55,773 bases of DNA, from positions 43,982,611-44,038,383 of the forward strand of contig NC_068988.1 of the NCBI RefSeq assembly GCF_001194135.2. Direction: 5' to 3'. A program made the translations under genes and the position numbers. The notes under the pieces are model-generated. The model searched no databases and had not been told where the DNA came from. It saw only the letters and a program-made list of their open reading frames with translations. The stretch's first letter is position 1; the number at the start of each line of letters is the position of its first letter. Below are positions 1 to 55,773 of the stretch, one piece after another. The stretch is from Octopus bimaculoides. Its lineage: Eukaryota.

Positions 1-237
1 CATGAGTGTTTTTGTTTCACTTTTGACACGTAATACTTAAATAGTGGAGGAGATATTATGTTGCCGTGTGCTCGAACTCTGCAAGAAGTTAATAATTTTT
101 TTTGACTAAAACACAACTGGAACCCTAAGTAAGGCATGTGTAAAATTTGAATGAAATTGGTTGCGTAGTTCTCGAGTTTTAGGGATTCACACAGACAGAC
201 AGACAGACACACATTCTCATTTTTATATATATATATA

Positions 238-968
238 TTGGGTCATCCCATAAATAATGCGTTTTTTTTCATTTGCATAAACTAAAAGTCAGAGGGGGAC
301 AGGATAAACTACCTGCATCAACTTACTATAAAAGCAGGTAGTAATTTTACCTAGTACTTATTCTTAGTGCAAGTTTTGATGAGTGCAGTTCGATTTTAAT
401 AGTTATTTTTTTCAAAACTGTAATGGAAGTGACAAAGGAGCATATTCAGCATATTTTGTCTTTGGACTTCAATAAAGGCAACAATGCAACAGAAAGTACA
501 AGGAATATTAATGCAGTATATGAGTATCGGACAATAAGCATAAGCCAGTGTTGACAGTGGTTCCATAAATTCGAGCCGGAAACTACAGCCTAGAAGATAA
601 GCTTCATCCTGGAAGATCTGTAGAGCTTGATGAGGACATCCTGCAGAACCTGAAGAAACAAAATCTTATTATAACAGTTGAGGAACTAGCCAAGAAGCTT
701 GAATTTGGTCATTCAACCATTCAACATCTGCATGCCATCAGTAAATGACTATCTTTGGTTTCAAGATGAAAGGTGTTCTTCCATCAGGATAATGCACACC
801 CACATACAGCAAGTATGACATTCCAAAGGTTGGAGCAGTTTGAATGGGAAACGATGCCCCACCCACCATATGCACCGAACATTGCTCCATCTAATCATCA
901 TTTGTTCTGCAGTCTTCAAAATCATTTAGACGGGAAAAATGCGAATTCTGTAGAAGAGGTCAGAAGTA
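238..968 (+). mobile_element. Decayed, internally deleted mariner (Tc1/mariner, DD34D-type) DNA transposon
   Basis: Left TIR-like TTGGGTCATCCATAAATAATGCG after (TA)n. Transposase N-terminus MEVTKEHIQHILSLDFNKGNNATES from ATG 423. C-terminal block FFHQDNAHPH...HPPYAPNIAPSNHHLF is a degraded HQDNARPH/HPPYSPDLAPSDYHLF. Stops, frameshifts and a missing centre; no right TIR seen. Confidence 0.9.
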
Positions 969-1570
969 CTCATCAAATGTTACAGATCAATATACTATAC
1001 TCTCCTTCTTGTGTTAGAAATTACTATTGTAATAATAAGGGCATAGAGAAGTGTGACTAACAAACAGTTCTCAATTATGTCCCTTTTTATCCAAATTCTG
1101 CAGATATTGACTTTCACCATTCATCATCCATTCTACTACAAACAATTCAAACTCGAAGTAGATGTGGAATCTTCTGGTTCAGGGCTATAGCAAACAAACA
1201 CATGCCCAGGGTACCATGCAGTGCAACTAAAATCAAAAACACATGATTTCAAGCAAGCTTCTTAAGTATACAGCCATGCCAGAGAGCTATCTACAGCTAA
1301 ATGAATTAAGGCATTCAAAGGTTAAGTGTCTTCTTAGCTGTGTTGTTGAGATTAGAACTACTGACCTTCTTGTCAGGTCAGCCAGTACCTGAACCACTCT
1401 GTCATCTGTGATCTCACATTCTCAAGAACCAACATTTATGAAGAAACAAAAATAAAAACAAATAAACTGACAAACAGCAGCAATCTATGAAGAGTGTAAA
1501 TATAATTGTTTATAGTTTAATTATAAAATAATAATAATAATAATAATAATAGTTATTTTTATCGCATAAA

Positions 1571-1730
1571 TTACAGTATGAATTTGACAAAGAAAACAAA
1601 AATTATCATAAGAACTATGAATATTTTGATCATTAACCATCGATTTGTGGAAATGGACCGGAAGTACTTCAGTAATTCTGTGTGTGCAGCTTCAATATTC
1701 ATATCAGCGTCACCAACATTGGAATCAATC
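1571..1730 (-). CDS. STX5: Syntaxin-5 coding exon 10 (end of SNARE motif, TM anchor, stop)
   Basis: Acceptor ctttaaccag; (R)IDSNVGDADMNIEAAHTELLKYFRSISTNRWLMIKIFIVLMIIFVFFVKFIL*; 160 nt, phase 2 start. Confidence 0.96.
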
Positions 1731-2676
1731 CTGGTTAAAGAAGGAGAGAAAGAAAGAAGAAAAGAAAGAGACAATGAGTATTATTATAATTATTGTTGCT
1801 TGGTCAAATCATTACAGTCGGATAAATTGCCATGCAGTATTTGTTTCAGCGCTTTACATTCCGAGATCAAATCCCCCGGAGATCAATTTTGCCTGTTGTC
1901 CTTCCCAGGTCGATAAAATACCAGTCAAGTTCTCGGTTCAATATAATCAACTGTCCACTTCCTCTTAATTCAAGACCTTGTGCTTAACTAACAAATTATC
2001 ATTATTATTATTATTATGCCAAAGTCAACTTTGCCTTTCATTCTTTCAGGGGCGATAAATTAAGTACCAGTGAAACACTTGGGTTGATTACATCAATTAA
2101 TCCCCTAGACAGAGATGATTGGTATTAGGAAGGGCATCCAACCACCAGACACCAGAGCAGATAATGGAGAATGATACAGTCCTTGAACCTACTGCACCAT
2201 ACTAGCACGGAACATGGACATTAAATGATAATGATGATGCTGATAAGGATAAATGGTTAACAGAAACTGTAGATGGATGAAGACAATACCTTGTGGTTTA
2301 TAGTTATGCCTTTTTATGTTCTGAGTTTTAAACTCAGATGAAGCCAACTTTACCTTTCATATTTTCTCATCACCAGTAAAGTAAGGACCCATCAAGCACT
2401 ACAGATCAATATAAGTGACTATACTTTGCTTCCTATGTTAGAAATTATTATTATTATTATAAGGGCATGGCTGTAAATAAAAGCATTAGGAGTGACTAAC
2501 AAAATGATTTTAGTTATGTCCCTTTTTATTCTGAATTCATTCAAATTCTTCAGATAGTGACTTACTTTTCTTCACCCTTCCTACTACAAACAATTCAAAC
2601 TTGAAACAGAAAACAAAAGTAGAACCTGCTGATAGTCAAGCAAACAGAGGCATGTACATGAACATGTGTCGTCACA

Positions 2677-2752
<76 letters not shown>
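2677..2752. repeat. (TG)n(TA)n microsatellite; similar tracts flank most gaps; (GA)n at 22123-22158, (TACA/TATG)n at 42688-42757, poly-A at 36672-36715
   Basis: Directly visible. Confidence 0.95.
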
Positions 2753-2754
<2 letters not shown>

Positions 2755-3160
2755 CACAGGAGTGGCTGTGTGGTAAGTAGCTTTCTTATCGACCATATGG
2801 TTCCAGGTTCAGTCCCACTGTGTAGCACCTTGGGCAAGTGTCTTCTATTGTAGCTTCAGGCCGACCAAAGTCTTGTGAGTGGATTTGGTAGTTGGAAACT
2901 GAAAGAAGCCTGTCATGTGTGTATATATATGTGTGTGTGTGTATGTGTGAGTGTGTATGTGTGTGTGTCCCCACAACATCACTTGACAACCGATACTGGT
3001 GTGTTTATGTTCCTGTAACTTAGTGGTTTGGTAAATGAGACCAATGGAATAAGTACTAGTCTTACAAAGAATAAGTCCTGAGGTCGATTTGCTCGACTAA
3101 AGGCAGTGCTTCAGCATGGCCACAGTCAAAATGACTGAAACAAGTAAAAGAATAAAAGAA
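2753..3160 (+). mobile_element. tRNA-headed SINE, family A (full length)
   Basis: Head GGAGTGGCTGTGTGGTAAG...GGTTCAGTCCC (Pol III A/B-box-like), central (TA/TG)n, tail ...CAGCATGGCCACAGTCAAAATGACTGAAACAAGTAAAAG; about 10 related copies in the window. Confidence 0.85.
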
Positions 3161-3174
3161 TATATCTCTATATA

Positions 3175-3390
3175 TATGCCAATGACATGTAAAAAGCACC
3201 TGTGCTGGTGGCACATAAAATCCCAGCACACTTTATGGAGTGGTTGGCATTAGGAAGGGCATCCGGCTGTAGAAACCAAGCCAAAACAGGCTAGAGCCTG
3301 GTGCAGCTCTCCAGCTTACCAGTTCCTGTCAAACCATCTAAACCCATGCCAGCATGGAAAATAGACACGAAATGATGATGGTGATGATAT
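3175..3390 (+). mobile_element. RTE-like tail family, older subfamily (related copies: 2107-2245 +, 5583-5800 -, 7640-7900 +, 22885-23050 -)
   Basis: Shared TAAAAGCACC...GTGGTTGGCATTAGGAAGGGCATCC...AACCCATGCCAGCATGGAAAA...ATGATG. Confidence 0.72.
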
Positions 3391-3635
3391 TTATTTATAT
3401 ATATTATCCAAATCCATTTCACATAGGTAATAGTATGGTCTCAATGTATGACCATGTGCTTAGAAGACCAGCATTTTAACCTCACAGTCTTTACACTCTT
3501 TTACTTATTTCAGTTATTTGACTGCGGCCATGCTGGAGCACCACCTTTATGTCTCCCATTACATAAGAAATATATATTTTCTTCCCAAAGGAAGTTCAAA
3601 AGAAGACCTGTAATTGTGTCTCAGTAAATACCAAC

Positions 3636-3757
3636 CTGTGTACCAGTTCTTCTTGCTCTTTGACCATTGTGGCAAGACGTTGGAAAACCGTACCCAGTTC
3701 AACAATTGTGGTATTGATGTTCTGCACGGACTGCTCTCGTTCCTCCAGAAATGCATC
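3636..3757 (-). CDS. STX5: Syntaxin-5 coding exon 9 (Qa-SNARE motif)
   Basis: Acceptor tttgtttaattag, donor gttggt; DAFLEEREQSVQNINTTIVELGTVFQRLATMVKEQEELVH(R); 122 nt; zero-layer Q in KEQ. Confidence 0.96.
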
Positions 3758-3947
3758 CTAATTAAACAAAGAAAAATCCAAGAATGTTGATCAAGAGTGC
3801 AGCGCTTGAAATCTTCTGAAAGAAAAGTCTAAATTTTGCATTAAAAAATGCATTTTTGTTCATTGCATTCTATTATATTTATTCTTTCAAAAATATAAAG
3901 TCAAAAAATGTCAGTTTGCATTTATATATTTTACTGTAATATTTATA

Positions 3948-4334
3948 GGTGCAGGCATAGCTGTGTGGTATGAACCTTGCTTTCCAACCACTTGGTTCTG
4001 AGTTCAGTTCCACTATGTAGTATCTCAGGAAAGTGTCTTCTACTATAGCCTCAGGTCAAGCAAAGCCTTGTGAGTGGATTTGGTAGACAGAAACTGAAAG
4101 AAGCTTGTCATATATATTTATGTGTGTGTGTTTGTCCCCTACCACTGAGTGACAACTGGCGTTGATGTGTTTGCATCCCCATAACTTAGCAGTTCAACAA
4201 AAGTAACCGATACAATGAGTACCAGGCTTAAAAAAAGATAAGTACTGAGATCAATTCATTCAACTAAAAATTCTTCATGGCAATGCTCCAACATGGCCAC
4301 AGTCCAATGATGAAATCAAGTAAGAAAGAAAAGA
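3948..4334 (+). mobile_element. SINE family A, older copy
   Basis: Same head, centre and tail organisation, more diverged. Confidence 0.8.
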
Positions 4335-4734
4335 CACACATCTTCACAATAAATGTACTTGGTGTTTATTTAATAAAATTTTCGTTAGTGCAACCATATT
4401 AGATTAAATTTAATTCAATGTGACCTCCAAATATTATTAAAAGATTCCTAAACGGTTGCCTGTTCTATGAGTAAGGGAATCAAGCAATAGTAGACATACC
4501 ATGCATAGAAAGGAGAAGTGATGGTAGTGGTTAGAATGCATTTGATGGCAGATCTGCTGAATCAGAGTTAATCTGGGATTAAACAAAAACAGCAACAAAC
4601 AGTTGAGCTGTTAATGTCTAAATTGATACAACTATTTGAGCTTTACATAAAAAACAGAACCAGTGTAATCTCAGTATGTTACTTGATGTTAAACAACCAA
4701 GATAAGATCACAAGTTGAAGAAGAATGTACTTAC

Positions 4735-4835
4735 ACGTTGTTCAACTAAATGAGTTTGGTCCTGCCTCCTCTGAGCATCATTAGAGTCCATGTTAATTAC
4801 TAGATCACCTTGTTGTTCTTCCATCATTAAGGAAT
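4735..4835 (-). CDS. STX5: Syntaxin-5 coding exon 8 (linker)
   Basis: Acceptor ttttgtgcag, donor gtaagt; (N)SLMMEEQQGDLVINMDSNDAQRRQDQTHLVEQR; 101 nt; LVINM corresponds to the VAIDM linker motif. Confidence 0.88.
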
Positions 4836-6149
4836 CTGCACAAAATATCAAAGATGGATGAAATTTTAATATAAACAAACAAGAATTTGCTTAATGTTTG
4901 TATATGTGTGTATTAATGTATAAACATGTCTGGAATATCGGAATCATAATGGTGTTAGACATAATGTCTAAGAGTGATTATTTCTGGCCTTGAACATTCT
5001 GAATTCAAATCTCACTGAGGTTAGTTTTGCTTTCATCCTTTCAGTGTTGATAAGAAACAATGCTAATCAAATACTGGGGGTGATTTAATCAGCTAACACT
5101 GGTGTCTTCTGGGATTTTTTTAGTATTTAGAATATGGCTGAGAATCCACAACAAATCTTCTTAGTGCTACTTGTGCTTTAAGGGCATCTAAGGATGATGT
5201 AAACCCTAAACAGCTGCAGTACTCCCGTAAGGATGACTGAGTCCAGCTATTATTAGCTTTGAAACACTAATAGTACAATAGTACAATTATCACACAAAAC
5301 CCATAATTCTTTCTTATTGTGATACTCAACTGTACTTTATTTTGTCAACCCCCTAGAAAAATGAAAGGCACAGCTGACCTCAGCAGTATTTGAACTCAGA
5401 TTGTAAAAAGCCAGAAGAAATGCCACTAATTATCTTGTCCAATAGACTAACAATTCTGTCAGTTTACCACTTACAAATCATTACTTAACCCTTTAGCATT
5501 TCAACTGGTCATATTTGGCCAAAATATTCTGCCTGTTTTACGTTTAAGCCATCAAGACCTGATCTCTCACTCTTATTCTACAATGTCACTATCATCATCC
5601 TTTTACATCCCTTTTCCATTTTGGCATGAATAAACGGTTTGACCAGAGCTGCACCAGGCTCCAGTCTGATTTGGCTTGGTTCTATGGCTGGATGTATTTC
5701 TTAATGCCAACCACTTTGCAGCATGTGTTGGGTGCTTTTAACTTGGCACTACACTAGCACCTTTAAGCGGCACCCACATGAGTGCTTTTTACATGGCACT
5801 AGTACACAATTCTTGCATACCAATCCTCTTCATCAGTGGGGAGTAGCCTTAACATTTCTGCTGTGAAGGACAGGTCTTCTTGAGTACAGCAAAGCACCAG
5901 GTATCAAATAAGCATTATATTTGACAGAGTTACCTGAATGCTAAATGGTTAATAATTGTGATAATGCACAATGCAAGTCAACAGAAGAGTACTCATGTAT
6001 GTGTATTGTATGTTAAGTAAGAGCCATAATGCATTGGTCCTAGGAGCACTACAGTTGTCGCTGTAGTAATATATCAATGGAAAGTCAACCTGCCACATTC
6101 CATTTCTCATCAAGAAATACCTATGGCAAGATTTGAAACCCATAAACAA

Positions 6150-6680
6150 ATGCAACTTAAACACATGGCCATATCTTACCTAAACGAATGACAATATCCA
6201 ACTTAAACACAGCCATATCTAACTTAAAACACATGGTCATATTTAAGTCAGACACCTGGCTAATTTAAGTGAAACATAACCATATCTACCTCAATCACAT
6301 AGTTATTTCAAATACATAACCATATCTACCTTAAAACATCATCACCATCATCGTTTAACGTCCGCTTTCCATGCTAGCATGGGTTGGACGATTTGACTGA
6401 GGACTGGTGAAACCAGATGGCAACACCAGGCTCCAATCTGATTTGGCAGAGTTTCTACAGCTGGATGCCCTTCCTAACACCAACCACTCAGAGAGTGTAG
6501 TGGGTGCTTTTACGCGTCACCCGCACGAAGGCCAGTCAGGCGGTACTGGCAACGTCCACGCTCAAAATGGTGTATTTTATGTGCCACCCGCACAAAAGCC
6601 AGTCCAGGGGCACTCCAGGGGGCTATATCTACCATAATCACATGTCCATATCTACCTTAACTGCATAGCTCTATCTAATG
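6150..6680. repeat. Degenerate minisatellite (about 25 bp, ACATGGCCATATCTACCTTAA-like) split by a retroposon insertion
   Basis: About 7 units before 6335 and 2-3 units after 6622. Confidence 0.6.
6337..6622 (-). mobile_element. Short retroposon / RTE-like 3' tail family with (ATG)n end, young copy
   Basis: Reverse complement of ...CCAACCCATGCTAGCATGGAAAGCGGACGTTAAACGATGATG; about 98% identical to 12915-13092. Confidence 0.8.
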
Positions 6681-6705
6681 TTCTACAAACAACAAAGTGA
6701 CTTAC

Positions 6706-6763
6706 TGTTGGTCCTCGTTGGCATTGTCATTGATTCAGTGTGTTGTTTTTCCTGTTGTAATTT
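6706..6763 (-). CDS. STX5: Syntaxin-5 coding exon 7 (end of Hc/linker)
   Basis: Acceptor ttttgcttcaag, donor gtaagt; KLQQEKQHTESMTMPTRTN+A; 58 nt; the only candidate found that bridges phase 0 (exon 6) to phase 1 (exon 8). Confidence 0.78.
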
Positions 6764-8187
6764 CTTGAAGCAAAAATAAACACAGCATTAATCAATTTTT
6801 TTTAAACACAATAAAATTAATATAATAAAAAAACTCAACTAACAAAGAAAAGATTAGGATCAAACATCAAAAATCAATTTTATTACAAAGAAATCATCAT
6901 AAAGGACTAGCCAAACATTGGGGTTGATGTAATTGACTCGTCCCATCACTTCAAAATTTCTAGCTTTGTGTCAAAAATTAGAAAGAATTACTAATACTAT
7001 TCCCACTTCACTTCTCAGAACTCCGTTTTACTTTCTCTGATTAATTCTGTAAGAGTGGACAGCAACCTATTGTCAAAGTCTCACAGGGTTTCTTTCCAAG
7101 ATACTTAACACCCAAGTACCAATCTGAGTATTATTATTATGATGTAATTAACTAGTCCCTTCCCCCAAAACTTCAAGCCTTGTGCCTATAATAGAAAGGA
7201 TTATTATCATTATAATTATTATTATTATCATCATCATCATCATTAACATCATCATCATCATTAAGGCAGCAAGCTGGTAGAATTGTTAGCTAACAACTCT
7301 GGCTAACAGACAAAATACTTAGCAGCATTTCTTCTAGCTTTATGTTCCTAATTCAAGTTCTGCAAAGGTTGACTTTGCTTTTCATTGATAGAATAAGTAC
7401 CAGTTGAATACTGGTGTCAATGTAATAGAACAAGTGCCCCTCTTTCAATATTTCAGGGCTTGTGACTATGGTAGAAAAAAATAATTAATCAACCTAGTGT
7501 ATATTGTAGAATTTTGTTTTATTTTATAAACCACAGAAATGAAGAACCAACTCTGAGAAGAGTTGAAATCAAAGCAGCAAGGCACGAAACCAGTGAGTTT
7601 TCCTCAATATAGTAATCCCTGTTATTCTCCCAGAAGATTGGTATACAAGAGCCCTGTGCTGGTACCATGTAAAAGCACCCATGCCAGTGCCACATAAAAG
7701 CAGCTGTGCTGGTGTCACATAAAAAGCACTCTGTCCAGCACACTCTGGAAAGTGGTTGGCAATAGGAAGGGCATCCAATCATAGAATCCAAGCCAAATCA
7801 AACTGGAACCTGGTGCAGCTTTCCTGCTTGCAAGCTCTGGTCAAACCGTCCAACCCATGCCAGCAAGGAAAACGGGTATGGATGATAATGATGATGATGA
7901 CAATTGACATAAATGTAATTTGTATATGAATAAGAAATCTGAGGTTAGTAGAGTCAGTTGTGCTATCTGTAGTGGGATGTGAACTCACAATGCAGACATG
8001 AAGACACAGGTACCTTACCTACTAAGCCATAGCATAGTTTGCACAGCTCCAATAAATAATTTCTTCATTAAGTCTGCAAACCAAGAGGCATGAATGTATG
8101 TGTGTAGGAAGAGGGAATAAATGAATATCCATGGTGTTCAAAAATATACAAAATGAACAAAAATATTTAACAAACATCAACACTTAC

Positions 8188-8244
8188 ACTTGTGTGGTCT
8201 TCCAAAACCTCCTTGAAGGTATTAGACATTGTTGCTAATCTTGA
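8188..8244 (-). CDS. STX5: Syntaxin-5 coding exon 6 (Hc helix)
   Basis: Acceptor ctaattgcag, donor gtaagt; SRLATMSNTFKEVLEDHTS; 57 nt. Confidence 0.93.
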
Positions 8245-8959
8245 CTGCAATTAGAAAGAGAAAAATACATAACTGGTTGCATAAGATACTGAACCATGCA
8301 AAATTTTGCTGTTAACTAACATTGCATTAAAGGACTGTAACAGTGCTAATTTGGTTTATGGCCAATGTAAGTTTGCTAATTTGGTTTACAGCTACAAAGA
8401 CAGCATAAAGTTGCTAACATAGCTTATAGTCATGGAAAATATGCAAAATTGCTGAATGAGACTATATTACTGCAGGGACAGAAACCAGAGAAATTATGCA
8501 TAGTTGCTAACATTGCAGTGAGATAGACTCAGTAGAAAATCTAGCCAGCCCTACAACTCAAAAAGCAGTAAGTAGTAGCTAACTAACAATGCAAATGCAA
8601 TATTACTAGCATAGAGTGAGCTAGCATAATTGTTAGCAACATTTCATTCATATTTGAATTCCATTGAGGTTTTGCCTTTCATCCTTTTGGGGGTTGATAA
8701 AATAAGTACCAGTTGAGCACTGGGTTCAATGTATTTGACTTACCCACTTCCACAAAATTTCAGACCTTGTGCCTATAGTAGAAAGGAATATTACTAGAAT
8801 AGATGTGCATGATTTCAAACAAAGCATCAGATGTACAGAAAATGGTTTGGTAGTTTCTGGGACATAGTAAACATAAACAAGAGTACTCAGAGAACGCAAA
8901 CCTATGCCAAGGCAACATCAAAGTCCTCTCAACGATTAGCCAGAGATGATTTTTAAAAT

Positions 8960-9248
8960 GAGAATATCTGAAATAAATTCGACTGCTCTCACAAATGAGG
9001 ATACTGAAAATGAACCCAACCGCTCTCAAAAATTAAGTTAAAAAAACTGGAAAAATAATCCAGAATCCTTGTCTCATACTGAATTGATCCCAAAATCTAA
9101 TCAGTTCGTGCCAGTCACGAGGCCAAACATCCCTGAAAGTTTCATCCAAATCCATCCAGCAGTTCTTGAGATATCTTGTCTACGGACAAACAAACAAACA
9201 AACACAACTGAAAACAATAACTCCACCTTGGCTAAGGCGGAGGTAACT
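8960..9248 (+). mobile_element. Helentron-associated (HINE/DINE-1-like) non-autonomous element, 3' part
   Basis: AAAGTTTCATCCAAATCCATCC...GAGATATCTTG...(ACAA)n...GAAAACAATAACTCCACCTTGGCTAAGGCGGAGGTAA: microsatellite plus terminal GGCGGAGGT with short inverted repeat, typical of that class. Confidence 0.55.
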
Positions 9249-9414
9249 AAGTAACAATGTAGAGTTGCTAACATAGATTGCAATTGGAATGCTAATGCAA
9301 TGTTGCTAAACACCTTTCTATTACACACCACTTCAATAACTCATCTACAAGAACTGAAACTGAATGATCAATATCAGCAAGTTTATAGAGTAGTGATGGT
9401 CTTCTAAAGATGAG

Positions 9415-9950
9415 TATAAAGGTGGTGGTGGTGGTGGTGGTGACGATAATGATGGTGGTGTGATGGTGGTGGTGGTGGTGGTGGTTGTGTTGTTTAGTCT
9501 CAGATCAGCCATAAAAGAGCAAACATTTGAGCAATGGCAATCGAAACTTGACCATCCCATGTTTTTTTCATATCAGGGACTACATTATTCAATATAGCCT
9601 CTGCATCCTTCTTAATTTAAGATGGTAGAGTGAGAGGAAGATTTAAGCTGCTATTTCTAGGAGGCCAATCAACTGCATAAATGCCTCTTCGCCAGTTCAG
9701 GGATGGTGAAAGTAGTGGCAGCAGAAACAATGAAGATGACTATATTAGAATATGATGGTAGTAATGGTGGTGATGACAATGATGGTGATGATGCAGTAAT
9801 GATGGTAAAGATGAAGGTACTAATTGTAAAGATGGTTGTAGAAATAAAAGTGAAAAATAGTGGAGATTGTTTATGGTGTTGTTGAAGATGCTGGTGACAC
9901 TGGTGTAAGATGGAGATGGTAGCGGTGTATGAAAGATGGTAGTAACATAA
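9415..9950. repeat. (GGT)n/(GAT)n low-complexity tracts
   Basis: Trinucleotide runs at 9415-9490 and 9700-9950; these explain the spurious His/Thr/Met-rich ORFs there. Confidence 0.8.
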
Positions 9951-9965
9951 GAAAGCTGTACCCAC

Positions 9966-10043
9966 CTGAAGTGCAACAACTACTGAATTGGAATGACTCC
10001 TGCGTTGTGGTTTCCCGAGATGGGTATGTGGCATCTTGGCAAC
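9966..10043 (-). CDS. STX5: Syntaxin-5 coding exon 5
   Basis: Acceptor tgtttccag, donor gtgggt; VAKMPHTHLGKPQRRSHSNSVVVALQ; 78 nt. Confidence 0.93.
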
Positions 10044-10182
10044 CTGGAAACAGTCATCAACAGATCGTATCATTTTAGTTTGTGACCAACTTCTACAACT
10101 TATATACATATTCTCTAACACCAACTTCTACAACTTATATTCTCAAAAACCAAATTACTGCCATCAAATATAAATGATATAA

Positions 10183-10432
10183 GCAACTTTAGTAACCAGC
10201 TCACGCAAGCCATATCAACACAAGCAACTTCACCAAACAACTACAACAAGCCATGTCAGTACAAGCAACTTCAGCAATGAGTTTTCACAAACCATGTTAA
10301 TACAAGCAACTTCGACAACTAACAATCAAAAGCTGTGCCAACACAAAGCAACTTCAGCGAGCAACAACCACAAATCCTATCAACACAAGCAACTCCAGCA
10401 ACCAGCTACCACAAGCCATATTAACACAAGCA
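10183..10432. repeat. Degenerate minisatellite, about 41 bp (ACAAGCAACTTCAGCAACCAGCTACCACAAGCCATATCAAC)
   Basis: About 6 units, anchor AGCAACTTC recurring at regular spacing. Confidence 0.7.
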
Positions 10433-10811
10433 TCAGCTGAGTCCACCCTGACAGGGAAATGATGGAACTGAAGCTAGAGTTGTGTTGTCACAGTTCAAGT
10501 GTGACATAGTGTAACACTCATCAATTTTACAATGCTACTCCCGCTTACAGCAGTGAGTTATCTGCAAGTTCTGAATACCTACTTATTGCTGCATAGTTTG
10601 CAAGATGGACACAGTGCAGTGACATATGAGTGACTAGACATAAGTGACATCACAATATTGTATTGGTTAGGCTACTTGTGATACTTGCAAATATCTATTA
10701 TAAATAAATACATTCAGTCTCCCGCAAGAAACTTTCTCATCAAACTTTCATCACAACTAACTCCAGAGATGAACTCCTTCAGTCCAAATCTTCAAACAAT
10801 CCCTAGTCTTA

Positions 10812-11216
10812 TCGTCACCATCATCATTTTAACATCCACTTTCCCATGTCTGCATGGGTCAGATGGAGTTTTATTGAGGCAAATTTTCTCCAGCCAGATA
10901 CCCTTCCTGTCGCCAACACTCGCGTTTCCAAGCAAGGTAATATTTCCTTGTGGCCAAAACATGCTAACACAAAATTTTGGAAATCAATGAGACAGTTTGT
11001 ATGACAATAACACTCATTTACAACTATGTCACAATATCAATACAAAGACACACACACACACGACAGTTTTCTTTCAGTTTCCATCCACCAAGTCCGTTTA
11101 CAAAGCTTTGGTTGGATCGAGATTATAATAGAAGACACTTCTTCAAGAGGTCATGCAGTGAGACTTGAACCTGTAACCATGAAGTTAAGAAAGCAAATTC
11201 CTCAACCACACAGCCT
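10812..11216 (-). mobile_element. Composite SINE: SINE-A head plus RTE-like (ATG)n tail (related copies 20935-21322 -, 21650-22435 +)
   Basis: SINE-A-type head and (CA)n followed by a different body ending in ACCCATGCAGACATGGGAAAGTGGATGTTAAAATGATG. Confidence 0.65.
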
Positions 11217-11224
11217 TCAAACAA

Positions 11225-11337
11225 GACGCAGGAGTGGCTGTGTGATAAGTAGCTTGCTTACCAACCATATTGTTCTGGGTTCAGGCCAACCAAACCCTTG
11301 TGAGTGAATTTGGTAGACGGAAACTGAAAGAAGCTCG

Positions 11338-11378
<41 letters not shown>

Positions 11379-11811
11379 NNNNNNNNNNNNNNNNNNNNNN
11401 NNNNNNNNNNNNNNNNNNNNNNNNNNNNNNNNNNNNNNNNNNNNNNNNNNNNNNNNNNNNNNNNNNNNNNNNNNNNNNNNNNNNNNNNNNNNNNNNNNNN
11501 NNNNNNNNNNNNNNNNNNNNNNNNNNNNNNNNNNNNNNNNNNNNNNNNNNNNNNNNNNNNNNNNNNNNNNNNNNNNNNNNNNNNNNNNNNNNNNNNNNNN
11601 NNNNNNNNNNNNNNNNNNNNNNNNNNNNNNNNNNNNNNNNNNNNNNNNNNNNNNNNNNNNNNNNNNNNNNNNNNNNNNNNNNNNNNNNNNNNNNNNNNNN
11701 NNNNNNNNNNNNNNNNNNNNNNNNNNNNNNNNNNNNNNNNNNNNNNNNNNNNNNNNNNNNNNNNNNNNNNNNNNNNNNNNNNNNNNNNNNNNNNNNNNNN
11801 NNNNNNNNNNN

Positions 11812-11844
<33 letters not shown>

Positions 11845-12050
11845 ATATATATGTAAGTGTGTGTATATGTTTGTGTGTCTGTGTTTGTCCCCACCAACAT
11901 CACTTGACAACCAATGCTGGTGTGTTTACATGCCTGTAACTTAGCAGTTCGGCAAAAAAGAATAAGTCTTGGAGTCGATTTGCTTGACTAAGAGTAGCGC
12001 CCCAGCATGGCCGCAGTCAAATGACTGAAACAAGTAAAAGAACAAAAGGA
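11225..12050 (+). mobile_element. SINE family A copy spanning an assembly gap
   Basis: Head at 11225, (TA)n running into the N-gap, tail resumes after 11811. Confidence 0.8.
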
Positions 12051-12096
12051 TAACGAATATAAAAAGTAAGGCTACTTGACCAAATCTAAAACTGAC

Positions 12097-12209
12097 CTCT
12101 TGAAGTGCAGCTATCTGTTTGTTTAGACTTGTTATGTCTTGTTTGATGATAAAAATCAGTTCTTCAATGTCCCCTTGTTTGTTATCAAACATTGAACTTC
12201 TTTTAACCA
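12097..12209 (-). CDS. STX5: Syntaxin-5 coding exon 4 (Hb helix)
   Basis: Acceptor ttttttaacag, donor gtcagt; (L)VKRSSMFDNKQGDIEELIFIIKQDITSLNKQIAALQE; 113 nt. Confidence 0.96.
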
Positions 12210-12699
12210 CTGTTAAAAAAACAGAGAATAACGAAACAGTTATAGGTATTGTTAAGGTGTTAATCATTAATTTAAACAGTTATTAAACATTCTATACACT
12301 GTATTTTCCTTGCAAACATGTTGATATAGTATTTTGTGCGAACGTTTAAACAACATCACTGTCTTTGGAAGTCCTGCTACATTTTATAGAGAATTTTTGG
12401 TCCTCCAAAAGTGTTTTGGTGTACAAGTGAACTTACCACTTTTAGATGTACATTTTGATGTGAAAAATTTGACTTGTGTGCAAGAAGATACAGTAAACCT
12501 AACCTACAAGATATGAAAGAGAAATACTTTGAAAAAAACAAGCAAGCAAAATATAAATTTTAGTTGTGCAGAAGCCAGTAACAGTTCAGTTAATGACACC
12601 TCAAACTGTAATGGTACAACTACACAAACAAACACTGCTTGATAGACTGCGTAGCAATAACAGTGACATTATTATTCGAGACCTTTGGAAATGGGCTGT

Positions 12700-13111
12700 G
12701 CGTGAGAAGACCCGGCAAGCCAAGTAAGATCGTTGCCAGTGCCCCTGGACTGGTTCTTGTGCGGGTGGCACATGAGATGCACCATTTTGAGCGTGGCCGT
12801 TGCCAGTACCGCCTGACTGGCTCCTGTAGGATTTTCGAGCGAGATCGTTGCCAGTGCCCCTGGACTGGCTTGTGCGGGTGGCACATAAAAGACACCATTT
12901 CGAGCGTGGCCGTTTTCGTGCGGGTGACACGTAAAAGCACCCACTACACTCTCTGAGTGGTTGGCGTTAGGAAGGGCATCCAGCTGTAGAAACTCTGCCA
13001 AATCAGACTGGAGCCTGGTGTTGCCATCCGGTTTCACCAGTCCTCAGTCAAATCGTCCAACCCATGCTAGCATGGAAAGCGGACGTTAAACGATGATGAT
13101 GATGATGATGA
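12700..13111 (+). mobile_element. RTE-like tail family, young copy with internal tandem subrepeats
   Basis: Repeated GTTGCCAGT/GTGCGGGTGGCAC units, then ...GGAAGGGCATCCAGCTGTAGAAA...GTTAAACGATGATGATG. Confidence 0.8.
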
Positions 13112-13390
13112 ATGTGGTGAGCAGGCAGATTCGTTAGCATGCCAGGCAAAAATGCTTAGTGGCATTTTGTCCATCTTTATGTTCTGACTTCAAATTCTGC
13201 TGAGGTCAACTTTACTGTTCATCCTTATGGAGTTGATAAAATAAGTACCAGTTGATCACTGGGGTTGATGTAATCAGTTGATCACTGGGGTTGATGTAAT
13301 CAGTTCACCACCTCCCCAGAATTGCTAGCCTTGTGCCAAAATCTGATACCATTATTATTACTATTATTATTATTATCATTATTATTATTG
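13112..13390 (+). mobile_element. SINE family B with (ATT)n tail (other copies about 7263-7480 +, 8645-8792 +, 5325-5470 -, 39985-40145 +, 40735-40905 +, 50150-50290 +)
   Basis: Head GGTGAGCAGGCAGATTCGTTAGC...AATGCTTAGTGGCATTT...TTCAAATTCTGCTGAGGTCAACTTT, body ATAAAATAAGTACCAGTTGA, tail CCTTGTGCC...ATTATTATT. Confidence 0.75.
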
Positions 13391-14469
13391 CTTCATATAT
13401 TCAGATATAACTGGATAATCACAATACAAATAATTATTTAATCAATTATTGATGAATATAAGACTGGTCTTTAATATAATACTAGTCTTTCAGATCTATG
13501 TTGTGATCATATGAGGTCGACCTTGATCCAACAGACATAAAGGTTAAAGTGTTCTGGTCATAACCATCTTGTCTTTTATTGAAGCATATTATATCTAAGG
13601 CCATATTATCTAGTGTCCTTTCTGCTTAAAGACAACAGCATACAATTTGAAGAAGACATGATTGCTATTTCTAGTTCTTTGTTAAACAAAGTAAGTAACA
13701 CTGGTTTTATAGATGTCAAGAATAGGGACCAAATCTGCTAATAATACAATAGTTTATAGATTGTCATCTTATCCGAGAGGAGAGGACAGTTCTCATTTAT
13801 CTATTCAACACCATGAATCCGGGGCTAAATAATAATCCTTAGAAAGATTCCTTTGGGACTGGATTCTTAGAGACATCAAGGTTTTACTGCACAGTAATAA
13901 TTATTGACTCTTCTTAGCTCTTCATTGGTTCCAGAGACATTTATATATTGGTGAAAATCCCTTGAGATCAAGGACAATAGCCATACATTTGGTGTTGAAA
14001 CCAGAGCAGAGCAAAATGACTAGTGGACTTTGATCTAAGGCTGAATATTCCCATAACATTCCCACATGAACTAATACTTATCTCCAATACCTAACAAAGT
14101 TAACGTAATGTAGAATCATTGTTTGTGTGTGCAACAAAACATTTCAAGCTAATGGAGCCTTGATCTAGTTTTCTGATCCACTAGAAATATGAACTAAATC
14201 TCTCTCAAAAACCAGCAGAGCACATTAGATAATGTAATCTTAAATGCATTATGTCTAGATAAAACATGGGATCATTATAACTGGAACACCTTTCATCATA
14301 AGTCAGTTTAATCACAGCTAACCTAAGCTAAACAACAATCACAATAAAACACCAGCAGTAGATCTGAGCTCAAAATTTCAGAGTAAATAGTCCAATAGCT
14401 CATCCACGCAGCCATTTTATCTCAACATCATTTTTTACTTGGAAAGACAGGATGTCAGTAGTTACTTAC

Positions 14470-14525
14470 ACAAAGCCAGTTTCTCTAGTTTGAATGATGT
14501 GTTGGCAAGATTTTTCCCAACTGAC
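14470..14525 (-). CDS. STX5: Syntaxin-5 coding exon 3 (Ha helix)
   Basis: Acceptor ttcattttag, donor gtaagt; (R)SVGKNLANTSFKLEKLAL(L); 56 nt; below ORF-track length cut-off. Confidence 0.93.
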
Positions 14526-14664
14526 CTAAAATGAAAATTAAACATAAGGTTAACCACACGACATAAAAAACTGTACTTTTTAATTTCAAATTTAATTGTA
14601 CTTTTTAATTTTAAAATTAATTGCTTCAGTTTTCAATTTTGTAATAAACAAATTTATGGAAGAA

Positions 14665-15050
14665 CGCTTCCAAAAATATGTTATTGAGTTGTGGTCTTCC
14701 ATAAATATGATATCATGCTGTAGTGTTTCATAAATAGTTTGTAGTGTTGCAGCATTCTAGAAATATTTCCATGGTGTTATATGCCTCCATAAGAATTTTA
14801 ATGTGTTTTAGTGTTCCATAACTACAATATTTTGTTAGTCTTTCAGAAATGATATTGTGTTGCTGTCTTCCATAAACATTCACTGTCACTGCATTCCATA
14901 TGTGTTAATTTGTAATTAGTGTTCTATAAATACATTCATTATGTTCTAGTCTTCCCTAAATATGTTTATGGTGCTGTAGTCTTCCATAAATATGTTAATT
15001 TTGTTATAGTTTTCAATAAACATATTTACTATGACATAGTCTTCTACAAA
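14665..15050. repeat. Degenerate minisatellite, about 30 bp (GTAGTCTTCCATAAATATGTT...)
   Basis: About 12-13 units with the TTCCATAAA anchor. Confidence 0.7.
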
Positions 15051-15394
15051 ACAAGCAAAGTGTCTAAGATTCTAGAAGATATTAATTTTGGTGCATGGTT
15101 CTGTTTCCATGAATTCAATTGATTGAAAGATAAATCATCATCTGGATAATACGCAAGTCTAACACAGTAAACACTATTGAATGAAATTATTTCTGAAAGC
15201 AAAACAAAAACTCCTAATACAGTTCTATATTTAAGAGATGAGGAATTATGTACATTATTTACACTTGACGGATATTTGTCCTCATTTTGTTTGTTGTTAA
15301 CGTTTCAGCTGATATACTCTCCAGCCTTCATCAGGTGTCATGGGGAAATTTCGAACCTGGGTTCTCATTCCTAAGGTACTTTTCAATGTTCTTG

Positions 15395-15436
<42 letters not shown>

Positions 15437-16886
15437 TCACTGCCTGGAATCGAACTCAGAATCTTGGAGTTAGTAGCCCATGCTCTTAACCACTATGCAT
15501 ATCCGTCAAATGTAAATAATGTAAAAACTCCTAAATCTGACACTTTTTCACAAAAGCTAGGTATAATAAGGCACAGAGAATTAAGCATTCTGTCCAAATA
15601 CACAAAAACTCCTACAGTAGATTTGATCTCAAAACAGTGAGCTGGAATCACAATGTCGAATTCACATGATCATTACAACATTTTATTGATTCTAATTATT
15701 TACATTTCAGTTATCTATGTACTGATGGTTCTGTTATACTTAAATATTATAATGATATAGCCAACCCCTTGTGGTCAAGATGTGCATAGAAAACTGTTAT
15801 TTGGAAAAGGTGTTGTTCTTCTCCTCTGGGTTTTTTTTTTTTTTTTTTACTATAGAATCAGGTAGGGACTTCTACATGTGAGTTCATGGAACTTAGCACA
15901 AAGTGAAGAAGAAACCGAAGAAAACTTCAGCGATATGCATCGATTTTAAGAAGTTTTTTTAATTAAATCATATGGGTCTTTCATTTACAATTACTATCAT
16001 TACCTTACCACCAGAGTTACAGCTGTCCTCACAACCACCATAAAGGCACACCCCATTTACAGTACCCTCATCACAACCCTTACCAACATCACTGGTGCAA
16101 CAACTATTAAAACAACCACCACCACTATTACTATTACTCTTAATACTACCACTGTCTCCTCAACTGATGCCACCTCTCCTATTAACAGCATCATAACCGA
16201 GAGTGACCTTTGTCCTGATAGAAATAACAGCTGAATTTCTCTCAAATCTAAAGTGACTAAAAAAGATAAAGAATAATAAAATAATAATAATAAACATTGG
16301 CTATTGTAGCCATAGATAAATAAGATGGGATTGTTATGGCTGGAACACCTTTACTAATGAGTTTGTCTGATAAGAGCCAACCTAGGGTTAAACAGAAACA
16401 ACAGTATTACTATTAATACCACTGCTACTACTGACACTAGTAATATCAAAGTTCTATTCATACACTGCTACCAAGTACGTGCTGTCAGTGATTACTCAGG
16501 GTAGGCAACTGGTGACTTTTATGCAGTAAAACACAAAAATAAGCAAAACACAGGCACGTGACAGAGTTGTAAGCAGATTTACATCTGCCTTTATAGCACA
16601 TAAAGGAAACATTGTTGTAGGAATGTACACGACATGTGTACTACAGCAGCATTATGCATAGCCTAGATACTGAGATTGAAAAGCAGGGACGAATTATGCC
16701 TACCTAATCTACAAAAAAATAAAATATTTTGCATTTTATGCATAGTAATCAGGGTAACCTTCATAATTTTATTGAATTAGGTACATATTTTGCCATGAAA
16801 GGAAAATGTTGCTATCAATCTATTTTATTCAAAGTAGGCACATCCCTGGTTGCTACAGAAGTGTTTGAAAACTGGCAGCCAATATA

Positions 16887-17158
16887 GTATAGCCCCAGGC
16901 TAACCAAAGCCTTGTGAGTGGATTTGGTAGATGGGAACTAGGTGTGTATGTCTTTGTGTCTGTGTTTGTCCCCTCACCACTGCTTGAAATCCAGGACTGG
17001 TGTGTTTACGTCTCCATAACTTAGCAGTTTGGCAAAAGTGATAGACAGAATAAGTACCAGACTTTAAAAATAAGTGCTGGGGTCGATTCTTTCGACTAAA
17101 AATTCTTCAAGGCAGTGTCCCAGTATGGCCGCAGTCTAATGTTTGAAACAAGTGAGAC
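16887..17158 (+). mobile_element. SINE family A, 5'-truncated
   Basis: CCAAAGCCTTGTGAGTGGATTTGGTAG through tail CAGTATGGCCGCAGTC. Confidence 0.8.
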
Positions 17159-18374
17159 AGTAATTCAACTGAGAAGAAAAGAACTTGGTCATTGTTAAGC
17201 CCAACTCAGCACTGAAAGAGCATGTACCAGAAACTACATTATTAAATATATCTTTTGTTGCTTTTTTTAAAGATGACGGGCTGTGATTTGAGGGAAATTA
17301 GACTACTATTTCTAGCAGTTCTATAGAATGTGCACAGGCATTTTCGTTAGCTGTGTAGCTTACTATATGTGTTGTAAATACCCTAACAGCATAGTATAGC
17401 GAAGGGAACTAACTCTACACAAAGGGAAATAACTCCTAAGTCGATTGCTCGTGTTTGCCAACATTCGTAGGTAATTGAATACTTCGGGATTGTAAAACTT
17501 TTACAAGTTTCTATTTACTTTCTACAACATAACTGCAAAACAATTTATTTTGTTCCTGATGTCTCGATTTTGATCAACAGAACTACCAACTTCTTGTATT
17601 GCAGAATATATGACCGAGTATTCTACAGATAACGAGATCGAACTTGTTATCTCATGATAAATATTTCATCTGCAACCTCCGACATTTGAAGTGTAAATGG
17701 CTCAAGCGATAGTTTTTTTCTCCATTCCCTTATATCTTCTTTTCTTATTAATTATAGTACTTTCAATCCTGTTATTCCTATGATGCTATCAAGCTAAGTG
17801 TTTTGTCTATTCCTTCCTCTTTGCCTTTCCTAAATACTTTTCTATAGGTCAACATTTTTTAGGCTGTCTACCGTTTTAACATGCTTAAAATACCAAAGCT
17901 TTTGTTTGCCTAGTTCTTTTAATCTCAACGTGGTTTAACTCATACGGATTTGTCCTTTACTTCTTCTCTCAGCTAATTCTTTACATTCTTTAATAACACA
18001 CAGCGATCGGCTTTTTAAGAAACCAGCAGTATGATGCAGCAACTTCAACTTGTTTACATCTATACATGGATTTTTTCAAATATGGTTTGTAGAAATAACA
18101 GCAGTCACACAAGTTACGTATGTAACTGCGATCAATCGGACAATGTTGGAGAACTGTAGAAGACAGTGGTGCAAGACTATGGGTGCAGATGCAGAATCAG
18201 CCCTCATAAATTGCGGCGGCAGCAGTGAATATCTCAAAGAGTAATTACCCTTGAAGACAGTAATACTGAGTTACTTCCCTTTACAACAACCTAGTTCGCT
18301 CCCTGGACTTTCTATCATGGAGAACCAGCCACATTATCATACGAAAGAGCACAACCGCATACTTCAAATATACG

Positions 18375-20056
18375 CCGTGTTTCCTCGAAAATAAGCCCTA
18401 CCATAATTTTTCAAGATGTTTTTAATAAAATCCCTAGCCCGAAAATAAGACCTAGTCAAAAATGCATCGGCTTGTTAGCAAGACTATGTGATGTTTGCAA
18501 AATAAACCAACTACCGCAGCTTGGTTAAAGTCTGCGTCAAGTGCGCATGCACGGAGTTGACTCCCTTGTCCCCCAGGCAAGATGAGTGCAAAAAGAAAGA
18601 TTTATTCCGTGGAGTAAAAGAAAGGAACTGTGGAAGAGTCACATAACAAGAATCTTACGGCTTTCTGTAAGGAGATGTTGGATCTCCGAATGGTTCGAAA
18701 ATGGCGAGCAGAGTACGATAATTTCAGCAGACAGGTGGGCGAGGTAAGTACTAAGAAGCGCAAGTGTGGATCAGGTTGACAATTGTTATTTTCGGAGCTG
18801 GAAGATATCACATCGGGATGGATTGCTGTCAGAAGAACAAAGGCTTTGGTTGTACGCAGGGCTGATACTTAAGAATCGCATCTTGCAATGGCACCACAGT
18901 TGGATATACCCCCAGAGATATTCAAAGCATCACCTCATTGGTTGGATAACTTCCTTCGGTGATATGAGCTCTCGCTAAGAAGATCGACAACACTGTTCAA
19001 ACTGGAGGATGCTGAAGTGATTTAATGTGCACTTGCATTCAAGTCTTTTGTTGAAGGCATCGAATTTTCTAAATACTATCTCTCTCATATAATTGCTATG
19101 GATGAGACTGCAGTATTTACAGGCCAAGGATCTAAAATGACAATTGAACAGACAGGTGCCTCGTCAATCTACGTTGCCTCAACAGGTTACGAAAGTGCAA
19201 GAGTTCTTGATGGAACAAAAGTCCCACAGCTTATCATCACAAAGGACAAAAAAGAGTAAATAGTTTGCGGAATTTATGTCCTTGAAATGGAAAAGGCTTG
19301 GTGCACACAAACTGTTATAAGAAAATGGGTTTATTTAACTATGTCATTTGTTTTACGTGATTCTCAAAGAGGTCATTTCGTCTAGAATTCGACCAGTACT
19401 CATCGCGCAAAGGATATGGAAACCTTCCTTTCTGAATGAAGAATTGACCACATAATGATTCCCACGGGAATGGCTTTGTATCTACAAACATTAGATCTTG
19501 TAATAAACTAACCCTTCAAGAATTATTTGCGGATGGAATTGAATGAATATATTGAACATAGAATGGAGAGAAATCAGTGTGGAAACTTTGTCAAACCCAA
19601 CCTCCAAGAAGTTGTGAATTGGGTGAAGAATTCATGGAATAAAATTACTGACAGTTGTGTTGCCAATGCACTACGAGCAAGGTACTTGGACAAAAGTGTT
19701 CGTATAAGGAAAGTTATATTGCCAAACATGAGAAATTGGGGTCTATGATTCTACAGAAATGGATTTGCAAGAAATTCAGTCTGAAGTTCGGGGTTTGATG
19801 ATTTATGACGATATTCCAGAAGACAAAATATTTGTACGTGACAAAAAACAATAAGCAAATAAATAAACTTTTGATAACAAAAAACATGGGTTTCCTTTTT
19901 ACAATTTTTTTTCCTTTTACATGAGGACATGAGACTTATTTTGTCTTTCTTGGATATTTTCTGCAAAAATATAAGACATCCCCCCCCGCAAATAAGCCGT
20001 AGTGAGTTTTTTGGATGCAAAATTAATGTAAGACCAGGTTTTTTGGGGAAACATGG
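18375..20056 (+). mobile_element. Decayed full-length pogo/Tigger-like DNA transposon
   Basis: TIR CCGTGTTTCCTCGAAAATAAG at left; reverse-complement TIR ...TTTTGGGGAAACATGG followed by TA at right. Pseudo-ORF from ATG 18582 (MSAKRKIYSVE...WRAEYD...FKASPHWLDNFLR.YELSLRR...IAMDETAVF) has CENP-B HTH and DDE_1 character, with many stops. Confidence 0.88.
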
Positions 20057-20118
20057 TAACTGTGTGAAACTAACATTAGAGCAAATTAACTGACAGTTGA
20101 TGTGTGTGTGTGTGTGTT

Positions 20119-20287
20119 GATGCAGACGTGGCTGTGTGATAAGAAACTTGCTTCCCAACCACATACTTCTGGGTTTAGTCCCATTGCATGGCCCCTTGGG
20201 AATGTGTCTTCTACTATAGCCTCAGGCTGACATCAAAGCTTTGTGAGTGGATTTGGTAGTAACTGAAAGAAGTCGGTTTTGTGTATG

Positions 20288-20334
<47 letters not shown>

Positions 20335-20553
20335 GTGTGTGTCTGTGTTTGTCCCCACTGTACTGCTTAATAACTGGTGTTGGTGTGTTTATGTCCCCGT
20401 AACTTAGCAGTTCTGCATAAGAGACTGATATAAATACTAGGTTTAAAAAAATAAAAAGCAAGTACAGGGGTCAATTCATTCAACAAAAAATTCTTCAAGG
20501 CAGTGTCCCAGCATGGCCAGAGTCTAATGACTGGAACAAGTATGAGATAAAAG
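20119..20553 (+). mobile_element. SINE family A (full length)
   Basis: Head, (TA)n and tail as in 2753-3160. Confidence 0.82.
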
Positions 20554-21796
20554 ATATATACAACGCATTATCATTAAAACTGTAAGATGAAAAGCTTAAC
20601 TGGTGAGAACAGGAGTCAAATCTGTGAATACAACAATAATGTTCTCTACTCAATATCTTGGAACTGGTTTTAGATAACAAAAATGAGAATCACAACACTC
20701 ATGCCTGTCTCAATGTAAGTTAATTGAGACAATGCCAACCATGAATTAATACAACCTTCCTGCTGAAATTTTCCCACCTTCAATTGGGCACTGGTCTAAC
20801 ACAGAACATTCACAGATCATTTTACTGACAACCAGATGAATTGAGGTAATTTAGAAAAAGTGTTCTGTACCAGAAATACAACAGAGATGATGTAAGATAA
20901 ATCTTCCTCTGCCTCTGGACAGAACATCATTTAATCATCATCATCATCAGTTTTAATGTCTTCTCTTCTATGCATTCATAGTGAGATGGAGTTTTTACTG
21001 AGGCAGATTTTCTACAACCAGATGCCCATCCTGTCACCCACCCTCACCTGTTTCCAAGCAACATAATATTTACCCCCATGGAAAATCACACTGCTTGTAT
21101 GACAATGACATTCATTTACAACTGCCATGCAATGTCAAAGCAAGGAGATAGACTCACACACATACACACAATGGGCTTCTTTCAGTTTCTGTATATCAGG
21201 CCTTCTCACAAGGCATTAGTCGGCCAGAGGTCACAATAAAAGACACTAGTCCAAGATGCCACACAGTGGGACTGAACCCAAAACCATGTGGTTGAGAAGT
21301 AAACTTCTTAACCACACAGCTATAAAATTCTCTAGAATATATGATACTCATTCCTTGGCATTTCAGCAAGATGAAACAATGTATAATGTTACAACTTTAG
21401 TTACAATATGTTCTACAACAGTTTCACTCATATTGGCATGGATGGATTGATTTATTGGTCAGAGCAAATATCTTTACATTTCCTATCACTCAATCAGAAA
21501 GTAAAAAGTGGCAAATTAGAGCATACAGAATTATGCCTTGCTGAGATGCAATGACTCTTGTAAGATTTGAACCTAGAACAATGAGGTCACTAGACTATTA
21601 TCTTAACCATGAAACCATTGAGCTTCTCAGATTAGTAGTAAATATATAAAAATAGGTACAGGTATGGTGGTGTGGTAGAGAAGTCACTATTTTCTTCATG
21701 TCTATAAAGGGTTTTGAGTTCAACGCCACTGAAAGTGTCTTCTACAATAGCCTCAAGCCTATCAAAGCCTTGCAAGTGGATTTGGTAAATGGAAAA

Positions 21797-22091
21797 GACA
21801 TTCGAGTGAGTTCATTGCCAGTGCTGCTGGACTGGCTCCTGTGCAGGTGACACGTAAAATACACCATTTGAGCATGGCCGTTGCCAGTACCTCCCGACTG
21901 ACCTTCGTGCCGGTGGCACGTAAAAGTACCCACTACACTCTCGGAGTGGTTGGCGTTAAGAATGGCATCCAGCTGTAGAAACTCTGCCAAATCAGATTGG
22001 AGCCTGGTGTAGCCATCTGGTTCACCAATCCTCAGTCAAATCGTCCAACCCATGCTAGCATGGAAAGCGGGCGTTAAACGATGATGATGAA
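21797..22091 (+). mobile_element. RTE-like tail family copy nested inside an older composite SINE (21650-22435)
   Basis: Interrupts the SINE-A-type motif GGAAA|ACTG(G/A)AAGAAGCC; ends in GATGATGATGA. Confidence 0.72.
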
Positions 22092-22117
22092 ACTGGAAGA
22101 AGCCTGTCATGTGTATG

Positions 22118-22162
<45 letters not shown>

Positions 22163-22536
22163 TATTTATGTTTGCAGGTTTGTGTGTTCATGTTTCCTTG
22201 TCTTGAAATTGTGTACTAATTGCAAACAAACCTGCCCTCTGTTTGCAATCTTCCACAGAAATATGTCCAGCTGTTGTACTATCCATGTTTGAAAGATAGT
22301 AGAAAAATATTACCTTGTTTCTTAACAAGTGAGGGTTGGTGACATGAAGAGCATTTGGACATAGAAAATCTGCTTCAACAAATCTCATCTGACCCATGCA
22401 AACATGGAAAAGGCAACATTAAAACGACAATGATGCTGCTGCATTTGATGATAAATGAAGCAATGAAAGAATGAATGAATTCAAATTGAAAGTTGTGGAC
22501 ATAAACAAGGAACAGAAAGATTATTGAAAGACTGAC

Positions 22537-22607
22537 CGAGATCTCAATGTGAATTCTGTAGTTTGAGGTTGGCTGCGGTTTTGCTGGACTGAAACAAGAC
22601 CATTGAA
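22537..22607 (-). CDS. STX5: Syntaxin-5 coding exon 2
   Basis: Acceptor ttgttttacag, donor gtcagt; FNGLVSVQQNRSQPQTTEFTLRS(R); 71 nt, phase 0 to 2, as exon 3 requires. Confidence 0.88.
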
Positions 22608-23964
22608 CTGTAAAACAAAATATAAGTAATAGGAATAAAGTTAATATAAGACATGATACATTATCATTTTAATGTTTATTTTGTTGTTTGGCACATGTTG
22701 GATGGATCTGTCAACAACTTCTCCCCATTTAATTTAAACTTATACCATCAGATCTATGAGCGCCAATGTTTTCAACTCTGACCAAGGTACTTTGTCCCAA
22801 CAGACTTCCAAGGAGTGCACCTTCTACAATCAATTTATCATCTGTTCACATCACAAAGTTTATATTAGTTCAACTTCATATATTAGCCAATCATCATCAC
22901 TATTTAACATCCGTTTTCCATGCTGGCATAGGCTGGACAGTTTCAAGGACTGTTCAGGCTCCATGTTTGTTTTGCCATAGATACCCTTCCTAACGCCAAC
23001 CACTTTACAAAGTGTACTTGGTGCTTTTTACTTGGCACCAGCACTTACGATCCCGCAAGATTAGGGATACTTAACGGGAGAGGGTTGCAAGGGACAAGCC
23101 CATATGCAAGGTCAACCACACTTTTGCTTAGCTTGATATGTCTTTTCAAGCACAGCAAACTACCAGGTGTCTCAGTCTCCTGTCATCCCCTCGGTGAGTC
23201 CCAACACATGTAGATCCTTTCTCACCACTTTGCCTCATGTCTTTCTGGGTCTACCTCTTCCAGCTATAATGATCCTATATTTTATCTAGACATAGTGCAT
23301 TTAAGATTACACTGTCTAATGTGTTCTTCTGGCTTTTGAGAGAGATTTAGTCCATATTTTCAGTGGATCAGAAAAAACTAGACCGAGGCTCCCTCACTGG
23401 CTTGTAATGTTTTGTTGCACACACACACACACAAACAATGATTCTACATTACCTTAGCTTTGTTAGGTGTTAGAGATAAGTATTAGTTCTCTCTACCATT
23501 AGAGATTGGTACTACATGAAGCAGCTGCCATCATTCATGTTTTAGATATTCAATCTTGCAGTCAACCATTCCCCTGAGTTCACATAGCAAGTGTAGGTTT
23601 AAAAGGCTATCAAGTTTAACTAAAAAGCCTCATGAGTCAATGAGGAAATCACTATGCAGTTGATCAAATGGCTAGAATTAGTGGTCTCAGTTTCCCTCAT
23701 ATCACACACAACCTAGTGTCATCAATAGGAAAGGAACACACTGGAAATCTTAGATACACTATATCTGAAAAGAAATGGGACGACCATGGCTAGAACACAT
23801 TTAATTATAGATCTGCATTAACACTACCACCTGGTACCTTGGATGCTTTTAGTAGAGTTTCCACTGTTATACATATTCCAGCCAAGTTTAGGTTTGAAGA
23901 GACTTTCTTCCTTTCGTCTCACTAATCTCAGAGACCCTGTCTTGAGCACTAACTTCCCTCTTGA

Positions 23965-24492
23965 TTAAAAAGATGATGATAACAATAATGGTTTTAATTT
24001 TGGCACAAGGCCAGCAATTTTAGGGGAATGAGGTAAGTTGATTACATTGACGACCCNNNNNNNNNNNNNNNNNNNNNNNNNNNNNNNNNNNNNNNNNNNN
24101 NNNNNNNNNNNNNNNAGTATTTCTTTCACTGATTGCAAAAGACTGAAAGACAAAATCAACCATGGCAGAATTTGAATTCAGAATGTAAAGATAGACAAAA
24201 TGCTGCTGAGCATTTTGTCCCATGTATTAATGATTCTGCCAGCCCACCATCCTAATAATGATAATAATAATAATCCTCTCTATTATAGGCACAAGGCCTG
24301 AAATTTGTGGGGAGGGGACTAGTAAATTGCATCAACCTCAGTGTTTGACTGGTACTTAATTTATCAACCCTGAAAGGATGAAAAGTAAAGTCGACCTCAG
24401 CAGAATTTGAACTCAGAACGTAAAGACAGACAAAATACTGTTGAGCATTTCACACAGCATGCTAACGATTCTAGCAGCTCACCGCCTTCCTA
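23965..24492 (-). mobile_element. Tandem array of SINE family B copies (antisense)
   Basis: Two to three head-to-tail units separated by (AAT)n, one broken by a gap. Confidence 0.75.
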
Positions 24493-24529
24493 ATAATAAT
24501 AATATTAATAATAATACTTTCTTTGTTAA

Positions 24530-24870
24530 ACCACAAGGCTGACAAAAGGATAGAGGATGGCACAGGACAATACAGTGTGGTTTTATATAAAAGAATATGT
24601 AAAAAAGGGAGATAATACAATGAAAATCAAAAAATAAAATAAATCAAAAAAAGGATTCCACAAAAAGTAGGGAGACCTCCAAGAGCTATTCATGGAAAAC
24701 CCACAAAACTTTGGTCAATCTGACCACTAAGGCAAATGCCCTCTCCCAGTTGTCCTTCAATCTGCAGGTGTATGCTCAGAACAACCTGTTCACTCAGACT
24801 ATTCTTGTCACTTGCGTCCACCTTCTGACAAATCTGCCAAATTGTCCCTCGACAACCTCACTTTCTTTTT
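24530..24870 (-). mobile_element. L1/Tx1-clade LINE 3' end fragment
   Basis: Degenerate ...FVRRWTQVTRIV.VNR, similar to the ORF2 C-termini at 32.8 and 33.3 kb, followed by a 3' UTR. Confidence 0.5.
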
Positions 24871-25964
24871 TTTTTTTTTAAGTGAAACTTGAAAAAGTTG
24901 ATGAGGGCTCGACCAGGGAAGGTGTCTGCCTTCAACCCTTTCAATCTCATCCACCAAGCCACCAGACAGATAAAGACTACCTACCTTTCCTGGCCAATGG
25001 AGGTGGCAGGATAATCTTCAAAATCGATTTAACATATCACTGGAGAACACATGCATTACTGTCAAAAGTTTGTTAAACTGAATGTAATCAGGGGACCATT
25101 TTTATTGTTTTCTTTTTTTTTTTTTACATAAAAATAGTTTTAATACAGTAAACACTAATTCACAGTATCAAATTATGAAATTGTAACAAAAAAAAAAAAT
25201 AATAATCTGTCTGTTTAGTAGTTTCAGACAACCAGACTGAGACTGAAAGCATGTCTTCCTCCTGCTACTCATAACAAATGTGATGTGGTATGCATGTGTA
25301 TGTGTGTGTCTGTCTGGTGTGTATTTAGCAGACACATCACACAGCGATTCAGGTACATACAAATACATATTCACAAGAATTTTCCATTCCTTTTGACTTC
25401 TCAGAATTGAGCTAATGGGTGTGCTGCTATGTGATCACTCTATGTGTAAGAAATAGTAGCCGAATCTTCTTCAATCAGGACCAACCACCTTTTAAAAAAG
25501 GGGTGAGGAAGCAAAGAACACACCAGATATTTTACTCTAAGACACCACTAATCCATTGAATGGACACAGCTGGAATGTCTCATCATAAGTCTCCTAGATT
25601 ATATAATTTATATTTTTTTGAAAATTATTATTCATCAATGTACTACATAATTATTTCGTTTGTTCAAATGAGAATCTACTGTGTGTGTGTGTGTGTGTAT
25701 AATAATAATCGATTAAGTAAACAAAAGACAGAATTGGTATAACTCATTATTTTGTACAACGATCATGTCAACCCATCCCACAACTGTCCTTTGTAAGTGG
25801 GATGCTGCGCATCATATTATGTTGCAGCAATCTTGCAGTCTGGGTTACATCAAGTACATCCATACATAATGTGGTGTCTCGCTAAAGATCTTGATTTTGG
25901 GCAGTCATGTTTTTTGCCTGCTAATTGATGTATACTCATTTATTCAAAACATTACACACACACA

Positions 25965-26125
25965 CACACATGATGAGTTTCAACACAGTTTCCACCAACA
26001 AAATTTACTTATAAGGCCAGTGACTATAGAAAAAAAACAAAAACCTTTGTCCAATGAGCAGTACAGTAGGACTGAACCCAAAAGCAACAAGACTGTGAAG
26101 TAAACTTGTTAACCACACAGCCATG

Positions 26126-26166
<41 letters not shown>

Positions 26167-26735
26167 NNNNNNNNNNNNNNNNNNNNNNNNNNNNNNNNNN
26201 NNNNNNNNNNNNNNNNNNNNNNNNNNNNNNNNNNNNNNNNNNNNNNNNNNNNNNNNNNNNNNNNNNNNNNNNNNNNNNNNNNNNNNNNNNNNNNNNNNNN
26301 NNNNNNNNNNNNNNNNNNNNNNNNNNNNNNNNNNNCATGTATTTGTATTTATGTACTTGAGTATATTTCACTGATGAAGGTAGAGCATTTATGCAAAGCC
26401 AGAAATCCAGGATTTGAAATTATCTTATTATTTTTACTGGTTTATTTGGTCTTCGTCTTCGCTAATCGTGCCTTGCGGACATTTATATATATATATATAT
26501 ACACACACACACATATATGTGTGTGTTTATGTATGTGCAGGAGTGGTTGTGTGGTAAGTAGCTTGCTTACCAACCACATGGTTCTGGGTTCATTCCCATT
26601 GTGTGGCACCTTGGGCAAGTGTCTTCTGCTATAGCCTCAGGCCAACCAAAGCTTTGTGAGTGGATTTGATGGAAACTGAAAGAAGCTGTCGTATATATGT
26701 ATGTATGTGTGTGTATATGTTTGTGTGTCTGTGTT
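25965..26735. mobile_element. Two partial SINE-A heads in head-to-head orientation (25965-26128 minus; 26535-26735 plus)
   Basis: Reverse-complement head ...GGACTGAACCC...ACCACACAGCCATGC and forward head GCAGGAGTGGTTGTGTGGTAAG, separated by (TA)n and a gap. Confidence 0.75.
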
Positions 26736-26972
26736 TGTACATTTACACATGCAACATACATGCTCACACATTTACATATCATTGGTGACAATGTTATATT
26801 AATAGAGATAAGGTTAAATAATGATTTTGTTGTATCTTGAGAGAGTCGTTACACCTAATACAAAAACAAAGTTAATTAATGATGACGACAGTAATTAATG
26901 GTGATAACAGAAAGAGATGAAAACAAAAATAAGAAACAAAAGAGAAAAGCACAGTAAAAATAAGATACATAC

Positions 26973-27167
26973 TCTTCTTGATTGCATCGATTTTACAGCT
27001 GATAAGAATTCATTGGTTCGATCACGGCATGTACCTTCTGGGACTGTTAATATATCTCGTGGTGGAGATTTAGAAGTTAAAGTTGAATTAGTGTTCAAGT
27101 TTGGTGAACCTTCCAGGAGCTGGACAGTCTCCTGGTTGTAATGGGTGTGCCGTCTTCGTGCAATCAT
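26973..27167 (-). CDS. STX5: Syntaxin-5 coding exon 1 (long-isoform N-terminus and Sly1-binding N-peptide)
   Basis: Acceptor tttctttcag just before 27175, ATG at 27167, donor gtatgt; MIARRRH...EGTCRDRTNEFLSAVKSMQSRR; 195 coding nt. Confidence 0.94.
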
Positions 27168-30100
27168 TTTGGGGTCTGAAAGAAACAAACAGATTGTGTA
27201 AGATGTTATATAAATCTGCATGTATGTNNNNNNNNNNNNNNNNNNNNNNNNNNNNNNNNNNNNNNNNNNNNNNNNNNNNNNNNNNNNNNNNNNNNNNNNN
27301 NNNNNNNNNNNNNNNNNNNNNNNNNNNNNNNNNNNNNNNNNNNNNNNNNNNNNNNNNNNNNNNNNNNNNNNNNNNNNNNNNNNNNNNNNNNNNNNNNNNN
27401 NNNNNNNNNNNNGGCATGTACACACATATTTTTCTTACCCAAAAAAATTCTCAAAAAAATTTCTCTGGGTCTTTTATGCAAAGTTGGACCTATATTGGGT
27501 AAAATGACCCCCTTCAATTATGTTGGGCCTATATTGGGTAAAATGACCCCCTTCTGAGGCACAAGTCTGGGTAACATAGTCTATTGAAGATCAGCAGTCA
27601 CCAATGCATACCAGCCTCCTGTCTCCATGCCACCCATGTCATCCAAGCGAAACGCAAAGGCTGCTTCAGTTTGGCACCAGTGATGTTGCAACTCATTTCT
27701 ACAGCTGAGTGAACAGGAGCAACGTGAAATAAAGGTTTTTGCAGAAAAACACAACATACAACCTGGTCCAAAAATCATGATTGTGAGCCTGACACTCTAA
27801 CCACTGAGCCATGGGCCTTCACTGGGCCTATATTACATATACTAAATATGCACTGCTGAATTTGAAGTGCATCTATGCTCAGGTGTCTTTTATGCCATCA
27901 AATACAGTTCAGGGTTAAGTAAGTTTATTATAGTTTAACAGCTTAAAGTAGCAAAGTGGCTGAGTTGAGTATTGGATAGAATGCTGAGTAGTATTTATTT
28001 CAGTTATCTACACTTAAAGTTCAGATCCTGCAGAGGTCAACTTTGCATTTCATCCTTTCAGGGTTGTTAAATAAAATAACAGGCCAAGATGGTGGACTGG
28101 CAGCGGAACAGACAAGAGGCCTTGAAAGTTTTGCTCCAGCTCTTTGTATCCTGAGTTTAAATTCCACTTCTTATCACCACTCTCCTCACAATGTAAAAAT
28201 GGGTCCTTTAGAACCCAGTTAACAGTGATAGATCTTTAGTGTCGGTCGAAGCAACAAATGCCTCAAAATATGCAAAAATATAGTAAATATTATAATTTAT
28301 CGAATTCAAAATATTTTTTATGTAGATGTAAATTACAGTACACTTCCATCCCTCCTTGTGGAGACAGAAGATAAAGTCACAGAAAAAACATGTTTATGTC
28401 ACATTTTAGAGTAATTTCAACACAGTCATTTAAAAGCTACCCGAAGAAGATGCAATGAAAACTGTATTTTATAGCTAATAAATAAGTAGAGGCGTTTTTC
28501 CCCCCACTTTTTTGGATTTTTTGATGCATTTGTGGAGACAATATATTGTCGCAGTTTTCTAAAACTTTACAGCAGTTATTTTGATGTCTATTCACATCTT
28601 TTCCACACTACCCCCATCATGAAATCGAAAATTGTGAAAAAACACTCCACTCTACTAAACATGCAGTGTTTGAGAGACTCAAATACTATCTATAGAATCG
28701 AAATGATATTTAATATTAATAGAGGGTATTTCTTTGTCGTTAAAACTTGCTACTGAAAGTAATTTTAAGAAGCCAGTTTCAACGACAAAACTTCAAATTA
28801 AGCAATTATCATCAATATTAAATATATGCATATGTACATGTGTGTATAGTTTAACACGCTATCTAACTGTTCTACAGTTAACTATAGCACGTCTACTTAT
28901 TTATTGTTATCCAACATTTAAGCCATTTAATATTAATAGACCCGTGATTGTACATTACAAAATCTTCATTTTGGAGTGTTAATATTTAAACAAAACTTTT
29001 TACCATCTGTTTTATGTTTAGAGTTTCAAATATCAGTAACAAAATGAATTTATGCAAGTCCAAAGTTTTCACTAAGTTTCAAAAACAGACAACATACGAA
29101 AAGTTATTTATTTTACTAAACCTCTCCAAAATGTTGATTGCTTTGAAATTAACTAAAATACATAAGTAAAGAAATACGGTCGCTAAAGAGTTAACTGATA
29201 CAATGTTATCTTGTTTTCACGAATGATGGACATACATAACTGTTTCATAGTTTTAATCTAAGTCAACAATCCATTTGACTGTTATATTATATTATCCTAG
29301 GATAAATACGATATTCCTAATTGTTTATAGTATTACCTTAGATTAACTGATACATCTAACTGTTCTTTAGATTTACTTTAAATTTTCTAACGGCAACTTA
29401 TTCTAATGACACGTCTAACCGTTCGATAATTTTTACCTTGTTCAACCAAGAAACTATCCATTTATAAGGTGCTGCTTCATATGAGACAAACTAAAACTTA
29501 AAAATAAACTAGCTATTAGCACCTTATTTTTGGAAACGAAACATAAAATTTATAACCGGTAGAAGTAGATCAGTCTGATACAAGATGTCAATTTTTGGTT
29601 ATTAGAAAACTTTTTATAGTTGGTTGTGTCTGGGAAGAGTCATTCTGTTTTAATGCCTTATTAATTAACACACTCACCGGTTCGACTTCCATTCATTTAC
29701 TTATTTATTAATTTTTTTTTTTCTAAAATATTATAGTTGGCTCGATGCTTTAAAATAACAACCATCTGGAATATGTTTCTCTTTCACAGCACTGAGTTGA
29801 ATCCAGCAGTATCAACTTTCTTTTATCGTTAACAGAACCCGACAAAAATAAGTATTAACAAGATTTTTTCTTTCTTTTTTTTTTTTTTTTTTTTNNNNNN
29901 NNNNNNNNNNNNNNNNNNNNNNNNNNNNNNNNNNNNNNNNNNNNNNNNNNNNNNNNNNNNNNNNNNNNNNNNNNNNNNNNNNNNNNNNNNNNNNNNNNNN
30001 NNNNNNNNNNNNNNNNNNNNNNNNNNNNNNNNNNNNNNNNNNNNNNNNNNNNNNNNNNNNNNNNNNNNNNNNNNNNNNNNNNNNNNNNNNNNNNNNNNNN

Positions 30101-30689
30101 NNNNNNNNNNNNNNNNNNNNNNNNNNNNNNNNNNNNNNNNNNNNNNNNNNNNNNNNNNNNNNNNNNNNNNNNNNNNNNNNNNNNNNNNNNNNNNNNNNNN
30201 NNNNNNNNNNNNNNNNNNNNNNNNNNNNNNNNNNNNNNNNNNNNNNTATATATATATATATATATATATATCTGTATGTGTGTGCGTGTTATACATAAAC
30301 ATGTATTGTACACTAACCCACTTGACACAAAGGATGTCGAGTACTTTTATGATTCTGTATCAAACAATAAAGAACATAAGACAAAAAGCGAGAGAGAGAG
30401 ACAGAGAGAGATCGGAAGAAAAGATGAACATAGAGAGACAGAAGCAGGCATAAAAATGGAGACAGAGAAGAACCAAAAATAATCTGAAAGAAATAAACTC
30501 GTTCGGCTATTAATTATCTATACAAATTAATTGACTCTACTTTCAGATTACACTGACTTCAATACAGAATTATTGAACAATGAGGAAGATGTTGATACAA
30601 ACATCTACAGAATGTAAATATAGTTTCTTAACAGGTATAAATTTGACAGTTAAGATAGAGGACAGAAATAGGCAAACAAAACAACATAC

Positions 30690-30800
30690 CCGAGACACAG
30701 TAACCAGCAGTTGCGTGCTTTAAGAAACTGATTGCATCCACGTAATCAAATAGGTCAGAGACTTCCGGTGAGTACTATTAGAGTAGCCTCCCTTGAAAAA
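30690..30800 (-). promoter_or_regulatory. Candidate non-coding first exon / promoter of the syntaxin-5 gene
   Basis: Minus-strand donor CTCGG|GTATGT at 30689; locally CpG-containing; ETS-type motif ACTTCCGG at 30761-30768. STX5 coding exon 1 starts with a splice acceptor, so an upstream exon must exist. Confidence 0.3.
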
Positions 30801-31248
30801 TCAGCCTGTTGTCAATGGTTGACATTTACATTAGATTCCCGTTGTTGAGATTAGGCAAAGCAGTAAATTGTATTTCTTTGATTGATTGTTATTGTCAAGA
30901 TTAAGTTGGTTATGCCTATCCAGTTCTTCTTTCATAAATTGCGTATCTGGGATTACTTTATCCAGTTTGGTAGGTTGTGATTTTGAGGAAGACTTGTCTG
31001 CTATTTCTACTAATTCGCGTGACCACATAGAGGTTACGTTGTTCACTCGTCTTTACTGGGTTAAGATGACTGACTCTTCGCACTCGCAACGTCTTCGTAT
31101 TCTGGTTGGTTCAACAACAACAAATTTATGTTTTTGATAGATATTTTGCTAGCAATATTTCCGAGAATGTGACACAGGCTATCCTAAGACCACGTCAACA
31201 ACACTCAACAAATAGTGTAAAGAACTCTGTTTGGATCTTGTTCAAAAC

Positions 31249-31878
31249 GGGGGCACCAGTTTTCATTAATGTTTTATGTAGTGTTTTTGGTACCGAAAGA
31301 CTTTCAAATTTCGTATACTTATCTATTTTGGGATCTATTTTAAAACGGGGGCCACATTTTTCATTAATGTTTTACGTAGTGTTTTTGGTACGGAAAGACT
31401 TTCAAACTTCGTATACTTATCTATTTTGTGTTATAGAACAGAAAAATATTTTTGTATTCGAATTTATTTCATGTAAAAAATTGTCTTATTTCGATAATTT
31501 CAACCAATCACTGACAAGTATTCAGTTGTTTATATTTACTCCGTTGGCTGATTAAGCGATGTAAAGCGTATTTAATCTCCATACCTTCGTTTTATTTGCT
31601 TTTTTCATTTTAAATTTGCTTTAACTCTAACCCTAACCTTAGGGTTAGGGTTAATTGTTTCAGAATCGTTTGTTTACGTAGTCAGCACTTAATGTATATC
31701 GGCTGAATGGACGTCAGTGATTGGTTGAAATTACAGAAATACAACAACTTTAACATGAAATAACTTGCGATGTACGTTTTTCTGTTAAGAAGACTAAGAG
31801 AAAAAGATGTTTTATATGACACATTCTACCAGTGTCCCAAATTTCAAAGTGTTTCGTTAAGAAAATACTGGTGCCCCC
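31249..31878. mobile_element. Foldback/MITE-like element with perfect 12-bp TIR and central telomere-repeat palindrome
   Basis: GGGGGCACCAGT (31249-31260) vs ACTGGTGCCCCC (31867-31878); inner inverted repeat CAACCAATCACTGAC (31501-31515) vs GTCAGTGATTGGTTG (31713-31727); related fragment at about 35915-36060. Confidence 0.75.
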
Positions 31879-31989
31879 AGTTCTGCAAATCTAATGTTAA
31901 TGATAATAATTTTTAAAAAAAATTATTATTTACCACAAGGACCCAACACGTTGGGGAAAATACAAATACAACAAAAAATTGTGGCGTGT

Positions 31990-32172
31990 ACATCCTTTCT
32001 ACTATAGGCACAATACCCGAAATTTTGTGGGAGAAGGCTAATCGATTAGATCGACCCCAGTACGCAAGTGGTATTTAATTTATCGACCCCGAAAGGATGA
32101 AAAGCAAAGTCGACCTCGGCGGAATTTGAACACAGAACACAAAGACAGACGAAATACCGCTAAGCATTTCGC
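31990..32172 (-). mobile_element. SINE family B, young partial copy
   Basis: CCTTTCTACTATAGGCACAA...TATCGACCCCGAAAGGATGAAAAGCAAAGTCGACCTCGGCGGAATTTGAAC. Confidence 0.8.
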
Positions 32173-32319
32173 ATATTTTTTTATTTCCCACAAGGGGACA
32201 ACAAAGAGAGGACAGTACGATCTGATATGGGGTCGGATTTATCGTATGAGTGAACAAAATGATGAATTAAAATTTTTTACATAAATAAGAATAGTTTGAA
32301 TGATAATGTAGTAACGCCG

Positions 32320-32331
32320 TGCGCATGCGTA
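32320..32331. promoter_or_regulatory. NRF1-type palindromic motif TGCGCATGCGTA
   Basis: Matches YGCGCAYGCG in a CpG-containing patch upstream of STX5; function not shown. Confidence 0.3.
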
Positions 32332-32689
32332 GAATTAAACAACCAAGCGTTCCCGCTCAATTCATTCTCTTTCTTGCTGGCCAGAAAATAGAGCATGGAC
32401 GTGTCAAGCAGTGTCTCCAACACCCAACTCTGGAGACAGTCTCTTTACGTGTATAGCTGCCACTCTCCATCTTTCGGACTTACACTCGACAGCTCGCTCA
32501 CATCTACATGACAACGTCCCAACAACAATGCTCATACACACAGAAGCTGTAACAAGAGCTAAAGATGTATATATTTACCACCTGAATAAATGTTGTTTAA
32601 GTTGATAGTCTGGAGTTCAGCGTTCCGTTATATTCATTAATTTTATATAGGAAAGTCAGGTATACATCTAATGATGTATAACCAACTTT

Positions 32690-33140
32690 CCTATAACATA
32701 TACAAGACAACAATACAGAATGGAGTGGGGAGACGCGATATGCTCGGACCCCATGAGCCCCGTCTCACCACTGAAGCTTTGGGTTCGTCCTGTGTTGTAT
32801 TCATGCAGTTCCATCCATACGCAACATTCGTGCGACATTCTTCCATCGTTCTTGGAATATTTTCGCAGACAAGCATTTTTTCTCTAACCCTATTTCCCTT
32901 CTTAGGTGGAAGATGAAGAAATTCACCAAGCCAGGCCAGGGATAAAAATGCCTGTTATTAACCCTTTTATTCGTGTCTTCCAAATCACCTCTCTCGCAAT
33001 TGCTACTACGACGAGAAAGCAATTCTTACCTTCTTTCGATATGAAATCCGGTGGGTCAATTTTTACTATTGACTCAGTCGATAGCTGTACTCTTCCTGTA
33101 CTTGACAACAGTTGTTCGGCATAAATCCACACATCTGACA
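32690..33140 (-). mobile_element. L1/Tx1-clade LINE ORF2 3' end and 3' UTR
   Basis: Frameshifted ...FLVVVAIAREVIWKTRIKGL... / LVNFFIFHLRREIGLEKKCLSAKIFQERWKNVARMLRMDGTA*. Confidence 0.65.
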
Positions 33141-33149
33141 CATTTTGCA

Positions 33150-33400
33150 GGATATCATAAAAGAAAATGTCAAGTCCTTAGAAAGGTTGAGGAGTTGCGA
33201 CGGGAACTTTCATCTCCGGTCCTGGTTTGCTATATTACTTCAGGTATCATCTGAAGAGCAAGATAGGGCTGGAGAGGAGACATTGTCGCGAAGTATATTC
33301 GGGAAAAGATGGAAGGATGTAGCAAGGAAGTCGCGTGTGAATGACGCAACTTAATTTTATCCCTGGTAAAAAAGAAAAAAAGCATGGTGTAGCCGTTGGG
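33150..33400 (+). mobile_element. L1/Tx1-clade LINE ORF2 3' end
   Basis: Frameshifted YYFRYHLKSKIGLERR / TLSRSIFGKRWKDVARKSRVNDAT*, homologous to the opposite-strand fragment next to it. Confidence 0.62.
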
Positions 33401-33773
33401 CTTCATGGATAAGTGTAAATTGTAAAATCTGTAAAATTTAAAAATTAATATTCATCTTCATTTAAAAAAAAAAACACTTTAAAAGGAACTCATAAACGCA
33501 TTATTTGTTTGTAATGTCCTGTATTGTCCTATCTGCGTATGATATACAATTATCGTAATAAAGAATCATCTCTTCAGAAAGGTTGAGTACAACTTTCTTC
33601 ATCTGTGTAGATCATTGTCTACGATACTATCGCCTGCTTCTGTGCACAAGTTAAGTCGTTTCAACAAATTGTATGAACAGTAAAAACATGAACAATTTAA
33701 AGTTACAAACCATTGCAGCTAACCGTTTCAGTTCGATTTTCTTTATTTGCCCACCGGGCTTACCGTTACAGTT

Positions 33774-34893
33774 TGTAACGACCATGCGAAGCGAGGTGAT
33801 GAGAATGGCTCCTTAGTACATCACATGGTCGATACATGTAAAAAGAATAAATGCGTATATGAGCCAGAGGGAAAAGAGAGACACAACTGGGTAGAATGTT
33901 TAAGAGAAGCTTTATTGATATGTTAACATGTGTGACTGTGTGTGCGTCATGTATACAGAATAATAGACAGGCCGTCATGAGAACAAAGTGTGTGTGTATG
34001 TGTATAGACATGGATGTATACGTGTGCGTTAAGTACAGAGCATTGAATGAGTCTATAATGTGAAGTTAGAAGAATGCTCATAGACACAAGAATGAGAAAT
34101 ACCATTTTGTAGTCAATTGCACATGGTAGTTGAAATGCTGTATCAAGAAGTTGCGGCGATGAGGCAGAGCCGGTTGAGGTACATGTCGTACGTGAAGTTA
34201 TGGCTGTGATGCAGAACCGGTTGAGTTACGCCGTACGTGATGTTGTGGCTGTGATACAGAGCCGGTTGGGGTACATGTCGTACGTGAAGTTGTGGCTGTG
34301 ATGCTGCTGCCTGGGTCACTTGGTACAAGAGTTCTCGCAGGTTGTATATTTGCTGTGAACCATGGTGAAGTAATTCACGAACAGTGTTGTGTTAGAACCT
34401 GTGTATGCAGAGAGATGATGTTGACGGCGTTAAGATGATGATACTGGCGACGAAGAAAGAGATTGCCGTAATGCTGTTGGACGAGTGTTGTCGTCTGGCT
34501 CACAGGTTGCATATTTGCTGATGATCCAGGTTGAAGTAATTCACGGACAGTGCTGTGTTGAACCTGGGCGTCGCTGAAACTGGCTGTGGTTAGTGGCTAG
34601 ACCTTAAAAAGTTGGGACCAAAAACTCCGACATGCGGAGAATCTGGAGTTTTATAGGGAGCAGTCGGCTCAACTGGGGTATAAACAGGCTGTCACACGTG
34701 ACCTTATTTGAAGGCTGCGATTGGTTGGGTTGCATATTGGCGCGCGATAGAGCAAGTAACAAATTGCGCCAATACCAACCAGAGTAGTGGACATAACAGG
34801 GTCCAAAATGCAGCCAAAGGCTAGCTGTTCTCTACTACGTTCGTATGTATATATAATAGAGAGGAAAGAAATTTCCCTCAAGTGTCCGCTACA
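33774..34893 (-). mobile_element. Solo LTR (about 1120 bp) with 4-bp target-site duplication
   Basis: On the minus strand it begins TGTAGCG and ends CGTTACA; flanked by AGTT at 33770-33773 and 34894-34897. Contains CCAAT (34720-24), CACGTG (34695-700), TATAAAA (34649-55), about 45-bp tandem units and AATAAA near the 3' end. Homologous to 52791-55004. Confidence 0.85.
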
Positions 34894-36673
34894 AGTTCAT
34901 TGCAGCTTAACTTTACAATTCATTGTAGCTTAAACTATTGTAACAAACTATCGCCGCTTATTGTTTTAATCTATTGCAGATTACAGTGACGGTCCTTTAC
35001 AGCTTAAAGTTAGATAGTCTTTGTCAATTATAACAAAAGAAATATTACTTCAAACAAAAGTGTTCTTTCAGTTAGTTAATACGAGATGCGTGCTTAGCTG
35101 ATAAATCTCAAGCTTGCCAGTCTTAGTAAAAGTATTTTAACTCATTTTTTTTTCGGCCTACTCTAAGAGTAACTGTAATTCACAAACTCTGTATTTCCTA
35201 CAAATAAATCCCCTAATGAACATTAATTCATGAACATTTGTATAACTCGTTTCTATAAACGTATTTATGTACCCTAGAGTAATATATTAATCGTAATTGC
35301 TGTTTTATATTATTTTGAAATAGTGTTTTTATGACACTATTATAATAACCCCTCCAATTAAACGGTACAAGCCAATACACAACAGGTGGAAAATGCAGAA
35401 ATAAATTATTGTATATATGTAATTATAATTTACTAAGAATGTTTTTTTTTCTATAAAATCACTCGACGTTTCTTTATCCACAAATGTATCTAGGACATCA
35501 TATAATATACTCTTCCTTGTTATGGCAGCATGGGTTTTAAGGGAATTTTTTCTGCAAAATTCCCTTATTTACTGTTCTTGAAGGCACATACTTCAGTGGT
35601 TAGAGCGTCGGACTCACAAACATGAGGTAGTCAGTTCGAATCCTGGACCGGGCTGTATTGTGTTCTTGAGCTTGACACTTGATTTCACGTTGCTCCAGTT
35701 CACTTTTTCTAGCAGGTCAAGCAACCACATACAGGCTCCGTCGTTGGTCTGACTCAGTAATAATTTTGTTATTTAGCCTCAAATCAACCCTAATACAGCA
35801 AACCTATGTTGCTATGAAAACACCTCTGGTTATTAACGAAGGGTTTTGTTAGGGGAGTGGACCTGGAAGTTGTTGTTCGCAAACAGCAGCAGTAATTTTC
35901 TTCGACTGAATACACGTCATTGATTGGTTAAAATTACCCAAATACGACAATTTAAACACGAAATAACTTCTAAAATACAAAATTTTGTCAAAAACCTTAA
36001 GAGTAAACCCTGTTCTATGTGACACATTCTACCAGTATCCGAAGTTTCAAAGTGTTTAGTTTTTTAAAATTAATTAAAAAATTTGGCCGTCAAATTGAAA
36101 AGATCCATAAGAGTCAGCTGACGTGTTACCAGAAGATGCATGACGTAATAATTGTTAAGCAGTATTTACCATAACACAGTGGTTTTGTATTTTATATTTT
36201 ATTTAATTTACTTATTTGCTCTGTTCATCAAAAGGTGTTGATATGTATGGCGGATACATAAAGTATAAACTTTTGACAACGAATTAACTAGTACGCCACA
36301 GCTGGACAACACATAATTTAAGGAACTCTTCTGTTTTGTCTCGTGCAAATTAAGCTGACAAGAAATTGAGTGAATGAAGAGGATGAAACTACTAACGACG
36401 ACGATGACGTTGCTAAAAGGGTCCCCTTCGAGGTTCTACACCGTAGCATCAAAGAAGTGGAAATGACGGGGCACGTAAATAAAATAATACTCAAGCATCA
36501 AGAGACCGATATGAATTTGAATATTAAGAATATTCATCTTAGGGTGAGCGAAGATAACGAAGAGGTTAATCGAGCAACGTACGGCTTATAAATCTGATGT
36601 TGAGTGAAGAATCTTCCACCACACAAGAAAAGGAAAATGGAACAGATGACACCAACCAGCTTATTGGCAAAAA

Positions 36674-36720
<47 letters not shown>

Positions 36721-36852
36721 TATTATTTACATTGCCCCACCCCCACCCTTGCATGTATAAGGGCAATGACAGATGCATCAGTTAAAATGATGTCTTATCG
36801 AAACACATTGACACAACATCATAAAACAGTTGTTTAGTTGTTATTAAACAGT

Positions 36853-37226
36853 AGACGTGACTGTGTGGTAAGAAGCTTGCTTCCCAACCATATGGTTCCT
36901 GATTTTCTCATACTGCGTGGCACTTTGGAGAAGCGTCTTCTACTAAAGCCGACCAAAGCCTTGTGGGTGGATTTGGTACATGGAAACTGAAAGAAGCCCA
37001 TTGTGTGTGTGTGTGTGTGTGTGTGTGTTTGTCCCCCACCACCGCTTGACATCCGGTGTTGGTGCATTTATATCTTCGTAACTTAGCGGTTCAGTAAAAG
37101 AGACCAATAGAATAAGTACGAGGCTTTAGAAACAAAGTACTGAGGTGGATTCATTCGATTAAAAATTCTTCAAAGAGGTGTCCCAGCATGGCCGCAGTCT
37201 CATGACTGAAACAAGTAAAAGATATA
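36853..37226 (+). mobile_element. SINE family A (full length)
   Basis: Head GACGTGACTGTGTGGTAAG, (TG)n, canonical tail. Confidence 0.85.
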
Positions 37227-37884
37227 GATACAGTTTAATACAGAGGTAGCATATCTCTTTATAAGCTTTAATTACCACTTCCGTTACTGTTTGATACAAA
37301 ATCTTGCAACAAAGGTAATTAAAGGGTTGGAAATCATAACATTTGGTGCAAATTTAGAGCTCCTTTTATGCATCACAAGTAATACTACTTGAATTTTTAG
37401 AAATATTTTCCGTGTAACCGTTAAATTAGAAGTAAATATTTTAAACAGCTGTACTTGTGTAAACATTCTCGCCCGAGGCTGTCTTAATAGCAATGTACTG
37501 GATCCTAACGTATTTATTGATAGTAAGACATATTATACATAGATCCGAACTGAGCCCTTAGACCCGTAGGCCTCCTGAGCAACTGCCCAGTGTGTCCATA
37601 CCTTAAGGCGGAGCTGCTCTCCACATAAATAATTTACCTTCTCACTCGACCACATCCTGCGTTCCTTCTCTGTTGCGACTTTCGGCATTTTTATGTGACT
37701 TTTCAAACATAGCAACATTAAGGCCCAACTCAATGAATGTTATGCTTAACTGGACTCACCAGCTTACATGACAGCCGTGAAAGATTTCTTTGTCAATTGT
37801 TTTTCACAGTTTTTTTTTATCTTCGCAACAGAAAATATTAACAATCACATTGCCAAATATTTGACTCCACACAAAAGAATTTAC

Positions 37885-38115
37885 TCTCATTCGATGCTGC
37901 AGCTGCGGGATGGAAGCGGCCTCGTGGCAGGCCCCGTACTAGATGACTGGACGTGATTGGGCAAGATCTCCAAAGACTCGACGTCATGCAGAGGGGCTGG
38001 CACAAGACCGCTAACAGTGGAGAGCACTGGTAGACCTGGTCGGCTCTACGCATAATGACGTCTTTGGGGCCGCTAATCTGAGATGACCCCAGCCCTATCA
38101 AGCAGGACCATGAAG
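37885..38115 (+). mobile_element. RTE-clade LINE 3' end fragment
   Basis: FDAAAAGWKRPRGRPRTR*LDVIGQDLQRL...AQDR*QWRALVDLVGSTH, the typical RTE ORF C-terminus. Confidence 0.75.
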
Positions 38116-40149
38116 CAAGCAAAACAGCAAGTACAAAGAATTTTCACATTTCCTATTTTTAGTCGATTTGATTTATTATTTCAACATTTCTCTTTTGTGT
38201 GTGAAAGATCCCAAACGCATAACGTGCCACTGCCTAACGTTTGGTGCCCCTGAACATGTAACTCCCCATCATCTCCTCCAGTATGAGATACTCCAGGTGA
38301 CTGCTGGAGTTGTTGATACATTTGGGGCTGCTCTGTGTTCAACGTGCAGCAAAGCGCGAAAATCCAGACCAAGACAGCAAAGATTTGGACAGGAATATCG
38401 TTCCACATCATGACCGATTATTCTCATGGAGATGCTGGAGGGAGGAGGTTCTGTCATATTAGCTCTTGGCATCGTAAATCATCCACCTGTCTCAAATGTT
38501 ACATCAATGCACATGGACGTATAACGTTGAGCAGTCAAAATGAAACAATCAGCATGCCTGTTTGTATGCATCTATGAGTTTGAGAATGTTCTAGTGATGT
38601 GTAACTGTGTATGTCTGTGAGTGTATATGGGTATGTAATTATGTAATATGTGTGTTTGTGAATATCCAAGTAATGTGTGTAATGAATGTATGTATCTATG
38701 ACATATGTGTGAATGTGTGTGTTTTTATATATGGTATGTGTTTTGGTGAGTTTACGTGACATATTTGCGTAAATGCACCATGTATGTTTGTGTGCCTATC
38801 CAGGACGTGTCTATGTGATTTCTGCATCTATATTATGTTTCTGCACGAGTTTATATAGCACGTAAAAGGATAAGCGAGTGAAAGAGGGGAAAGAGAGAGA
38901 TAGAAAGATATATAAAAACGAGCAGAGAGAAATGCATCAGGTAAACTAAACGAATATAATTTTTTTCTCACGTCTCATGAAGAAAACAGGTTAACACCCC
39001 TACATCAAAGGGCGTTAATAGGTTCGCCCAGTATTATATATAAAAACAGCTGTCTCTAAGGCAAGAACAGACGAAGATAGACAAAGAAAAGGCAAATCTA
39101 GGTAAAAGTTAAACAAACGCCAACAAGAAAATGAAACGAGTTGTTTCTGTCGTTTGCTCAAAAGCGATTGAGCGGGCTATGATGTCATAATTCAAAGTGA
39201 TTTTTGACCTTTCGGTCAGCAAAGTAAGAAATAAGGAAAGAACAAAAATACAGAGAAGGGAAAAAGAAAAAAAAAAGAAAAAGGGAAGAGGATAGACAAT
39301 CTAGTATGTGATTTGAACTTCACTTTCTCCGAGAAAAAAGAAAAAAAAAGAGAGGGAAACAACCGCGGAAAGGAAGAGAGAAGGAAGAAACTGAAGGAGT
39401 GAAAAGGAAGAAGAATCTATTGCTGCAGCTGCTGCTATGATAGTTTAGTTGACAAATCCCTCTGAAGCTACGAATCAGCCAAAACTATTTCGTGATCAGC
39501 ATCAAGCAATACTTGTGATAAAAATTTTAGTAGCAATATAAGAACATGTTGCAGAATGGTTTTGTTAATAATTTCCAAGGTGAGACCCATTCCCACACAC
39601 TTTACCTATTATTGTTCCGCAGCCAATAAAATAAAGTACCGGTCAAGTACAGGGGACGATGGTATCAACTAACCCTTCCCTTCAAATTGATTACCTTGTA
39701 CCTAAATCAGAAACTATTATTATTATTATTATCATTATTATTCAGTAGACTTATTTTTATCGCGTGTACTCCACTTTACTACGAGTGCAGCTCTGTGTGC
39801 CTTGGGTACGTGCTGTTTTTTTTTTTTTGATTATTTGTTCGGTGTTACAGTACCTAGCAGTGTTATTTTCCGTATGTTATATATATATTTTCTAACCAGG
39901 ATTGGGTTATGTTTTTGTTTGCATGTTTTTGATCACACCTTGACACAGTTTTTGGCTTTCAGGTTCCACATTCAGGTTACTTCTATTTACGTTCTGGGTT
40001 CAAATTCCACGAAAGTCGACTTTGCCTTTCACCTTTCTGGATCGATAAAATAAGTACCAGTCACGTATTGGGGATCAATATAATCGACTTCCCCCTCCCC
40101 TCAAAAACTGCTGACCCTAGGCCAAAATTTGAAACGAACATTGTTATTA

Positions 40150-40520
40150 TTGACGAGTCCCCTACACAAGCTCTTTTAGCCACAGACACTAAGGAGAGAA
40201 AAGTTTAGTCAAATCTTTCTCTGCTCACTGACTGTGGCGAAAGAGTTATATGGCAGATTAGTCTTAAAGGTTTGAAGACAAGCATTTTTCTATCTAGCTA
40301 AGTTTTCAACTTCTTCAAGTACCAGACAAAAAGGAAGGTGAAGGTAAAAAGGAAGGTATTGCTTTGTTTATCGAAAGGAGGATAGAAGTCGCAAGACTGG
40401 TTATTCTAAATGGGTCTGTTCTGAGTATGCTTTTCTAAGTAAGAGGGGGGAAAGTGATAGAGGGCACTTTTGATGATTTGGAAATGGCAGAGAAATCTGG
40501 GGTTTTTTAAATGGAGTTTC
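40150..40520 (+). mobile_element. L1/Tx1-clade LINE 3' end fragment (old)
   Basis: FFKYQTKRKVKV / ALFIERRIEVARLVILNGSV resembles the 32.8 and 33.3 kb ORF2 ends. Confidence 0.5.
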
Positions 40521-43163
40521 TTCCAAATAATATAAGGAGGACTTCCCCACTATTGAGGAATTTTTCTTGTTAGAATTTTTGCTGGAATATCATTTTGATA
40601 TCTTTTGTTAGTTTTTCCATTAATACTGATTTCCCTGTGATCGATAAAAGCCCCACCTTTTATTTGATCTATTTCGTCCTTTATATTGTTCTCAATGTTT
40701 TGGGCCCTTGTAGTCCAATATAAGAAATTAATTATTGCTTTGTTTTGAGTTCCAATGCCACCGGGGTCGAGTTTGCGTTTCATCATTTCGGAGTTAATAA
40801 AATAAGTATCAGTTGAGCGCTGGGAAGTCGATGTCATCGTCTTATCCCTCTCAGAAATTGCTGGTCTTCAGCAAAAATTTGAGACTATTATTATTATTAT
40901 TATTATAATCATTGACTACTTTTTAATTACTGAAAGTTTCGTGCCTAGCAGCAATCGAAAATAATCATGATGCTGTTGGCCTTTTTCCGAGACAAGGTGC
41001 TGCAAATTTCCATTAAGCATTAAACATCCGGCTGAACCTCGATTTCCGGTTGACATTGATGCCTACATCCCTTCAGTTAATGGTATATCCCTTCTAATTT
41101 ATTAAGCAGAATTTTTTTCCATTATGGCATTTCGATATCATTCTGACTTAGAATTGTCTATAGTTAGGAGACGAATTCTCTTCAGATGATATGCCATCCA
41201 ATGTTTACTGTCAAGTTTGAAACTTACAGTAATGCCAAAAGTAGTCAAATAACAATGAATATGTGTGTGTGTGTGTGTGTGTGTGTGAGACTAAAACAAA
41301 TCTGAGCATTTCCAAACGAATTATTTTCAGTACGGCTATAGCTGATTTTGACATTATTTTTTTATTAAGTAATTCATCGTGCTTATTTATTTCTAAGAGT
41401 TTTCTACCAATAGCTGGTCTTTCATTTAAAGCTAAGGAGAACGTTGAAACAATTTCTATTTTCTTCGTTGTTAAATTTGAGGGAGAAAAAAACTACACTT
41501 ACATTTATGCCCAATTTCTCTAAAACCTCATAATAATTGTCAGCTTCATTTGAAGAAAGGGTAGATACTTAGTTGCTATAAAATTTCTAAAATATAACGG
41601 GTGTGTAGTTGAAATTCTACTCGATTTACATAAGTTGTTAATTCGAGTTTCTATAACGTTGATATTTACATGTCTTCTCTAAGTTTAATGTAACATAAAA
41701 TGTTGTCTATACTTATTAGTGGTGGTTATATTGTCGAAACGTAGCTTAGATGTGGTTTTTAGATCTTTCCTAATCTATTTTTGGACTGGACATTGTACTA
41801 AAAGGAAAGGCCATCATCTCTAATGTCATGCTTTTAAGGTTTTGAATTTTCTTTTGGGTATATTTACAACATATATTCCATTCAAACCACATACTTCAGT
41901 CTCATGAAAGCGAAGCTCATACTGACATCAAACAGATCGTTGTATGTATGTTCGTACTCTTCTGTTACTAATTATATGAAAGCTTCCGGTAAGGACGGAC
42001 CTGGTTTCTAACAAAGATGCAAAACTACATCATTGGCATGTAGATAAAAGTAGTCATATGTTAAAAATTTGAGAAAAGTCTTGCATACATTTACTTTTCC
42101 ACTTACAGATTGTATTTGTAATGTGCGTGAGCTGATTGGTTTCTTTTTCTGAAGATCCTATCTTTTAGATTGTCCCTTCGGCATATTACTCACAAAACCA
42201 AGAGCGCCAATTATTATTAGAATAAATGCGAATTTGCGATTTAGGCATACAGGCTAAAGGCTTCAAACAAGTTGCCCATAGTAATACTTTTGTCTTTGAT
42301 TTTCGAAGAGATATTCACATCAGCAGAGCCGCTGACCTCTATGACGTTACATACTTTTCTTGTCCGTCGCAAACAATGGTATCCGTCCTGTTATGCTTGC
42401 ACTTGGTAGAAGTTTTGATTGGAATGTTCTGCCTATTCTGCCTAGTTCCAATCACTGTTGTGAACATTTTAAAATCACGACTGATAAGAAAGATTTTTTG
42501 TACATACATACATACATACATACATTTACAATCTGTAAACGGAACAGTAAAACTATGCAAGACTTTTCTCAAGTTTAAAATATGACATTGGGTTCGTCAT
42601 ATACATTCCAACGATGGAGCTTTGTATCTTTGTTAGAAACCTGTTCCTTATTCAAAGGAAAAATTTGAATAATTAAAAAGAGAAACATACATACATACAT
42701 ACGTACGTACGTATGTATGTACGTATGTATGTATGTATGTATGTATGTATGTATGTATAAGTTTCAGGGCTAACTAAAAAAATTCCGAAGTGCTAGAAAC
42801 TTATATTTTGGTGATTGAATGGGAGTTTAACAAGAGGCTGGAGAATACGATTAGGCTCACATAACATGCAAATTATTCTGGAGACTAGCTCAGCCAAGAG
42901 AAATGTTAGTAATCTTGCCGGCTGGACATTGTGTTATAATATCGGTGAAGATCTCGGGACTATACCTCCTTTGCCCTTTCAGGTTCGTGGAAAGAATCTG
43001 TCGATAAGAAATATCAAATTCCGGGTTCTTTTATGACCTCTGAACTAGAATTACAACGTGGTTTTAGAAATGATGGATATCTCTTATGGACTCCCTCCGG
43101 GGAAGAGGAGCAGATAAATATCTATGAATTATATAGTATTACCTATGTAGCAATTTGCTGTGG

Positions 43164-43188
43164 ATGAGACAGAGCAGTTTTACATATT
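43164..43188 (+). CDS. PIN-domain gene, putative first coding exon (MRQSSFTY-C)
   Basis: ATG 43164 with in-frame TAG upstream at 43134; strong donor gtaagt at 43189 in phase 1, matching the phase-1 acceptor at 43326. Kozak context is weak; ATG 43434 is an alternative start. Confidence 0.55.
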
Positions 43189-43326
43189 GTAAGTTGTGTG
43201 TGTGTGTGTGTGTTTTGGGAGAAATTGAAAGGGAATAATTTAATTCTTGTAAGTGATCCGATTTTTTTTCTTGTTTGGTTTGATATTTCTTCCTTCTCAT
43301 TGGACTTTGATGATGATATTTCTCAG

Positions 43327-43837
43327 GCACATTATCAAGACTACAATCCAGATTGCGCGAGCGAAGGAGGAAGAGGAGAAAAAGAAGAAGAAATCGAGCA
43401 AAATCACAAAGAAGGAAAAGGCATATTGCCAGAATGCGACAGGCATGTACCATACCTTTCTCTCCTTTCCGCCCTTTCCACTCACGTTGGTCTGTAAGAG
43501 GCTATAAACATTTAGCATCACGTCCTACCATCATATCACGACCAACGATCCGAAGGCGGAAGCTTGTACACGGCCGTGGAGGATTTGACGTTCATCATAG
43601 AAGACGTAAAATAGATGGCCAGAATCATCGTCAAGCTTGTTCATTTACATTCAGACCTAGGTTTCGTCATCGTCATTATCGCATGAATCCTCTGAAACAT
43701 AAACTATGCAGGATGGATCACATCATATTTTGGGATATAGACAACTGGAGTAGGTTCTTTGAAAAGCTGAAGTTTCTCTTGCCTCCGAATACCTTCGTAT
43801 GGGGCTTTCATAGTACCCAATGGAACCAGCCAACCAG
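43327..43837 (+). CDS. PIN-domain gene exon 2: Arg/Lys-rich region and first part of the PIN-like domain
   Basis: Acceptor gatatttctcag, donor gtaatg; open frame TLSRLQSRLRERRRKRRKRRR...HIIFWDIDNWSRFFEKLKFLLPPNTFVWGFHSTQWNQPT(R); 511 nt. Confidence 0.88.
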
Positions 43838-43984
43838 GTAATGCATTCGTGTTAAAGCTCTTTAAGTGTGAGAGGGTGTCTGGCTAAATGAAATGCAATT
43901 TTTGGCTCTGTCTCTTTAAGCTCTGTGCTCAGATCTCGCTGGAATCAGAGTTATTTCTTTTAGCTCATTTCTATTATTTTATTT

Positions 43985-44435
43985 CTTTTATTTGTTTCAG
44001 TCATTTGACTGCGGCCATGCTGGGACACCACCTAGAAGGATTTTAGTCGGACAGATCGAGCCCGGGACTTATTTTCAAAGCCTAGTACTTATTCTATCAA
44101 TCTATNNNNNNNNNNNNNNNNNNNNNNNNNNNNNNNNNNNNNNNNNNNNNNNNNNNNNNNNNNNNNNNNNNNNNNNNNNNNNNNNNNNNNNNNNNNNNNN
44201 NNNNNNNNNNNNNNNNNNNNNNNNNNNNNNNNNNNNNNNNNNNNNNNNNNNNNNNNNNNNNNNNNNNNNNNNNNATATATACGACGGGCTTTCAGTTTCC
44301 GTCTACCAAATCCACTCACAAGGCTTTGGTCAGCCCGAGGTTATAGTAGAAGGCGCTTGCCCAAGGTGCCATGCAGTGGGACTGAACCCGGAACCGTATG
44401 GTTGGGAAGCAAGCTTCTTACCACACCTGCGCCTT
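43985..44435 (-). mobile_element. SINE family A, antisense, in intron 2 of the PIN-domain gene (spans a gap)
   Basis: Reverse-complement tail TTTCAGTCATTTGACTGCGGCCATGCTGG and head ...GGGACTGAACCCGGAACC...ACCACAC. Confidence 0.82.
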
Positions 44436-45015
44436 TAGATAATGTAAATTACTTAGGTGATAAATGTGTTCTCCTCATTTGTATATGTCCTTTGGATTCT
44501 GGGGATAAAGTTGGGCAGTTGTTGTGCTGATAACAGCTATTGAACCGGAAACGTAAGTCCACGCCTGTTCTTTTACAACTAATCAATAAACTTCTCCCTT
44601 TCCTTAATGGCATGCCAATTGTAGAAGATGCTTGAATCTTGCGATTACCTCCACTTCTCAAATGGAGCTTGTATGGCTATAGTTTGGGCAGGAACTGTTT
44701 AATTTCCTCATCCAGACGGTTCGTACCTGATATGTACGCATGCGCGCGCACAAACAGATGAATACGTGTTGGTATATGTGTGATATAAGTGGGTATACAT
44801 ATGTTCGAATATATATGCATATATACATGTATATGCATATATATATATATAGATATGCATTTGTGTGCGTTCATGATTCAGTTTTATCAATCGATCGATT
44901 GATCTACAGAAAATATAGGAAACGACCCTCATAACGATATCTACTCCGAAGCCGAAACAAATCAACTACCAAAGGAAAAGAAATAAAGACGTACGTATGT
45001 ATATGTAACAAATGT

Positions 45016-45340
45016 GAAGGAGCGTGGCTTAGTGGTTAAAGCATTAGGCTCACGATCTTACGATCGTGAGTTCGATTCCCGACTGCGTTGTGTTCTTGAG
45101 CATTATACTTCATTTCACGTTGCTCCAGTCCACTCAGCTGGCAAAAATGAGTAGTACCTGTAGTTCAAAGGGCCAGCCTTGCCACGTTCTGTGTCACGCT
45201 GAATCTCCCTGAGAACTACGCGTTAAGGGCACGCGTGTCTGTTGAATGCTCAGTCATTTACACGTTAATTACACGAGTAGACTGTTCCGTAAATCGGATT
45301 AATTGGAACACTCGCCGTCGTACCCGACGGAATGCCATTT
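45016..45340 (+). mobile_element. tRNA-headed SINE family C (related partial copy 35581-35705)
   Basis: GGCTTAGTGGTTAAAG (A box) ... GAGTTCGATTCCC (B box), then GTGTTCTTGAGC...CACGTTGCTCCAGTCCACTCAGCTG shared with the 35.6-kb copy. Confidence 0.7.
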
Positions 45341-45413
45341 ATGTCATGTAGTATATATATATATATATTTTCTTTACGTGCATACGCGTATATTATAGCT
45401 GTATATATGAATG

Positions 45414-45455
<42 letters not shown>

Positions 45456-46093
45456 NNNNNNNNNNNNNNNNNNNNNNNNNNNNNNNNNNNNNNNNNNNNN
45501 NNNNNNNNNNNNNNNNNNNNNNNNNNNNNNNNNNNNNNNNNNNNNNNNNNNNNNNNNNNNNNNNNNNNNNNNNNNNNNNNNNNNNNNNNNNNNNNNNNNN
45601 NNNNNNNNNNNNNNNNNNNNNNNNNNNNNNNNNNNNNNNNNNNNNNNNNNNNNNNNNNNNNNNNNNNNNNNNNNNNNNNNNNNNNNNNNNNNNNNNNNNN
45701 NNNNNNNNNNNNNNNNNNNNNNNNNNNNNNNNNNNNNNNNNNNNNNNNNNNNNNNNNNNNNNNNNNNNNNNNNNNNNNNNNNNNNNNNNNNNNNNNNNNN
45801 NNNNNNNNNNNNNNNNNNNNNNNNNNNNNNNNNNNNNNNNNNNNNNNNNNNNNNNNNNNNNNNNNNNNNNNNNNNNNNNNNNNNNNNNNNNNNNNNNNNN
45901 NNNNNNNNNNNNNNNNNNNNNNNNNNNNNNNNNNNNNNNNNNNNNNNNNNNNNNNNNNNNNNNNNNNNNNNNNNNNNNNNNNNNNNNNNNNNNNNNNNNN
46001 NNNNNNNNNNNNNNNNNNNNNNNNNNNNNNNNNNNNNNNNNNNNNNNNNNNNNNNNNNNNNNNNNNNNNNNNNNNNNNNNNNNNNNNNNNNNN

Positions 46094-46125
<32 letters not shown>

Positions 46126-46134
46126 TATATATAT

Positions 46135-46292
46135 ATACGACGAGCTTTCAGTCTCCGTCTACCAAATTCACTCACAAGGCTTTGGTCAGCCCGAGGTTAT
46201 AGTAGAAGGCGCTTGCCCAAGGTGCCATGCAGCGGGACTGAACCCGGAACCGTGTGGTTGGGAAGCAAGCTTCTTACCACACCTGCGCCTTT
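46135..46292 (-). mobile_element. SINE family A head, antisense
   Basis: Near-identical to 44278-44435. Confidence 0.82.
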
Positions 46293-46559
46293 ATATATCC
46301 TACATTATATCGGTACAGTTCGATGCAACCCCGAAAAACTGGTTTACCAGTCAGCATTAATAATAGGCTGTGGACAGCATAATGGTATAGGGACTTTATT
46401 TGCATAAATTCAGTTGTGTGTGTGAAATATACATGAAGATAATCACACACACACACCAGAAAACTAAAACTTTCCTATTTGATAAAAGTTTTATCTGGTT
46501 GAAGAAATCCGACACTTCAAGCATTTTCAACTTGTGTCAGTGGTCGTACCACACTTTAG

Positions 46560-47420
46560 ATACATGCGCTCTTGTTATGCAAGACATTCGGAAACAAAAA
46601 TTCAATATCGCCAATATCAGTTTCTAAGGAGATGACAGATTAACTGAAAACCACACCTGTCAATAGTATACATTTGATAAGTTTAGAAAGGAACTTAGTA
46701 GCGTTTGCAAACAGCTGGGATTAAAAATCACAATCAATATCAAACTTAAGACAGCTAATTTATTGGACGTCACCCTTAGACAACAATATGCATAAATCTT
46801 ATGAAGAACTAAAGCATAAACAGGGATTCTTGGTACAAGGGTCTCCAAACTCTTTACTCTTTTCTCGTAGAGAGAGTTTTGTTAGAAAATGAATTCCGCT
46901 ATAACAGCACCTCTCCTAATAGCTGTTTCAAAGATGGGATTAAATGCATATCTCACCCACCAACTCTCAATATGATATTAGGTCCCATAATGCAATCAAG
47001 CTCACTGTCATTTTTCTTTAAGTATAAAAATAAATATCGATAAAATATTCCCAGCATGTATTGGGAGTTCTGTTCTAAAACCGTGTCAATAAAAGTTGCT
47101 TGAAAGTGACCTACAATAGTATTATGAAAAACATATTCTCTCACAAAATACTAACACCCACAACTGAAATGCACTTATAGGTCACACGGAAAGATTTTTA
47201 CATATACAAAGGGTCAGAATGTCTCAAAGCACGCTATAGCTTGCATGCAAAGCTGTTAGAGTTCTGGCATTCTACATCATCATCAAATTTGTTCAGAAGA
47301 ACCTCTTAACCTTGTGACAACGGATGGCTACACCACCATTATATACGATGCCATACCAAAAAGAACTGAGAACTTTGTTCTTATGTAAATAAATCTTTTA
47401 ATAATTATGTTATGAGTGAA
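46560..47420 (+). mobile_element. Decayed Penelope-like retroelement (RT thumb / GIY-YIG region)
   Basis: DKFRKELSSVCKQLGLKITINIKLKTANLLDVTL resembles the PLE motif ..GLKITIEAN...NFLDVTL; downstream sequence has many stops. Confidence 0.55.
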
Positions 47421-47920
47421 ACTTTGAAGTAACAAAATCACTATCCACCTTCTGCTGTATCAATATATATAAGATATATATATATAGCAATAAGAAAATA
47501 GAGGGGAAAATGTGGTACTCATCAACTTGTAGACACTGTACTATGTCAATTTACCTGTTTATTTTTCAACCAAGAGGACAATAAAAACAATATACAAACA
47601 CATATGACACACTGTCATATCAGCAATTAAAAATTAAAAAGGACATTTAGTGATCGAAGAAGGGACAAAGTCTTACAGCTGTTTCGGCCTAGGGGTGACA
47701 TGCTTCATTCTATCTATCTAACTCCAGTAAGCTTGAGTTATTGATAGATTAAATGGATGTAACAGAGGTACATGTATGATTCTCTAGTCCTCTTCAGAGA
47801 TTTACAAATTTCATGCACTATATTGGATAGATATTATCCCTTATTATCCCAAAGTCCAGCAGTATATTCGATAGATATTATCCCTTAGTGGGTTGAATTC
47901 ACAACCCCTAACTTTCTTGG

Positions 47921-47961
<41 letters not shown>

Positions 47962-48430
47962 GGATAAAATCTTTATAAGGTTAGCCAGCATGTAATAAAC
48001 CATATAGGTAACAATTAATACAAGTATATATAATTATATAAATGTAATTATAATAAGAAGGGTGTTAATGAATAGCGCCACATGCAAGAAATAGACGCCA
48101 AATGGCTCTCAGAATTAGCACGGATTGAAAAGAAAGGAAAGAAATCGATCTATGGTTAAACTTTTTTTTTTNNNNNNNNNNNNNNNNNNNNNNNNNNNNN
48201 NNNNNNNNNNNNNNNNNNNNNNNNNNNNNNNNNNNNNNNNNNNNNNNNNNNNNNNNNNNNNNNNNNNNNNNNNNNNNNNNNNNNNNNNNNNNNNNNNNNN
48301 NNNNNNNNNNNNNNNNNNNNNNNNNNNNNNNNNNNNNNNNNNNNNNNNNNNNNNNNNNNNNNNNNNNNNNNNNNNNNNNNNNNNNNNNNNNNNNNNNNNN
48401 NNNNNNTATATATATAATTTTTTCTTTCAG

Positions 48431-48530
48431 GTGCCTGGCGTTTCACCGGCTGATGTCTACTGGGGGATTTCACAAGAATTATCAGAGTGGCAGGACGAAA
48501 AATGCAGCAGATTTTGCCATGATGCTTCAA
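48431..48530 (+). CDS. PIN-domain gene exon 3
   Basis: Acceptor tttctttcag, donor gtgaga; (R)CLAFHRLMSTGGFHKNYQSGRTKNAADFAMMLQ; 100 nt, phase 2 to 0. Confidence 0.9.
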
Positions 48531-49829
48531 GTGAGATGAAACCCGACTCACGGTTATTTCTTTTGTTGCTATTTCATGATCACTGTATGGGCGCGAGTTT
48601 GATGTTTCGTTAAGAAGTTTGTTTTGCATCGTAGTAAAAAACTTTATCAATATAACATAATTGTGTGTGAGTGTATGGTTAAAAAGCTCTTCTGTTTTGC
48701 CAAAGACTGAAGTATGTTATGTGTTTTAAACATAAGTCTATAATGGGTATTTTTCCCCGAACGACAGCTGCTGCCTTTGGCTTTTTGCATGCATACATAC
48801 TTTAAGTATGCTATATTGAGAAAGTGTTTACAATAGAGCTCGTTCTATTGCATAATTCAAATTCGATTTCGCTCATGCAGGCCTTTGCAAACCAATGTAT
48901 GTTTCATACTGTGTCTCTATATACTTCAGGCAAGCTGATCCGATTTTATTTCAGAAGAGACGCGTGTACGTCATACTGAGAAGCGAAATACGTATTTGTC
49001 GCTCTCACAGTTTCTTCCGGGACGATTTCGTTTCGCCTAGCTCTGAAGTATGTTTCCAACGTAATACATCTATAAAGGGATTTTTCCTGGACGAAAACTG
49101 CAGCCTAGCTTTGGCTTGATCAAACTTCTGTGAAAAATTTTGGTTGATGGCTTAGTATAGAAACGCGTAGAGAGAGTCATTCCTTTTCTTAAGCAATGTA
49201 CTTGATTTGTGGTCTACTTCAATACCGCCGCTTAGCCCCTGAGCGTCTTTAGCGGAATACACTGTTGTAAAAGTTCTCGAAAAAGGTCAGGTATTCTGAC
49301 CTTTTCACCTCTGGCTAAGTCACATAACAAAAGGAATAGAATAATATAACTAATTGCATGAGGTGGCTGTAGGACTGTCTGGTTCGGAGATAAAATAGAT
49401 GTAATAAAATTAAGTGCTCAGAACATATTTAGCACCCAGCTTCCCCCAACCTTAAAACATTCAATTAATCGCTAGATCAGTGGTTCCGATGCGACCTTTA
49501 TATTTTCCTCATCTCCAAATACAATAAACACATACGTTCGTCTTTTTACATGGTGAGAAACGTATTTCACAGACAATACTATTGGCGAACAACAGCAAAA
49601 ACTGCGCATGACATCCTGCAACCTTTTTTTAAAAAGAGAAAGTGTATATATTTATGAAGAGCTACGTGGTCTTGTTTATGAGTTTTGTTATTTACTAGGA
49701 AATGTATTTTGATGCATAGAATTGGTAATATTACTGTAATTCGTTGTGCTTTTGTTTTTATTCGCTTAAGATCAGTTGGACTTCTGCTGCTGATACAGGA
49801 CTTTGGATTCTAGCTTGAATTTCTGCCCC

Positions 49830-49921
49830 TCAAAAGTAGTATCCATATAATAGTCGACCCCATAAATTTAACCTTAAAACATGGCCTAAAAATTTCGATT
49901 TTTAAACGAGTATATACGGTA
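49830..49921. mobile_element. Terminus of a pogo/Tigger-type MITE
   Basis: Ends ...TTTTAAACGAGTATATACGGTA, the reverse complement of a TACCGTATATACTCG-type TIR. Confidence 0.45.
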
Positions 49922-50387
49922 GATATGGTTGCTACGACAGAATTGGTTTGGGAAGGACTGCTTTATATCAGTAGTTGGGGTGGGGTGATTGTGGAGGATA
50001 TGTGCTGCAAACAAGTGTTACACTATGGGAAATTCTAAGTCTCCGCGTTCTAAACAACCATATCTGCGATGACATAGGTAGCAAACTATGTCAGTCTGGA
50101 CTCTAGTAGCATAGCTAGTGAGGATGGAGGACGGCCCTCCTCGTGTGACGCATTTATTTTCGAAGTTCAAATCCCACAGACTGACCTTTCGTCTTTCCGG
50201 GATTGATAAAATAAAATACCAATAAAGTACTGTGATTGATTTACTCTATTGTTACTGTCCTCCAAATTAAAGATCTTGCGACCTCCTGAAACTGTGTCTT
50301 TAATTTCTCAATGTGTCCATTCCTTTGCTACCAAACTTAGCTGTTTATTAATTTTATTGTTAAAACTGACTTTGCTTTTCTCTGTAG

Positions 50388-50570
50388 ATTGGCAAGATGG
50401 ACGAGCTGCTTCCGAAACATGTCCAATTCACAATATTTTCTGGCGACAAAGGGTTTCAAGAAGCTCTTCATCAAATGAAGGATTCAAGAAGAATGATAAG
50501 AATAATTAATCCACACGTTCCTGGCTGGCAAGCAAGACTTCATAATATTTTGAACAGGACCATTCCTTGA
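50388..50570 (+). CDS. PIN-domain gene exon 4 (terminal)
   Basis: Acceptor gcttttctctgtag; IGKMDELLPKHVQFTIFSGDKGFQEALHQMKDSRRMIRIINPHVPGWQARLHNILNRTIP*; 183 nt. Confidence 0.9.
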   Translation: MGKMDELLPKHVQFTIFSGDKGFQEALHQMKDSRRMIRIINPHVPGWQARLHNILNRTIP

Positions 50571-52790
50571 ATCCGATGGCACAGGCCCAAGAAACTTACT
50601 ATATCGGCACCAAATACCTACGGGTTTTTTCATGATTTCTCAGCCTTCATTATTTTCATTTTCAAAAGGTTAAAAAAACAGAACCCACTCAACGGCTTCG
50701 TTCTTTATTTATTGTTTTACATGCTCATGTATTAAAAAAAACATCGATTCACACACACACAAACACACACTCACGCGTGCGCGCACATTGAGAATTTTTC
50801 TTAAAATTTACTGGTTGTGTCTGGAGGAAGGAGCAGCCTATGGTCCTTGTAACTTTTCTGAGGCCAGTGAGGTCGACACCATTAATGTTCCATTTAAGCT
50901 ATGGCTGGTCAACACTTGCAAGAAAGACAGGAGTAAGGAGAAGATTTCAGAAGACCCATGTGCTGTAGGAGTACTGGACTTAATCATTAGTGTGGGGCTG
51001 GTGGTAGGTGGATGCAAAAAGGGTAATGAGAGATGGAGAGAGAAGTGGTCTCTCTGAATGGTGGATGTGCAGGACCAGTCATTCCGAGGAACAGAGGCCA
51101 TTATAGTAATGGTAGAAAAGACAGAGCGAGGGAATACGGGTGTGAGTCAGAGACTAGTGATGAAATCTAGGATGTTGCTGAATGTCCTCCTATGCCAGCA
51201 ACGAGGACTGCGCTGGTGATATTTTATACTAAAAGTGACGCTTTGGTGAGACCTGGTGGTGACAGCTGTGAATAGTGCAGTAGCAACCACACACACACAC
51301 ACACACACACCATACATTGAATTTTCTTTAGCTGAAAAATCCTGCAAATCATTACTCTGAGTTACACATTACCGATTGTCATCGACAATAAAGCAGTTGG
51401 AAAAGTACAAAGATATTTAAAGGCAGTGGAACGAATCAATAAAGAAATAATATCTATTGTTGATTGGGTAAAGGACGCCCATAATTTTGGAAGTGAAAAG
51501 AATTCTTGGCGGAATCATACAAACGTCAAAAATTCTAAGTAAATAAACAAATATAATGTTGGAACGTCGATAGGGAAAACGGAGAAGTAAAATAATGGAA
51601 AAAGGAAGAGAGGAAAAGAAGAAAGAAAGCGAGGAAAGTGGGAAAGAAATGTGAAAATGAGAAAGAACGAGGAAAAGAATATGTCCACTAGTTAGAAACA
51701 TATCGATCACATAGTCACTTAAAAAAACAAAAAAAAACCCCAACACATGACACAAAGCGAACACACAAGACCTACTGAAATACAAAAAAACTAGCACACA
51801 GACACATGCACTGTTTCACAAAATCATTCAGATGTTACATTATAACGTTCTAAAGAACAGGGACAGAACAAAACTAATAGGTCAATATCTGGTCCAAGCG
51901 TTAGAAAGCAATGAAAGCAGCCACTGAGAAAAGTCAGATGAAAATTGGCGAAACAAGGAAAGGTCAAAAGTTCAAAACTCAAGAACAAAAATGAAATAAT
52001 AGGAAGCTTTAAAATCTAACACATTCCTAGTAGAACATGTTACATCGTCAACTGGGTAGCAACAGTTTGAAAAATAAATATTTCGAGACCTATCTGCAGA
52101 GATTTAAAAGTTTCGATTTAATTAAAAATTTAGATATGTCACTTTATAATTCAAAAACTGTTAGAACGCTTTGCATTTGATACTCCTGACAAAAGTTATA
52201 CATATTTCCTAACACATGGATAAACTTATTTACCATATTTTAAAATATATTTCGAAATACTTACTTTCGCAATCGTTCATACGATTTTTCCAACAGTTCC
52301 TTTGACATCCAAGAGTGTGGGCGTCCTTCATCCAATCAAAGAAGATTTATTTCTTGATCGATACCTCTAATAGTCTATAATTTTCTATTGTTCCATTGCT
52401 TCATGTTATGACGTTATGCTTTCCAATTATAATGTGTGGCCATTGTTGTGACTGTAGTTATATCTACTCTAGCAGCCACAATATTTTCTTGGTATCAGAC
52501 ACAGTGTATCTCTTCTCTACCAAAATGGTAATACACCGCTTCGTCTATTGTGCTATCACTGATAGCTCTGCAAGACACCGACTTTGAACCGTCTATCTTG
52601 ACTGTAATTCGAACTCCACTATAAAACGCAACTGACACTTAACTCCAACTGAGAACTTGTACAACGACTGACACACGACTCTCTCTACTGCTTGACGTCG
52701 TCTCACTTGAGAGGGGTGTACCATTTCCACTACAACATCTCCCCTTTTAGTTTTTTTTCTTTTTGGAAAGCAAATAATTTTATTTTTCTT

Positions 52791-55018
52791 TGTAGCGTAG
52801 ACTCAGATGAAATTCCGCTCTCTCATTTATTATATGTACGTCTATTCGAACGTAGCAGGTACCAACTAGCCTTTGGCCACCATTTGGATCACGTTGTGTC
52901 CACTACTCTGATTTGTTGGTATTGGCGCAATTTGTCTCTTTGGTTGCGCCAACTGACCGCGTATAATCAGTCAGAGGCTCTAAATAGGATCACGTGGGAC
53001 AGCCTGTTTACTACCCTACAGCTCCTTTTAAGAACTCAGCTTTTCCTCGTTCCGGTGTCTTTTGTTCCAGATCTGGTTGTTGCAATCATTCTGTTCTAGA
53101 GCAACTTGTAATTACACCGTTAACCGCAAGGTTTGGTTTTGAATTTGTTTATTTTATTTGCCGTGGTTTCCGGTAAGGGAAACGTTGTTGAACATTTGTG
53201 TATTAAAAAAAAAAAATGAAAAAACGCTATGAAACTGTTATCCTCTCCTAAGGGGGAAGGATTTGTGAACTTTTTGTTAATCTTCGAATAGTGCTTTCTG
53301 TGTGTTTCGAACTGTGTTCCTATGTCGGAACATTTTGAAACATTTTTTTCTTTTAAATATATATATATACATATATATATAATGTCTTCGATAGAAGACA
53401 AAAGTGTTAGAAGATTTTTGCCTCCGTTGTTGGAGGACTTGAAATTATATCCTTGAAAAAAAGGAAGACATACAATCATTCTTTGGAATGATTACGGAGG
53501 AAAACGGGGAGAGTAAAATTGCTCCCACAAATGAAGTAATAAACAAGACTAAAGAAAGGACAATTATCTATAAAACTTATGATGTTATTAACAAAATATT
53601 AGAACGATTTGAGGAAAGCACAATCGAAAAATGCCCTGGACCAGTGATGAAACAAATGAACATATGGCTCTTCTGCCATTATATCTGGGACGTAGGACAT
53701 CCCAGATAAGAAAATATATTCCACCGGAGATGGAGGTCGCGTGGATTGTGGCCACTCTCTTATTTGAGAGAGAGGAAAAGATAAACTTTATCCAGATTTC
53801 CAGAGACGCTCCACAGAATTGGGGTGGGGGACAGACTCTGGAAATTCTGGCGCCGAGAAAATTCACATCGGAGAGGAAACCGTGTTGGGAGTAAATGTGG
53901 AGAAGAGAAGACCCATGTGTTTCAAGTGTGGCAAAGAGGTACACTTGAGATGCAAGTGCTCGCCTCTACAAAAGGAAGCTGAGGAGGAAAAGACCCCCAG
54001 AAGAGGAGGGAAATAAAGAGGCGGCACCCCCGGCCAAGGAGGCTGTTACCCAGCGGGCAACCACCAAGAGTGAAAAAGAAGGAAAAGAAAAAAGGGGCCA
54101 GTAGAGGCCATAAAGACACCGTCTGAAGAAAGTATGGAGGTTCAGACGGTGTCTCGCAAAAGGTCCAAAACAACAGATGGAGTCGCCAACCAAGGCACAA
54201 GAGGCGGCTCCAGAAATAAAATTAGCGAAAAAATATGAACTTAACAAAGAAACGGAAGAAAATGGAGAAAAAAAAGAAAAGAAATATAAATTACAAGAAA
54301 TAGACAGTCTAGAAAAACAAGATACTGTTATGGAAGGGGTGATTAAGCTTTGCGGCAACCTCCTTCTTCGTCGCCACCATCATGTCCTTAACGTCGTCAA
54401 CGCCATCTCTCTACGTACACAGCTCAGCAAGCAACTCATCCAGATTCCAACAGTTCACTTTTCGTGAATCATTTCACTACAGATCAACAGCGAATATACA
54501 ACCTGCATGAACTCCTCTATCAAGTGACCCAGGCAGCAGCATCACAGCCACAACTTCACATGCGACATGTACCTGTAACCGGCTCAGCATCATAGCCACG
54601 ACTTCTTGATACAGTATTTCAACTACCGTGTACGTCTGGTTACAAACTGGTATTATCTTTCTTGTGTCTATGAACTTCTCACTTCGATGACTACAAACGT
54701 TTTCACTGTTTTCTTTTTGTAGCCATCCTTATATGTGCTTTAATACGCGCATACATCTATGCTTGCACACACACACACACACATACATTTTGTTCTCCTG
54801 ACAGCCTGTCAATTATTCTGTATACATGACGCTCAGACACACATGTTATCCACATCAATAAATATTCTCTTAATCATTCTTATGCAGTTGTGTCTTTTTC
54901 CATCTGGCATTTATTTGTTCTATTCATTTTCTCTTCATTGTAACAGCTGTATGATGTGGTACAAAAGAGCCATTCTCGTCACCACACATCGCACAGCCCT
55001 TACAGATTGGTGACCCCG
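52791..55018 (+). mobile_element. 5' LTR of the 34-kb solo-LTR family, interrupted by a LINE fragment and followed by a tRNA-Trp primer-binding site
   Basis: Starts TGTAGCG at 52791; aligns to the solo LTR over about 52791-53070 and 54345-55004; ends CCCTTACA, then TGGTGACCCCG at 55008-55018, complementary to the 3' end of eukaryotic tRNA-Trp(CCA). Confidence 0.8.
53488..54345 (+). pseudogene. Frameshifted ORF1 (gag-like, CCHC zinc knuckle) of an L1/Tx1-clade LINE, inserted in the LTR
   Basis: Three shifted frames: MITEENGES... / ALLPLYLGRRTSQIRKYIPPEMEVAWIVATL... / ...RRPMCFKCGKEVHLRCKC (C-X2-C-X4-H-X4-C) and a Lys/Glu-rich tail. Confidence 0.72.
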
Positions 55019-55773
55019 TCTAAAGAACTATCACCACGGACATTACAAATTGGTGACTCGACTTAAAACACGCATCTACGGTCATTACAACTTTATTCAC
55101 CACGCGTCCCTTTTTTAGTTTTTCTTTTTTTTTTTTGTACAACTTAATATATATATATATTTTTTTGAACCCTGTGTTCATTTTCTCCCACTTGTACGCG
55201 TGAGTTCAACCACCTGTAACGGTGTTGGTACCTGGAATGTGTCATGCAGCCATTCCATAGGTACTTCCAATCTGTTTGGTTCATTTTCTATGAATCTCTT
55301 TAATTGGTTACTGTCTTTTTTTCAGTACCTTTTTTACTTTTTATCCCATACATCAATTTTCCTATGTACTTTGTAATTGTAATTTCGCTTTCTTACCAGC
55401 ACTGTTTTCCGTTTTTATACGACCATATCACCGATTTTGAAAACTTTTGATATGTTCTTCCTGGCACTTTTTAATTTTTTTAATTTTTACATAAACCGTC
55501 GGTGCTGCTCAGTTTGAGTGGTCGATTTTCTCAATAAAAGCTAGACTTTCCAGTCTTTCTAAATCTTTGTTGACCTGATCTATCGCCGCAAACGGTACGC
55601 TCCGTTTGGGCCTAAAAACAGGTATTGATTTTCTTTTACAGCAATCCTCACTTTTGTTAGTGCAACAGCCCCCGCCCCCCAAAGCATTTGGAAATTATTT
55701 AATTTTTTCGACTTCATTCGAGCCTTTGACCGTCCTAACTACATTTTCACAGAGAACACTTATGGAGGTATCT

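Follow-up and report, generated by a model that had tools for sequence, protein, structure and literature searches.

The C-terminal PIN-like domain of the SUMO ligase ZNF451 (ZATT) belongs to the Pfam family PIN_11 (PF18479), which a single publication names, calling its function unknown (Matelska et al., 2017; PMC5499597). That paper predicted an active site with four or more conserved Asp residues and identified PIN_7 (PF18475), a bacterial family of likewise unknown function, as the closest relative of PIN_11. Deleting ZATT's PIN-like and UIM region affected TOP2cc repair only modestly in Xenopus extracts (bioRxiv 10.64898/2026.07.14.738426). The solved fold nearest to the octopus domain described below is the NYN domain of MARF1 (PDB 5YAA, 6FDL), an endoribonuclease that is stimulated by Mg/Mn and whose four-Asp site is formed by D358, D426, D427 and D452 (PMC6294520); MARF1 acts together with RRM and LOTUS domains, and PIN_11 is by comparison a minimised variant. 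Small finger-less proteins with a short N-terminal extension and one PIN_11 domain are found in the bdelloid rotifers Adineta and Rotaria (~232 aa) and in Pomphorhynchus (195 aa). They are uncharacterised and are named 'ZNF451 PIN-like domain-containing protein' in UniProt.

Here we describe a short PIN_11 gene of Octopus bimaculoides, LOC106868266, located in a 55.8-kb stretch of DNA analysed at its full length (55,773 nucleotides; the window). Its product belongs to the same family as the ZNF451/ZATT domain, with a full profile match and the shared invariant Asp, Asn, Ser-Gly-Asp and Pro-His residues. Unlike ZNF451/ZATT, it lacks the tandem SIMs, the coiled coil, the C2H2 fingers and the C-terminal UIM; it is a separate locus that carries a novel 133-residue, 26%-Arg tail and coexists with a true ZNF451. 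Taken jointly, the structure, family membership, paralogy and origin of the gene are established with high confidence. As an explanation of the whole, we lean slightly towards an octopod partial duplicate of ZNF451 that encodes PIN_11 with a basic tail and acts as a putative nuclear, metal-dependent endonuclease.

Gene structure and transcripts

The gene is real and expressed, with four exons on the + strand at ~39089-50678 of the window. An earlier note on this DNA had described it as hidden; it is already annotated in RefSeq as LOC106868266, with four isoforms, and in UniProt as A0A0L8HW07, 'ZNF451 PIN-like domain-containing protein'. Its features are as follows.

38083-38130, + strand: alternative first coding exon of isoform X3 (MTPALSSRTMKQAKQQ), with a GT donor after it; 100% identity by tblastn
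39089-39579, + strand: exon 1, with ~457 nt of 5' UTR and coding sequence at 39546-39579 (MLQNGFVNNFQ and the first base of Gly12); donor AAG/gtgaga, phase 1
43327-43837, + strand: exon 2, 511 nt, encoding residues 12-133, the arginine-rich tail, plus the initial third of PIN_11; the codons of D148, D150 and N151 are 43734-43736, 43740-43742 and 43743-43745, respectively; donor CAG/gtaatg, phase 2
after 43442, + strand: alternative GC donor inside exon 2 (ACAG/gcatgt), used by X3 and X4
43838-48430, + strand: intron 2, holding all three assembly gaps and SINE-like repeats
48431-48530, + strand: exon 3, 100 nt, encoding the middle of PIN_11, with D209 at 48510-48512; acceptor ttctttcag/G, donor CAA/gtgaga, phase 0
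48552/48553, + strand: alternative exon 3 donor 22 nt downstream (CACG/gttatt), yielding ...MMLQVR and a stop
50388-50570, + strand: coding part of exon 4, encoding the last third of PIN_11, including D235 (50445-50447) and the NPH motif, up to the TGA stop codon (50568-50570); 3' UTR to at least 50678

Exons 2-4 lie exactly where the earlier note had placed them (43327-43837, 48431-48530 and 50388-50570, + strand), with the splice sites and phases claimed, and every peptide string quoted there is present. Their AG acceptors and GT donors are canonical and their phases match (2 and 0), an in-phase arrangement that is far beyond chance, and the spliced product is 100% identical to RefSeq XP_014768937.1 and XP_052826038.1. 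The only RNA contig recovered comes from the octopus meta-transcriptome SRR3401912, which PMC11662614 identifies as octopus; it aligns in four blocks whose junctions are those of the gene model. In this contig exon 3 follows exon 2 without interruption, at the proposed junction 43837/48431; the contig uses the +22 donor of exon 3, which introduces a premature stop. The first exon, in contrast, had been misplaced at 43164-43188 (MRQSSFTYC); the real one is at 39546-39579, 3.6 kb upstream of the region then claimed, and the protein is therefore 275 aa rather than 272 aa when read from the annotated, transcript-supported exon. Exon 1 encodes the N-terminus of RefSeq X1, is covered by the RNA contig (aligned to 39089-39580), and has equal length and the same donor in O. 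sinensis. The rejected segment at 43164-43188 (+ strand) is intronic, occurs in no annotated isoform and is absent from the RNA contig; a 22-nt (GA)n insertion in O. sinensis would break its frame.

Three runs of N (44106-44274, 45456-46093 and 48172-48406) all fall within intron 2 and touch no exon. They lie in or adjoin internal microsatellites of a repeat with at least 10 copies in the window. In the collinear, gap-free locus of O. sinensis their counterparts are stretches of ~155, 200 and 68 bp, made up of repeat or intron sequence. Exon lengths are identical in that species, every splice site is kept and the 275-codon open reading frame is intact.

Alternative splicing generates shorter products. 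Joining 38083-38130 to 43327-43442, exon 3 and exon 4 reproduces the 148-aa RefSeq X3 protein exactly, and a second ATG at 39556, in a different frame, is the start of isoform X4. The truncated product of the +22 donor is UniProt A0A0L8HW15. Part of the active site is absent from three of the five annotated products (RefSeq X3 and X4 and the 217-aa UniProt form); X3 and X4 keep the domain except for strand beta-1 and the DxDN motif.

The PIN_11 domain and its predicted activity

A Pfam scan of the 275-aa protein, the longest product (pI 12), returned PIN_11 and PIN7 only. PIN_11 scored 128.5-130.8 bits (cut-off 26.6; E about 2e-37), with an unbroken match across three exons that covers profile positions 2-118 of 118. 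PIN7 (PF18475), the next-best match, reached 28-30 bits and fell below its gathering threshold of 34; the NYN profile (PF01936) gave a partial, sub-threshold match of 14.2-16.5 bits against 24.2 (E=0.012-0.06). PIN_11 had been expected to rank above NYN, and did so (E=1.8e-37 versus 0.06); judged by these scores, the relation to NYN is one of clan and fold only.

D148, D150, D209, D235, N151, S233-G234 and P257-H258 are all present in the octopus protein, which thus has the four conserved Asp. In an alignment of 46 sequences whose named sources include cnidarian, rotifer, mollusc, hemichordate and amphioxus, each of these positions is either invariant or conserved to 90% or more. The invariant alignment residues D15, N18, D76 and D102 are retained as D148, N151, D209 and D235, and the near-invariant D17, S100, G101, F105, R117, P124 and H125 are likewise kept. 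The acidic positions singled out earlier (in WDIDN, AAD and SGD) are family-invariant residues, and intact.

The AlphaFold2 model (pLDDT 95.3, pTM 0.90) has alternating strands and helices, as in a minimal NYN-type PIN fold, and the four Asp are assumed to cluster in space. Foldseek returned MARF1 NYN domains as all of its best five PDB matches, with probabilities of 0.99-1.0, although these are weak by E-value (6e-3 to 2e-2, or ~1e-2), with TM scores of 0.50-0.54 and ~14% identity; the sequence-profile search reached no solved structure. Model and matches agree with the NYN/PIN-like fold proposed before. The Asp cluster occupies topological positions equivalent to those in MARF1, and the last two Asp are equally spaced, 26 residues apart, in the two proteins (D209-D235 and D426-D452).

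From these features we infer that the most likely function is that of a nuclear, metal-dependent endonuclease. D148, D150, D209 and D235 would bind Mg2+ or Mn2+, and the domain might then act as an endonuclease on single-stranded RNA, or possibly on flap or single-stranded DNA, by analogy with the NYN domain of MARF1. Conservation makes it about an even bet that catalytic competence has been retained; the substrate and cellular role proposed are speculative. The N-terminal tail (133 residues, 26% Arg, 2.3% acidic, pI 12, of low complexity) is presumably disordered. Judged by composition only, it could bring about nuclear or nucleolar localisation, and it may hold the protein on nucleic acid in a non-specific manner.

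It is also possible, if doubtful, that the short protein does no cutting and is a non-catalytic interaction module, which competes with or regulates full-length ZNF451 or its partners through the same ligands. ZNF451 binds p300 via its PIN-like domain in work cited by Matelska et al. (PMC5499597), nuclease activity is reported in the literature for no PIN_11 domain, that of ZNF451 included, and human isoform 2 resembles X3 and X4 in lacking the beta-1 strand (PMC5499597). The invariant or near-invariant state of the four Asp and Asn151 across the 46 sequences is, however, not easily accounted for unless these residues bind metal or serve catalysis, and a tail so rich in Arg seems better suited to binding nucleic acid than to contacting one particular protein.

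Isoforms and selection

Within the endonuclease reading, alternative splicing may produce truncated forms without part of the active site. A more elaborate, octopod-specific version of that reading appears unlikely: a free-standing nuclear or nucleolar nuclease, assembled from a copy of the ZNF451 PIN domain and a de novo arginine-rich tail, would regulate itself through isoforms that act as enzyme and possible inhibitor. As part of this unlikely version, 116 nt of exon 2 (43327-43442) would be read in two frames, and alternative use of a conserved GC-AG intron would lead either to the complete enzyme with its basic tail or to the possible inhibitor, an acidic-headed form that has no strand beta-1. 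If this is true, cephalopods would have an RNA- or DNA-processing activity of their own that regulates itself.

The truncated isoforms could also be products of a slowly decaying or functionless partial duplicate that is transcribed mostly into truncated or NMD-prone forms, as would be consistent with the premature stop in the one RNA contig recovered. Estimates of dN/dS are compatible with such decay: 0.42 against O. sinensis, the closest pair, with few substitutions, and 0.36 for the PIN part against a more distant octopus. The overall range of 0.36-0.49 indicates no more than moderate constraint. Yet dN/dS is below 1 in both halves of the protein, every invariant residue is kept, and O. bimaculoides and O. 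sinensis share the 275-codon frame, all splice sites and the exact exon lengths. In a third octopus (dS ~0.36) the reading frame is intact once 22 nt are removed, and a recognisable orthologue exists in Argonauta. We consider decay quite improbable.

Origin from full-length ZNF451

The comparison of copy number and dN/dS proposed in the earlier note showed a separate full-length ZNF451 in octopods and dN/dS of about 0.4. Full-length ZNF451 proteins of 752-781 aa, with SIM cores, fingers and PIN_11, were found in Octopus vulgaris, O. sinensis and Argonauta hians. The short gene is also present in Argonauta and in O. sinensis, where it and full-length ZNF451 are on different chromosomes; the 781-aa ZNF451 of O. 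vulgaris is likewise on another chromosome. There is thus more than one locus, as judged in O. sinensis, O. vulgaris and Argonauta rather than in O. bimaculoides itself. Similarity between the short protein and octopod ZNF451 is restricted to the PIN domain (47% identity over 125 aa), and both intra-domain introns occupy the same aligned position, in the same phase, in the short gene and in O. vulgaris ZNF451 (boundaries AAG AG/gt...cag/T and CAT/gt...cag/GTT). Because these introns are shared and octopods have a separate full-length ZNF451, the short gene is a lineage-specific, DNA-level partial duplicate. In the octopod lineage, duplication of the last three ZNF451 exons gave rise to it; the upstream SIMs, coiled coil and zinc fingers were lost and a new 5' exon and basic tail gained, with full-length ZNF451 retained elsewhere in the genome.

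The earlier note had offered an ancestral form or a lineage-specific redeployment, and only the second of these holds. A stand-alone PIN_11 older than the joining of the domain to SIMs and zinc fingers would accord with the finger-less PIN_11 proteins of rotifers, an acanthocephalan, amphioxus and a cnidarian, and with the description of finger fusion as limited to 'higher eukaryotes' (Matelska et al., 2017; PMC5499597). Bivalves, on the other hand, combine the ZNF451-specific first finger (Zf-C2H2_ZNF451_1st) with PIN_11, gastropod proteins named ZNF451 combine C2H2 (by pattern match) with PIN_11, and the short gene was found in octopods only, among 1.84 billion representatives. Together with octopod ZNF451 and the shared introns, the bivalve proteins therefore indicate a derived duplicate, and an ancestral origin is very unlikely. 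Small finger-less PIN_11 proteins are nevertheless not unique to octopods, since rotifers and an acanthocephalan have them. Those of the rotifers and Pomphorhynchus are 31-45% identical to the octopus protein and separate from the octopod short clade in a neighbour-joining tree, with no evidence found of a common origin or a shared Arg-rich tail. The short clade stands beside the cephalopod ZNF451 clade in that tree, with a bootstrap of just 17%.

The absence of zinc fingers and of the SUMO-ligase part, as originally claimed, was upheld. No SIM core ([VIL] cluster) was found in residues 1-133 (O. vulgaris ZNF451 has four within its first 45 residues), and the 275-aa protein gave no Pfam match to the ZNF451-specific finger families (PF23101 and others). 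That the locus is an ordinary full-length ZNF451 orthologue, with upstream SIM and finger exons missed or lost in gaps, as the RefSeq isoform names ('E3 SUMO-protein ligase ZNF451 isoform X2-X4') might imply, is exceedingly improbable: a C2H2 search of the 55.8-kb window in all frames gave one low-complexity chance match, in an intron; in-frame TAG TAG codons lie just 5' of the exon 1 ATG; the 470-nt 5' UTR of the RNA contig has stops in all three frames; and O. sinensis and O. vulgaris have their separate 781-aa ZNF451. The RefSeq name is transferred from the domain match.

Exon structure and assembly gaps

The three domain-coding exons proposed in the earlier note were recovered with canonical splice sites and matching phases. 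All the peptides quoted there were found, and rebuilding the proposed model gave exactly the 272-aa product. The number of coding exons, four, was also right; the first exon, however, had been misplaced, and the true one lies 3.6 kb upstream. The coding exons, with splice sites as read in the window (a slash marks the boundary), are:

39546–39579, forward strand: first coding exon; donor AAG/gtgaga, phase 1
43327–43837, forward strand: exon 2; acceptor ttctcag/, donor /gtaatg, phase 2 at its end (AG/G = Arg)
48431–48530, forward strand: exon 3; acceptor ctttcag/, donor /gtgaga, phase 0 at its end
50388–50570, forward strand: exon 4; acceptor ctctgtag/

The first exon originally proposed (43164–43188, encoding MRQSSFTYC) is absent from all annotated isoforms and from the octopus RNA contig L001, and is out of phase in Octopus sinensis, where a 22-nt (GA)n insertion inside its counterpart would break the phase. 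Directly upstream of exon 2 are microsatellites of the (GA)n and (GT)n types (window 43160–43215; orthologous O. sinensis locus L002, ~14200–14290), and the (GA)n tract, 22 nt longer in O. sinensis, is the same stretch that had been taken for exon 1. Apart from this exon, the original observation was essentially right.

The exon at 39546–39579 is conserved in the RNA contig, whose product begins MKNMLQNSFVNFQG, and is kept in O. sinensis with length and donor unchanged; an in-frame TAG TAG lies 5' of its coding start. The longest O. bimaculoides entry, XP_014768937.1 (UniProt A0A0L8HW07, 275 aa), has the N-terminus MLQNGFVNNFQG, and a protein search gave 100% identity to O. bimaculoides database entries over exons 2–4. 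Together with the extent of the RNA contig, this exon places the gene at approximately 39089–50678. The corrected first exon is one of the points that the present analysis adds.

All three runs of N (44106–44274, 45456–46093 and 48172–48406) fall within intron 2. Three independent checks revealed that they conceal no coding sequence and are harmless. The domain profile match is unbroken across the exons flanking the gaps. L001, from the meta-transcriptome SRR3401912 (described as octopus; PMC11662614), joins exon 2 straight to exon 3, mapping to the window in four blocks (39089–39580, 43372–43839, 48428–48555 and 50387–50678). The O. sinensis locus, which contains no Ns, is collinear with the window, and the gap equivalents there, ~155, 200 and 68 bp long, consist of microsatellites, repeats and intron sequence. 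The third run stops 24 nt ahead of the exon 3 acceptor, leaving the polypyrimidine tract and AG in read sequence.

The first two gaps lie in or adjoin internal microsatellites of a SINE-like repeat, which is why the assembly broke there: 44106–44274 is inside the microsatellite of one copy, and 45456–46093 abuts the right arm of a copy beside (TA)n. In this repeat an internal (CA)n/(TA)n microsatellite separates a left arm of ~140 bp from a right arm of ~155 bp. The window contains at least 10 copies (43966–44105 with 44275–44430; 46131–46286; 2768–2905; 3963–4117; 20134–20269; 21179–21317; 26549–26698; 36863–36993; and others), the O. sinensis locus also has many, and the repeat gave no tRNA or Rfam match. 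In O. sinensis, a 160-bp duplicate (L002:16753–16913, 95% identical) of the 3' end of exon 2 (TFVWGFHSTQWNQPTR), together with the donor and the beginning of the intron, lies in mid-intron 2, exactly opposite the largest gap of the window, 45456–46093.

Domain family, predicted fold and proposed activity

The spliced protein matched Pfam PIN_11 (PF18479) with E=1.8e-37 and 128.5 bits (cut-off 26.6), in a single stretch covering profile positions 2–118 of 118 and spanning both junctions. A contiguous full-length domain built from three pieces 2–5 kb apart cannot be due to chance. PIN7 (28 bits versus a threshold of 34) and NYN (14 bits versus 24.2) scored below threshold, so that PIN_11 ranks above NYN as the earlier note had expected, and its family assignment was correct.

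The proposed absence of zinc fingers held as well. A C2H2 pattern search of all frames of the 55.8-kb window found none except one low-complexity chance match in intron 2, Pfam analysis of the 275-aa protein returned PIN_11 and PIN7 only, and the 5' UTR of the RNA contig (~470 nt) is closed in all three frames. No SUMO-interacting motif (SIM) core was detected in the tail (residues 1–133). The ten longest other ORFs in the window gave nothing against Pfam, and neither did Rfam and tRNA scans for other content.

In a 46-sequence alignment, whose named-source members include cnidarian, rotifer, mollusc, hemichordate and amphioxus proteins, columns D15, N18, D76 and D102 are invariant, and conservation is at least 90% at D17, S100, G101, F105, R117, P124 and H125. 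All of these residues are kept in the octopus protein, the key ones being D148, D150, N151, D209, S233, G234, D235, P257 and H258 in 275-aa numbering. AlphaFold2, run with this alignment, predicted a domain of alternating strand–helix order (pLDDT 95.3, pTM 0.90), and the top five Foldseek matches in the PDB were MARF1 NYN chains (probability 0.99–1.0, TM 0.50–0.54, E 6e-3 to 2e-2). At the sequence level, phmmer with the domain and hmmsearch with the 46-sequence profile found nothing significant among PDB sequences, with MARF1 at no better than E=0.31. The MARF1 NYN domain is an endoribonuclease stimulated by Mg/Mn, with its site at D358, D426, D427 and D452 (PMC6294520; also PMC6217404); the 26-residue spacing of D209–D235 in the octopus protein equals that of D426–D452.

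The tail contains 26% Arg and 2.3% acidic residues, has a pI of 12 and, judged from composition alone, is probably disordered. Such Arg-rich tracts direct proteins to the nucleus or nucleolus and bind nucleic acids without specificity. The conserved Asp/Asn set, the MARF1-like predicted fold and the Arg-rich tail would be best explained if the short protein were a nuclear, metal-dependent endonuclease. Its substrate would most probably be single-stranded RNA; DNA would also be allowed, given the role of ZNF451 at TOP2–DNA adducts.

Conserved in metazoans, the PIN_11 domain has a nuclease site that looks intact and an activity that is only predicted, and its host ZNF451/ZATT is currently of interest in TOP2–DNA crosslink repair. 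A natural free-standing PIN_11 of 142 residues, modelled with very high confidence, is convenient for expression, crystallography and nuclease assays. Its value is limited, since the same domain can be excised from any ZNF451, and further PIN_11 proteins that lack fingers have been catalogued before. As a minimal example of an uncharacterised nuclease-like domain the short protein is handy, and not surprising. The protein and its family label are already public in RefSeq and UniProt; the new points are only the partial-duplication origin, the acquired basic tail and the anatomy of the isoforms.

Relatives and origin of the short gene

Among 1.84 billion representatives, an exhaustive search with HMMER recovered only 165 relatives; a word-indexed homologue search was insensitive, with 2 matches for the protein and 22 for the profile. 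Octopods carry a separate full-length 'E3 SUMO-protein ligase ZNF451' (781 aa in O. vulgaris and O. sinensis, 752 aa in Argonauta hians), with N-terminal SIM-like cores (IIILDSSDSE, IIVVSDSSDCE), C2H2 motifs and a C-terminal PIN_11. The short gene is also present in O. sinensis and Argonauta; in O. sinensis it and ZNF451 are on different chromosomes (records of 107 Mb and 54 Mb). The two proteins resemble each other only in their PIN domains, with 47% identity across 125 residues (E=2e-37), and the Arg-rich tail has no homology to ZNF451. The short gene is therefore not the ZNF451 orthologue.

Both introns within the domain are at the same aligned residue and in the same phase in the window gene and in the O. 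vulgaris ZNF451 locus (L003):

First intra-domain intron, phase 2: O. vulgaris ZNF451 ...CCA AAG AG/gttagt ... ttttcag/T GAT; window gene ...CCA ACC AG/gtaatg ... tttcag/G TGC
Second intra-domain intron, phase 0: O. vulgaris ZNF451 CTT CAT/gtaagt ... aacag/GTT GGA AAG ATG GAT; window gene CTT CAA/gtgaga ... tgtag/ATT GGC AAG ATG GAC

Retention of both introns rules out a retrocopy. Shared introns and PIN-only similarity identify the short gene instead as the product of a partial duplication, at the DNA level, of the last three exons of ZNF451. It is an octopod-specific partial duplicate that kept these introns and acquired a new basic tail. In a neighbour-joining tree the short clade lies beside the cephalopod ZNF451 clade, a topology that fits a cephalopod-specific origin; with a bootstrap of only 17%, the tree is not evidence on its own, and the introns carry the argument.

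The earlier note had also suggested an ancestral form, which the data contradict: the introns are common to octopod ZNF451, and the fusion to fingers predates the molluscan radiation. The bivalves Mactra and Mercenaria have the ZNF451-specific first finger (PF23101) together with PIN_11, and in the gastropods Haliotis and Patella proteins named ZNF451 combine PIN_11 with C2H2 motifs recognised by pattern match. Finger fusion has been described as a feature of 'higher eukaryotes' (Matelska et al. 2017, PMC5499597). Rotifers (Adineta, Rotaria, ~232 aa) and an acanthocephalan also have short PIN_11 proteins without fingers, so that these are not confined to octopods. The zebra mussel Dreissena polymorpha encodes a protein (LOC127858457; P0006/P0155) in which PIN_11 occurs twice in tandem (246.8 bits in two stretches) and zinc fingers are absent, another lineage-specific domain rearrangement.

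Selection and annotated isoforms

O. sinensis has the same exon lengths (34, 511, 100 and 183 nt) and has kept every splice site and an intact ORF of 275 codons. The comparison with this species involves only 39 substitutions, so a more distant octopus contig was added.

Nei–Gojobori dN/dS of the short gene
Versus O. sinensis, whole CDS: 0.42 (only 39 substitutions)
Versus more distant octopus, PIN part: 0.36 (85% aa identity)
Versus more distant octopus, tail: 0.47 (59% aa identity)

These ratios show purifying selection of limited strength. Over exons 2–4, dS versus L001 was 0.20 in the PIN-coding part, far below the 0.56 of the tail-coding part, and the values versus O. sinensis were 0.049 and 0.13; synonymous-site constraint, overlapping signals or tail alignment effects are possible reasons.

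The gene had been described as hidden; it is already annotated as LOC106868266, with four RefSeq isoforms and one shorter UniProt form, and cluster look-ups gave the UniProt product name 'ZNF451 PIN-like domain-containing protein'.

Annotated forms of LOC106868266
X1: 275 aa, full enzyme (predicted)
X2: 228 aa, initiated from an internal Met
X3: 148 aa, with 38083–38130 as an alternative first exon
X4: 140 aa, initiated from the second ATG in exon 1 (39556)
UniProt A0A0L8HW15: 217 aa, C-terminus ...MMLQVR

X3 and X4 were rebuilt exactly from the window sequence. The first 116 nt of exon 2 (43327–43442) are annotated in two frames, one basic (RLRERRRKRRKRRRNRAKSQRRKRH..., X1) and one acidic (ASEGGRGEKEEEIEQNHKEGKG..., X3 and X4), the choice being set by the start codon (39556–39579 / 38083–38130) and a conserved internal GC–AG intron, 43443–48430. 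X3 and X4 exit exon 2 through the conserved GC donor (ACAG/gcatgt), and rejoin the PIN frame at exon 3, so that strand beta-1 and the DxDN motif are missing from both; human ZNF451 isoform 2 likewise lacks strand beta-1 (Matelska et al., PMC5499597).

Exon 3 has an alternative donor 22 nt downstream (48552/48553, CACG/gttatt), conserved in O. sinensis and used by the 217-aa form and by L001, the only octopus RNA contig recovered. Retention of 48531–48552 shifts the frame, so that the protein ends ...MMLQVR and the Asp of the SGD motif is lost. This donor could represent a regulated unproductive or truncating splice.
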